From positions 139,873-203,872 of the forward strand of contig CASFSV010000014.1 of assembly GCA_949297415.1 (NCBI GenBank): a stretch of DNA of 64,000 nucleotides, written 5' to 3'. The position numbers and the translations under genes are program-made. Positions 1-64,000 of the stretch are shown one piece after another; position 1 is the first letter of the stretch; every line of letters begins with the position of its first letter. A model generated the notes under the pieces. The model saw only the letters and a list, made by a program, of their open reading frames with translations, searched no databases and was not told the DNA's origin. The DNA comes from an uncultured Alphaproteobacteria bacterium (lineage in GTDB: Bacteria > Pseudomonadota > Alphaproteobacteria > RF32 > CAG-239).

Positions 1-487
1 CTACCAGCAATCTATGTTCCAGAGAGGGTTCAGAGTTTAATTTTAAAAGAATATCTATACCGTTGTCTGCATATAATATTTGTATTGAACCCGATCTAAT
101 CGGTTCTTTTGGTTTGGCTTGTTTTTTCTTTTTTAGAGGGAGAGGACTTTGAGAAATAGAACAAAACTCTTGTAAAAAAACTTTAATCTCTGGCAGCAAC
201 CGATTGATTTCCGGCAACAACATCGGGCAATTATCTATATCTACCAAATTGTGCGTTTTACTCTCATTAAACCCTAAACTTAATTTACCTTTGACTTGCT
301 TAAAATCCATCTCTGCTCGGCGACGATTACCATCCCCGATATATATCGTGTCTTCTATTATCGGATGTGCCCCTTTTATATTACCGATGGTTTGTTCAAA
401 ATCCTTTTGTTTACGTTGGCGATATTCATTCTCTCCTAATTCACGCAAAGGGCAACCGCCACATGTATGACAAGTTTGATTTATCAT
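1..487 (-). CDS. RlmD/RumA-like class I SAM-dependent 23S rRNA (uracil-5)-methyltransferase, N-terminal part only; gene runs off the window start
   Basis: Reverse-strand translation from the ATG complementary to 485-487 gives MINQTCHTCGGCPLRELGENEYRQRKQKDFEQT..., with the Cys cluster typical of RumA-family Fe-S methyltransferases. It is open to position 1. It is absent from the ORF track only because it has no in-window stop. The plus-strand ORFs 204..470 and 367..603 overlap it and look spurious. Confidence 0.55.
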   Translation of the reverse strand, partial: MINQTCHTCGGCPLRELGENEYRQRKQKDFEQTIGNIKGAHPIIEDTIYIGDGNRRRAEMDFKQVKGKLSLGFNESKTHNLVDIDNCPMLLPEINRLLPEIKVFLQEFCSISQSPLPLKKKKQAKPKEPIRSGSIQILYADNGIDILLKLNSEPSLEHRLLV

Positions 488-635
488 TGTTCCTCTCTTT
501 TTTTCTTTTCTACAAAAAAAATATCAGAAACACAAGTAATAGTTTTAAACATTTCTGCAACAATCTAAAAAAAGAGATGAATATTTTTTTTAATGGTATA
601 TAATGTATCTGTAATTCATTTTTAGGGAGCTTTTT

Positions 636-1784
636 ATGTTAGTCCATATTCCTGACCACTTTAGTTCAAAGCTAAATTTTAATCTTCAAAAGACACCCGT
701 TTCTATTACGGATCGCTCATCGCTTTGGTTGGTTATTCTCGGATGGTTTTTCGGAACATTACTTTTATGTTTGGGTGTTTTTGAATTGTTCAGCTTTATT
801 ACTGCTGAAAAAGCTGAAGGACAATCATTCATTGTCGTTGAGATTTTCTCTTTCATTGTTATCATGATTGCTATCGGACTTATTATTGCTTCCTGTTTTT
901 CTTTTGTTAGATATAAAAAATTCTTTTTTGACGGTAAGAATTTTACAATAATCTATCGTCCGGCCATTGGTGTTAAACATCAGCTAACCGAATCCGTCGA
1001 TAATTATATCGGTGTACGCTTAAGAGTGCTTTTTGTTCAATCCGGACTTTTTAACCGCAGCCGTTATATCATTGATTTATATCATAAGGATTCAAACAAA
1101 ATTGTACCTCTTTATATTTCAATGAAAAATAAAAATATTCGGAAAATTTGGGAAAATTATGCAAAACATTTTAATCTTCCGGCTTTAAGCGTTAGTGACA
1201 GAGGGCTTATTCAACGTGATTGTGCCGATTTAGATAAGTCCCTTAACGAATTGGCCAGAGAACAAAAATTACCATTTATCGCAAGCGGTAAGTTTCCGGC
1301 GCCTGTTTCTATTACTGTTGATGAACAACTTAAATCAACTTCCGTTGAACCTAACGGAATTTATTGGGATGTTTTTAGCACACTCTTTTTGTTAGTTGCT
1401 ATTTTTTCTGTGCTTTTGTTAACTGCCGGCGGCGTTTACTTAACTATTATCGGAACAACCATCCCTCTCAAATATTGGGCTTTTGGTGCTTTCTTGTTGT
1501 TGGCTGTTATTTACTTTTCAATGAAGCTCTTTAATTCTTATAAGCTTATTATTGATAAAAATTCTGTGCGTGTTATTACTACCTTACTGGGCTCTCCTAT
1601 TTCTGAACAAAGTCTTGATACAAAAAAAATTGAAAACATCGAATTAGCCTACAATCCAACAATCGACCGCTATAATCTGGCTATTATCAGTGATGAGAAA
1701 ATTATTAACTTTGGAAGCAGACTACCTGTTAATGATTTGATTTGGGTTAGAGATTTCATTATCAGAAAATTAATTGGTAATTAA
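636..1784 (+). CDS. membrane protein with two repeats of a 2-TM segment followed by a soluble domain (bPH_2/DUF304-like, YdbS/YdbT-type architecture)
   Basis: 382-aa ORF. Two hydrophobic helix pairs (LWLVILGWFFGTLLLCLGVF..., LFLLVAIFSVLLLTAGGVYLTIIG...) are each followed by a soluble segment, suggesting an internal duplication. A start codon sits just after an A/T-rich leader. Confidence 0.45.
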   Translation: MLVHIPDHFSSKLNFNLQKTPVSITDRSSLWLVILGWFFGTLLLCLGVFELFSFITAEKAEGQSFIVVEIFSFIVIMIAIGLIIASCFSFVRYKKFFFDGKNFTIIYRPAIGVKHQLTESVDNYIGVRLRVLFVQSGLFNRSRYIIDLYHKDSNKIVPLYISMKNKNIRKIWENYAKHFNLPALSVSDRGLIQRDCADLDKSLNELAREQKLPFIASGKFPAPVSITVDEQLKSTSVEPNGIYWDVFSTLFLLVAIFSVLLLTAGGVYLTIIGTTIPLKYWAFGAFLLLAVIYFSMKLFNSYKLIIDKNSVRVITTLLGSPISEQSLDTKKIENIELAYNPTIDRYNLAIISDEKIINFGSRLPVNDLIWVRDFIIRKLIGN

Positions 1785-1856
1785 AAACACTTTTTCGTTG
1801 CGCTTCAATCTACGCTTTGATAGATTTGTGTAAACTATATATTTTAACTGAGGGAT

Positions 1857-2588
1857 ATGGTCATGGCAAAAGACATTAAACGTAATAGTGAAAAAAGCAA
1901 AAATGCTACTCAAAGTAGCAATCCTTATTTTAATTTGGATGCGGAAAAGGCTTTTTTTGAGGAAGTTGATGAAGAAGTCAGAAATGAAAAGTTTAAAGAA
2001 CTTATCAATAAATACGGTGGCTACATTCTGACGTTTGTTATTTTGGTTTTGGCTTTTGCAGTTGGTTATGAAAAAATCGGTGAGTGGCGTGTTAATAAAG
2101 CTGAACAAACTAATGCTCGTTATGTTCAGGCTGTTTCAGCGTCTTCTGATTACGAAAACAACATTGCTGAATTAGAAGGTATTGTTCAAACAGAAACAGG
2201 TTTATATAAAGATATTGCTCGCTTACAAATTGCTAATATTTTACTTGACAATAATCAAACAGATAAAGCTTTGACTGTATTGGCCCAAATAAATGACGAT
2301 ACTGCTGCTAGTGATAAAATTAGGGAAATAGCAGCCGTTAAATTGGCTACTTATAAAATTGATTCTTCGTCATATAGTGAAATTGAAAGAATTTTGGACC
2401 CTATTGTAAAAAAAGGTGGCGCATGGGCTCCGATGGCTAAAGAGTTGTTGGCTATGTCGGCTATTCAAAATAAAGATATGGACAGAGCAAAGGCCATTTA
2501 CGAAGAATTGCTTGCTGCCGGAAATATTTCTGAAGAATTTAAGGCCAGAATTAATGATATGCTGGCATCAATTAATGAAGCTCAATAA
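1857..2588 (+). CDS. YfgM-like tetratricopeptide-repeat membrane-anchored protein (ancillary SecYEG/BamB-associated)
   Basis: 243 aa with a charged N-terminus, a single TM (YILTFVILVLAFAVGY) and a TPR-like helical C-terminal domain. It lies immediately upstream of bamB and der, which is the conserved yfgM-bamB-der synteny. Confidence 0.6.
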   Translation: MVMAKDIKRNSEKSKNATQSSNPYFNLDAEKAFFEEVDEEVRNEKFKELINKYGGYILTFVILVLAFAVGYEKIGEWRVNKAEQTNARYVQAVSASSDYENNIAELEGIVQTETGLYKDIARLQIANILLDNNQTDKALTVLAQINDDTAASDKIREIAAVKLATYKIDSSSYSEIERILDPIVKKGGAWAPMAKELLAMSAIQNKDMDRAKAIYEELLAAGNISEEFKARINDMLASINEAQ

Positions 2589-2710
2589 TAATTATTGAGC
2601 TTTCTTCTTTCTTATATAGATAATGTAATTATATCTATCTGAAAGTATGTACTTGATAATTAATCTCTTTGAACGTTACTGTTGTTGTAATATTGCTTTA
2701 GGAGTTTTCT

Positions 2711-4027
2711 ATGCGTTGGTTTAATAAAGGATTTTATATTTGTGGTGTGGCGCTTTGTCTTGTTGCTTGCGCTCAGGATAAGAAACTTCCTGAAGGTGTT
2801 AGAGTATCTGTACTTAATGATAATATGCCTCAAATTTCTATAGATAATCAAATGATTAAATCTTTGCCTACTCCTTATGCTAACACATCTTGGAGTCAAG
2901 CCGGTGTTAATCCTCAACATATTATCGGTAACCTTCAGGCTGGTTTTACACTTAAAGAAAAATGGATACAGAGTTTCGGAAAAGGGATTAATAAGCGTGA
3001 TTTATTGTTAGCAGCACCAGTTGTTGGAAATAATTCTATCTTTGTAATGGATACTAAAGGGAAAGTTTCCGCATTTAATTTAGAAAGCGGAAAAATGCTA
3101 TGGGAAAATCAGCTATCAGCCAATGTCGGTGGTTTTAAAGAAACAAAAAGCCGAGCTTCAGGTTTAGCATTTGATAACAATACACTATTTGCAACAACCG
3201 GTTTTGGCGGTGTATTTGCAATGAATGCGCAAACTGGAGCCCCTAAATGGCGCAAAGTGATGGAATCGCCTATTCGTATTGCTCCAACGGTTACCCCTAA
3301 TATGCTTTTGGTACAAACCGTAGATAATCGTCTCTATGCTTTAGATAAGAGCAATGGTCAAGAAATTTGGCGCTTTGGGGTTGCGCACGAAGACACAGTT
3401 ATCGCAGGTGGTGCATCTCCGGCTTATGATGCAGAAGACAATGTGGTTATTGCAGGATTTTCAAATGGGGAAATCGTTGTACTTAACGCTACTTTAGGTA
3501 CGCCGTTATGGTCACAAATGCTTGTTTCTAATAAGCAAGCTCGCTCAACAACAGAAATTAATACGGTCGGAGCTTATCCAATTGTTGAAGAAGGTGTTAT
3601 CTATGCTATCAGTAATAGCGATGTAATGGCATCATTTGATATGAGAACAGGAGACAAACTTTGGGAAAAAGAGATTGGCTCAATGCAGAATATGTTGCTT
3701 GCAGGTGACTATTTATTTGTCGTTTCTAACAAAAATATTTTATATGCTTTAGAGAAGTATTCCGGAAATATTGTATGGTCTTTAGATGTTCGTGATTATT
3801 TAAGTGACGAAGATACTAAAGCTGCAATTTACGCTGCACCGCCACTCATGTTGAACGGACATATTTTACTTGCCTTTTCGAATGGTAAAATCTTAAAAGT
3901 TGATGCTAAAAGTGGACTTGTTGTTGCTAAAACAGAACTTGAACTTGATATCAGCAACGGTTTAATTGCTGCCGAACAAAAGGTTATTGCTGTTTCTGAT
4001 GATGCTGATGTAATTGTATTTGAATAA
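2711..4027 (+). CDS. bamB: outer membrane protein assembly factor BamB (PQQ-like beta-propeller lipoprotein)
   Basis: 438 aa with lipoprotein signal and lipobox (ALCLVAC). Repeated WxxxxG/propeller blades (e.g. MLWENQL, PKWRKV, EIWRFGV, LWEKEI). Conserved position before der. Confidence 0.85.
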   Translation: MRWFNKGFYICGVALCLVACAQDKKLPEGVRVSVLNDNMPQISIDNQMIKSLPTPYANTSWSQAGVNPQHIIGNLQAGFTLKEKWIQSFGKGINKRDLLLAAPVVGNNSIFVMDTKGKVSAFNLESGKMLWENQLSANVGGFKETKSRASGLAFDNNTLFATTGFGGVFAMNAQTGAPKWRKVMESPIRIAPTVTPNMLLVQTVDNRLYALDKSNGQEIWRFGVAHEDTVIAGGASPAYDAEDNVVIAGFSNGEIVVLNATLGTPLWSQMLVSNKQARSTTEINTVGAYPIVEEGVIYAISNSDVMASFDMRTGDKLWEKEIGSMQNMLLAGDYLFVVSNKNILYALEKYSGNIVWSLDVRDYLSDEDTKAAIYAAPPLMLNGHILLAFSNGKILKVDAKSGLVVAKTELELDISNGLIAAEQKVIAVSDDADVIVFE

Positions 4028-4041
4028 AGTGAACGGAGCTT

Positions 4042-4980
4042 ATGATGGTTAAGATTGTTGAAGCCTCTACTGAAATTTATCATTTGGATAGTTTAGATAA
4101 TTTGTGCACTCATATTGAGAAATGCGGACGCACTTGTTATAAATCTGAAAACTTAATTACAAATGAGACGGCTATTCCCTTTATTTCAGGCATCTTAAAA
4201 AGCGGACACGAATCGGTTATTGAGCATGCTAATGTTATTTTTTCCATGCCCAACACCGAAAAGAATCGTCATATTTTAACCATGAAAGATGTTCGCGGTA
4301 TGAACATTTCTATTGAAAAAGATCCGCTTACCAATAAAGAGGTTATTGTTGTTTCCGGCAATATGCGCGCTTTCCGCGATATTGCTAGACAGTATGGAGT
4401 ACATGACTTTTTAACACTTATCGGTAATCCGTTATTTTATATCAAACCTGATGCAGAACCTAGTTTTGAAAATCTTAAAATTGAAAGCGTACAAAGTTCG
4501 AGATTTTCTGAGTTGCACAATTACATTACAACACACTCTGTTTGTGATTTGGGTGCTTATAAAGATATTACCAGACATCGTTTAGCTTCCTTCTCTATTG
4601 AATCTACAAGATATTGCAACTATTCAAAAGGTAAATTTGGTAGTGAATTAACGGTTATAGAGCCTTGTAATATAGAGAAAAACTCTCCGATGTATGAAGA
4701 GTGGTTAAAGTGTATGAATATGATTGAAACCACTTATATGAAGATGGCTGACCTAGGTGGTAAGGGTGATCAACTTAGAATGTTGCTTCCGCACTCTATT
4801 AAAGCAGATATGATTATGTCTTCCAATATAACCGAGTGGCGACACATTTTCTCGCTTCGTTGTCATTCTGCAGCTCATCCGTCTGTACGCTTGGTTATGA
4901 AGATGATGTTAGAGAAATTTTATCAGATGTTCCCTGACTTCTTTGCGGACCAATACGAAACTTTTATCAAAAATCAATAA
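4042..4980 (+). CDS. thyX: flavin-dependent thymidylate synthase ThyX
   Basis: ThyX signature RHRxxSxxxxSxRY is present as ITRHRLASFSIESTRYC. The HESVIEH motif is also present. 312 aa, with an N-terminal extension relative to minimal ThyX. Confidence 0.88.
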   Translation: MMVKIVEASTEIYHLDSLDNLCTHIEKCGRTCYKSENLITNETAIPFISGILKSGHESVIEHANVIFSMPNTEKNRHILTMKDVRGMNISIEKDPLTNKEVIVVSGNMRAFRDIARQYGVHDFLTLIGNPLFYIKPDAEPSFENLKIESVQSSRFSELHNYITTHSVCDLGAYKDITRHRLASFSIESTRYCNYSKGKFGSELTVIEPCNIEKNSPMYEEWLKCMNMIETTYMKMADLGGKGDQLRMLLPHSIKADMIMSSNITEWRHIFSLRCHSAAHPSVRLVMKMMLEKFYQMFPDFFADQYETFIKNQ

Positions 4981-5128
4981 TACTTTGAGCGTCTATCTCT
5001 TGTAGTCTTGTTGTGGCATTGCGTAATCGTGAGTGATTTTTTAGCATTTATTTAGCGCTTGAAAAATTTGCGCCGTTATGTTATATGCTTTAGTCAGTGT
5101 TTGTTTGATTTAACTAAAAGGATATAAA

Positions 5129-6550
5129 ATGGCGCTTAAAGTTGCAATTGTCGGGAGACCTAATGTTGGTAAATCCACCCTTTTTAACCGCTTGGTCGGT
5201 AAAAAATTGGCTCTGGTGCATGACTTGCCCGGCGTGACACGAGATAGAAAAGAAGCAATTGCCAAACTTAAAGATTTAGAATTGACAGTTATTGATACAG
5301 CCGGCTATGAGGAAGCTCCAGAAGGGAAAATGGAGCAACGTATGTGGCAACAAACAAAACGCGCTATTGATGAATCTGATGTTGTACTATTCTTATTTGA
5401 TGCGCGCGCGGGTATGCAGGCTTATGATGAGCATTTTGCCGATTTGGTGCGCAGAAGTAAAAAACCGGTATTGCTTTTAGCTAATAAATGCGAAGGGAAA
5501 GCTCAGGAGCAAGGAATTTTTGAAGCCTTTAAATTAGGACTTGGTTCTCCGATTATTTTTTCGGCTGAGCACAATATCGGTTTTGATGAACTTTATCTTC
5601 AACTGAAAGATTTTGATGAACAGATAAACTCTTCCAATAATGAAAAAAATGAAAATGATGTCGAGCCGAACGAAAATTCCATACCCGACAATATTTCTGA
5701 AGAAGATGAAAAAAATTATCTTGAAAATTTGAAAAAACGCCCGATACAAATTGCTGTGGTCGGACGGCCTAATGTCGGTAAATCTACACTTGTCAACGCT
5801 CTTCTTAATGATGAGCGTATGCTGACCGGTCCCGAAGCCGGATTAACTCGTGACGCAATTACTACTCGTTGGGAGTGGAAAGGTTGGACTATCAACCTTG
5901 TCGATACTGCAGGACTTCGCAAACAAGCTAAAGTTTCCGGCGCGATTGAAAAAATGTCCGTCGAAAGCACTCTTTATGCCGCAAATATGGCTCAAGTCGT
6001 TATATTGGTTTTAGATGCCGACGGTGTTCTCGATAAGCAAGATTTAACGATTGCGCGTAAAGTTCTTGATGAAGGGCGTGCGTTGGTTATTGCCGTTAAT
6101 AAATGGGATATTGCCGATAAAAAAGAGGCTTTACAAAAGTTAAACGATAAACTGCAAACCTCTCTTACACAAGCTGAGGGCGTACCGACGGTTACGATTT
6201 CCGCTTTGAAGAAAAAAGGGCTGGATAAACTCTTAAGTGCCGTTATTAAAGTTTATGAGCGTTGGAATATTCGTATTCCGACTGCTCCTCTCAATAAATG
6301 GTTCAAGGATGTTCAAGAACAAAATCCGGCTCCGCTCGGTAAAAATAAACGGCGTATTAAACTCCGCTATATTACGCAAGCTAAAACAAGACCGCCGGCT
6401 TTTTTCATCTTTTCCAGTAATCCGGAGGGGTTGCCTGCTTCTTATTTGAGATACTTAACCAATCAGTTACGAGAAACCTTTAATCTTAGAGGTGTGCCGA
6501 TTAGAATAACAGTTCGAAAATCTGATAATCCCTATGCCGATAAAGATTAG
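5129..6550 (+). CDS. der: ribosome biogenesis GTPase Der (EngA), two tandem GTPase domains plus KH-like C-terminus
   Basis: GRPNVGKST P-loop appears twice (res 9-17 and ~203-211), with DTAG motifs and NKxD (NKCE, NKWD). An acidic/Asn-rich low-complexity linker lies between the G domains. Confidence 0.95.
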   Translation: MALKVAIVGRPNVGKSTLFNRLVGKKLALVHDLPGVTRDRKEAIAKLKDLELTVIDTAGYEEAPEGKMEQRMWQQTKRAIDESDVVLFLFDARAGMQAYDEHFADLVRRSKKPVLLLANKCEGKAQEQGIFEAFKLGLGSPIIFSAEHNIGFDELYLQLKDFDEQINSSNNEKNENDVEPNENSIPDNISEEDEKNYLENLKKRPIQIAVVGRPNVGKSTLVNALLNDERMLTGPEAGLTRDAITTRWEWKGWTINLVDTAGLRKQAKVSGAIEKMSVESTLYAANMAQVVILVLDADGVLDKQDLTIARKVLDEGRALVIAVNKWDIADKKEALQKLNDKLQTSLTQAEGVPTVTISALKKKGLDKLLSAVIKVYERWNIRIPTAPLNKWFKDVQEQNPAPLGKNKRRIKLRYITQAKTRPPAFFIFSSNPEGLPASYLRYLTNQLRETFNLRGVPIRITVRKSDNPYADKD

Positions 6551-6573
6551 TTAAGAATATTTATCAAAACTAA

Positions 6574-6601
6574 AGAGTGCTATTTAAGCGCTCTTTTTTT
6601 G
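6574..6601 (+). terminator. rho-independent terminator downstream of der
   Basis: AGAGTGCT-ATTTA-AGCGCTCT hairpin (8 bp with one G-U) followed by a T7 run. Confidence 0.5.
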
Positions 6602-6622
6602 TTGCGTATCGCCATATTTTTT

Positions 6623-6660
6623 GCATAAAAAAGAGGTGCCGGCAGACACCTCTTCTTTTT
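6623..6660. terminator. bidirectional terminator hairpin between convergent der and pilin-like gene
   Basis: AAGAGGTG-CCGGCAGA-CACCTCTT (8-bp stem) flanked by an A-run on one side and a T-run on the other. It works as a terminator in either direction. Confidence 0.45.
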
Positions 6661-6678
6661 CTTTAACTAAGCTGTGGC

Positions 6679-7332
6679 TTAGAAGTACTTCCAAACAACA
6701 CCGTTCAAGTTATTAGCGCAAGCGCCGTTTGCATCAATAATGCTAAATGGTAAACCGTGATCTGTGTCACCAGGAATGTGAAGGTTTGTACCAGCTGCCA
6801 AGGTTGATGTAACACCATCAAGAGCATTCAAAGTACCGCCAGAAGCGCTACCTGCTACACCTTCACCAATCCACATAGCTGCCAAGCCTGAACCTGCGTC
6901 TCCACCCCAGTCAGTAGTTGCAATTGATACGCAAGCACTTTGTGGAATTTGGTCAACTGCGATTGTAAATGCCATATCATCATTAGCTGTTGATTGATCT
7001 ACAACGTTAATTGCAACACCACCACCAAATGCGTTAGTAATTGTGTAATCACTGTCATATGCACCACCAGAAGATACAGCTTGATACATTTCACCTGGGA
7101 TTAAACCAGCTTGTAATGCCATACCGTTGTTCAAACCAGCATATGTTCTTTGTGAAGAGAACAATGTTCTGATGTTTGTGGAAATCATTTGAATTTGATC
7201 ACCAACTTTGTTTGTCTTAAATTTGTTCATTGCTTTTGAATAACCAGCGATACCACCAACTGACAAAACGCCAACGATAGCCAACACGCCGAGCATTTCA
7301 ATCATTGAACGACCTTGCTCATTAACTCTCAT
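6679..7332 (-). CDS. type IV pilin-like protein (prepilin-type N-terminal leader plus hydrophobic helix; Gly/Ala/Ser/Thr-rich globular part)
   Basis: N-terminus MRVNEQG|RSMIEMLGVLAIVGVLSVGGIAGY has a short basic leader, Gly at -1, Glu at +5 and a ~20-aa hydrophobic helix, which is a class III signal. Two C-terminal Cys (QSACVS ... ANGACANN) are consistent with a pilin disulfide loop. Strong RBS (AGGAGA 7 nt upstream). Visibly higher GC and C/G-ending codons than neighbours. Confidence 0.55.
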   Translation of the reverse strand: MRVNEQGRSMIEMLGVLAIVGVLSVGGIAGYSKAMNKFKTNKVGDQIQMISTNIRTLFSSQRTYAGLNNGMALQAGLIPGEMYQAVSSGGAYDSDYTITNAFGGGVAINVVDQSTANDDMAFTIAVDQIPQSACVSIATTDWGGDAGSGLAAMWIGEGVAGSASGGTLNALDGVTSTLAAGTNLHIPGDTDHGLPFSIIDANGACANNLNGVVWKYF

Positions 7333-7547
7333 ATTAATTCTCCTAAAATATATGTACCTTAAACATTGTTTACTTTACATTAGAAAATGCTTTTTTACAA
7401 TTATGTAAATAGTCATAGTCTTTAACTAAAGTAATAGATAAGGTTGTTACCTCTAAGTTTATTACTTACAAGCAGTCCTAAACTTGTTTTGGATTTTAAA
7501 TGGTAAAACTTAATATTTCCCTAACAAAAACGAATATTCTTAATCTT

Positions 7548-7889
7548 TTATCCAAATGTACGACCGCCACTCGCAACTTGTGAAGCCGGCGCATTATTCA
7601 GAGAAATGTTGATATTATTTATATCATCTATTTTCAATTCAGCTTCTAGCAAATTTGTCATGGCTTCCACTAATTTATCTTTGTTACCTAAGCCAATAGA
7701 AACTAATTCTACTAAAGCTCCTTTATTTACACTGCTTCCCCCAAATGCCATATTGGGATTATAAATTACATTAGCTACAACATAAGATATTGGCTTTCCT
7801 AAAACATCTGCCGTTAGTTCAGATGTTTTTTCCGCTAATTTTTTGCCGTCCTTAATTTCAACATTAGTATAAATAGTTAAAAATGGCAT
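7548..7889 (-). CDS. macrophage migration inhibitory factor (MIF)/tautomerase-superfamily protein
   Basis: 113 aa starting MPFLTIYTNVEIKD. This is the Pro-1 N-terminus with a PF(L/M)xIxTNV pattern, and the length is typical of MIF/D-dopachrome tautomerase homologs. Confidence 0.55.
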   Translation of the reverse strand: MPFLTIYTNVEIKDGKKLAEKTSELTADVLGKPISYVVANVIYNPNMAFGGSSVNKGALVELVSIGLGNKDKLVEAMTNLLEAELKIDDINNINISLNNAPASQVASGGRTFG

Positions 7890-7904
7890 ATTTTTCTCCT
7901 TTAA

Positions 7905-9707
7905 TTAACGAAGTTGTGTACGATATAGCGATGCATAAATTCCATCCGGCTTATCTATCAGTTCATCATGTGTTCCGATTTCTGCAATTTTACCATAATT
8001 TACAACAACTATCTTGTCTGCATTTCTGACTGTAGATAAGCGGTGAGCTATAATAAATACCGTTCTGTCGGCCATTAGATTTTCTATTGCCTGTTGAACA
8101 ATGGCCTCTGACTTATTATCTAATGCAGAAGTTGCTTCATCCAAAATTACTATCGGGGCATTCTTGATAAACGCACGAGCTATCGCAATTCGCTGTTTTT
8201 GACCGCCGGACAACATCACGCCTCGTTCTCCGATTTCCGTATCCAAACCTTTATCTAAGGTTGATATAAATTCTTCCAAACATGCACATTTGACCGCATT
8301 TTTTATCTCGTCTTCCGTGGCGTCCTCTTTTCCTAATATGATATTATCGCGAATCGTACCGCAAAACAGGAAATTATCTTGGAATACAATCGCTATCTTA
8401 TCACGCAACGAATCTATATCAAGCTCTCTAATATCCACACCGTCTATCATTAACTTACCGCCGGTTACATCATAGAAACGCGGCAATAAGTTTACCATTG
8501 TCGTTTTTCCCCCTCCCGAATTACCTACAAACGCTATTGTTTCTCCGATTTTGATTTTTAAATTGATATGGTCTAAGACTTGCTTACCCTTAATATAAGA
8601 AAAACAAACATCTTTATATTCAATGCAATCTTTGGGTGTTGATAATTGTTTCGGATTTTCGCAATTTATAATATCCGGTGTTCTCTCTAAAGCTCCAAAA
8701 ACACGCTCCATAGCCATCAAGGCCATTTGCACACTGTTAAAGTTATTTCCAATACTCTTTATCGGATTGTAAAGCATAATCAGTGCTGCAATAAATGACA
8801 CAAAGCTACCGGCTGTAATCTGATGTGTCACAATTAAGTACGATCCCAGCCAAATTACTGCAGCAACACCAAACGAAACTATGAAGTGCATCAAAGGAGA
8901 TAACATGCCGGTTCTTTGTATCATTTTCATACCAATCTTAAATACGCTATCCAAAGTATTGCTAAAACGTGTATTTTGATATTCATATAAATTGTATGAT
9001 GCAATAATCCGATTACCACTATATGTTTCATTAAAATGTGTCATTACTGCAGAACCTGAAAATACCGATTTATCCATTAGGGATTTTATGCGTTTACGTA
9101 CTCTGGTTAAAGGAAATAATGCCCCCAATAAAACCGCTGTTGCTACTATTGCTAGTTGCCATGAGTTATAAAACAGCACGCATATCAGTGAAATGGATGA
9201 AAACAAACGCGTAGTAAACAGTTTCATATTATTTAGTAAACCACTGCAGGCTGAGTCTACATCATTATTAAAACGGAAAATAATGTCTCCTGATGTATTT
9301 TTATCAAAAAAAGCTGCGTTATAGCGCATTAACTTTCCGAAAAGTTTTTTCTTTACATCCATGGCAATACGTTGTCCAACCCATGTATTTAAATACGTCG
9401 CGCTATATGTCAGTAAACTTTGTAACAAACTAAATACAACTATCAGTAACGGAATTAAAAATGTCGTTGAACCAAGTGTACTTTTTTCAACCATTACTAC
9501 ATCCATATATGGCTTTAATGCCCATGCAATTACCGCATCCATACCGCCTATCGGAATTGTTATTAAAACAGCAGTTAACGCTCGCCATTTATACGGCAAT
9601 ACATAGGGTAAAATTTTACGATAATTTACAACTAAATTCAGACTTAAAAATTTCTCTTTTAGTTTCCGAAACATGGGCTTTCCTAAAAATCTATTACATA
9701 CACTCAA
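7905..9707 (-). CDS. ABC transporter permease/ATP-binding fusion protein, MsbA-like exporter
   Basis: 600 aa with six N-terminal TM helices followed by an NBD. The NBD has Walker A GNSGGGKTT, signature LSGGQKQRIAIARA and Walker B ILDEATSALD. Confidence 0.85.
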   Translation of the reverse strand: MSVCNRFLGKPMFRKLKEKFLSLNLVVNYRKILPYVLPYKWRALTAVLITIPIGGMDAVIAWALKPYMDVVMVEKSTLGSTTFLIPLLIVVFSLLQSLLTYSATYLNTWVGQRIAMDVKKKLFGKLMRYNAAFFDKNTSGDIIFRFNNDVDSACSGLLNNMKLFTTRLFSSISLICVLFYNSWQLAIVATAVLLGALFPLTRVRKRIKSLMDKSVFSGSAVMTHFNETYSGNRIIASYNLYEYQNTRFSNTLDSVFKIGMKMIQRTGMLSPLMHFIVSFGVAAVIWLGSYLIVTHQITAGSFVSFIAALIMLYNPIKSIGNNFNSVQMALMAMERVFGALERTPDIINCENPKQLSTPKDCIEYKDVCFSYIKGKQVLDHINLKIKIGETIAFVGNSGGGKTTMVNLLPRFYDVTGGKLMIDGVDIRELDIDSLRDKIAIVFQDNFLFCGTIRDNIILGKEDATEDEIKNAVKCACLEEFISTLDKGLDTEIGERGVMLSGGQKQRIAIARAFIKNAPIVILDEATSALDNKSEAIVQQAIENLMADRTVFIIAHRLSTVRNADKIVVVNYGKIAEIGTHDELIDKPDGIYASLYRTQLR

Positions 9708-9852
9708 ATATCCGCTTCATTAGCGGATTTGCCTTTTTGTAACAGCTTTTTTATGAGATGTAAATATTAAAGCTCATTTTATGCCTATATTCTATTATAA
9801 TTAAAAAGCCACCCTTTGAGATGGCTTTTTAGTTACAACTTTATTTTTATGA

Positions 9853-10056
9853 CTACAGTACCACTATTGAGCCGGCAGCCATACGGCCTCTATCATCATA
9901 AATTTCATAGCTTACGCGTTGTCCTTCATATAATTTTCTTAGACCTTTCTCCTCTAATTTGGTTATATGTACAAATACATCTTTTCCACCATTTTCCGGC
10001 TGAATAAAACCATATCCCTTGCGTGAATTAAACCACTTAACAGTTCCTGTTGTCAT
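9853..10056 (-). CDS. cspA: cold-shock protein CspA family
   Basis: 67 aa MTTGTVKWFNSRKGYGFIQPENGGKDVFVHITKL.... RNP1/RNP2 motifs KGYGFI and VFVHI. A ~100-nt 5' leader. Confidence 0.9.
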   Translation of the reverse strand: MTTGTVKWFNSRKGYGFIQPENGGKDVFVHITKLEEKGLRKLYEGQRVSYEIYDDRGRMAAGSIVVL

Positions 10057-10155
10057 TTTATCTCCTATCTTTAATAGTTACACCTACTCCGTTAGGTTAC
10101 CCTAACGAGAGTTAGTTATAATACTATTTATTTTAGAGTCAATAAAAAAAAACTC

Positions 10156-10527
10156 TTATAAGTTGTTTTTTGATAAAATATTTTGTATCTGTGCTTTTAT
10201 ATATTCCCTAAATTCAGGATTTACACCCTTTTCTTTTCCTTTTTTTTCTAATATTTCTAATATTTCAGTTTGGTATTTAGGTTTATTAATGGCTATTCTC
10301 GCTAAATACCAAACAGTTCCTTCAAAAACTTGTTTTTCTTCGCTTTCCAAACCTTTGGTGATACTTTCATATGTTGGTGAAAAACGCTTTTTTATTTCTG
10401 TATTATTTAATACGTATGATGCTTTTTGAATTCGATGTGCTTCTGCCGGTGTTATATCTCCGGCTTTTTTACCTATTAAAAAATCTTTTATCTTCTTAAA
10501 CATTGATGAGCTAACACCTTCTGTCAT
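10156..10527 (-). CDS. hypothetical protein
   Basis: 123-aa ORF with no recognisable motif. It occupies the gap between csp and the tRNA, and an opposite-strand ORF overlaps it. Confidence 0.45.
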   Translation of the reverse strand: MTEGVSSSMFKKIKDFLIGKKAGDITPAEAHRIQKASYVLNNTEIKKRFSPTYESITKGLESEEKQVFEGTVWYLARIAINKPKYQTEILEILEKKGKEKGVNPEFREYIKAQIQNILSKNNL

Positions 10528-10669
10528 CTTTTGTCTCCCTTATCTTTTTGTCCTCTTTGAAAATTAAAATAAGCGGACTTTTTTCTTTTTGCAACCAATT
10601 TTTCTGTTGACTAAGTTAAAAATGATTGACTCTTATTTTTATTTATACTATCTAGTTTTCTCGTTAGAT

Positions 10670-10743
10670 TGCTTCATCGTCTAATGGTAGGACAGCGGAC
10701 TCTGACTCCGTTAATCTTGGTTCGAATCCAGGTGAAGCAGCCA
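10670..10743 (+). tRNA. tRNA-Gln (anticodon CUG)
   Basis: Manual fold: 7-bp acceptor TGCTTCA/TGAAGCA with U1-A72 and G73, then CCA encoded. D-loop has A14 and G18G19. Anticodon stem GCGGA/TCCGT with loop CU-CUG-AC. T-arm CTTGG-TTCGAAT-CCAGG. Confidence 0.8.
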
Positions 10744-10749
10744 TTTTTA

Positions 10750-10776
10750 AGGTCGTCTTCTTAGGCGACCTTTTTT
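10750..10776 (+). terminator. rho-independent terminator after tRNA-Gln
   Basis: AGGTCGTC-TTCTTA-GGCGACCT hairpin followed by TTTTTTG. Confidence 0.6.
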
Positions 10777-10852
10777 GTTTGACTTTTCACATACGGAATT
10801 CTATGCTTTTAGTGCTTTTTTTATTATTATTCACTTCTAAATCTTTTATATT

Positions 10853-11584
10853 ATGAGGTTATCTAAAATTACCGTTTCTGGAGCTAACGAATTTACTGAT
10901 GCTCAAGCTTTGGTTTCTCTTTGTGAAAAACATTGTCTGTCTGAAATCGGCATTCAAGTTTCTGGCGATAAAGCCTATTTTAGTTCTGCCAGATATTGGT
11001 GGATTTGGGCACTTTGTTCTCTTGCTTCTCGTCATGTTCAAATTGCTCTTCATCTAAACAAAGATTGGGCAGAGGATTTTTGTGATGGAAAAATTCCTAC
11101 TGAAGTTCAGACTTTGCTTCACAATTTTCCAACTATCCGAACTATTCAGCTAAACTTTAAAATCGGACGTGAAAAAACACCCGATTTGAATACATTACTG
11201 GATACTATGAAGCGATGTTACCCCCGTAACTTTATCCTTTCTTACAACGATAGCAATAAGGAATTTATCAATCACCTGTATAACACGGGTTTTAAGTTTG
11301 CGTGCTTGTATGACAATTCTTTTGGTGAAGGAATTACTCCTGACACTCGCCCCGCTCCGGCTTTCCCTGATATTTATCAAGGATATGCTGGAGGTCTTTC
11401 TCCTGACAATATCGCAGCCGAACTGGATAAAATAAGAAAAGTTATTCCTTCTCAATGCGAATTTTTTATTGATGCTAAAGGAAAGCTTAAAGGCGATGAT
11501 GGGCTCTTTTCTTTAGAGAAATGCAAACAATTCTTGGATCGTGCCATGGAATGGGCTTATCGTGATTCTGTTTTTAACCGCTAA
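10853..11584 (+). CDS. TIM-barrel protein resembling phosphoribosylanthranilate isomerase (TrpF/PRAI family), putative
   Basis: 243 aa. N-terminal KITVSGANEFTDAQAL resembles the TrpF K-I-C-G-(L/I)-T...(D/E)A motif. C-terminal GYAGGLSPDNIAAEL resembles the TrpF (L/I)AGGL(T/N)P(E/D)NV phosphate-binding segment. No other trp genes are in the window. Confidence 0.4.
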   Translation: MRLSKITVSGANEFTDAQALVSLCEKHCLSEIGIQVSGDKAYFSSARYWWIWALCSLASRHVQIALHLNKDWAEDFCDGKIPTEVQTLLHNFPTIRTIQLNFKIGREKTPDLNTLLDTMKRCYPRNFILSYNDSNKEFINHLYNTGFKFACLYDNSFGEGITPDTRPAPAFPDIYQGYAGGLSPDNIAAELDKIRKVIPSQCEFFIDAKGKLKGDDGLFSLEKCKQFLDRAMEWAYRDSVFNR

Positions 11585-11632
11585 AACGTTTCCCCTGTTC
11601 ATCTTAAGTGATGTCAGGGGCTTTTTTATGCT

Positions 11633-12652
11633 TTACTCATTACTTTCTTTACTCATTACTTTTTTCATCAACGTCGATAATGGATAATCTGAAAGTCTAT
11701 CCTTTGGTACAAAAAAGCTGTCGGGCCATAATGGCTTATCACTTTTTATTTTGTATATGCACAGCGTTAATTTTATATGCGTAAAAATGTGGGTTACTGT
11801 TTTTCCGCTATCTTCTGCGTTCTCCCAGATTTTTCCTTCATCTTTCCAAGGAAATTCATATAGTCCGGTTAACAATCCCGGCTCAGTTCGTTTACGCAAC
11901 AAATATTCGCCCTCACTATTTTGTATTAAGTAGACGCTTCCATGTTTTTCTTTTTTCCCCAACTTTCGACGAATCGGTATTTGTTCTAAATCCGCTTTAT
12001 CTTTTGATTGGCACACATCTTTTAGTGGACACAATAAACATTGAGGATTTTTGGGTGTACATATCATCGCTCCTAAATCCATAATTGCCGACGCATAATC
12101 CGCTGCGTTCTCCCGATCAGTTAACTTTATCGCCTTCTCGCGTATTGTTTCTTTTATCTCATCCAAAGGCTGGGTTAAATGATATAACCTACTGATTATC
12201 CTCATTACATTACCGTCTATTACAGTTTCCGGCTGATTATATGCTAAGGCTAAAAAGCTGGCAACCGTGTATTCTCCGATGCCTTTTAATTTTAATACTT
12301 CCGCTTTACGTTGAGGAAATTTACCGCCATATTCATTAACAACAATTTGTGCTGTCTTATGCAATGAGCGTGCTCTTGTATAATATCCTAAGCCTTGCCA
12401 CATCGTATATACTTCTTCTTGCGTGGCTTTTGCTAAACTTTCTATTGTCGGAAAACGCTCCATAAATCGCTTAAAATAAGGAATAACCGTTTTTACGGTT
12501 GTTTGCTGAAGCATGAACTCTGATACCAAAATCACATAAGGATTGGGATGTGCTCTGCCTTTCACGCGCCAAGGTAAATCCCTGCCGTATTCTTGATACC
12601 ATGCTAATAGTTTTTGAGATATTTCTTGATTATCCGACATCTTCTTTCTCAT
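11633..12652 (-). CDS. mutY: A/G-specific adenine DNA glycosylase MutY
   Basis: HhH-GPD domain (GIGEYTVASFLALAYNQ, VIDGNVMRIISRLY), a 4Cys cluster (CTPKNPQCLLCPLKDVC) and a C-terminal NUDIX-like domain. The track ORF extends to 12727 only by reading through the tRNA-Leu on this strand. The real start is the MRKKMSDNQ Met at 12652 (or 12640). Confidence 0.85.
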   Translation of the reverse strand: MRKKMSDNQEISQKLLAWYQEYGRDLPWRVKGRAHPNPYVILVSEFMLQQTTVKTVIPYFKRFMERFPTIESLAKATQEEVYTMWQGLGYYTRARSLHKTAQIVVNEYGGKFPQRKAEVLKLKGIGEYTVASFLALAYNQPETVIDGNVMRIISRLYHLTQPLDEIKETIREKAIKLTDRENAADYASAIMDLGAMICTPKNPQCLLCPLKDVCQSKDKADLEQIPIRRKLGKKEKHGSVYLIQNSEGEYLLRKRTEPGLLTGLYEFPWKDEGKIWENAEDSGKTVTHIFTHIKLTLCIYKIKSDKPLWPDSFFVPKDRLSDYPLSTLMKKVMSKESNE

Positions 12653-12680
12653 ACAAAAAGCCTCCTTATGGAGGCTTTTT
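12653..12680 (-). terminator. rho-independent terminator following tRNA-Leu (minus strand)
   Basis: On the minus strand, AAGCCTCC-ATAA-GGAGGCTT is followed by TTTTTG. It lies immediately 5' of the mutY start codon. Confidence 0.55.
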
Positions 12681-12682
12681 AT

Positions 12683-12768
12683 TGGTGCTCTGGAGAAGAC
12701 TTGAACTTCCACTGCCTGAGGCAACATGCACCTGAAGCATGCGCGTCTACCAATTTCGCCACCAGAGC
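12683..12768 (-). tRNA. tRNA-Leu (anticodon CAG), class II with long variable arm
   Basis: Reverse complement reads GCTCTGG-TG-GCG-AAATTGGTAGA-CGC-G-CATGC-TTCAGGT-GCATG-(variable TTGCCTCAGGCAGTG)-GGAAG-TTCAAGT-CTTCT-CCAGAGC-A-CCA, 86 nt. The AATTGGTAGACGC D-region is typical of Leu. The anticodon loop is UU-CAG-GU. Confidence 0.85.
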
Positions 12769-12826
12769 AACGTTTTTTTAATACTTGTTTTTTTTATATT
12801 AGTCAATACTTTTTTATTTTGCTTGG

Positions 12827-13633
12827 CTACAACACATTGTACGCATCTAACAATAATCCTATTCCTAAAAGGATACGATATATTACAAACGGTAAATATG
12901 TTGCATAACGCAGCCATTGCATCATCAAAAATATTGCTAAAAACGAAAAGATAAACGACCAACTTATTGCTTGATAAGCCATTATTATTTGGCTTAATTC
13001 TCCGCCGTTATATATCTCGTGCATAGCTAAAATTCCAGCGGCTAAAATTGCAGGAACCGACAACAACATGGAAAATTTTGCAACTTCACTTCTGTTATAA
13101 CCTAAAAAGCGTCCAACCGTTATCGTTACACCTGAACGGCTTGTCCCCGGTAAAAAGGCTAAACATTGTGCAAAGCCAATCCATAAAGCATCACTCATTT
13201 TCATATCTTTTAATGTTTTTTCTGTGTTAAATTTTGTATCGGCATACCATAAAATGACAGAATAAATTATCAACAGCCATCCGATTAATTTGGTACTTCT
13301 AACCCAATCCATCCCGATATATTTTAACGCACCGCCAATTACGATTGCAGGTATTGTGGCACATATAATAAAATACGCCAAACGCACACCGTCTACTTGA
13401 AAGTTTGGCTGAAATTTCTCTTTTATTAAATCCACCAACATTTCTTTGAAAGTTCGCCAAAAATATAAAACAACCGCTATCAACGAACCGATATGCAAGG
13501 CTATGTCAATTACCTGCCCTTGATCGGTAAATGACATATATTTGGAAAATAAAATTAAATGACCAGAAGAACTTACCGGCAAAAACTCTGTCAATCCTTG
13601 AACGACTGATAACCAAAATACTTGCATATCCAT
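12827..13633 (-). CDS. uppP: undecaprenyl-diphosphatase UppP (BacA)
   Basis: 268 aa, polytopic. N-terminal GLTEFLPVSSSGHL motif and PGxSRSG motif (LPGTSRSGVT). Confidence 0.9.
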   Translation of the reverse strand: MDMQVFWLSVVQGLTEFLPVSSSGHLILFSKYMSFTDQGQVIDIALHIGSLIAVVLYFWRTFKEMLVDLIKEKFQPNFQVDGVRLAYFIICATIPAIVIGGALKYIGMDWVRSTKLIGWLLIIYSVILWYADTKFNTEKTLKDMKMSDALWIGFAQCLAFLPGTSRSGVTITVGRFLGYNRSEVAKFSMLLSVPAILAAGILAMHEIYNGGELSQIIMAYQAISWSFIFSFLAIFLMMQWLRYATYLPFVIYRILLGIGLLLDAYNVL

Positions 13634-13677
13634 CTTTTTATCCTTTCTTTGTTTTCGTGAAGTATAGGGGGGATTGG

Positions 13678-15099
13678 TTAAAAATCAAATAAACTTTCTT
13701 GCTTATTTTCTTCTTTTTCAGTTATCTTTTTCTTTTTTATAGGTTTTATTGGGGTATTTGAATTTTCGTTTTCCGTTGACGTTTGTGGTGATATATAGCT
13801 TTTTATTTCTCCATCTGCAAAATGGATTGTCAATTCCGTTTCCTGCTCAGCAGAAGCTTTTCCGTAAATTGTTTGACCTTGGTTACCTTTAATCCATGCA
13901 AAACCACGTCTTAAAACCGATTCAACAGAAACTCCTTCCAACCGGTGACCTAGTCCTTGTAATCTTTCGGTATATTTTTCAACCATTGTATTAATATATA
14001 CCGGTTTTATTTCAGCTAGAACCAACGCATTTTTTTTCTGCATCAAAACATTCTTAACTGCATTTAGCAATCTTTCCCAGCGATAATCTAACTTTTGAAT
14101 ATTCTCATTTAGAATTTGTTGTAAATTCGGAATACCTCGTCCTAAACCTTCTATTTTATTTTTATATTCTTCAAGGCTACGGCGCATTGCATTCCTCATG
14201 CGATTGTCCAAGATACTCATGTTCATGACCAATTCACTTTTGACTGGAACGGCAAATTCCGCTGCACCAGTCGGCGTCGGAGCTCTTTTATCAGAAACAT
14301 AGTCTATTAACATAGTATCTGTTTCGTGCCCCACCGCTGAGATTATCGGTATATCAGAATCGTAAACAGCCCTTATCACAATCTCTTCGTTAAATGGCCA
14401 TAAATCTTCTAAACTGCCACCGCCTCTGGCTACAATGATAACATCAGGTCTGCTGATTTCTCCACCTTTAGGCAATGCGTTGAAACCTTTAATTGCTGCT
14501 GCCACTTTTTCTGCTGCGCCTTCTCCTTGTACCGGTGTTGGCCAGAGCAAAACATAACTTGGAAATCTATCACGAATACGATGAATAATATCTCTGATTA
14601 CTGCTCCTGATGCACTGGATACAACGCCTATCGTTTTCGGTAAAAATGGTATGGGCTTTTTGTGACTTACATCAAACAATCCTTCTTTGATGAATTGTTG
14701 TTTACGCTCTTCCAACAATTTCAGCAATGCACCTTGTCCTGCCGGCTCTAAACTTTCTATAACAAGCTGATAAGATGATTTTCCCGAAAATGTCGTGATT
14801 TTTCCAGTTGCAATTACCTCTAGTCCATCCTCTATTTTGACTTTTAGTGAAGAAGCTACACCTCGCCAGCATACTGCCGATAATACCGCGTTCTCATCTT
14901 TTAACGATAAATACCAATGCCCCGAATCTGCTCTTTTAGCACCAAAAATTTCACCTCTGACCAAAACATGATTAAAATTACCTTCCACATATCTTTTTAT
15001 CTCATTAGATAATTCCGTAACAGTTTTAGCTTGCGGTTGTGTGGCTATTGTTTCTTTTTCCGGTGTTTTTTCTTCAAAATCAAAACTTAAATCCATCAT
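13678..15099 (-). CDS. xseA: exodeoxyribonuclease VII large subunit XseA
   Basis: 473 aa with an OB-fold N-terminus (VLVRGEI...) and the catalytic core (VIIVARGGGSLEDLWPFNEE). A Lys-rich C-terminal tail. Confidence 0.9.
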   Translation of the reverse strand: MMDLSFDFEEKTPEKETIATQPQAKTVTELSNEIKRYVEGNFNHVLVRGEIFGAKRADSGHWYLSLKDENAVLSAVCWRGVASSLKVKIEDGLEVIATGKITTFSGKSSYQLVIESLEPAGQGALLKLLEERKQQFIKEGLFDVSHKKPIPFLPKTIGVVSSASGAVIRDIIHRIRDRFPSYVLLWPTPVQGEGAAEKVAAAIKGFNALPKGGEISRPDVIIVARGGGSLEDLWPFNEEIVIRAVYDSDIPIISAVGHETDTMLIDYVSDKRAPTPTGAAEFAVPVKSELVMNMSILDNRMRNAMRRSLEEYKNKIEGLGRGIPNLQQILNENIQKLDYRWERLLNAVKNVLMQKKNALVLAEIKPVYINTMVEKYTERLQGLGHRLEGVSVESVLRRGFAWIKGNQGQTIYGKASAEQETELTIHFADGEIKSYISPQTSTENENSNTPIKPIKKKKITEKEENKQESLFDF

Positions 15100-16010
15100 A
15101 AATCTAATAATCCTTTTGCAAATTCTTCAGCCTTAAACGTATCCATATCATCAACTTGCTCTCCTACCCCTACATAATAAACAGGAATAGAAGTTTCTGA
15201 TGCGATGGCTATTAATATACCACCTCGTGATGAACCATCTAATTTGGTTACAACAACCCCATTCACATCTACTAAATCCTTAAATGTTTTTACTTGATCT
15301 AACCCATTTTGTCCGGTTGTTGCATCTATGGTTATTAGAGTTTTATGAGGAGCATCTGGAATCACTTTTTTTATCACACGAACAATCTTTTGTAGCTCTT
15401 CCATCAAGCCTTTTTTATTTTGCAAGCGACCTGCCGTATCAATAAATACTATATCGTCCCCTTTTTTTATTGCTTTTACCAAACCATCATAACATAGTCC
15501 GGCACTATCACATCCCGTTTCACCTGAAAATACACGAATGCTATTACGAGCGCCCCAAATCTCCAACTGCTCCACCGCCGCCGCTCTAAATGTATCGCCG
15601 GCAATAAATGAAACTTGGTATCCTTCTTTGGCAAATTTTTTACCCAATTTTCCAATCGTGGTTGTTTTGCCTGCGCCATTTACACCCACCATTAAAATAA
15701 CAAAAGGCTTTTTAGTTGTATCGATAACAAATTCCTGTTCGGATTTTTTTAATATTGCGGTTATATCTTTGCATAACTCTTGTTTGATTGCCGTAATATC
15801 GCTCCCTTTTTCAAATTTCTTGGAGGTAAAATTTCCAACAATCTCTGATGAGGCTTTGACACCCACATCTGCGCTATATAGCAATTCTTCCAAATCCGTT
15901 ATCACATCTTCCGACAGGCTTTCTTTAGTGAAAATATCACTTATGCCTTGGCTTAAATTTTTTGATGTTTTCTTTAATCCCAAACCTAGTTTTTGAAAAA
16001 AATTGCTCAT
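15096..16010 (-). CDS. ftsY: signal recognition particle receptor FtsY (NG domain only)
   Basis: GVNGAGKTT P-loop, DTAGR, TKLD motifs. 304 aa with no acidic A-domain. Its 4-nt ATGA overlaps with both xseA and mtaB. Confidence 0.9.
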   Translation of the reverse strand: MSNFFQKLGLGLKKTSKNLSQGISDIFTKESLSEDVITDLEELLYSADVGVKASSEIVGNFTSKKFEKGSDITAIKQELCKDITAILKKSEQEFVIDTTKKPFVILMVGVNGAGKTTTIGKLGKKFAKEGYQVSFIAGDTFRAAAVEQLEIWGARNSIRVFSGETGCDSAGLCYDGLVKAIKKGDDIVFIDTAGRLQNKKGLMEELQKIVRVIKKVIPDAPHKTLITIDATTGQNGLDQVKTFKDLVDVNGVVVTKLDGSSRGGILIAIASETSIPVYYVGVGEQVDDMDTFKAEEFAKGLLDL

Positions 16011-17041
16011 TTTTTCTCCTTTCGCAGGTTTCTTAATCTTTCTGCTCGTTCTCTTCTTATATTAACCGGAACTTGCGGCATTCTTGCGGCTGGTGTTCCG
16101 GGACGTTCCGAATATGGAAAAACATGTAACTTTTCTATATCGGCTTCTTCTACCAATTTCATCGTATTTATAAAATTTTCTTCCGTTTCTGTTGGAAATC
16201 CGCAAATAAAATCTGCACCGAATACACTTTCAGGACGAACTTCTCTTAATTTTTTACATAAATTTATCACATCTTCCCTACTATGACGACGTCTCATCCT
16301 TTTTAATATCAAATTATCTCCTGATTGTATTGAAAAATGAAAATACGGATGGATATTCGGATATTTCCTAACCAAATCAATAAACCGTTCATCAATAGCC
16401 GCTGGATCCAAAGAACCAAACTGTAATGATGGTAAATCCGGAAATTCTTGCAAAATCTCTGCCACTAATTCACTAAAACTTGGCTCATACGAACAAGCAT
16501 CAATTCCCGTTAAACAGATTTCCTTAAATCCTTGTTGCAATAAAATTCGTATCTGTTCAATTATTTTTTCTTTTTTTACCGAACGATTTGCGCCTCTGGC
16601 ATATGGAACTATGCAATATGTACAACGATGGTCGCACCCTTGTTGAATTTCAACAAAAGCTCTTTCTCGGCCTTCAAAACCTGTTATCATATAAGCGTCA
16701 TAGCCTGCAAACGAAAAAATATCTCCGACGATTTTCTTTTCTTGTGAAACCAGATATTTTTCTATTTCGGTCTTTTCTTTATTTCCCAGTACCAAATCAA
16801 CTTCCGGCATGGCTGCAAATCTTTCAGCGCTCACTTGCGCTGCACATCCGGTTACTACTATTTTTGCTTCAGGATTTTCTTTTTTCATTTTACGAATTGT
16901 CTGGCGGCATTGTCTTTCTGCTTCTGACGTAACAGCACATGTATTTATGACAACCAAATTGTCATAATCTTTTAATTTCTCTTTGAATACTTCACTTTCA
17001 TAGCTATTTATGCGGCATCCGAACGTTACTACTTTTACCAT
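16007..17041 (-). CDS. mtaB: radical-SAM tRNA methylthiotransferase, MtaB-like (no TRAM domain)
   Basis: N-terminal MTTase domain Cys (FGCRINSYE, CAVT, GCAAQ) and radical SAM CxxxCxxC (CDHRCTYCIVP). 344 aa. Confidence 0.75.
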   Translation of the reverse strand: MVKVVTFGCRINSYESEVFKEKLKDYDNLVVINTCAVTSEAERQCRQTIRKMKKENPEAKIVVTGCAAQVSAERFAAMPEVDLVLGNKEKTEIEKYLVSQEKKIVGDIFSFAGYDAYMITGFEGRERAFVEIQQGCDHRCTYCIVPYARGANRSVKKEKIIEQIRILLQQGFKEICLTGIDACSYEPSFSELVAEILQEFPDLPSLQFGSLDPAAIDERFIDLVRKYPNIHPYFHFSIQSGDNLILKRMRRRHSREDVINLCKKLREVRPESVFGADFICGFPTETEENFINTMKLVEEADIEKLHVFPYSERPGTPAARMPQVPVNIRRERAERLRNLRKEKK

Positions 17042-17105
17042 GCTTTATTTCCTTTTTATATATTATTCGGATGATATTCGCTATTTCTGATTTGTGCAAG
17101 ACAAA

Positions 17106-18032
17106 TTAAAACATCTGCTGATATTTTATCGGTATTTCCTTTGTATAACTATACCATAGTGGTTTTAGATATGTATGCGTAAACCATGGTGTCCATGGCT
17201 TATGACCGGCAAAATGCAAAATTACGGCATTATCATAAACCTCTCGAGACGTTTGCGGAACACTTTCCTGAAAAAAATTGCTCAAAAAATCGGCATCTTT
17301 TTCTTCAAAAAATACGCTATTGCAGTTATACATATATGATAAAGGTTTAACATCCTTACCAAACACAATATTGAGGACATCTTGGTCGCCAAAGACTTCA
17401 TTATGTGTGTTAAAATAAATGGTAGCTCTGCGGATAATATCGTCTTGCCGTATCTTATCTAAATTTAACAGCATAACACCGCTATTGAAATAAAAGTCAC
17501 GCTCCGTCAGATTTATTTCTTTTATATGTTCAGGAAATTGATACATCAAACCATCTTTTACCGCTGCCGCATATTTATCTGATATATCCGTTTCATACAT
17601 CTCACTCAAATCACCTTGTACCAAAGTATCCGCGTCCAAATATAAAACTTTATTCAAATACGGCAAATACTCCGCCAGAAATATTTTTTGTAACGACACT
17701 TTAAACGACTCGAAACGTCCTAAACGTTTATAGTCCAACTCTAATTCTCGGCTCGGATAAACTTCTATGCTGACATTTGAAGTTTTCATTGATTTCAGGT
17801 TTGCAATATCCTCTGCATCTATATCTTTCCCGACAACATGAATGTGATACTTACTTTCCGGTAATTTGTTTTTTATGGCTGAACTCAATGACACCATCAT
17901 ATACGGCAAATATTTAGTATCTGTCATATACACCAAATTAACAGCTTTGGGTCTTAAACCGAACACCGCTATGATTGATATAACAAATAAACCTATTATT
18001 CCATAAAATAAATATTTAACTTTTGGTGTCAT
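17106..18032 (-). CDS. glycosyltransferase family 8 protein with N-terminal signal-anchor
   Basis: DxD (YLDADTLV), FNSGVMLLNL and HFAGHKPWTPW, all hallmarks of GT8 LgtC/RfaJ/glycogenin. The first 30 aa are a single hydrophobic helix after a basic N-terminus. Confidence 0.75.
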   Translation of the reverse strand: MTPKVKYLFYGIIGLFVISIIAVFGLRPKAVNLVYMTDTKYLPYMMVSLSSAIKNKLPESKYHIHVVGKDIDAEDIANLKSMKTSNVSIEVYPSRELELDYKRLGRFESFKVSLQKIFLAEYLPYLNKVLYLDADTLVQGDLSEMYETDISDKYAAAVKDGLMYQFPEHIKEINLTERDFYFNSGVMLLNLDKIRQDDIIRRATIYFNTHNEVFGDQDVLNIVFGKDVKPLSYMYNCNSVFFEEKDADFLSNFFQESVPQTSREVYDNAVILHFAGHKPWTPWFTHTYLKPLWYSYTKEIPIKYQQMF

Positions 18033-37534: not shown

Positions 37535-40500
37535 ATGACTGAGAAGAAAAAATATTACCCCGAATTGAATGCTAAAATCAATTTTCCCGAAATGGAAAAA
37601 AATATTTTGAACTTCTGGGAAGAGGATAAAACTTTTGAAAAGTCTGTACACAATCGTGATGGTGCAGCAGAGTTCGTTTTTTATGATGGACCTCCTTTTG
37701 CAAACGGAACTCCGCATTACGGTCACATGATGGTTTCTTACGTTAAAGACGCTGTTGCTCGCTTCCAAACGATGAGCGGTAAAAAAGTTGAACGCCGCTT
37801 GGGCTGGGACTGCCATGGTTTGCCTGCTGAAATGTCTGCGGAAAAGCAACTTGGTGTTTCTGGACGTAAACAAATTGAAGCTTATGGTGTTGAGAAATTT
37901 AACGACTTTTGCCGTAAAGATGTTTTGAAATATTCAAATATTTGGGTTGATATGTTTAAACGTATCGGTCGTTGGGTTGACTTCAACCATGATTATAAAA
38001 CCATGAACCTGCCTTTTATGGAAAGTGTTATTCATAACTTTAAAGAACTATACGATAAAGGACTTGTTTATGAAGATTATCGCGTTCTCCCTTACTCTTG
38101 GGCGGCGGAAACGCCTCTTTCCAATTTTGAAGTAAACCTCGGATATCGTGATAAAACCGATAATGCTATTACGGTTATGTTTACTTTGGAAAATGGGCAG
38201 AAAATTTTGGTTTGGACGACAACGCCGTGGACACTCCCTTCTAACTTGATGTTAGCTGTCGGAAAAGATATTGATTATGTCGTTATGAACGAAAACGGTC
38301 AAGATTATATCTTGGCTGAGGCTAGATTGGGAAGTTATAAAAAACAACTCGAAAATGCTACTTTGGTTAAAAAAATTAAAGGGGCTGATTTGGTTGGTAT
38401 GAACTATACCCCGATGTTCCCTTATTTTTCTCATTTGAAAAATCAAGGTGCTTTCAAAGTTTTAAGCGGTGAATTTGTTTCTACCGAAGACGGTACCGGT
38501 GTTGTTCATATCGCTCCGGGATTTGGACAAGACGACTTTGATGTTTGCCGTGCTTATGATGAAAACTTCCCGGTTGCTTGTCCTGTTGATGAAGCCGGTA
38601 AATTTACGGCTGAAGTGCCTGACTACGAGGGTATGCAAGTTTTTGAAACCAACGAACCAATTATGCAATGGTTGAAAACTAATGGACTTTTGGTTAAAAA
38701 AGAGCAATACACACACACTTATCCGTATTGCTGGAGAACCGATACTCCTTTAATTTATAAGGCGATGTCTTCTTGGTTTGTTAAAGTTACGGATTTCCGT
38801 GATGATATGGTTAAAAATAACCAACAAATCAATTGGCTTCCTTCTCATATTAAAGACGGGCGTTTCGGTAAATGGTTGGAAGGTGCTCGCGACTGGTCTA
38901 TTTCTCGTAACCGCTTTTGGGGCACACCTATTCCGGTTTGGAAGTCCGATAATCCTAAATTCCCGCGTGTCGATGTTTTAGGCTCTATTGCCGAAATTAA
39001 AGAAAAAACCGGCTTTGATGTTGATAATCTTCACAAACCTTATATCGATGATGTGGTTTATCCTAATCCTGATGATCCGTCCGGAAAAACTATGATGCGT
39101 CGCGTTTCCGACGTGTTTGACTGTTGGTTTGAAAGTGGTTCCATGCCTTATGCTCAAGTACACTATCCGTTTGAAAATAAGGAATGGTTTGAAAATCACT
39201 TCCCTGCAGACTTTATTGTTGAAGCCATTGACCAAACGCGTGGTTGGTTTTATACGCTTACGGTTCTTTCCACCGCTCTTCATAATAAACCGGCTTTCAA
39301 AAATTGTATTTGTACAGGTTTGTTGATGGCTGAAGGCGGACAGAAACTTTCTAAACGTTTGAAAAATTATCCTGATCCGAACGATATTTTGAAAACAATC
39401 GGCTCTGATGCTTTGCGTTGGTTCTTGATTTCTTCCCCTGTTCTTAAAGGCGGTAATGTTGCCGTTGATAAAGAAGGTAAAGAAATTGCCAAAGCTGCTC
39501 GTAAAGCGCTTATCCCGTTCTGGAACGCATATTACTTCTTTACTTTATATGCTAACGCCGAAGGAATCGAAGCTAAAGAAATCTCACAATCTGCTGATGT
39601 GTTAGATAGCTATATCTTGGCAAAACTGAAGGCTTTGTCTGATGTTGTTCGCAAAGATATGAACGAATATGAGATTGCCAGAGCTTGCGCTCAAATTGAG
39701 GACTTTTTGGAAATCTTAAATAACTGGTATATCCGTCGTTCTCGCGCTCGTTTCTGGGATGGTGAAGATTTAAGCGCTTTCAATACGCTTTATACCGTTT
39801 TGGTTAATGTGGCTAAAATTGCTGCTCCTTTAATGCCGTTTATGAGTGAATTTGTTTATAAAGGGCTGACTGGTCGAGAATCCGTACATCTCGAAGATTT
39901 GCCGGATTTATCCGCTATTGAAGATAATACTCAGCTCATTGAACAGATGGATTTGGTCAGAGCGATTTCTTCGGTGGCTAAGTCTATTCGCGAAGAACAT
40001 AAATTGCGTAACCGTTTGCCTTTACGTTCAATGACTGTTGCCGGTGATAATGCCGAAACTCTTCAAGACTTTGCAGATGCGTTGAAAGATGAAGTTAATG
40101 TTAAGGAAATCTGCTTAAAATCTGATATTGCAGATGTTGCTAGTCGTTTTCTCTATCTTAAAACTCCGCTTATCGGTAAGAGATTAGGAGCGCATATGAA
40201 AGACATTATGGCTAAATCTAAGACAGACGATTGGTCACAAAATGAAGACGGAACTCTTTCTATTGCCGGACAAACTTTGTTTGCAGAAGAATATGAGTTG
40301 CGCTTGGTTATTAAAGATGGCATGAGCGGGCAAGCTTTGCCTGACAACACGGCTGTGGTTATCTTGGATACCGAAGTTGATGAAAATCTTGAAAAAGAAG
40401 GTATCGCTCGTGACTTTGTTCGTATGATTCAAGCTCTACGTAAGACGAAAGATTTTGACATTTCCGATCGTATCAAATTGGCTTATTCATCCAGCGATTC

Positions 40501-40651
40501 AACTGTTAAAGCTGCTATTACCGAATATGCTGACTACATTAAAGAGCAAGTTTTAGCGCTTGAGATTGCTGAAAATGCAAACCTTTCTGCGCCGACTGTT
40601 GATGAACTCGGCGGTTCTGAAGTTAAGTTTGATGTTATTAAAGCAGCTTAA
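37535..40651 (+). CDS. ileS: isoleucine--tRNA ligase (eukaryote/archaeal-like type 2 IleS)
   Basis: HIGH motif (PPFANGTPHYGHM) and KMSKS (KLSKRLKN). The start is at MTEKKKYYPEL with a GAGGA RBS. The track ORF begins 54 nt upstream at an unlikely Met. Confidence 0.95.
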   Translation: MTEKKKYYPELNAKINFPEMEKNILNFWEEDKTFEKSVHNRDGAAEFVFYDGPPFANGTPHYGHMMVSYVKDAVARFQTMSGKKVERRLGWDCHGLPAEMSAEKQLGVSGRKQIEAYGVEKFNDFCRKDVLKYSNIWVDMFKRIGRWVDFNHDYKTMNLPFMESVIHNFKELYDKGLVYEDYRVLPYSWAAETPLSNFEVNLGYRDKTDNAITVMFTLENGQKILVWTTTPWTLPSNLMLAVGKDIDYVVMNENGQDYILAEARLGSYKKQLENATLVKKIKGADLVGMNYTPMFPYFSHLKNQGAFKVLSGEFVSTEDGTGVVHIAPGFGQDDFDVCRAYDENFPVACPVDEAGKFTAEVPDYEGMQVFETNEPIMQWLKTNGLLVKKEQYTHTYPYCWRTDTPLIYKAMSSWFVKVTDFRDDMVKNNQQINWLPSHIKDGRFGKWLEGARDWSISRNRFWGTPIPVWKSDNPKFPRVDVLGSIAEIKEKTGFDVDNLHKPYIDDVVYPNPDDPSGKTMMRRVSDVFDCWFESGSMPYAQVHYPFENKEWFENHFPADFIVEAIDQTRGWFYTLTVLSTALHNKPAFKNCICTGLLMAEGGQKLSKRLKNYPDPNDILKTIGSDALRWFLISSPVLKGGNVAVDKEGKEIAKAARKALIPFWNAYYFFTLYANAEGIEAKEISQSADVLDSYILAKLKALSDVVRKDMNEYEIARACAQIEDFLEILNNWYIRRSRARFWDGEDLSAFNTLYTVLVNVAKIAAPLMPFMSEFVYKGLTGRESVHLEDLPDLSAIEDNTQLIEQMDLVRAISSVAKSIREEHKLRNRLPLRSMTVAGDNAETLQDFADALKDEVNVKEICLKSDIADVASRFLYLKTPLIGKRLGAHMKDIMAKSKTDDWSQNEDGTLSIAGQTLFAEEYELRLVIKDGMSGQALPDNTAVVILDTEVDENLEKEGIARDFVRMIQALRKTKDFDISDRIKLAYSSSDSTVKAAITEYADYIKEQVLALEIAENANLSAPTVDELGGSEVKFDVIKAA

Positions 40652-40680
40652 TCTTGATTATAGCAAATCTTGTATAAAAT

Positions 40681-40712
40681 AGAGGGAGCAACTAGCTCCC
40701 TTTATTTTATAC
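40681..40712. terminator. bidirectional terminator between ileS and convergent hypothetical gene
   Basis: AGGGAGC-AACTA-GCTCCCT hairpin followed by TTTATTTTAT. Confidence 0.5.
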
Positions 40713-40729
40713 CATTGAAACATATCTAT

Positions 40730-41998
40730 CTACCGACCTCTCATCTTTTGTTGAATAACTTGCGTTACGGTTCCTTGCAAAGTATCATCTTCGGCATATT
40801 CTTTCTCTTTTATGGCAAGAAATTTTTCTATATCTTTAGTTGCCGGCCATTTTTCTGAGATGTCATAGGCAATGCTATCTTTATTTTCTCTAATATTCAT
40901 TTCTTCAAGAATTTCCGGGGACAAATCATTAAAACCTCTTATTACCTGAGCTATTCCTAAATATGGTGTTTTATAATGCTCAAAAGTTACGCTTTTCCCA
41001 TTATGTGTAGTTTTATATGGTGTACCTAGCGTATCTTCAATATATGGGTATAATTTCAAGCTGTTTCGTTCCGAATATTGATTCACAAGATTTCGATATG
41101 TATGCTCCATCATCCAACCCACTATATTGGCGTGTTTCTCCACTGGTTGTTTGCGATACCCTTCAAATACTTCACATTGATATTTTTTTTGTTCATTCTG
41201 TTCTAAAGAAGAAATATCTTTTTTGCTTTCTGAATTTAGATAATACTCAGCATTCATTCTTAAAAGTTTTGCAAAATCATTTGGTATATCTTTTGCAGTT
41301 ACACCTTGCTCTAAAAGATTTCGCATCCATTGAGCCGTTGTTTGAAAATAATAATGAGTTCCCTCATGTACCATAGTTTTTAAGCTACTATCATAAACAC
41401 TACCCTCAATTTCTATTCCTTTTATCCCGCTTGAACTTATCCTTTTCTTATTCGTAATTGTTGTTTGAGCTAATAACTGTTCAAATTCTTCTTGGTTATC
41501 TATATTGTACGCTTCTTTTAGCATCAGAACATTTATCTCATACATTGCATCTGCGCGAGCGTTTAAATCAAAAGCGACGGCGGAACAATCTATATCGCCA
41601 CTTAGTGCTAGGTGCTCCCCGATTTCTTTGCCTTTTTTGATTATCGCAGAATAATGCTCCGGTTCCATACGATAATTTTTATAAAGTTTAACAAATTCTT
41701 CTTCACACTCATTCACAAATTCATTGCGGAGAAATTGAGGATTATCAATTTTGATACCGATTTTATTAAATTCTTCTTCGCTGATTTGGTTATTTTGGAA
41801 TTTTTTTTGATATTTTTCCCACACTAGACCTTTGTGGTAATAGCTATTTTGAATACAATCTTCTATTTGTTTATACATCTGCAACCAATCTTGTGTTACC
41901 CATGATTGTATCGACTTTTCATCTATTGTTTTTATCCATTGTCTAAATCCATCTGCATATAAAATTTTAGGGCATGGATTTTCTTGGTAATTGCTCAT
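40730..41998 (-). CDS. hypothetical cytoplasmic/secreted protein with HExxH motif
   Basis: 422 aa, with no signal peptide. Motif TMVHEGTHYYF around residue 205. It appears co-transcribed with the upstream 175-aa ORF and ruvX, with 5-10-nt gaps. Confidence 0.55.
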   Translation of the reverse strand: MSNYQENPCPKILYADGFRQWIKTIDEKSIQSWVTQDWLQMYKQIEDCIQNSYYHKGLVWEKYQKKFQNNQISEEEFNKIGIKIDNPQFLRNEFVNECEEEFVKLYKNYRMEPEHYSAIIKKGKEIGEHLALSGDIDCSAVAFDLNARADAMYEINVLMLKEAYNIDNQEEFEQLLAQTTITNKKRISSSGIKGIEIEGSVYDSSLKTMVHEGTHYYFQTTAQWMRNLLEQGVTAKDIPNDFAKLLRMNAEYYLNSESKKDISSLEQNEQKKYQCEVFEGYRKQPVEKHANIVGWMMEHTYRNLVNQYSERNSLKLYPYIEDTLGTPYKTTHNGKSVTFEHYKTPYLGIAQVIRGFNDLSPEILEEMNIRENKDSIAYDISEKWPATKDIEKFLAIKEKEYAEDDTLQGTVTQVIQQKMRGR

Positions 41999-42008
41999 TT
42001 TTCTTCTC

Positions 42009-42536
42009 TTATATTCTGTATCTTTTCTTTTTCACAATTATTCCTATATTAACCGCCTTTGGGGATTTTCTTATATTTTCTAGTTTCTTTTTATTTTCTT
42101 GATTATCTTTTTCACTACCACCTATGATTATCGGCTTATCCTTTTTGTGAGTATCTATGTTTTTAACGTTTTGTGCCGCTTTATATTCTCGTATCTGTTG
42201 CAACTTTATTTGATTTTTTATGGCTTCAGTTGTACTCTTGGTATCCAGCGTTATAGGATCTATTTTTCCTTTTTGTTCTGAAACTTGTTTTTCTATTTGT
42301 TTAATCCATGCTTCATATTTTAACTTAAAATCTTCGTCATTTTCAAACAAGTTTAATACATTTTGGCTAAATGCTTGTTGTTGCTCTAACGGCCAACTTC
42401 TTATATTTTTTCCTTCTTTTTTGATAATTTTCTGAAAATCCTCAAAATTTTCAAACATTGTATTATTTTGCATATCTATTCTCTCCCCTTTTTCTGTAAT
42501 TAAGGAGATTATACTATAAAAATACTCTTTAAACAA
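42009..42536 (-). CDS. hypothetical charged protein (Lys/Glu/Gln-rich)
   Basis: 175-aa ORF starting 5 nt after the ruvX stop. No motif recognised. Confidence 0.45.
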   Translation of the reverse strand: MFKEYFYSIISLITEKGERIDMQNNTMFENFEDFQKIIKKEGKNIRSWPLEQQQAFSQNVLNLFENDEDFKLKYEAWIKQIEKQVSEQKGKIDPITLDTKSTTEAIKNQIKLQQIREYKAAQNVKNIDTHKKDKPIIIGGSEKDNQENKKKLENIRKSPKAVNIGIIVKKKRYRI

Positions 42537-42541
42537 GTTTT

Positions 42542-43000
42542 TTATGCGTACTTGATTGCGTCTAATGCACCTTGTAAAATATAGGCTGCTGCAGTTGCAT
42601 CTAATACTTTCGCGCGTTTTTTACGAGATAAGTCTACTTCTTTGATTAAGAAATTTTCCATTGCAGATGATGACAATCTTTCATCCCACAATAAAATCGG
42701 CAATCCTATTTTTTCTTTTAACACTTCTGCGAATTTACGAACTTCTGAAGCTATCTCTCCTTCAATTCCATTCATTTGCAAAGGCAACCCCATGACAATA
42801 CCGCCAATTTCTTTTTCTTTAATTATTTGATTTAATTCGACTAAATCACTTTCTATATTTTTACGATAAATAATTTTATATGAAGTTGCGATTGTGCAAG
42901 ATAAATCTGATACGGCTATGCCCATTCTCTTACTGCCATAATCTATTCCCAATATTGCTTTGCGCAACGGAAGTAATTTCTTAAATTCTTTGGTATTCAT
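42542..43000 (-). CDS. ruvX: Holliday junction resolvase-like RuvX/YqgF
   Basis: ILGIDYGSKRMGIAVSD, the RNase H-like YqgF N-terminal motif. 152 aa. Confidence 0.85.
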   Translation of the reverse strand: MNTKEFKKLLPLRKAILGIDYGSKRMGIAVSDLSCTIATSYKIIYRKNIESDLVELNQIIKEKEIGGIVMGLPLQMNGIEGEIASEVRKFAEVLKEKIGLPILLWDERLSSSAMENFLIKEVDLSRKKRAKVLDATAAAYILQGALDAIKYA

Positions 43001-43122
43001 TGTTTCTCCTTTTTTACTTTTGTAACATAAAATTTTTTTTCTGTAAACTGTTGAATGTTAGGATAAAATAAAGATATTATATCTTATCGTTTGTTACACT
43101 CTTTTTTTGAAAGCGAACTTGT

Positions 43123-44424
43123 ATGTGGAAAAAAGCGTTATCCTTTCTTTGTTTCTCTTGTTTTATTTGTCATGCGGCTTTTGCAGGCATTAAAAGTGTT
43201 GAAGAACAACGTAAAGAATGGGATGAATGGCTTAGTGAGCTTAAACAAGAGATGATTGATAAAGGCATCTCTAAAAAAACAATTGAAGAAGCCTATAAAA
43301 ACGATTATTTCCATGAAGTTAAACAAGTTGAAATTCAAGATAAAAAACAAGCCGAATTTATTCTGACTTCCGACAAATATATTAATAAATTGGTTACTGC
43401 CAATAAAGTCAAAAGAGCTCGTGAGCTATATAAAGAGCTCAAACCTAAATATCAAAAAGTCAGTAAGCAATATGGCGTTCCGCTTAATTATCTTATCGCA
43501 TTTTGGGCTGTTGAAACACATTTTGGTTACAATAAAGGTAAATATCATTTAATTGATGGGTTAACAAATTTAAGTTATAAGAATCGTCGGGCTAGTTTCT
43601 TTAAACGTGAACTTTATCATGTTTTGTTGATTATGGATGAATATGGTTTAAGCGATGACAAAATGATGGGCTCTTGGGCTGGAGCAATGGGGCATTTTCA
43701 ATTTATGCCATCAACATATAACGCCTATGCCATAGATTATGACGGCGATGGAGTGGCTGATATTTGGGATAGTTTTGACGATGCGATTGCTTCTGCGGCC
43801 AACTATCTCTCTAAACTCGGGTGGAAAGCTGATGAGCCTTGGGGACAAGAAGTTAAACTTCCTTGGAATTTTGATTATAATCTTATCGGAGCTAAAAAAT
43901 TTAAAACTGTTAAAGAATGGAAAAAAATCGGGGTATTTAGTGCAAACGGCAAAGGAATTAAACTTCCTAATGATGCTTCAGCAACTATTATTTTGCCTGA
44001 CGGGCGGCGCGGTCGCGCTTATTTGGTTCTGAGCAACTTTCGCAGAATTATGATATGGAATCGCTCGACCAACTATGCTTTAGCTATTGTTACACTTGCT
44101 GATTATATTACAAATAATAGCCCGTATCACGCTCTTAACGAGAAGCCTTATTATAAGCTAACTAACGAAGATATTTTAACTGTTCAACAATTTGCTAATC
44201 GTGTTTTGAAGTCAAATCTTAAAGAAGACGGACGCTTAGGTTCGCAAACAGCTAAAGAAGTCAAAAAACTTCAAAAAAAATGGAAACTCCCTCAAGATGG
44301 TATGCCTGATTATATGCTGTTGAGCAAAATCAAAAATTACAAATCTCGTGTTGATTTTCTTGTACCACCGCAACCAAGAAAACCTCATTCTGCGAAAAAG
44401 TCTATAAAAAAAATCAAGCCGTAA
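43123..44424 (+). CDS. lytic murein transglycosylase (MltB/Slt35-like) with C-terminal peptidoglycan-binding domain
   Basis: Signal peptide. Catalytic AVETHFG and the MGHFQFMPSTY motif. The C-terminus (GRLGSQTAKEVKKLQKKWKLPQDGMPD) matches PG_binding_1. Confidence 0.8.
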   Translation: MWKKALSFLCFSCFICHAAFAGIKSVEEQRKEWDEWLSELKQEMIDKGISKKTIEEAYKNDYFHEVKQVEIQDKKQAEFILTSDKYINKLVTANKVKRARELYKELKPKYQKVSKQYGVPLNYLIAFWAVETHFGYNKGKYHLIDGLTNLSYKNRRASFFKRELYHVLLIMDEYGLSDDKMMGSWAGAMGHFQFMPSTYNAYAIDYDGDGVADIWDSFDDAIASAANYLSKLGWKADEPWGQEVKLPWNFDYNLIGAKKFKTVKEWKKIGVFSANGKGIKLPNDASATIILPDGRRGRAYLVLSNFRRIMIWNRSTNYALAIVTLADYITNNSPYHALNEKPYYKLTNEDILTVQQFANRVLKSNLKEDGRLGSQTAKEVKKLQKKWKLPQDGMPDYMLLSKIKNYKSRVDFLVPPQPRKPHSAKKSIKKIKP

Positions 44425-44472
44425 ACCTCTTTGAGATTTAAGTTTACGGCTCACTGTTTCAAGATGGATTAT

Positions 44473-45786
44473 TTATTCTATTTTTCGCAAAATTATTGAT
44501 GTTTTTTCTGGGACTTCATCGGAAATTTTTATAGCTTTACGCACAACTTCCGATACTAATGCGATTGCTTCTTTATCTTCCGCATGAATATAGCATAACG
44601 GTGTCTTAGGATTGACTTTATCTCCTATCTGACAAAAATCTGTAAATCCTGTCGTATAGTTAATTTGCTGTTCCGGACGAGTTCTTCCTCCTCCTAACAT
44701 AATTACACCTAAACCCACCTCTCTAGTGTCTATACTTTCTACATAACCAGATGTTTCCGGATAAATGGCTTCAACATGTGGTGCTTGCGGTTTCTTTTGT
44801 TCATAGTTATCTAAAATATCCATATCCGCACCTAACATCTCTGCCATTTTGCAAAAATGCTCATATGCTGCACCGGTTGATATACTTTGTCTTAATTTTA
44901 CTTCTGCTTCTAATTCGTCTTTAGCTATTCCGCTATTGATTAGCAGCTCTTTGCTCAAAGCCATCGTCACAGTATCTAACCTTTCATCGGCTTTTTTACC
45001 TTGCAAATATTCTATTGCTTCCGTTAATTCCAAGGCGTTTCCTACTGCTTTTCCCAATACGCTGTTCATATCGGTCAATAATGCTGATGTTTTTGTACCG
45101 GCGCCATTAGCCACTTCCACAATGGAGTATGCTAATTCTGATGCTCTTTGCATATTTTCCATAAATGCACCATTACCACATTTTATATCCATTACTAGAT
45201 ATTGCAAACCTGCCGCTAATTTTTTAGATAAAATTGAGGCCGTTATCAGAGGAATTGATTCCACTGTTGCGCACACATCTCTTATTGCATAGAGCTTCTT
45301 ATCTGCAGGTGCTAAATCTGCTGTTTGCCCGATAATTGCGCAACCAGCCTCTTTTACTGCCTTCTTAAAAGTAGTAATATCCACATTGGTTTTATAGCCT
45401 TTTAAGGAATCTAATTTATCTAAGGTTCCGCCGGTATGCCCTAAACCTCTTCCCGCAATCATCGGAACATAAGCGCCACATGCCGCTAACATTGGTGCTA
45501 ACATAAGGCTTACTTTATCCCCTACACCTCCGGTGGAATGCTTATCTACAATCGGCTTATCGGTTAGTTCTTTCCATTCAAGCTTTTCACCGGAATCTCT
45601 CATTGCCAGAGTTAATGCTAAAGTTTCTTCTCGGCTTAGACCGTTCATAAATATTGCCATACTCCATGATGCGGCTTGAATATCTGCAATCTCGCCAGAT
45701 GTCATTTTTTTAATGAAAAAATTTATTTCTTCTGCACTTAATTGCTCATGGTTTCTTGTCTTTCTGATAATTTCTTGAGGTAACAT
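44473..45786 (-). CDS. deoA: thymidine/pyrimidine-nucleoside phosphorylase DeoA
   Basis: HSTGGVGDKVSL and TGGTLDKLDSL motifs. 437 aa. Confidence 0.9.
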   Translation of the reverse strand: MLPQEIIRKTRNHEQLSAEEINFFIKKMTSGEIADIQAASWSMAIFMNGLSREETLALTLAMRDSGEKLEWKELTDKPIVDKHSTGGVGDKVSLMLAPMLAACGAYVPMIAGRGLGHTGGTLDKLDSLKGYKTNVDITTFKKAVKEAGCAIIGQTADLAPADKKLYAIRDVCATVESIPLITASILSKKLAAGLQYLVMDIKCGNGAFMENMQRASELAYSIVEVANGAGTKTSALLTDMNSVLGKAVGNALELTEAIEYLQGKKADERLDTVTMALSKELLINSGIAKDELEAEVKLRQSISTGAAYEHFCKMAEMLGADMDILDNYEQKKPQAPHVEAIYPETSGYVESIDTREVGLGVIMLGGGRTRPEQQINYTTGFTDFCQIGDKVNPKTPLCYIHAEDKEAIALVSEVVRKAIKISDEVPEKTSIILRKIE

Positions 45787-45788
45787 AT

Positions 45789-46604
45789 TTAATCCTCCTC
45801 TTTGATAAATTCTGTAACTAATGCACTCATGCGTGAAGAAGCCTTATCTGCTTCCGCTAATGTTTCTTGGTGTGTAGGTGTATTGTTCACTAACCCTGCG
45901 GCATAATTGGTTATAACAGATATTCCCAATACCTCTATTCCGCAATGTACTGCTGCAATAACTTCTGGCACAGTGGACATTCCGACTGCATCGCCGCCTA
46001 ATATCCCAAAGGCTTTGACTTCTGATGCTGTTTCAAAATTTGGTCCTAGAACCATAAAATATGTTCCTTCTTTAACTGAAATATTCAATTTTTCAGCAAC
46101 TTTTTTACACTTTTCTCTAAGATGCTTCGGATAGGCATTGTTCATTGCAGGAAAACGTGGACCATATTCTTCATTGTTTGAACCGACTAATGGATTTTTC
46201 CCACTAAAATTAATATGATCTTTTATTATCATTAGATTTCCGGGTTTCATGTCTGTACTTAAACTTCCCGCAGCATTAGTTACAATTATACGTTTTATCC
46301 CCAAATCTTTTAATACACGAATTACTGAAGCTATGGTCTGCGGCTCATGTCCTTCATATAAATGAAACCTTCCATTTAAACATATAACTTCCTCTGAACC
46401 GATATACCCGTGTATAAGTTCGCCTTTGTGCCCACTAACACTTGTTTGCGGAAAGCCTTTTATTTCTTTATAACTCAGGCTTTGACAATTTTGCAACTCT
46501 TGAGCAAATCCACTTAATCCAGAACCCAATATTACCGCTGTCTTAACCTGTTTAATCGGTAATTTCTTTTTTATTTCTTCGGCTATTTCTTTTGGATTAT
46601 TCAT
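45789..46604 (-). CDS. purine nucleoside phosphorylase (PNP-I/PunA trimeric family)
   Basis: VILGSGLSGFA, GRFHLYEGH and VGMSTVPE motifs. The start is chosen at MNNPKEIAEE. The track ORF starts 27 nt upstream. Confidence 0.85.
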   Translation of the reverse strand: MNNPKEIAEEIKKKLPIKQVKTAVILGSGLSGFAQELQNCQSLSYKEIKGFPQTSVSGHKGELIHGYIGSEEVICLNGRFHLYEGHEPQTIASVIRVLKDLGIKRIIVTNAAGSLSTDMKPGNLMIIKDHINFSGKNPLVGSNNEEYGPRFPAMNNAYPKHLREKCKKVAEKLNISVKEGTYFMVLGPNFETASEVKAFGILGGDAVGMSTVPEVIAAVHCGIEVLGISVITNYAAGLVNNTPTHQETLAEADKASSRMSALVTEFIKEED

Positions 46605-47001
46605 TTTCCAATCCCTCCTCATTAAAAGCATATGGCAATAATTCTGCTAAAGTATGGGTTTCCCGGATACCTTTTTTATCTGCTACGTATATCACTGTTG
46701 ATGGTGTTGCAAATTCTGCAATTCTTTGCAAACAAGCTCCGCATGGATATACTAAATTCTTCCCAAACGAAACAACCAATAACGCTGATATTTTTCTATC
46801 TCCTCCGGCTATCATAGCAGCTATTGCTCCGGCTTCGGCGCATGTTCCGCAAGGGTAGGAAATATTTTCGACATTACAACCGACATAATATTCTCCTTTT
46901 TCTGACAATATTGCCGCGCCTACTTTATACTTTGAATAAGGAGCATAAGCTTTTTCCCTTATTTCCAGTGCTTTTTCATAAAGTTTCTGCTTTATATCCA
47001 T
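46597..47001 (-). CDS. cdd: cytidine deaminase (homotetrameric type)
   Basis: CAEAGAI and PCGACLQ zinc ligands. 134 aa. An 8-nt overlap with pnp. Confidence 0.85.
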   Translation of the reverse strand: MDIKQKLYEKALEIREKAYAPYSKYKVGAAILSEKGEYYVGCNVENISYPCGTCAEAGAIAAMIAGGDRKISALLVVSFGKNLVYPCGACLQRIAEFATPSTVIYVADKKGIRETHTLAELLPYAFNEEGLENE

Positions 47002-47125
47002 AAAAAAACGCTCCTTTTTTAATATTTTTGCAAAAAATATGTGAAAATTATCGTTTCGTTAATTTTTTATAATATACAATAACAAAAAAATTTAGCAAAG
47101 CTTATTTTTATTTTAGGAGAAAATC

Positions 47126-50100
47126 GTGCTAAAAAAGATTATTGTCGGTATTTTGTGCTTTATTATATTAGCTGCTACAGGAGGCGGTATTTATATTTAT
47201 ACTCTGGACTGGAATAAGCACAAAGCCCTTGTTGCTCAACGTTTTTCACAAATTACAGGGCTTAAAGCTGTAATTGAGGGTAATTTGGATGTCAAATTAT
47301 TCCCTTCTCCTAAATTCTCTGCCGGTAAAGTTAAATTTTATAAAACAAACGGCGGTAAGACACCTCTGGTTGTTGTTGACGATTTAACTGCCAATGTTGA
47401 TTTGATGCCTCTATTGGATAATAATTTTATAGTCAAATCAATGACGCTTTCTAAAGCTGTTGCTTATGTTGAAGTTAATAAAAAAGGGATTAGTAACTGG
47501 GATGGTGTTGGAGCGAACAGTAATACAAAGTCTGGAAATATTGAAGTTTCTTTCAACGATGTTCGTGTAACAAACTCAACGTTAAGTTATAAAAATCTTG
47601 AAGATAATTCTCAGTTTGATATTAATAATGTTTCGGCTAATATTTCGGCTTCAGCTTTGTCTGGACCCTATAAGACTAATGGTAAATTCATTCATAATAA
47701 TAGTGAAATCTTATTCAAAGGTAATATTACCAAAAATGATAATATACTGCTTAAACTTGAGTTAACTAACGCCGCAACTGGTTCCGCCATTACTCTGGAC
47801 GGTTCTTTAGGAGATAAAGCAAAGGGTACTTTTACTCTGGACACTCAAAGCTTATATGATGTTTCCAACATTATTTGGGGAAATGATACAATATCTAATA
47901 GATATAACGATCCTTTGTTCTTATCCTTTCAATATAGCTATGATAAATCTATCCTAAAGCTTGATAATTTTACTACTAAATTTGATAAAAATACTGCCGG
48001 TAGCGGAACTGTTATTGTTAATCGCTCTTCAAGCATTCCCCAAGTTAATGCTTCTTTTGATTTGACAAAGTTTGATCTAAATCTTTTTGAGAAATTAGTT
48101 CAAGATATTGTTGATTATACTAAAGCTGGAAAGAAATTCGCTCAATCTCCTTTTGCCGGATATGATCTTTCTTTTTCTGCTAAGGCTACTTCTGCTTGGT
48201 ATAATAATGCTGAAGCTCGTAACTTAACTATGGCAATTAATGTGAAGCAAAATGTTATTGATATTGCTCGCTTAGGTGTTGTTATGCCTGGTGAAACAAT
48301 TATTAAAACAGTTGGTAAAATTAATTTAAGTAATGGAATTGACTATATCTTTAATCAAGCTTTTGATACTAAAGATTTGCGGACTTTTGCTTCTGTCTTT
48401 AATCTTGATTTAGCTAAACTTGCTTCTGCAGATAATAAGAAATCAATCTTCAAGAAAGCTCAGGCTGATATTAAAGTTATTGGTAATATGGATAGTGTTA
48501 AAATTTCTATCCCCAAAGCTTCTATTGATGCTATTGATTTCAACGGAAATCTCGGCATAGTTCAAAAAGATAAAGTTTTTGTTTTAGCCGATTTGAATGT
48601 TTCTAAAGTTATCTTGGATAAATATTTATTAGGTATTCCTAATAATCTTAAAACAGCTTCATTGAAAGATAAATTTGTTTATCAAATGAATTTATTACCT
48701 TGGAATAAAAATCTCAGCGTTGATGCTGAAATTAATGCGGCTAGTGTCGTTTATAACGATATTCCTATGGAAAAACTTTATTTGCACTTCACTTCTGAAA
48801 AAGATGTTCTTGATATTGCTCAATTTTCTGTTAGCAATTTTGCCGGTGCTGATGTTAATTTGAAAATGAGTGCAAATAACATTTTTTCTACACCTTACTT
48901 TAATGAATTAAGTTTTGATGTAAAAACTGATAATTTTCCTTTATTTACCTCAACTTTGGGTATTAGTACAGGTGATAAAAACCTATTTAAACGTAAGCTT
49001 TTTGCTTTACAAGGTGCCTTAAGTGGTTCTTTTGATGATTTTAGTTTGAGCTCGGTTCAGAAATTTGGTGATACTGAATTTGCTTACACTGGTACTGTTA
49101 TCAACAAAGCTAAAACTCCTTTGAGTATTGATGGTGATTTGGAATTAAAAACAAACAACTTTAATTCTTTTATTAAGGCGCTGAATTTTAACTATTCTGC
49201 AGATATTCCTGTTACAACTTTTGCTCTTGCTTCTAAAATTAAAGGCTCTTATGATATTTTTGATTTAAGCAATATCAGTGCATATCTTGGAGCTAACGCT
49301 ATTAAGGGAAATTTGCATTTTGATAATACTGCTTTGAAGCCCAAACTGACAGCTACTCTGGATTTTGATAAATTTGATGCTGACAGATGGTTTAATTTAA
49401 ATAAAAATTTAGCAAAAGTTCCTGCTCAAAAGGGGCGTGATACTTTTATAGCTAAGAACTTCTCCAATGAGAAAATTGATTTTTCTCCTCTCGGAAAAAT
49501 AGATTTTAATATTAAAGCTGCTGCAAATCAATTAAATTTCTATGGGCAAACTTATACTAATGCAAAAACTGATATTACTCTAAAAGACAATCTTCTTAAA
49601 GTTGCCTCTTTTGATACCACTATTGATAAAAGTATTATCAATTTCCGTTTTGATTTAAATGCTGGGGACTTACCGAGAATTGATGGTTATTTCAATATCA
49701 AAGATGTAAAAACTCCAGAACTCGGCGGAAGTTTATATATTATAGAAAATGGTTGGCTTACAGCTGAAGGTACTTTTAATGCGCCAATCTCTTCTGAAGC
49801 TGACTTTTTTGAAAATCTTAATTCCAAAGGTAAATTTTCCTTTACTAACACTGCTATTCGCGGTTGGGATTTAGATATCATCAAATTTGAGCTTGAACAA
49901 AGAAAAAATATTGCTGGCTTCGAAGATACTGTTCAAAATAGTTTGAAATCTGGAAAAAGTAGTTTCTCAAGAATTAGAGGAAATTATAATATTAGTAAAG
50001 GCTTTGCTGTTGCTGAGAGTGTTATTTGGGAATCACCTGTTCTTAATATGAACCTAAAATTTGACTTAAATTTAAGTGATTGGATTTTCCATGCAATATT

Positions 50101-52357
50101 TAACGCTGTTTATCATAATGCGTCTTTCTCTGATATATTAAAATTCTCTTTTGATGGTGATTTTGCTAATCCTACACTTAAACTCGATTTAAGCGAAAGT
50201 ATTAAAAGAATTAGCGAAATTGAAGATAAAATTAAAAATGCTCGCCAATATAAAGAAAAAGAAAAAATGGAAAAAATTGGTGGAAAACTTAAAGCTTTAC
50301 AAAGGGCTATTGATGGAACTTTGCAAGATATTAGTCGTTTAACTTTGGATGTAGTACGCTTTAAACCGATTACAAATAATGAAAATGTTGTATCTGTTTA
50401 CCAAGAAAATCTGAAAACAATAAATACTGTTGAAATCAACATTAAAAAAATGAAAGATTTGCTGAATACTTATCCGGATGAAAAAACTCTTATAAGTATT
50501 GAGGCTGATTTAGGTGCGGAAAAGGCTAAGTTGAGATATATTCCTAAAGTGTTGGAAGAAAACTTTATTGTTGATAGTAAATACATCTTTGATGATACAT
50601 TTAACAAAATAGCTTGGGTGTACAATTTATCTCAAAATAATTATGCTTATCATCGTAGTCTAACTGATGTTTATATGGCTCAGGTTGAATTACTTAAATC
50701 TAGCACTACTCCTGTAAGTGACGAAGATACTAATAAATTGCTGGATGGTATTGATAAAACTAAAGAGGTTATGGATAATATCAGTGCTTTGCATGGTAAA
50801 ATTCGTGATAATTATCTCAATATTATTGATTCTGCAAAAGTTTCTCAAATGAAGGAAAATAATGCTCTTGCTCAACAAGCTCTGGAAACTTTGCTTACTT
50901 ATTCTAAGCAACTGTATAATGATATTGTTATCAATATTGATGATTTCAGATTGATTTTGGGAATTAATGCACGCGATTATGACCAGTTTATGCTTTATCC
51001 TCCAGAAACCACTGCAGAAATTGATATAAAGCAACCAACTGTAAAAAGCGGAAATGAAAATAATTCTATAGTTTCCACATCAAAAGATGTTCCGGATATT
51101 TCCGCTAATACAGGAGATGCTACAAAAGTAACACAACCTTCTTCGGATACGCAAAAATCTGAAGAAAAAGATAAAAAAAAAGAAGCTCTTAATTTAACTT
51201 TGCAATCTACTGCGACTAATGGACTTTCTGAAGTTTTAAGTAAACTTAAAGAAGAAAAAGACTTTCGTAATGATGTTAAGATTGCTTCTAATTTAGACTT
51301 TGGTGGTCTTTCCTCTCTCTTTAAAAGCAATATAGACGCTTCAAAAGATAAAACAGAAGTATCATCTTCTGCTGAACATTCTCAGAAAATAGTTGAACCT
51401 GAGCCAAAAAATCAAACTATTGAGATTGCTCAGAAAAGTAAAACATCAATAACTGATAAAAAAGCTGATAGAAATACTGTTCTTGCTCAAAATACTAATG
51501 TAGAGAAACATGCTAAAAATAAATCTGATGGTGATAAGCATGATCTGTTAATAGCTGCTGCAACAGATGATAATCTTTTGGCTAAAACTAAATCTGCCAT
51601 TGCCAAAATTCTTTCTAAAATTAAACAACAAGAACAAGACTTAACAAAAAATGTTGCTTCAAACAATCCTGTTCCTGCTATTGTTTCTTCTAATAATAAA
51701 ATTACGGATAATAATACTGCGAAAAAAGCTCCTTCACTCATAGCAAGTATTGCCTCTATTCCTTCACTGCCTACAGACGAAAAAAAAGTATTAGCTAATG
51801 ATAAAGGTATTTCTTCTTTGAAAGTTAATCCTGTTGTTGCTTTAAATATTGGTAAAGAAGTTATCAATGATACTGTTACTGAACCAATAAAAAAAATAAC
51901 ACCTAGAGCTAAATTTAAAAAAGTTGCTTCTAATAATGATAAATCAGCTCTTAAACCTCTTTCTCAGGAGCAAATAGATAAGTTTTCACGATATCTTAAT
52001 GAGGCTTTAGGGGAAGAACAAGATACTCCCAGTAGCACACAGTTGTTGATTGCAGCTTTACCTCGTCCACAAAAGTCTTTAGATACTGCAGAAGTCAATA
52101 TATTAACAGATAACGCTCTTATTACTGTTAATACCCCTGATGAGAAAATTAACCATCCATCCAATCATTATGTTTGGCAAACAAAAAACACTGTTTCCCC
52201 GCAACTTAGTGGTACTGTTGGCAAAGAAATGCTAAAAACAGTTGCAGCTCCTAGTAGCAATAGTTCTTCTGAACATAAATATTTGTTTGCTGCAAATTCT
52301 ACTCATCGTTTGAATTTTTCCGGTAATATTTCTAAGAATCTTTCTTTAACTGATTAA
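47126..52357 (+). CDS. AsmA/TamB-family giant envelope protein (1743 aa) with ~560-aa low-complexity/coiled-coil C-terminal extension
   Basis: GTG start with AGGAGA RBS. N-terminal signal-anchor MLKKIIVGILCFIILAATGGGIYIY followed by LDWNKHKALVAQRFSQITG, the AsmA N-terminal pattern. A long beta-rich Asn/Ser/Thr-rich body. From ~residue 1180 it is Lys/Glu/Ser/Thr-rich and non-globular. Confidence 0.75.
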   Translation: MLKKIIVGILCFIILAATGGGIYIYTLDWNKHKALVAQRFSQITGLKAVIEGNLDVKLFPSPKFSAGKVKFYKTNGGKTPLVVVDDLTANVDLMPLLDNNFIVKSMTLSKAVAYVEVNKKGISNWDGVGANSNTKSGNIEVSFNDVRVTNSTLSYKNLEDNSQFDINNVSANISASALSGPYKTNGKFIHNNSEILFKGNITKNDNILLKLELTNAATGSAITLDGSLGDKAKGTFTLDTQSLYDVSNIIWGNDTISNRYNDPLFLSFQYSYDKSILKLDNFTTKFDKNTAGSGTVIVNRSSSIPQVNASFDLTKFDLNLFEKLVQDIVDYTKAGKKFAQSPFAGYDLSFSAKATSAWYNNAEARNLTMAINVKQNVIDIARLGVVMPGETIIKTVGKINLSNGIDYIFNQAFDTKDLRTFASVFNLDLAKLASADNKKSIFKKAQADIKVIGNMDSVKISIPKASIDAIDFNGNLGIVQKDKVFVLADLNVSKVILDKYLLGIPNNLKTASLKDKFVYQMNLLPWNKNLSVDAEINAASVVYNDIPMEKLYLHFTSEKDVLDIAQFSVSNFAGADVNLKMSANNIFSTPYFNELSFDVKTDNFPLFTSTLGISTGDKNLFKRKLFALQGALSGSFDDFSLSSVQKFGDTEFAYTGTVINKAKTPLSIDGDLELKTNNFNSFIKALNFNYSADIPVTTFALASKIKGSYDIFDLSNISAYLGANAIKGNLHFDNTALKPKLTATLDFDKFDADRWFNLNKNLAKVPAQKGRDTFIAKNFSNEKIDFSPLGKIDFNIKAAANQLNFYGQTYTNAKTDITLKDNLLKVASFDTTIDKSIINFRFDLNAGDLPRIDGYFNIKDVKTPELGGSLYIIENGWLTAEGTFNAPISSEADFFENLNSKGKFSFTNTAIRGWDLDIIKFELEQRKNIAGFEDTVQNSLKSGKSSFSRIRGNYNISKGFAVAESVIWESPVLNMNLKFDLNLSDWIFHAIFNAVYHNASFSDILKFSFDGDFANPTLKLDLSESIKRISEIEDKIKNARQYKEKEKMEKIGGKLKALQRAIDGTLQDISRLTLDVVRFKPITNNENVVSVYQENLKTINTVEINIKKMKDLLNTYPDEKTLISIEADLGAEKAKLRYIPKVLEENFIVDSKYIFDDTFNKIAWVYNLSQNNYAYHRSLTDVYMAQVELLKSSTTPVSDEDTNKLLDGIDKTKEVMDNISALHGKIRDNYLNIIDSAKVSQMKENNALAQQALETLLTYSKQLYNDIVINIDDFRLILGINARDYDQFMLYPPETTAEIDIKQPTVKSGNENNSIVSTSKDVPDISANTGDATKVTQPSSDTQKSEEKDKKKEALNLTLQSTATNGLSEVLSKLKEEKDFRNDVKIASNLDFGGLSSLFKSNIDASKDKTEVSSSAEHSQKIVEPEPKNQTIEIAQKSKTSITDKKADRNTVLAQNTNVEKHAKNKSDGDKHDLLIAAATDDNLLAKTKSAIAKILSKIKQQEQDLTKNVASNNPVPAIVSSNNKITDNNTAKKAPSLIASIASIPSLPTDEKKVLANDKGISSLKVNPVVALNIGKEVINDTVTEPIKKITPRAKFKKVASNNDKSALKPLSQEQIDKFSRYLNEALGEEQDTPSSTQLLIAALPRPQKSLDTAEVNILTDNALITVNTPDEKINHPSNHYVWQTKNTVSPQLSGTVGKEMLKTVAAPSSNSSSEHKYLFAANSTHRLNFSGNISKNLSLTD

Positions 52358-52435
52358 GTTCATTTGTTGTTAATTTGTCTTTTATCATTGATTCTCCAAC
52401 TCTTTCAGTATAGTTTGTAGTATATTTAATATTGC

Positions 52436-53341
52436 ATGGAGTTGACTATGTTTGCAAGACCTGAAGTTGTTGTTTTACCTGTTGCGGGCTTATCTACTAG
52501 AAATCTGCCGGCGACTAAGGCTATGCATAAAGGTTTTTTATGCTTAAATAATTTACCTATTATTCAATATGCTGTTGATGCATGTGCCGAAGCCGGTGTA
52601 AAAGAGGTTGTGTTTATTTATAGCGACGATACTTGCAGAAATATGTATGAGCACTATTTCACGCCCAATAAAAAACTCGAAGAAAAATTATTGAGAAGCG
52701 ATAAATTGGAATTGTGGGAAGCAATTAAAAGAACGGTTCCGACGGGTATGAAGTTTTCTTTTGCGTGTCAAGATGAGCCCAAAGGAAATGGCCATGCTAT
52801 TCTTTGTGCTAAAGATATTATCGGCGAACGTGATTTTATGGTGATGTGGGTTGATGATGTGTATGTCTGCCCAGGACAAGGTATTCTTTCTCAATTATTA
52901 GATGTTTATGAGCGCTTTGGTGGCATGGTGGAAAATGTTATTAAATTTCCTAAAGATCAGCTTTCTCGATATGGCGTACTAACAGGGGTGCAATGTGAGA
53001 ATAACATCATTTTAGCTAAAGGTGTGGTCGAAAAACCTAAAGTTGAAGAAATTGATTCTGATTATGCAAGTATGGGACCTTATGTATTGCCGAATCTAAT
53101 TCTTGATTTGTTGCCACAAGTTACCAAAGGTTCAAATGGAGAAATTAACTTGACCGATGCTATTAATTTAGCTGCACAGCAAGGATGCCCTCTCAGAGGT
53201 GTTGTAACTAACGCTGAACGTTATGATTGCGGTACCAACGAAGAACTGGCTAAGTCTAATATTCGCCTTTCTATACGTGAAAATAAAGTGCTTTATGATG
53301 AGGCGGTTAAAACTATTAAAGAGCTTAATCAGCAACTTTAA
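52436..53341 (+). CDS. galU: UTP--glucose-1-phosphate uridylyltransferase GalU
   Basis: VVLPVAGLSTRNLPATKAMHKGFL matches the GalU N-terminal nucleotide-binding motif. 301 aa. Confidence 0.85.
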   Translation: MELTMFARPEVVVLPVAGLSTRNLPATKAMHKGFLCLNNLPIIQYAVDACAEAGVKEVVFIYSDDTCRNMYEHYFTPNKKLEEKLLRSDKLELWEAIKRTVPTGMKFSFACQDEPKGNGHAILCAKDIIGERDFMVMWVDDVYVCPGQGILSQLLDVYERFGGMVENVIKFPKDQLSRYGVLTGVQCENNIILAKGVVEKPKVEEIDSDYASMGPYVLPNLILDLLPQVTKGSNGEINLTDAINLAAQQGCPLRGVVTNAERYDCGTNEELAKSNIRLSIRENKVLYDEAVKTIKELNQQL

Positions 53342-54327
53342 TTAATTTGCATTTGCACTTGCTTTTGATTTAGGCGTAGTGTTGTTATAATAGAAAATAA
53401 AAGGTATAGCTCATCAAAATTTTGAGCTATTCTTTTTTTATTGATTACAGAACGAAAGAAATTTGAACATTCAAATGTATTTTTCTTTGTTTCTATTTTT
53501 ATCATCACGTGTTGTTTGAAAAAACTAAACTCAATTTTTGAAAATGTGTCTTGCAGTTTCTCCATGTATTCCAACATAACAGGTGTTAAAATATAACGGG
53601 CTTCTATTTGATTATCGGAGTATACTTCAAATTTTTTTTCAAATTCAGGTGATTCTAGCCCTACTCGCTGTAAATTTTGATACTTTGTAATTATATTTAG
53701 CCATCCTTTATCCTTGACAACCACCGTTTTACCTTCAAATTGTTTATTCATTGCGGCATAAAAAATTAAACCTCTGTCTTTGGATACATATACGTTCTCT
53801 CTTCTTTGATATTCTTCATTATATCTTCGTTCCTCCTTGAAACGATGATACTCCATTATTCGTACAGCAACATCTTGATATGTTCCGCTAAAAGAATCTT
53901 CTCCTCGCATTTGGCCTTTGGTTCGAAATAACATCGATTCTTCCATTAGTTCTAAGGGTAATTCTGGATTATATAAATAAGAAAATTCCCCGAAAAAATT
54001 TGCTAATACCGGCAACATGCTCTCTTTACTGCGGCGGTAATAACTTAACATCGGCCAACATAGTAATAATATTGTTATACACCCAACAAGTCCGTACATT
54101 CCATTTCCTTCTGTTGCTCCGTTTATTCTTTCTTGAAGATGATTAACTGTATATCCTAACCATAAAATGAGTGCGATGATTATCAGCATAAATGTGTAGA
54201 AATAACGCTTTCTCGTTTTTTCTACGCTTTGTAATATCGGTAAAACTTTTTCTTCATAGTAATGGTTAAACTGATTTTGTGTATCTATATATTCAGGCGT
54301 TGCCATATATTTCCATTGCTTCGACAT
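53338..54327 (-). CDS. hypothetical membrane protein (2 N-terminal TM helices plus cytoplasmic domain; DUF3137-like by architecture)
   Basis: 329-aa ORF overlapping the galU stop by 4 nt. TM helices at ~45-65 and ~80-100. Confidence 0.45.
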   Translation of the reverse strand: MSKQWKYMATPEYIDTQNQFNHYYEEKVLPILQSVEKTRKRYFYTFMLIIIALILWLGYTVNHLQERINGATEGNGMYGLVGCITILLLCWPMLSYYRRSKESMLPVLANFFGEFSYLYNPELPLELMEESMLFRTKGQMRGEDSFSGTYQDVAVRIMEYHRFKEERRYNEEYQRRENVYVSKDRGLIFYAAMNKQFEGKTVVVKDKGWLNIITKYQNLQRVGLESPEFEKKFEVYSDNQIEARYILTPVMLEYMEKLQDTFSKIEFSFFKQHVMIKIETKKNTFECSNFFRSVINKKRIAQNFDELYLLFSIITTLRLNQKQVQMQIN

Positions 54328-54406
54328 TCTTTCTTCCTTTGGCGATTTTTTAATCTTTTCTTTATATTATGAACACATATCTTAAATATTTGCTAAGCGG
54401 GGGATT

Positions 54407-55639
54407 ATGATTAATATTTTATGGACTGGGATGTTTTTATGCGCAATTATTGCCGCTTTATATCAGCTCGTTTTTTTGCAAAATTATGATATTTTTTCAC
54501 AAATCACTCAGGCTATTTTTCAAAATGCGCAAAGCGCTGTTGAAATTTCTATTGGACTTATCGGTATTTTAAGCTTTTGGCTTGGTGTCTTAAAACTGAT
54601 TGAAAATTCTCATATAGCAGAAAGAATTTCCAACAAGCTTACTCCGCTTTTTAGAGTGCTTATGAAAGATATTCCTTCTAATAGTCCAGCTATTTCTACG
54701 GTTGTTCTTAACATGGCGGCAAATTTTTTGGGACTTGATAACGCTGCCACACCTATGGGGTTGAAAGCCATGGAGCAACTACAAGCCCATAATCCGACTA
54801 AAGATGAAGCCAGCGATGCGCAAATTCTGTTTATGATACTCAATGCATCTTCCGTAACGCTTATTCCTATTACTATTTTTATGTATCGTGCCCAGATGGG
54901 GGCTACCCATCCGACGGATGTTTTTATTCCGATTTTATTAGCTACTTCTGTTTCTACGCTAACAGGATTTATTCTTGTGGCTATTCGGCAAAAAATCAAT
55001 CTTGCGGATAAAACTTTGTTGAAATGGCTTGGTGGTTTTGTTTTGCTTATTATTGCACTCACACTTCTTTTCCTGAATTTAGCACCATCACAAAGATTGG
55101 CTCTTTCTTCAGCGCTCGGAAACATTATTCTTATTCTACTCTTAGGGGCAGTTATTTACATCTCGCTAAAAAATAAAATTAAATGCTACGAAGTTTTTGT
55201 CGATGGCGCAAAGGAAGGTTTTTCTATTGCAATAAATATTTTACCTTATTTGTTAGCCATGCTGGTTGCCATCGGGGTTTTTAGAGCTTCCGGTATTTTA
55301 GATATGATTGTTGATGGTATCAAATCAATTTGTGGCTGGGTACAAATTGATTCAGGCTTTGCTGATGCTCTTCCTACTGCTTTTATGAAACCTTTATCCG
55401 GAAGTGGAGCTCGGGCAATGATGATTGAAACTATGCAAACCTTTGGACCTGATAGTTTTGCGGCTTTTGCTTCTTCAGTTATTCAAGGTTCTACCGAAAC
55501 AACATTTTACGTCTTGACGGTTTATTTTGGTGCTATTAATATTTCCAAAACCAGATATGCCCTTAAATATGCCCTTTTGTCTGATTTGGCAGGGATTTTA
55601 GCGGCTATTGGGTTTGCTTATATGTTTTATTCTAAATAA
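54407..55639 (+). CDS. nucleoside-recognition (Gate) domain membrane protein, fused SpmA/SpmB-like; putative nucleoside transporter
   Basis: 410 aa and polytopic. Two Gate-like halves (AVEISIGLIGILSFWLGVLKL...; ...LAMLVAIGVFRASGILD). Confidence 0.6.
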   Translation: MINILWTGMFLCAIIAALYQLVFLQNYDIFSQITQAIFQNAQSAVEISIGLIGILSFWLGVLKLIENSHIAERISNKLTPLFRVLMKDIPSNSPAISTVVLNMAANFLGLDNAATPMGLKAMEQLQAHNPTKDEASDAQILFMILNASSVTLIPITIFMYRAQMGATHPTDVFIPILLATSVSTLTGFILVAIRQKINLADKTLLKWLGGFVLLIIALTLLFLNLAPSQRLALSSALGNIILILLLGAVIYISLKNKIKCYEVFVDGAKEGFSIAINILPYLLAMLVAIGVFRASGILDMIVDGIKSICGWVQIDSGFADALPTAFMKPLSGSGARAMMIETMQTFGPDSFAAFASSVIQGSTETTFYVLTVYFGAINISKTRYALKYALLSDLAGILAAIGFAYMFYSK

Positions 55640-55657
55640 CATTTGGAGTTATTGGCT

Positions 55658-56095
55658 ATGAAATTGTTAGTTCAAAGAGTATTAAGCGCTCATGTAGAAG
55701 TCAATCAACAAATTGTTGGACAGATTCAAAAAGGCTTGTTAGTCTTTTTGGGCGTGGAAAAAGGAGATACAACACAGCAAGCCGAATTTTTAGCCAATAA
55801 ACTTACGAACCTGCGCATTTTTGAAGATAATGTCGGAAAAATGAATTTATCCGTTAAAGATGTTAACGGTGATATTCTTGTGGTTTCACAATTTACTCTT
55901 GCGGCAGATCTTTCGCGAGGGAATCGTCCGGGATTTGATAACGCTGAACTTCCCGAAAAAGCTAATGAAATGTATCTGTATTTTCTGGAATTATTGAAAA
56001 ATAAAGGAATTTCTCCTCAAACTGGTATCTTTCAAACTGATATGAAAGTTCATTTGGTTAATGACGGCCCTTGCACTTTTTGGCTTTCAAAATAA
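55658..56095 (+). CDS. dtd: D-aminoacyl-tRNA deacylase Dtd
   Basis: MKLLVQRV... and the SQFTL motif. 146 aa from the internal Met. Confidence 0.85.
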
Positions 56096-56956
56096 TCAGA
56101 GTTTGAGTAGGCTGTTCAACTTTCCTGATAGAGCTTTTATACTATCTTCTAATAGTTTTTCTATCAATTTATGAGCTATCTCTTGAGTATTTTGCTCTTT
56201 GCTAATGATGATATAGCGATTTTGTGTTTCCGAATCGACTAAGGTGCCGTCGTTTTTTCTTAATTCTATCATTACAGACATACTGTAGCGACTATTTGTT
56301 TCATTAATAGGTTCTATTTTAGATAAAACTAATTTTGGTGCAATAAAATAATCTGCCAACTCTTGGCTTTCTGTTACCAGTACACGTGGCTCAAAACTCA
56401 ACTGTTCAGCTATTTTTGCTGTAAAAACTGAAGAGGTATTGCCATTGTAATATTCCATTTCCTTTATATACAATAAAGGATGTGTACTATCGGTTTCGTA
56501 CATTGATTTAGGCAATATGGTATTAACCTGTTGAGCTATTTTTTCAACTTTATTTTCATTAAATTGTGGTAATTTTTCTGTGGTGGCTATTTCTGCTATT
56601 TTTTCTTTAGCTAATTTTCCATTTATCTCTAAGCATATTTTTTCACTGTCGTCTTGAACTGTAATTACAGTTATATCACTTAAAGCCTTATCCGCTATTC
56701 TATACGCTAATATGTTGTAACTGTGGTCATCCATATTTTGAGCAACAGACTTCACTTCCGGACATTTTTTTACTGCCATCAGTACTGCTTTGTCATATGC
56801 CTTATATCGAATTTCTGAACGAGTTTGTTCCTCATTTATTTCTGAACAAGCCGTCGCTCTTACGTCCACAAAAAAGCTGTCTGCCTTAGCTTCACCGATT
56901 ACATTTATCAGCATCACTAAAACAGACAGTTTTATTAGTAAAAATTTCATCATCAA
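56096..56956 (-). CDS. exported hypothetical protein
   Basis: Signal peptide MMMKFLLIKLSVLVMLINVIGEAKA. 286 aa. Directly downstream of the lipoprotein gene (1-nt gap). Confidence 0.5.
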   Translation of the reverse strand: MMMKFLLIKLSVLVMLINVIGEAKADSFFVDVRATACSEINEEQTRSEIRYKAYDKAVLMAVKKCPEVKSVAQNMDDHSYNILAYRIADKALSDITVITVQDDSEKICLEINGKLAKEKIAEIATTEKLPQFNENKVEKIAQQVNTILPKSMYETDSTHPLLYIKEMEYYNGNTSSVFTAKIAEQLSFEPRVLVTESQELADYFIAPKLVLSKIEPINETNSRYSMSVMIELRKNDGTLVDSETQNRYIIISKEQNTQEIAHKLIEKLLEDSIKALSGKLNSLLKL

Positions 56957-56957
56957 A

Positions 56958-57920
56958 CTATTCTTGTACTTGTCTGATAATTTCTACCCATTCATTTACT
57001 TTTTTACCGTTTTTATCAAACATGGCTAACTTGTATTGCAATGCCGGTGTTGTATTATCCGGAGCAACATACCAATCAGCTGATGTTTCTACAACAAAGT
57101 CAGCATTATTTATATTATTTACAACTTCATATGTCTTGGAGCCACTGATAATATCTTTGGTTGCACCTTTCAATCGATGACTTCCATACGGTAAATCTGA
57201 ACTCAACAATTTAGTATCTTTAATATAAATTGTTCTTGTTTTACCACTGTCATAAATTGCAGATGTATCTTGCAACATACGATTTGTTGCACGTGTTGCT
57301 ACCACAATGTATGCTTCTGGAGAATATTTGGCAACACTTGCTGCATCAACTTTAGCATTGGCTGATTTCATTCCGATTACTTCTGAATGATATGGATTTT
57401 GTTTTACTGTTACTTCAACCAAATCTTCTGCTGGTGCTGTTTTTGGTGCTTCAGGGGCTGTTGGTGTATAACCACTGTAACTAACTTCTGCCGGAATAAT
57501 CTCTTCGTGTGTTACAACTACAGGTTCACATACATCCTTGCCACATGGTTCTTCCATTGTAGTCGTTGTTGTGATAATTTTTTTGGTTGTGGTTACTTTG
57601 GGCTGTGGCATAGGCATTGGTTGGCATCCGCATGGTTGCATACATGTCGGTTGATAGCATGGCTGTGCTACTTCTGCACATGGACAATCATAAACAGGTT
57701 GCGGTGCTGGAATATATACCGGTTCCGGCTTTACCACTACCGGTGCCGGAGCTGGTGCAACAGCCATTGGCATAGGCATTGGTGTCGGTTCAATCATTGG
57801 GGCTTGGTCTTCATAGACCGTCTCATCAAAAGTTACGTTGTCTACCTCTTCCCACTGGTTGTCGCTGTGTGAACACGCTGCCAGTATTGTACAGGTTATG
57901 ACACTTATTATTCTTTTCAT
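56958..57920 (-). CDS. lipoprotein with Pro/Met- and Cys-rich linker and globular C-terminal domain
   Basis: Lipobox ILAAC|S. Linker PMPMPMAVAPAPAPVVVKPEPVYIPAPQPVYDCPCAEVAQPCYQPTCMQPCGCQPMPMPQP. The C-terminal ~200 aa are predicted globular. Confidence 0.6.
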   Translation of the reverse strand: MKRIISVITCTILAACSHSDNQWEEVDNVTFDETVYEDQAPMIEPTPMPMPMAVAPAPAPVVVKPEPVYIPAPQPVYDCPCAEVAQPCYQPTCMQPCGCQPMPMPQPKVTTTKKIITTTTTMEEPCGKDVCEPVVVTHEEIIPAEVSYSGYTPTAPEAPKTAPAEDLVEVTVKQNPYHSEVIGMKSANAKVDAASVAKYSPEAYIVVATRATNRMLQDTSAIYDSGKTRTIYIKDTKLLSSDLPYGSHRLKGATKDIISGSKTYEVVNNINNADFVVETSADWYVAPDNTTPALQYKLAMFDKNGKKVNEWVEIIRQVQE

Positions 57921-58054
57921 CGGGCATCTCCTACTAAATTATTATTATTTATACTAATAGCGCTAAGCAATTAAAAATTTCTTAAGTTTTTGATTTACTT
58001 TTGCCTTTTTTTATGTTACTTCCCTTTCAAAGCTAACGCTTATTCGGAGTTGTT

Positions 58055-58495
58055 ATGACGATTACTTTTGCATCTTTTATATTTGCTTTTTTATTCTTAT
58101 TTAAAGCTGTACAAAAAAATACTTTTTTTATTCTTTACGCCACAGCCATGATTTTAACATCTTATTATTGTGAAAGTCAACTTGGTTGGCGTGTCAAACC
58201 TTTTTCTCAAACAGCTATTATGTTGTTTATTCTTTTTCATTCGCCTTTAATTAACTTTTTTACTTTTGTGGCTTATGGAAGAGATAAAAAATGTGCTCAA
58301 AAAGGTGAATGGCGTATTCCCGAAGTTCAATTACATACCTTGGAATTACTTGGAGGAACAATCGGAGCCATTATCGGACAGAAATTCTTTCATCATAAAA
58401 ACAAGAAGAAATCGTATATGGCGACTTTTTTTGCAACTATTGTTATTCAAATCGGGGTTATTTTATATATTTTAAAAGCTTTGAAATTCTTGTAA
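58055..58495 (+). CDS. DUF1294-family small membrane protein
   Basis: WRIPEVQLHTLELLGGTIGAIIGQKFFHHKNKK matches the DUF1294 core (RIPE..L..LGG.GA..G...HK). 146 aa. Confidence 0.5.
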   Translation: MTITFASFIFAFLFLFKAVQKNTFFILYATAMILTSYYCESQLGWRVKPFSQTAIMLFILFHSPLINFFTFVAYGRDKKCAQKGEWRIPEVQLHTLELLGGTIGAIIGQKFFHHKNKKKSYMATFFATIVIQIGVILYILKALKFL

Positions 58496-58498
58496 ATT

Positions 58499-58984
58499 CT
58501 ACATAACCATCGCACTTGTATATAATGCTTGAGATGGCTCTATATTTTGGCGCATAACGGCATTAAATATTGGATAAACGCGCTCGCACTCCATTATAGA
58601 TAGTTCTATAATTTTGCTTATCTTATGCGTAAACAACTCTTCATTATCTTGTAAAATCAGAGAGTGCTTGAATATAGGCATTTTTTGCTCGCTCCAATAT
58701 GCAAAATGCCCCAACCATAAGTTTTCGTTTAACATTGCCAGTAATTCAAACATTTTGGCTCTGTCTACATTTGATGTTTCTATATTTAGCAAGCATGAAA
58801 TATGAACACAGCGCAAATGTTCTTCATAAGCAAAAAATATAAGCATATTGTCCCATTTACCTTGAACTTCGGCAACCAATTCATTATCTTTTCGGCGATC
58901 AAATGAAACTTTATCTCGGGAGAAAATCCCTTCTATTGTATCAATCGGATTATATAAATCTTCCTCTACTGCTAAATTTATCAC
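58499..58984 (-). CDS. hypothetical protein, YbjN-like (putative sensory-transduction/T3SS-chaperone-like fold)
   Basis: 161-aa acidic protein. Assignment is by size and composition pattern only. Confidence 0.35.
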   Translation of the reverse strand: MINLAVEEDLYNPIDTIEGIFSRDKVSFDRRKDNELVAEVQGKWDNMLIFFAYEEHLRCVHISCLLNIETSNVDRAKMFELLAMLNENLWLGHFAYWSEQKMPIFKHSLILQDNEELFTHKISKIIELSIMECERVYPIFNAVMRQNIEPSQALYTSAMVM

Positions 58985-59231
58985 CGTTTTTCCCTCTTTT
59001 CCGTTGCCGCATTCATGTTTTTATTTTTTACGCAAGCACCTGCTTAAAACAACAATAATCTGCACTTTTCCACTTATTTAAGAATTCGGTAACCTTTTTA
59101 TTTTTTATAAATTGCCTTTTATCATACACTTAGATTTTATAGAAAAATTTTTTTCTTTTTTATGTGGATTATATTTTTTTATTAATATAAATTTAAGTGT
59201 TTGCAGAGGCTTTTTTATTCGGAGTTTTGAT

Positions 59232-60026
59232 ATGTATTTTGATTTTCCTAATATATCTCCCGTTATTTTTTCTATCGGTTCTTTTTCTTTGCGTTGGTAT
59301 GCTTTAGCTTATCTTGTAGGAATCGTTTCAGCGTGGTTGTTGACTAAAAGGAATATCAAAAAATATAGTTTAGGAATCTCTGACGAGCAACTTGATGATT
59401 TAGTCTTTTATGTCACACTCGGAATTATCTTAGGTGGCAGATTGGGATATGTTTGTTGTTATGGTGATGGATATTTTTGGAGAAATCCTCAAGAGATATT
59501 TGCTTTGTGGCATGGTGGTATGTCTTTTCACGGTGGTATCATCGGTGTTATTCTCAGTTTGTATCTTTTTGCAAAGAAATATCAATTTCCGTTTCTTAAA
59601 ATAACCGACATTGTGGCTTTATATGTTCCTATCGGAATTTTTTTAGGGCGATTAGCAAATTTTGTAAATGATGAATTATGGGGAAGAGTTACTACTGTTC
59701 CTTGGGCAGTTAAATTTCCCGAAGGAGGATATTTACCAAGACACCCTTCTCAACTGTATGAGGCAGTGCTTGAGGGAGTGATGATGTTTATCGTTCTTAA
59801 TCTATTATGGAAAAAATCTTTTGTTAGAAATCATACGGGAATCATTTCTTCCACCTTTTTGATTTTTTATGCCTTCTCAAGAATTATTGTTGAATTTTTC
59901 AGAGAACCAGATCAACAAATCGGCTTTTTATTCGGAGGCATTACGATGGGACAAATCCTCTCTCTTCCGTTTTTGTTTTTAGGAATTTACATTTTACATC
60001 GCGCTACTAAAAATCAACACGATTAG
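59232..60026 (+). CDS. lgt: prolipoprotein diacylglyceryl transferase Lgt
   Basis: IGSFSLRWYALAYLVGI and the H-GG motif (HGGMSFHGG). GGAG RBS 8 nt upstream of the chosen ATG. The track ORF starts 120 nt upstream. Confidence 0.9.
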   Translation: MYFDFPNISPVIFSIGSFSLRWYALAYLVGIVSAWLLTKRNIKKYSLGISDEQLDDLVFYVTLGIILGGRLGYVCCYGDGYFWRNPQEIFALWHGGMSFHGGIIGVILSLYLFAKKYQFPFLKITDIVALYVPIGIFLGRLANFVNDELWGRVTTVPWAVKFPEGGYLPRHPSQLYEAVLEGVMMFIVLNLLWKKSFVRNHTGIISSTFLIFYAFSRIIVEFFREPDQQIGFLFGGITMGQILSLPFLFLGIYILHRATKNQHD

Positions 60027-60035
60027 TTTTCTTTT

Positions 60036-61235
60036 TTAGGCTTTGATAGTAATATTGCGCGTAAATTTACATGCCTTCTGTAAATTTTCTTCCGCACGGA
60101 TGAGTACACTCATAGCATCAGCATCGCTTCTTTTTTTCTCGCTAATACACTGCGATACTGTTAATTGCAGATTGTTATTTTCATTAAAAACAAAAATAGA
60201 CTTTGCTATACTCCGACGGATATTCTCAGCCTTTTCGAAACTTTCTGATGCATTCATATTTGTAAAGGCTAAAATTAAAGCATCGGGCTTATAATTGTAT
60301 AACAAAACATCTGCATTGACATTTCTGATACGTTCTAAAAACATCTTTTTTAATAGGAGCATTTTTCTATAGCCAAAACGTTTTTTCAAGCGTTCATATT
60401 CGTCAATATACATCAAGGAAATACTATATTTTAGCGGATATTTATTTTCCGCCTCTCGGCTGTACTCCTTATAATTATCTATATCAAGATCTTCATCACG
60501 TCTTCTGGTATATAGAACATAATCTATTGAAGAAACCAAAAGAATCAGACTTGAACTTAAAAAGAACAAACTAAAAGCCAATAAATTATCCGAATAATAT
60601 ATTCCCATATATACAGCTATTGCTGTAAATAGAGTTGTTGCACTTAATCTTTTGCCTTTTCCTACATAATATAACAAAAGTAATGTTATACATATCAGAG
60701 ATATAAACAATGCCGGATAGTTAAACATACCAATGTGTTTATAAAAATAGTACGAATCCGCGTCAATGCTATGATTTTGTAATTTTTCAATCAATGCTGT
60801 CTGAAGAAAAAGAAAAATATAGAAAATACTCCAATATCTATAGTTGCGCTGTTTACAAAATATAAAATAGGCTAACACTAAATTGGGAAGAATGAGCGCA
60901 CTCCATATATTGTATCCCGATGAAAAAATATAATCTTCCCCATATGTATATCTTAAGCTATTTATGACTAGATAACTTATATATATAACTGAAGCCTGAA
61001 TTACAGAGCTTATAACTTTTAAACTTCCCATTATCATCATGGTCAAAAATATACACCCAATAAATGATGCATGTATTGTCTGATAGTTATCTTCTGAAAA
61101 ATCAGATACAGAAAAAAAATATACGAAAAAAGTGCCGATAATTAAAATCGGCAACCACGCTCCTTTATTAAACTTTGCAATCTTTTCCAGTTCAAATTCC
61201 AGCAACATCAATCTCCGGTGATTGTTTATTTTCAC
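60036..61235 (-). CDS. polytopic membrane protein with C-terminal degenerate GGDEF-like domain
   Basis: About 7 TM helices, then ~150 aa with GGDEF-domain-like secondary pattern. The GG(D/E)EF site is replaced (YNYKPDALIL). It ends ...RAEENLQKACKF, resembling the GGDEF C-terminal helix (RADxALYxAK). Confidence 0.45.
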   Translation of the reverse strand: MKINNHRRLMLLEFELEKIAKFNKGAWLPILIIGTFFVYFFSVSDFSEDNYQTIHASFIGCIFLTMMIMGSLKVISSVIQASVIYISYLVINSLRYTYGEDYIFSSGYNIWSALILPNLVLAYFIFCKQRNYRYWSIFYIFLFLQTALIEKLQNHSIDADSYYFYKHIGMFNYPALFISLICITLLLLYYVGKGKRLSATTLFTAIAVYMGIYYSDNLLAFSLFFLSSSLILLVSSIDYVLYTRRRDEDLDIDNYKEYSREAENKYPLKYSISLMYIDEYERLKKRFGYRKMLLLKKMFLERIRNVNADVLLYNYKPDALILAFTNMNASESFEKAENIRRSIAKSIFVFNENNNLQLTVSQCISEKKRSDADAMSVLIRAEENLQKACKFTRNITIKA

Positions 61236-61269
61236 TTTCTTTATTGTTGCATATCTTAATAAGAAATAG

Positions 61270-62352
61270 TTAAATTTTATTTACACATTTTAAAATTGAA
61301 CTGTCCCCATATGAATAAAAACGATATTTTTCTTTTATTGCATGCGCATAAGCTGCTTTCATCCTCTCGGTTCCAGCTATCGCACAAATTAACATAAATA
61401 ATGTTGATTTTGGTAAGTGGAAATTTGTAATTATACCATCTATCATTTTAAATTTATATCCCGGTGTGATAAAAATAGATGTTTCCCCATTAAATGGATG
61501 TAATACCCCTTTATCATCTCCGGCACTCTCCAATAATCGAACAGATGTGGTTCCTACGGCTATAATTCTTCGTCCTTCAGATTTGGCTTTATTGATGATA
61601 TCACAGGCTTCTTGTGTTATTATACCATATTCCGCGTGCATTTTATGATCTTTTGTGTCTTCCGTTTTAACCGGCAAAAAAGTTCCTGCTCCAACGTGCA
61701 GAGTTAAAAAAACTTTTGTTATTCCATTTTCTTCCAACCGCTTTAATACATTATCCGTAAAATGCAAGCCTGCTGTTGGTGCTGCTACAGCACCTTCATA
61801 TTTGGCATATACTGTTTGATAATTTTCTTTATCATTATATTTGTTCCATAATCCTGGTAATGGCTTCTCTCTTTTTATATATGGCGGCAAAGGCATTAAG
61901 CCATACTCTTCCAATTTCTTTGATAAATCATCTACCGAACATAAGAACTCAAGTAAAACACCATCTTCTCCGTGCTTTTCTAAAACTTTTGCCTTAAAAT
62001 CAGATTGTTCCACTGATATTTCTGAGGTGTAGAATGTTACAATATCTTCGACGTGCAATCTTTTTGAATTCTTAATAAAAGCCCACCAAGTTTGTCCATT
62101 CTCAGGATGATAAAGCGTTACTTCTACTTCTGCTTCTCCCCTTTTACCATATAAACGTGCAGGTATTACTTTTGTGTCATTAAAAACTAACACATCTCCC
62201 TTTTGTAAAATATCCGGAAGATCATAAAAATGCCTATCTATAATTCTATCTTCTTGAGTTACATCTAATAATCGAGATGTATCTCTCGGATTAGCTGGCT
62301 CTTTAGCTATTAGCTCTTTATCTAATTCAAAATCAAATAAGTCTACACGCAT
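61270..62352 (-). CDS. queA: S-adenosylmethionine:tRNA ribosyltransferase-isomerase QueA
   Basis: MRVDLFDFELDKELIAKEPA... N-terminus and the PPYI motif (LPPYIKRE). The start is at the internal Met. The track ORF is 16 codons longer. Confidence 0.9.
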   Translation of the reverse strand: MRVDLFDFELDKELIAKEPANPRDTSRLLDVTQEDRIIDRHFYDLPDILQKGDVLVFNDTKVIPARLYGKRGEAEVEVTLYHPENGQTWWAFIKNSKRLHVEDIVTFYTSEISVEQSDFKAKVLEKHGEDGVLLEFLCSVDDLSKKLEEYGLMPLPPYIKREKPLPGLWNKYNDKENYQTVYAKYEGAVAAPTAGLHFTDNVLKRLEENGITKVFLTLHVGAGTFLPVKTEDTKDHKMHAEYGIITQEACDIINKAKSEGRRIIAVGTTSVRLLESAGDDKGVLHPFNGETSIFITPGYKFKMIDGIITNFHLPKSTLFMLICAIAGTERMKAAYAHAIKEKYRFYSYGDSSILKCVNKI

Positions 62353-62541
62353 CTTTTTTTCCTTTATCAGTTTTTCACGGTTATAATCCGGCTTATTCAT
62401 TTTGGCAACTTCTTTTTTACTCTCTTTTTACTTTTGACAATTTTTTAAAAAATTATTTAAAATCGACAAAAAGTTGTTGAAATAATTAAAATACTAGTAT
62501 ATACTGCCATTAAATAATGGTCTTTATTGGAGATATGTACA

Positions 62542-64000
62542 ATGACTGATGCTTTTAAAAGCATGGATTTAGATACTGCTTATGAAATTGCAGGCGGATA
62601 TATTGAAACTGATGACAAAACTTTTGAAAAAGCTTTGGAATTGGTGCGCGCCGATGATGCTCGCTTTGCTCAGGAACTCAAAAATGCACGAGACACCCAA
62701 CGTCGCTTTGCTGAAAAACAAGAAAAAGAAGAAGCTATTACAGCTAGCGCGGAAGAAGCTCTTGAAAATGCATCTTTCATTAGAAGTGAATTTGATAATG
62801 AGCAATTTAAATCATCTTTCTTTGCTGATAAAGAAATTCAAGAAGCTGAGAAAAATACGCCGGTTTACGATATTAATCCAGAAACTCAAGAACGCTTTGA
62901 ACTTGAAGGTGATGAACGCCATGCTCATTTTGAGATGTTGTTTGAAAAAGCTAAACTTGATGTTTGGCGGGAAGAAACCGGTAATAAGGAATTTAATCAG
63001 TTAGATTCTAAAAAGAAGAAAAATCGTATTTTTGCAGCTGTTAAAAGTTCTTTCTTGGGTACTTTGGCTCATTTGAGAACTTCCGCGCAAGTTGAAAATG
63101 AAGTTCCACAAGCTGCCGATGCCGTAAAATCAAATAATAGAAACTTTTTTGCTAAACAAGCTGCTTCTATGTTGGCTAAAGTTCAAAAGGCTATTAGCTT
63201 TAATAGAGAGGTTAAAATTTCCTCAAGTTCCGTTATGGCTGCTTGCGCCGAATCTGAGGCTAAAACGAATTCTTTTGCAAAGAAATTTGCTAATTTAGCT
63301 AAAAAGTCTTCAGGAAAAGCTAAAGAAGCTTATTCTAAAGTGTCTGTTTTAACACACAAATTTAAAGAGTCTTTTGCATCCAAAGCTAAAGCCGTTTGGG
63401 GACAACGTTATGAATTCATGGCAAATATTCGTGATAGAGCTCCGAAAATTGTAACTGATTTGGCGGCAACCGGCGTTTTAGTCGGAGCGACAGCCGCTTC
63501 TGCTCCGTGGCTTGGAACTGCCGTTGTTGCCTATGGCGCATATAAAGCCACTTCCGCTTGGGTATGGCCTGTTGTTATCCATGCAAGAAAAGCTCAACGT
63601 TTAGCTAAAAATGATGAAAAATCTCCGAAGATGGGCTTCTTTAAAAGATTGAAACAATCCGCAAATCAAGTTATCGGAACTAAAGATTATTATAAAGAAG
63701 CTGGTTGGGGATGCGCTGCCGGATTGCTTGGTTTGGGTGCTGCCGGTGCAACTGCTGGTCTTGGTGCCAGTGCTCTTGTACAAAAAAGTTTCCAATCTTT
63801 ATCCAGTACAGCCGTTTATACAACAAACAGTTTAACTAACGCTGTTAAAAAATTAAGAGAAAAAGATGGCAATATTTGGGGGAAAGCTGCTGCTGTTATA
63901 TCTGCTGCTGTTATGACTTATGTTTTGACTTCTTGCGGCGAACATGCGGAAAATGTTGCCAGAACGACTCAACTTAATGGTGGATTGCCTAATCTTACTA
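62542..64000 (+). CDS. hypothetical Ala/Gly/Lys-rich membrane-associated protein, 5' part (open to window end, at least 486 aa)
   Basis: Manual translation from the ATG at 62542 (GGAG 9 nt upstream) has no stop through position 64000. It is missing from the ORF track because it has no in-window stop. Hydrophobic Gly/Ala-rich helices (VLVGATAASAPWLGTAVVAYGAY; GWGCAAGLLGLGAAGATAGLGASALV). Higher GC than surroundings. Confidence 0.6.
   Translation, partial: MTDAFKSMDLDTAYEIAGGYIETDDKTFEKALELVRADDARFAQELKNARDTQRRFAEKQEKEEAITASAEEALENASFIRSEFDNEQFKSSFFADKEIQEAEKNTPVYDINPETQERFELEGDERHAHFEMLFEKAKLDVWREETGNKEFNQLDSKKKKNRIFAAVKSSFLGTLAHLRTSAQVENEVPQAADAVKSNNRNFFAKQAASMLAKVQKAISFNREVKISSSSVMAACAESEAKTNSFAKKFANLAKKSSGKAKEAYSKVSVLTHKFKESFASKAKAVWGQRYEFMANIRDRAPKIVTDLAATGVLVGATAASAPWLGTAVVAYGAYKATSAWVWPVVIHARKAQRLAKNDEKSPKMGFFKRLKQSANQVIGTKDYYKEAGWGCAAGLLGLGAAGATAGLGASALVQKSFQSLSSTAVYTTNSLTNAVKKLREKDGNIWGKAAAVISAAVMTYVLTSCGEHAENVARTTQLNGGLPNLT

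What the first reader, a model, noticed from the sequence alone, without database searches (positions are those of the whole stretch)
6679..7332. Type IV pilin-like gene with atypical +1 residue and compositional signature of a highly expressed or foreign gene
It has a prepilin-like N-terminus (G|RSMIEM, Glu at +5, hydrophobic helix) but Arg instead of Phe or Met at +1. The rest is a 190-aa Gly/Ala/Ser/Thr-rich body with two Cys. The gene has noticeably higher GC and G/C-ending codons than neighbours and a strong AGGAGA RBS. No pil or gsp assembly genes are in this window. It is either a very highly expressed major pilin or pseudopilin, or horizontally acquired.
Basis: partly seen in the sequence, partly recalled or inferred. 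Interest (0 to 1): 0.55.

Follow-up and report, generated by a model that had tools for sequence, protein, structure and literature searches.

The report
Highly expressed type IVb pilin gene
This gene encodes the building block of a type IVb pilus (a retractable surface fibre) in an uncultured gut alphaproteobacterium; it is native and probably very highly expressed, and its odd arginine at the first mature position is the fixed hallmark of a large, unstudied pilin family.

Summary
The ORF is real: window 6679-7332, minus strand, 217 aa. It is a type IVb pilin. It scores above Pfam's cut-offs for PilS_N and Bundlin. A profile of the family hits BfpA and PilS in the PDB, and the AF2 model matches CofA, TcpA and PilS.

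Arg at +1 is not an oddity of this gene. The mature N-terminus RSM(I/V)EMLGVLAI(I/V)GVLSVGGIAGYSKAM is almost invariant, and 144 of 145 family representatives have Arg+1. The hosts are uncultured gut and rumen Alphaproteobacteria.

In one lineage (CAG:495 and relatives) such pilins sit directly behind an R64-thin-pilus-type operon: TcpQ, secretin, PilO2, ATPase, platform, pilins, second ATPase. Two other relatives encode a methylase-less A24 prepilin peptidase. None of these genes is in this window, and the rest of this genome could not be searched.

The "foreign gene" reading fails. GC3 is ordinary, the excess GC comes from Gly/Ala/Ser/Thr codons, and synteny is conserved in relatives.

The "highly expressed" reading holds. 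The gene has the highest CAI of 50 ORFs against the same strain's rpsI and rplM (0.706, z = 3.8). It also has the lowest ENC, a lower dS than its neighbours, a strong SD and its own terminator.

Verdict: a new variant of a known kind, of moderate interest.

The parts
6679..7332 (-). Prepilin coding sequence, 217 aa, stop TAA at 6679-6681
   Evidence: ORF list. Pfam PilS_N 44.7 bits (cut-off 22) and Bundlin 38.2 bits (cut-off 22.3). More than 7000 homologues. AF2 model pLDDT 83.6 with Foldseek matches to CofA, TcpA and PilS.
7312..7332 (-). Leader peptide MRVNEQG (7 aa), ending in the Gly-1 at which a prepilin peptidase is expected to cut
   Evidence: Read directly from the sequence. Gly-1 is invariant in A1. 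Leader lengths in the family are mostly 5-12 aa. The cleavage itself is inferred.
7228..7311 (-). Mature N-terminal helix alpha1N, RSMIEMLGVLAIVGVLSVGGIAGYSKAM. It carries Arg1, Ser2, Glu5, Gly14 and Gly19, and has no Pro22. It would act as the membrane anchor and the filament-core interface.
   Evidence: Invariant or nearly invariant in 107 distinct family sequences and in A1. The model shows a helix over residues 5-58. Synonymous codons differ between paralogues, so the constraint is on the protein.
6682..7227 (-). Rest of alpha1 plus the variable globular alpha/beta domain, with the two invariant cysteines (C134 at 6931-6933, C205 at 6718-6720) and the C-terminal WKY/F motif
   Evidence: Alignment A1. 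Profile matches to BfpA 1zwt (1.9e-10) and PilS 1q5f (1.7e-7). Fold matches. dN/dS is 0.17-0.27, against 0.01-0.05 for neighbouring genes. The disulfide is inferred.
7339..7344 (-). Shine-Dalgarno sequence AGGAGA, 6 nt before the ATG
   Evidence: Sequence. Invariant in five orthologous loci.
7333..7520 (-). Conserved upstream region (promoter and/or 5' leader). It includes the palindrome TTTACATAATTGTAAA at 7394-7409.
   Evidence: 87% mean column identity across species whose pilin proteins are only 60-85% identical. In the scan (which allowed a 4-6 nt spacer), the palindrome lay at a fixed distance in 10 of the 111 pilin genes, all members of this 'MR.NEQG' orthologue group. No Rfam match and no covariation. 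Function is not established.
6621..6658 (-). Intrinsic terminator: a 14-bp GC-containing hairpin followed by a U tract, placed between the convergent pilin and der genes
   Evidence: RNA fold -24.9 kcal/mol, z = -4.3 against shuffles. The same hairpin was flagged on the + strand.

Best explanation
The gene encodes the precursor of a type IVb pilin of the PilS/bundlin family in an uncultured, AT-rich gut alphaproteobacterium.

Proposed mechanism:
1. The prepilin inserts into the inner membrane through its hydrophobic alpha1N helix.
2. An A24 aspartic prepilin peptidase removes the 7-residue leader MRVNEQG after Gly-1. In relatives this enzyme lacks the N-methyltransferase domain.
3. The mature protein, starting Arg1-Ser2-Met3-Ile4-Glu5, is polymerised into a type IVb pilus.
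4. The machinery is of the R64-thin-pilus type: secretin plus TcpQ-like pilotin, PilO2, extension ATPase and platform protein, with a second PilT/BfpF-like ATPase that probably retracts the fibre. It is encoded elsewhere in the genome.
5. The near-invariant alpha1N is the shared assembly interface. The fast-evolving globular domain, probably disulfide-bonded, is the exposed surface.

The gene is a native, monocistronic unit. Its codon usage marks it as one of the most highly expressed genes of the region, which fits a major pilin.

Shown here: gene structure, family membership, fold, conservation pattern, codon and expression signature, vertical inheritance, and the presence of the machinery in related lineages.

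Inferred: cleavage site, lack of N-methylation, filament assembly, retraction, major-pilin status, and presence of the machinery in this genome.
For: - Family and fold. Pfam PilS_N and Bundlin score above their gathering cut-offs. A family profile hits BfpA (1.9e-10), S. Typhi PilS (1.7e-7) and TcpA (7e-4) in the PDB. The AF2 model (pLDDT 83.6) gives its top Foldseek hits, all at probability 1.0, to the CofA pilus 9iuf, the TcpA pilus 8uhf and PilS 3fhu.
- Class III signal. Gly-1 and Glu+5 are invariant, followed by a 23-residue hydrophobic stretch. Ser2, Glu5, Gly14, Gly19 and the absence of Pro22 match the T4b features described in PMC10710030.
- Machinery in relatives. In L047, L055, L059, L061 and L082, and in the independently called L089 and L090, the gene order is TcpQ (PF10671), secretin (PF00263), PilO2 (PF06864), a 480-aa protein, T2SSE ATPase, T2SSF platform, pilins of this family, then a second T2SSE ATPase.
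- Peptidase in relatives. A 237-aa Peptidase_A24 lies about 3 kb from family pilins in L028 and L057. It has no methylase domain and no CxxC pairs.
- Closer link. Assembly CAKQLF01 carries der-linked pilins like the window's (L032) and also the PilT-like ATPase (L040).
- Expression. CAI against rpsI and rplM of the same strain (L088, 99.8% identical DNA) is 0.706, the highest of 50 ORFs (mean 0.511, z = 3.8). ENC is the lowest in the window, 35.1. dS is 0.7-0.9, against 1.1-2.0 in flanking genes. There is a strong SD and a dedicated terminator.
- Native origin. GC3 is normal. The order yfgM-bamB-thyX-der-pilin-MIF-ABC is conserved in L005-L008.
Against: - No prepilin peptidase, ATPase, platform or secretin is present in the 64-kb window or in about 14 kb of additional flank. 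The rest of this genome could not be searched, so a cognate machinery is not demonstrated for this organism.
- The complete operon was seen in only one lineage, whose ATPases are 82-88% identical to each other.
- Generic prepilin N-terminal models score just below their cut-offs: PF07963 15.0 against 21.2, and TIGR02532 15.7 against 16.3.
- The 7-aa leader is shorter than the classical 15-30 aa of T4b prepilins.
- High expression is inferred from codon statistics against only two ribosomal genes. It was not measured.
- No sigma-70 promoter stood out upstream.
Confidence: 0.78

Rival explanations
1. It is a pilin of the same T4b system, but not the major structural subunit. It could be one of several alternative or minor pilins, or the subunit of a short pseudopilus used mainly for protein export, as TCP and CFA/III export TcpF and CofJ.
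For: Related genomes carry many full-length paralogues with the same alpha1N: at least 10 in JAZNJJ01 and at least 8 in CAKQLF01. In operon-bearing lineages the pilins next to the platform gene are different paralogues, with a KNEQSG leader. T4b systems are known to double as secretion devices (established knowledge).
Against: This gene has the strongest ribosomal-protein-like codon bias in the window and keeps Glu5. Tip-capping minor pilins lack Glu5 (PMC10191384). No second locus from the closest genomes (CALXWH01, CALXTN01, CASFQO01, MNTT01) appeared among the 80 best hits of the genome scan. That suggests, without proving it, that this is the main copy in this clade.
Confidence: 0.13
2. 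It is a horizontally acquired gene, and its elevated GC reflects a foreign donor.
For: It has the highest GC of 49 ORFs (0.419 against 0.353 for the window). R64-type pil genes are typically carried by plasmids and integrative elements (PMC3984277). In CAG:495 genomes the operon lies next to TrbC-like genes.
Against: GC3 is 0.289, within 0.5 sd of the window mean, and the excess lies at codon position 2, from Gly/Ala/Ser/Thr. Its codon preferences are those of the host's own ribosomal protein genes. Gene order on both sides is the same in four other species, and a der-adjacent pilin is also found in the distant L032. No mobility genes flank it.
Confidence: 0.04
3. It is an orphan pilin-like membrane or periplasmic protein that is no longer assembled into a fibre. 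In this reading the N-terminus acts as an uncleaved anchor or an ordinary Sec signal in a genome that lacks the machinery.
For: No machinery genes are in the window. Generic prepilin motif models are sub-threshold. Arg+1 is unusual.
Against: The extreme purifying selection on Gly-1, Arg1, Ser2, Glu5 and the whole alpha1N across thousands of sequences is what a filament-core and peptidase interface predicts. A mere anchor would not predict it. The same N-terminus is found on pilins sitting inside T4bP operons. The hydrophobic stretch of 23 residues is too long for a typical Sec h-region (inference).
Confidence: 0.05

Closest known systems
PilS, major pilin of the R64 thin pilus and of the Salmonella Typhi pil system (Pfam PF08805; PDB 1q5f, 3fhu)
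   Same: There is a Pfam PilS_N match above cut-off, a profile hit to 1q5f (1.7e-7) and a fold match to 3fhu. In relatives the pilins lie after pilQ-like and pilR-like genes in an operon containing PilO2 (PF06864), the marker of the R64 variant.
   Different: The mature protein starts with Arg, a residue I know of in no characterised pilin (from memory; not tested here). The leader is only 7 aa. The gene is chromosomal and stands alone among housekeeping genes, not on a conjugative element. No PilV shufflon adhesin was seen. The sequence identity reported by the fold search is about 20-22%.
Bundlin BfpA of enteropathogenic E. coli (Pfam PF05307; PDB 1zwt)
   Same: It is the best sequence-profile hit among solved structures (1.9e-10 over residues 39-183), and Pfam Bundlin scores above cut-off. 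The BFP system also has a second, retraction ATPase (BfpF), like the second T2SSE gene in the relatives' operon (established knowledge).
   Different: BfpA has a Leu+1 and a longer leader (from memory). The BFP operon composition (BfpB, C, G, U and others) was not found. The relatives' operon has PilO2 and TcpQ instead.
TcpA (V. cholerae TCP) and CofA (ETEC CFA/III) type IVb pilins (PDB 8uhf, 9iuf, 3s0t)
   Same: They are the best structural matches (Foldseek E 3e-8 to 3e-6, TM 0.6-0.7). They share the T4b alpha1 features Gly14 and Gly19 and lack Pro22, which predicts a continuous, non-melted helix (PMC10710030). A TcpQ homologue is present in the relatives' operon.
   Different: TcpA starts with Met1 (PMC10710030; the same is recalled for CofA), and the TcpA and CofA leaders are about 25-30 aa (from memory). 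Sequence identity is 12-20%. There is no evidence here of a secreted TcpF- or CofJ-like partner.
Burkholderia pseudomallei Tfp7 (chromosomal R64-variant T4bP operon with TcpQ2)
   Same: It is a chromosomal R64-type operon that uses TcpQ in place of PilL and lacks a peptidase gene in the operon (PMC3984277). The same holds for the alphaproteobacterial operon in L055 and L089.
   Different: The gene order differs. The alphaproteobacterial lineage has dispersed pilin paralogues sharing an identical alpha1N and Arg+1.

Membership tests
Type IV pilin (class III signal peptide) | Short hydrophilic leader ending in an invariant Gly at -1 | tested here: met
   The leader is MRVNEQG. Gly7 is invariant in A1. 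All 111 family ORFs picked by a pattern that starts at this Gly have it 5-12 residues (typically) after the start.
Type IV pilin (class III signal peptide) | Glu at +5 within a stretch of about 21 hydrophobic residues that forms an extended alpha-helix | tested here: met
   Glu5 is invariant in A1 and present in every pattern-selected family ORF (the pattern required it). Residues 2-24 are hydrophobic. The AF2 helix spans residues 5-58. Definition taken from PMC4471445.
Type IV pilin (class III signal peptide) | Scores above the curated cut-off of the generic N-terminal models (Pfam N_methyl PF07963; TIGR02532) | tested here: not met
   PF07963 gives 15.0 bits against a cut-off of 21.2. TIGR02532 gives 15.7 against 16.3. 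It is a near miss; the Arg+1/Ser2/Met3 start differs from the model's GFTLIE-type consensus and may be the reason.
Type IV pilin (class III signal peptide) | Processed by a dedicated A24 prepilin peptidase and polymerised into a filament | not testable with these tools
   A24 peptidases exist in related genomes (L028 and L057). Cleavage and assembly require experiments.
Type IVb pilin (PilS, bundlin, TcpA, CofA) | Pfam PilS_N (PF08805) or Bundlin (PF05307) domain above the gathering score | tested here: met
   PilS_N 44.7 bits (cut-off 22) and Bundlin 38.2 bits (cut-off 22.3).
Type IVb pilin (PilS, bundlin, TcpA, CofA) | T4b globular fold | tested here: met
   The 16 best Foldseek PDB hits are all T4b pilins, at probability 0.99-1.0. 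The first non-T4b hit is C. difficile PilA1 at E = 0.016.
Type IVb pilin (PilS, bundlin, TcpA, CofA) | Classical length criteria: leader of about 15-30 aa and prepilin of 180-200 aa or more | tested here: not met
   The leader is 7 aa, which is T4a-like. The prepilin is 217 aa, which is T4b-like. PMC4471445 states that these length rules are no longer reliable.
Type IVb pilin (PilS, bundlin, TcpA, CofA) | Alpha1 with Gly14 and Gly19 and without Pro22 (continuous helix) | tested here: met
   In mature numbering the protein has G14, G19 and A22, and these are near-invariant. The criterion is from PMC10710030.
R64-thin-pilus-variant T4bP system | Pilin encoded with PilO2 (PF06864), secretin, PilL/TcpQ, PilQ-type ATPase and PilR-type platform | tested here: inconclusive
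   Met in relatives L047, L055, L059, L061, L082, L089 and L090. Absent from this window.
Type II secretion pseudopilin (GspG-like) | T2SSG domain, and linkage to a gsp operon (GspC, L, M and others) | tested here: not met
   There is no T2SSG hit even at E up to 10. The linked operons in relatives are of T4bP type.
Horizontally acquired island gene | Atypical synonymous composition, a break in synteny, and flanking mobility genes | tested here: not met
   GC3 is ordinary. Codon use is like the host's ribosomal protein genes. Synteny is conserved in L005-L008. The neighbours are housekeeping genes.

The most novel reading that the evidence does not exclude
The G|RSM(I/V)EML pilins may define a distinct subclass of type IVb pili in gut and rumen Alphaproteobacteria. 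In this subclass an invariant Arg1 side chain, one helical turn from Glu5 (i, i+4), would neutralise Glu5 in the membrane and/or in the filament core. It would thereby replace the N-methylated amine of classical pilins. This fits the methylase-less prepilin peptidases of these bacteria. The absolutely conserved alpha1N would let one machine polymerise a repertoire of up to 10 or more interchangeable, independently transcribed pilins with different surfaces, giving host-adaptive or antigenic variation without recombination.
Probability: 0.3. Interest if true: 0.55.

Novelty: new variant of a known kind. Interest (0 to 1): 0.38.

Why it matters
Type IV pili are major colonisation and adhesion organelles. 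Almost all knowledge of the IVb class comes from enteric pathogens and conjugative plasmids. This work shows that a prevalent but uncultured group of commensal gut Alphaproteobacteria encodes a chromosomal R64-like T4bP. Its pilins form a very large, unnamed family with a fixed Arg at the first mature position, a short leader and, in many genomes, numerous paralogues.

The role of residue 1 and of its N-methylation has been described as unexplained for over 40 years (PMC10191384). A natural family that replaces the hydrophobic residue 1 with Arg, and that is paired with methylase-less peptidases, offers a ready-made test case. For this window, the practical outcome is a firm annotation and the removal of the horizontal-transfer hypothesis.

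Tried and rejected
1. Linking the machinery to this genome. I ran tblastn with the relatives' pilus-operon proteins against the window, plus a motif search for the A24 peptidase, and found nothing. Looking up the terminal genes extended the view to about 14 kb of extra flank and showed only housekeeping genes. A 5.8-billion-protein search with the ATPase profile was meant to find a hit on a contig of the same length as a pilin-bearing contig. It returned only close relatives of CAG:495 (at least 81% identity) among the 120 rows shown, so no link could be made.

2. Gene conversion or silent-cassette recombination as the reason for the invariant N-terminus. Rejected, because only 31-80% of codons for identical residues (45-60% in most genomes) are the same between paralogues of one genome.

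3. A riboswitch or structured leader in the conserved upstream region. There was no Rfam match at E up to 10, apart from one chance snoRNA hit. RNAalifold found one compensatory pair among 61, and the covariation term was unfavourable.

4. A sigma-70 promoter upstream. The scan gave no excess over shuffles and no convincing minus-strand site in the intergenic region.

5. Foreign origin. Rejected.

6. A T2SS pseudopilin. Rejected.

7. Foldseek against AFDB50, to obtain UniProt names. The library was not available.

8. Literature searches for RF32 or CAG-495 together with pilin. No paper describing these pili was found.

Full report
**1. The observation**

The ORF list shows a 217-codon ORF at exactly 6679-7332 on the minus strand. 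Its sequence begins MRVNEQGRSMIEMLGVLAIVGVLSVGGIAGYSKAMNKFKTNK.

If cleavage follows Gly7, the mature protein starts Arg1-Ser2-Met3-Ile4-Glu5. The remainder is 41% Gly, Ala, Ser and Thr and has two cysteines, C134 and C205.

AGGAGA lies 6 nt before the ATG. A 14-bp hairpin with a U tract follows the stop codon (-24.9 kcal/mol, z = -4.3). The gene is therefore a self-contained transcription unit. It lies between der (convergent) and a MIF-like tautomerase gene.

Its compositional claim needs correction (section 4).

**2. What it is**

- Pfam scores PilS_N (PF08805, 44.7 bits) and Bundlin (PF05307, 38.2 bits) well above their cut-offs. The generic N_methyl and TIGR02532 motifs fall just below theirs.
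- A profile of 27 homologues hits EPEC bundlin (1zwt, 1.9e-10), S. Typhi PilS (1q5f, 1.7e-7) and TcpA (7e-4) among solved structures.
- An AF2 model (pLDDT 83.6, pTM 0.76) shows a helix of more than 50 residues and an alpha/beta head.
- Its 16 best Foldseek PDB matches are all type IVb pilins or pili: CofA 9iuf, TcpA 8uhf, CofA 3s0t and PilS 3fhu, at probability 0.99-1.0.
- In mature numbering the helix carries Ser2, Glu5, Gly14 and Gly19 and has no Pro22. A recent cryo-EM study gives these as the features of T4b pilins with a continuous alpha1 (PMC10710030).

The protein is a type IVb pilin.

**3. The family and the Arg+1**

- The 5.8-billion-protein search found more than 7000 homologues. 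Only two of the 120 listed carry a source name (both 'pseudopilin PulG', from JGI).
- The 50%-identity representative library holds 5288 clusters at E up to 1e-3 and 1201 at E up to 1e-10.
- In an alignment reaching down to 55% identity, the first 42 residues are essentially invariant.
- In 107 distinct sequences from 84 loci that matched a G[RK]S.. N-terminal pattern, positions 11-28 of the mature protein, which the pattern did not constrain, are over 95% conserved apart from an Ile/Val alternation at position 13. Arg1 is present in all 107, although the pattern also allowed Lys.
- 144 of 145 cluster representatives with a recognisable motif have Arg+1.
- Arg+1 is thus a family signature, not a peculiarity of this gene.
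- Paralogues within one genome share only 31-80% of codons (45-60% in most genomes) at identical residues. The invariance therefore reflects purifying selection on the protein, not gene conversion.

The hosts are uncultured gut and rumen Alphaproteobacteria. Record titles include 'Proteobacteria bacterium CAG:495', 'Acetobacter sp. 46_36' and many MAGs. From memory, GTDB places CAG-495 in family CAG-239, order RF32, and these names co-occur in PMC9253600.

Many genomes carry numerous copies, at least 10 in JAZNJJ01 and at least 8 in CAKQLF01. The window's closest relatives showed only one locus among the 80 best hits.

**4. Foreign or highly expressed?**

Composition:
- Gene GC (0.419) is the highest of 49 ORFs.
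- GC3 is 0.289, against a mean of 0.272 (sd 0.035).
- The excess GC is at codon position 2 (0.468), caused by Gly, Ala, Ser and Thr codons.

Synteny:
- The order yfgM-bamB-thyX-der-pilin-MIF-ABC is identical in four other species, L005-L008.
- A distant genome (L032) also has pilins immediately after der.
- Pilin identity to these relatives is 85, 74, 80, 60 and 43%. It falls broadly in step with that of the flanking proteins.

Horizontal acquisition is therefore not supported.

Codon bias, in contrast, is the strongest in the window:
- ENC is 35.1, the lowest.
- GGT is 81% of Gly codons, AAC is 73% of Asn codons, and ATA is absent.
- G-ending four-fold codons are 1%.

A contig of the same strain (L088, 99.8% identical over the overlap) carries rpsI and rplM.
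- These genes show the same preferences.
- CAI computed against them is 0.706 for the pilin. That is first of 50 ORFs (mean 0.511, sd 0.052, z = 3.8).

Substitution rates point the same way:
- The pilin's synonymous divergence from its orthologues is dS 0.7-0.9, and 0.17-0.46 in the first 50 codons.
- That is well below the dS of der, thyX and the ABC gene (typically 1.1-2.0), as expected under translational selection.
- dN/dS of the globular domain is 0.17-0.27, five to ten times that of the neighbours (0.01-0.05).

This pattern fits an abundant protein with a fast-evolving exposed surface.

**5. Machinery**

The window contains no assembly genes. Everything annotated is housekeeping or envelope-related:
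- the nusA-infB operon, ileS, mscL, lgt and queA;
- an autotransporter and an AsmA-like giant protein;
- glycosyltransferases and others.

Clustering the neighbours of pilin genes in 84 loci revealed a conserved operon in five loci. Independent gene calls in two more confirmed it. The order is:
1. a 390-570-aa protein;
2. TcpQ (PF10671);
3. secretin (PF00263);
4. PilO2 (PF06864);
5. a protein of about 480 aa;
6. a T2SSE ATPase of about 555 aa;
7. a T2SSF platform;
8. a pilin-like protein without a class III motif;
9. one to three G|RSM pilins;
10. a second T2SSE ATPase of about 320 aa.

PF06864 marks the R64-thin-pilus variant of T4bP. The use of TcpQ, and the absence of a peptidase gene from the operon, recall Burkholderia Tfp7 (PMC3984277). 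The second, small ATPase suggests retraction, as with BfpF (inference).

A 237-aa Peptidase_A24 without a methylase domain or CxxC pairs sits next to groES-groEL, about 3 kb from family pilins, in L028 and L057.

Assembly CAKQLF01 combines der-linked pilins (L032) with the small ATPase (L040).

I could not show these genes in the window's own genome. That step remains an inference.

**6. Mechanism proposed**

1. The prepilin inserts into the inner membrane.
2. The A24 peptidase cuts after Gly7.
3. Mature pilin, with Arg1 probably unmethylated, is extracted and polymerised by the ATPase, platform and PilO2 complex.
4. The fibre is extruded through the secretin-TcpQ channel, and may be retracted by the second ATPase.

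In solved T4P structures Glu5 pairs with the N-terminal amine of the next subunit (PMC10191384, PMC10710030). Arg1 lies one helical turn from Glu5. It could add or replace that charge neutralisation. This is inference and is offered as the novel reading.

The likely function is adhesion or aggregation in the gut. A role in mating-pair formation cannot be excluded, because TrbC-like genes flank the operon in CAG:495 genomes.

**7. Regulation**

The 190 nt upstream of the start are 87% identical across species whose pilins are only 60-85% identical. The region contains the palindrome TTTACATAATTGTAAA (7394-7409). In the scan it lay at a fixed distance in 10 of 111 pilin genes, all members of this orthologue group. 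No Rfam family, covariation or clear sigma-70 promoter was found. This remains unexplained.

**8. Verdict**

This is a genuine, native and probably very highly expressed type IVb pilin gene. Automated domain annotation already recognises the fold.

What is new is the family-wide Arg+1 with a short leader, the extreme conservation of alpha1N, the paralogue repertoires, and the association with a chromosomal R64-like T4bP in commensal Alphaproteobacteria. I found no description of any of these in the literature.

It is a new variant of a known kind, of moderate interest.

Noticed in passing
window 7333-7520 (palindrome at 7394-7409): The region upstream of the pilin is more conserved between species (87% column identity) than the coding sequence. 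It carries a perfect palindrome, TTTACA-N4-TGTAAA, 62-77 nt before the ATG. In one search's scan it was found at a fixed distance in 10 of 111 pilin genes, all of this 'MR.NEQG' orthologue group. No Rfam hit and no covariation.
   Followed up: partly
window 56958-57920 (-): A 320-aa predicted lipoprotein (MKRIISVITCTILAAC|S) with a Pro/Cys-rich spacer and no Pfam or NCBIfam family. It has the second-highest CAI in the window (0.631) and elevated GC (0.404). It may be another abundant envelope protein. The adjacent 286-aa ORF (56096-56956) is also unannotated.
   Followed up: no
L083 (4735-5607, 9842-10642, 17308-18168), L081 9133-9954, L068 9878-10666, L084 9668-10627: Some family members have an apparent leader of about 45-130 aa. 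A normal-looking short leader plus 'GRSLL/GRSIL' is followed by a conserved insert of about 35 aa (..SAVY..TQ.K.RQAD..Q.G) and then the full G|RSMIEML N-terminus. About 20 of 145 cluster representatives also show long leaders. This may be real long leaders, a duplicated cleavage site, or over-extended ORF calls.
   Followed up: no
L055 9156-9845; L047 9311-9886; L082 9237-9830; L061 9248-9916; L089 12821-13414: Directly after the platform gene of the T4bP operon lies a protein of about 200 aa. It has one N-terminal transmembrane helix and a weak PilS-like domain but no Gly-1/Glu+5 class III motif. It is a pilin-like component that would not be cut by the prepilin peptidase.
   Followed up: no
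L089 1-2786 and L090 1-2798: In CAG:495-type genomes the T4bP operon is preceded, divergently, by two TrbC/VirB2-like genes (PF04956) and a 1212-aa protein. This hints at a neighbouring type IV secretion or conjugation system, as with R64 and PAPI-1 thin pili. Downstream lies a conserved VWA, PP2C phosphatase and Ser/Thr kinase trio.
   Followed up: no
L028 13358-14071 (-) and L057 13249-13962 (-): The 237-aa A24 prepilin peptidase, which has no methyltransferase domain, is encoded next to groES-groEL and not with the pilus operon.
   Followed up: partly
window 31899-37355 (-) and 47126-52357 (+): There are two giant envelope proteins. One is a 1818-aa autotransporter (PF03797 beta-domain, with BigA-like and EGF-like repeats). 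The other is a 1743-aa AsmA-family protein. Both are notable for an apparently small, AT-rich genome.
   Followed up: no
window 6679-7332, codons 1-50 (7183-7332): Synonymous divergence in the first 50 codons (dS 0.17-0.46) is two- to four-fold lower than in the rest of the same gene. This suggests extra nucleotide-level constraint at the 5' end, continuous with the conserved upstream region.
   Followed up: partly
window 60036-61235 (-): A 399-aa protein with a weak, sub-threshold GGDEF-like C-terminal domain (TIGR00254, 21.5 bits against a cut-off of 37.4). A possible c-di-GMP link to surface-structure control was not examined.
   Followed up: no
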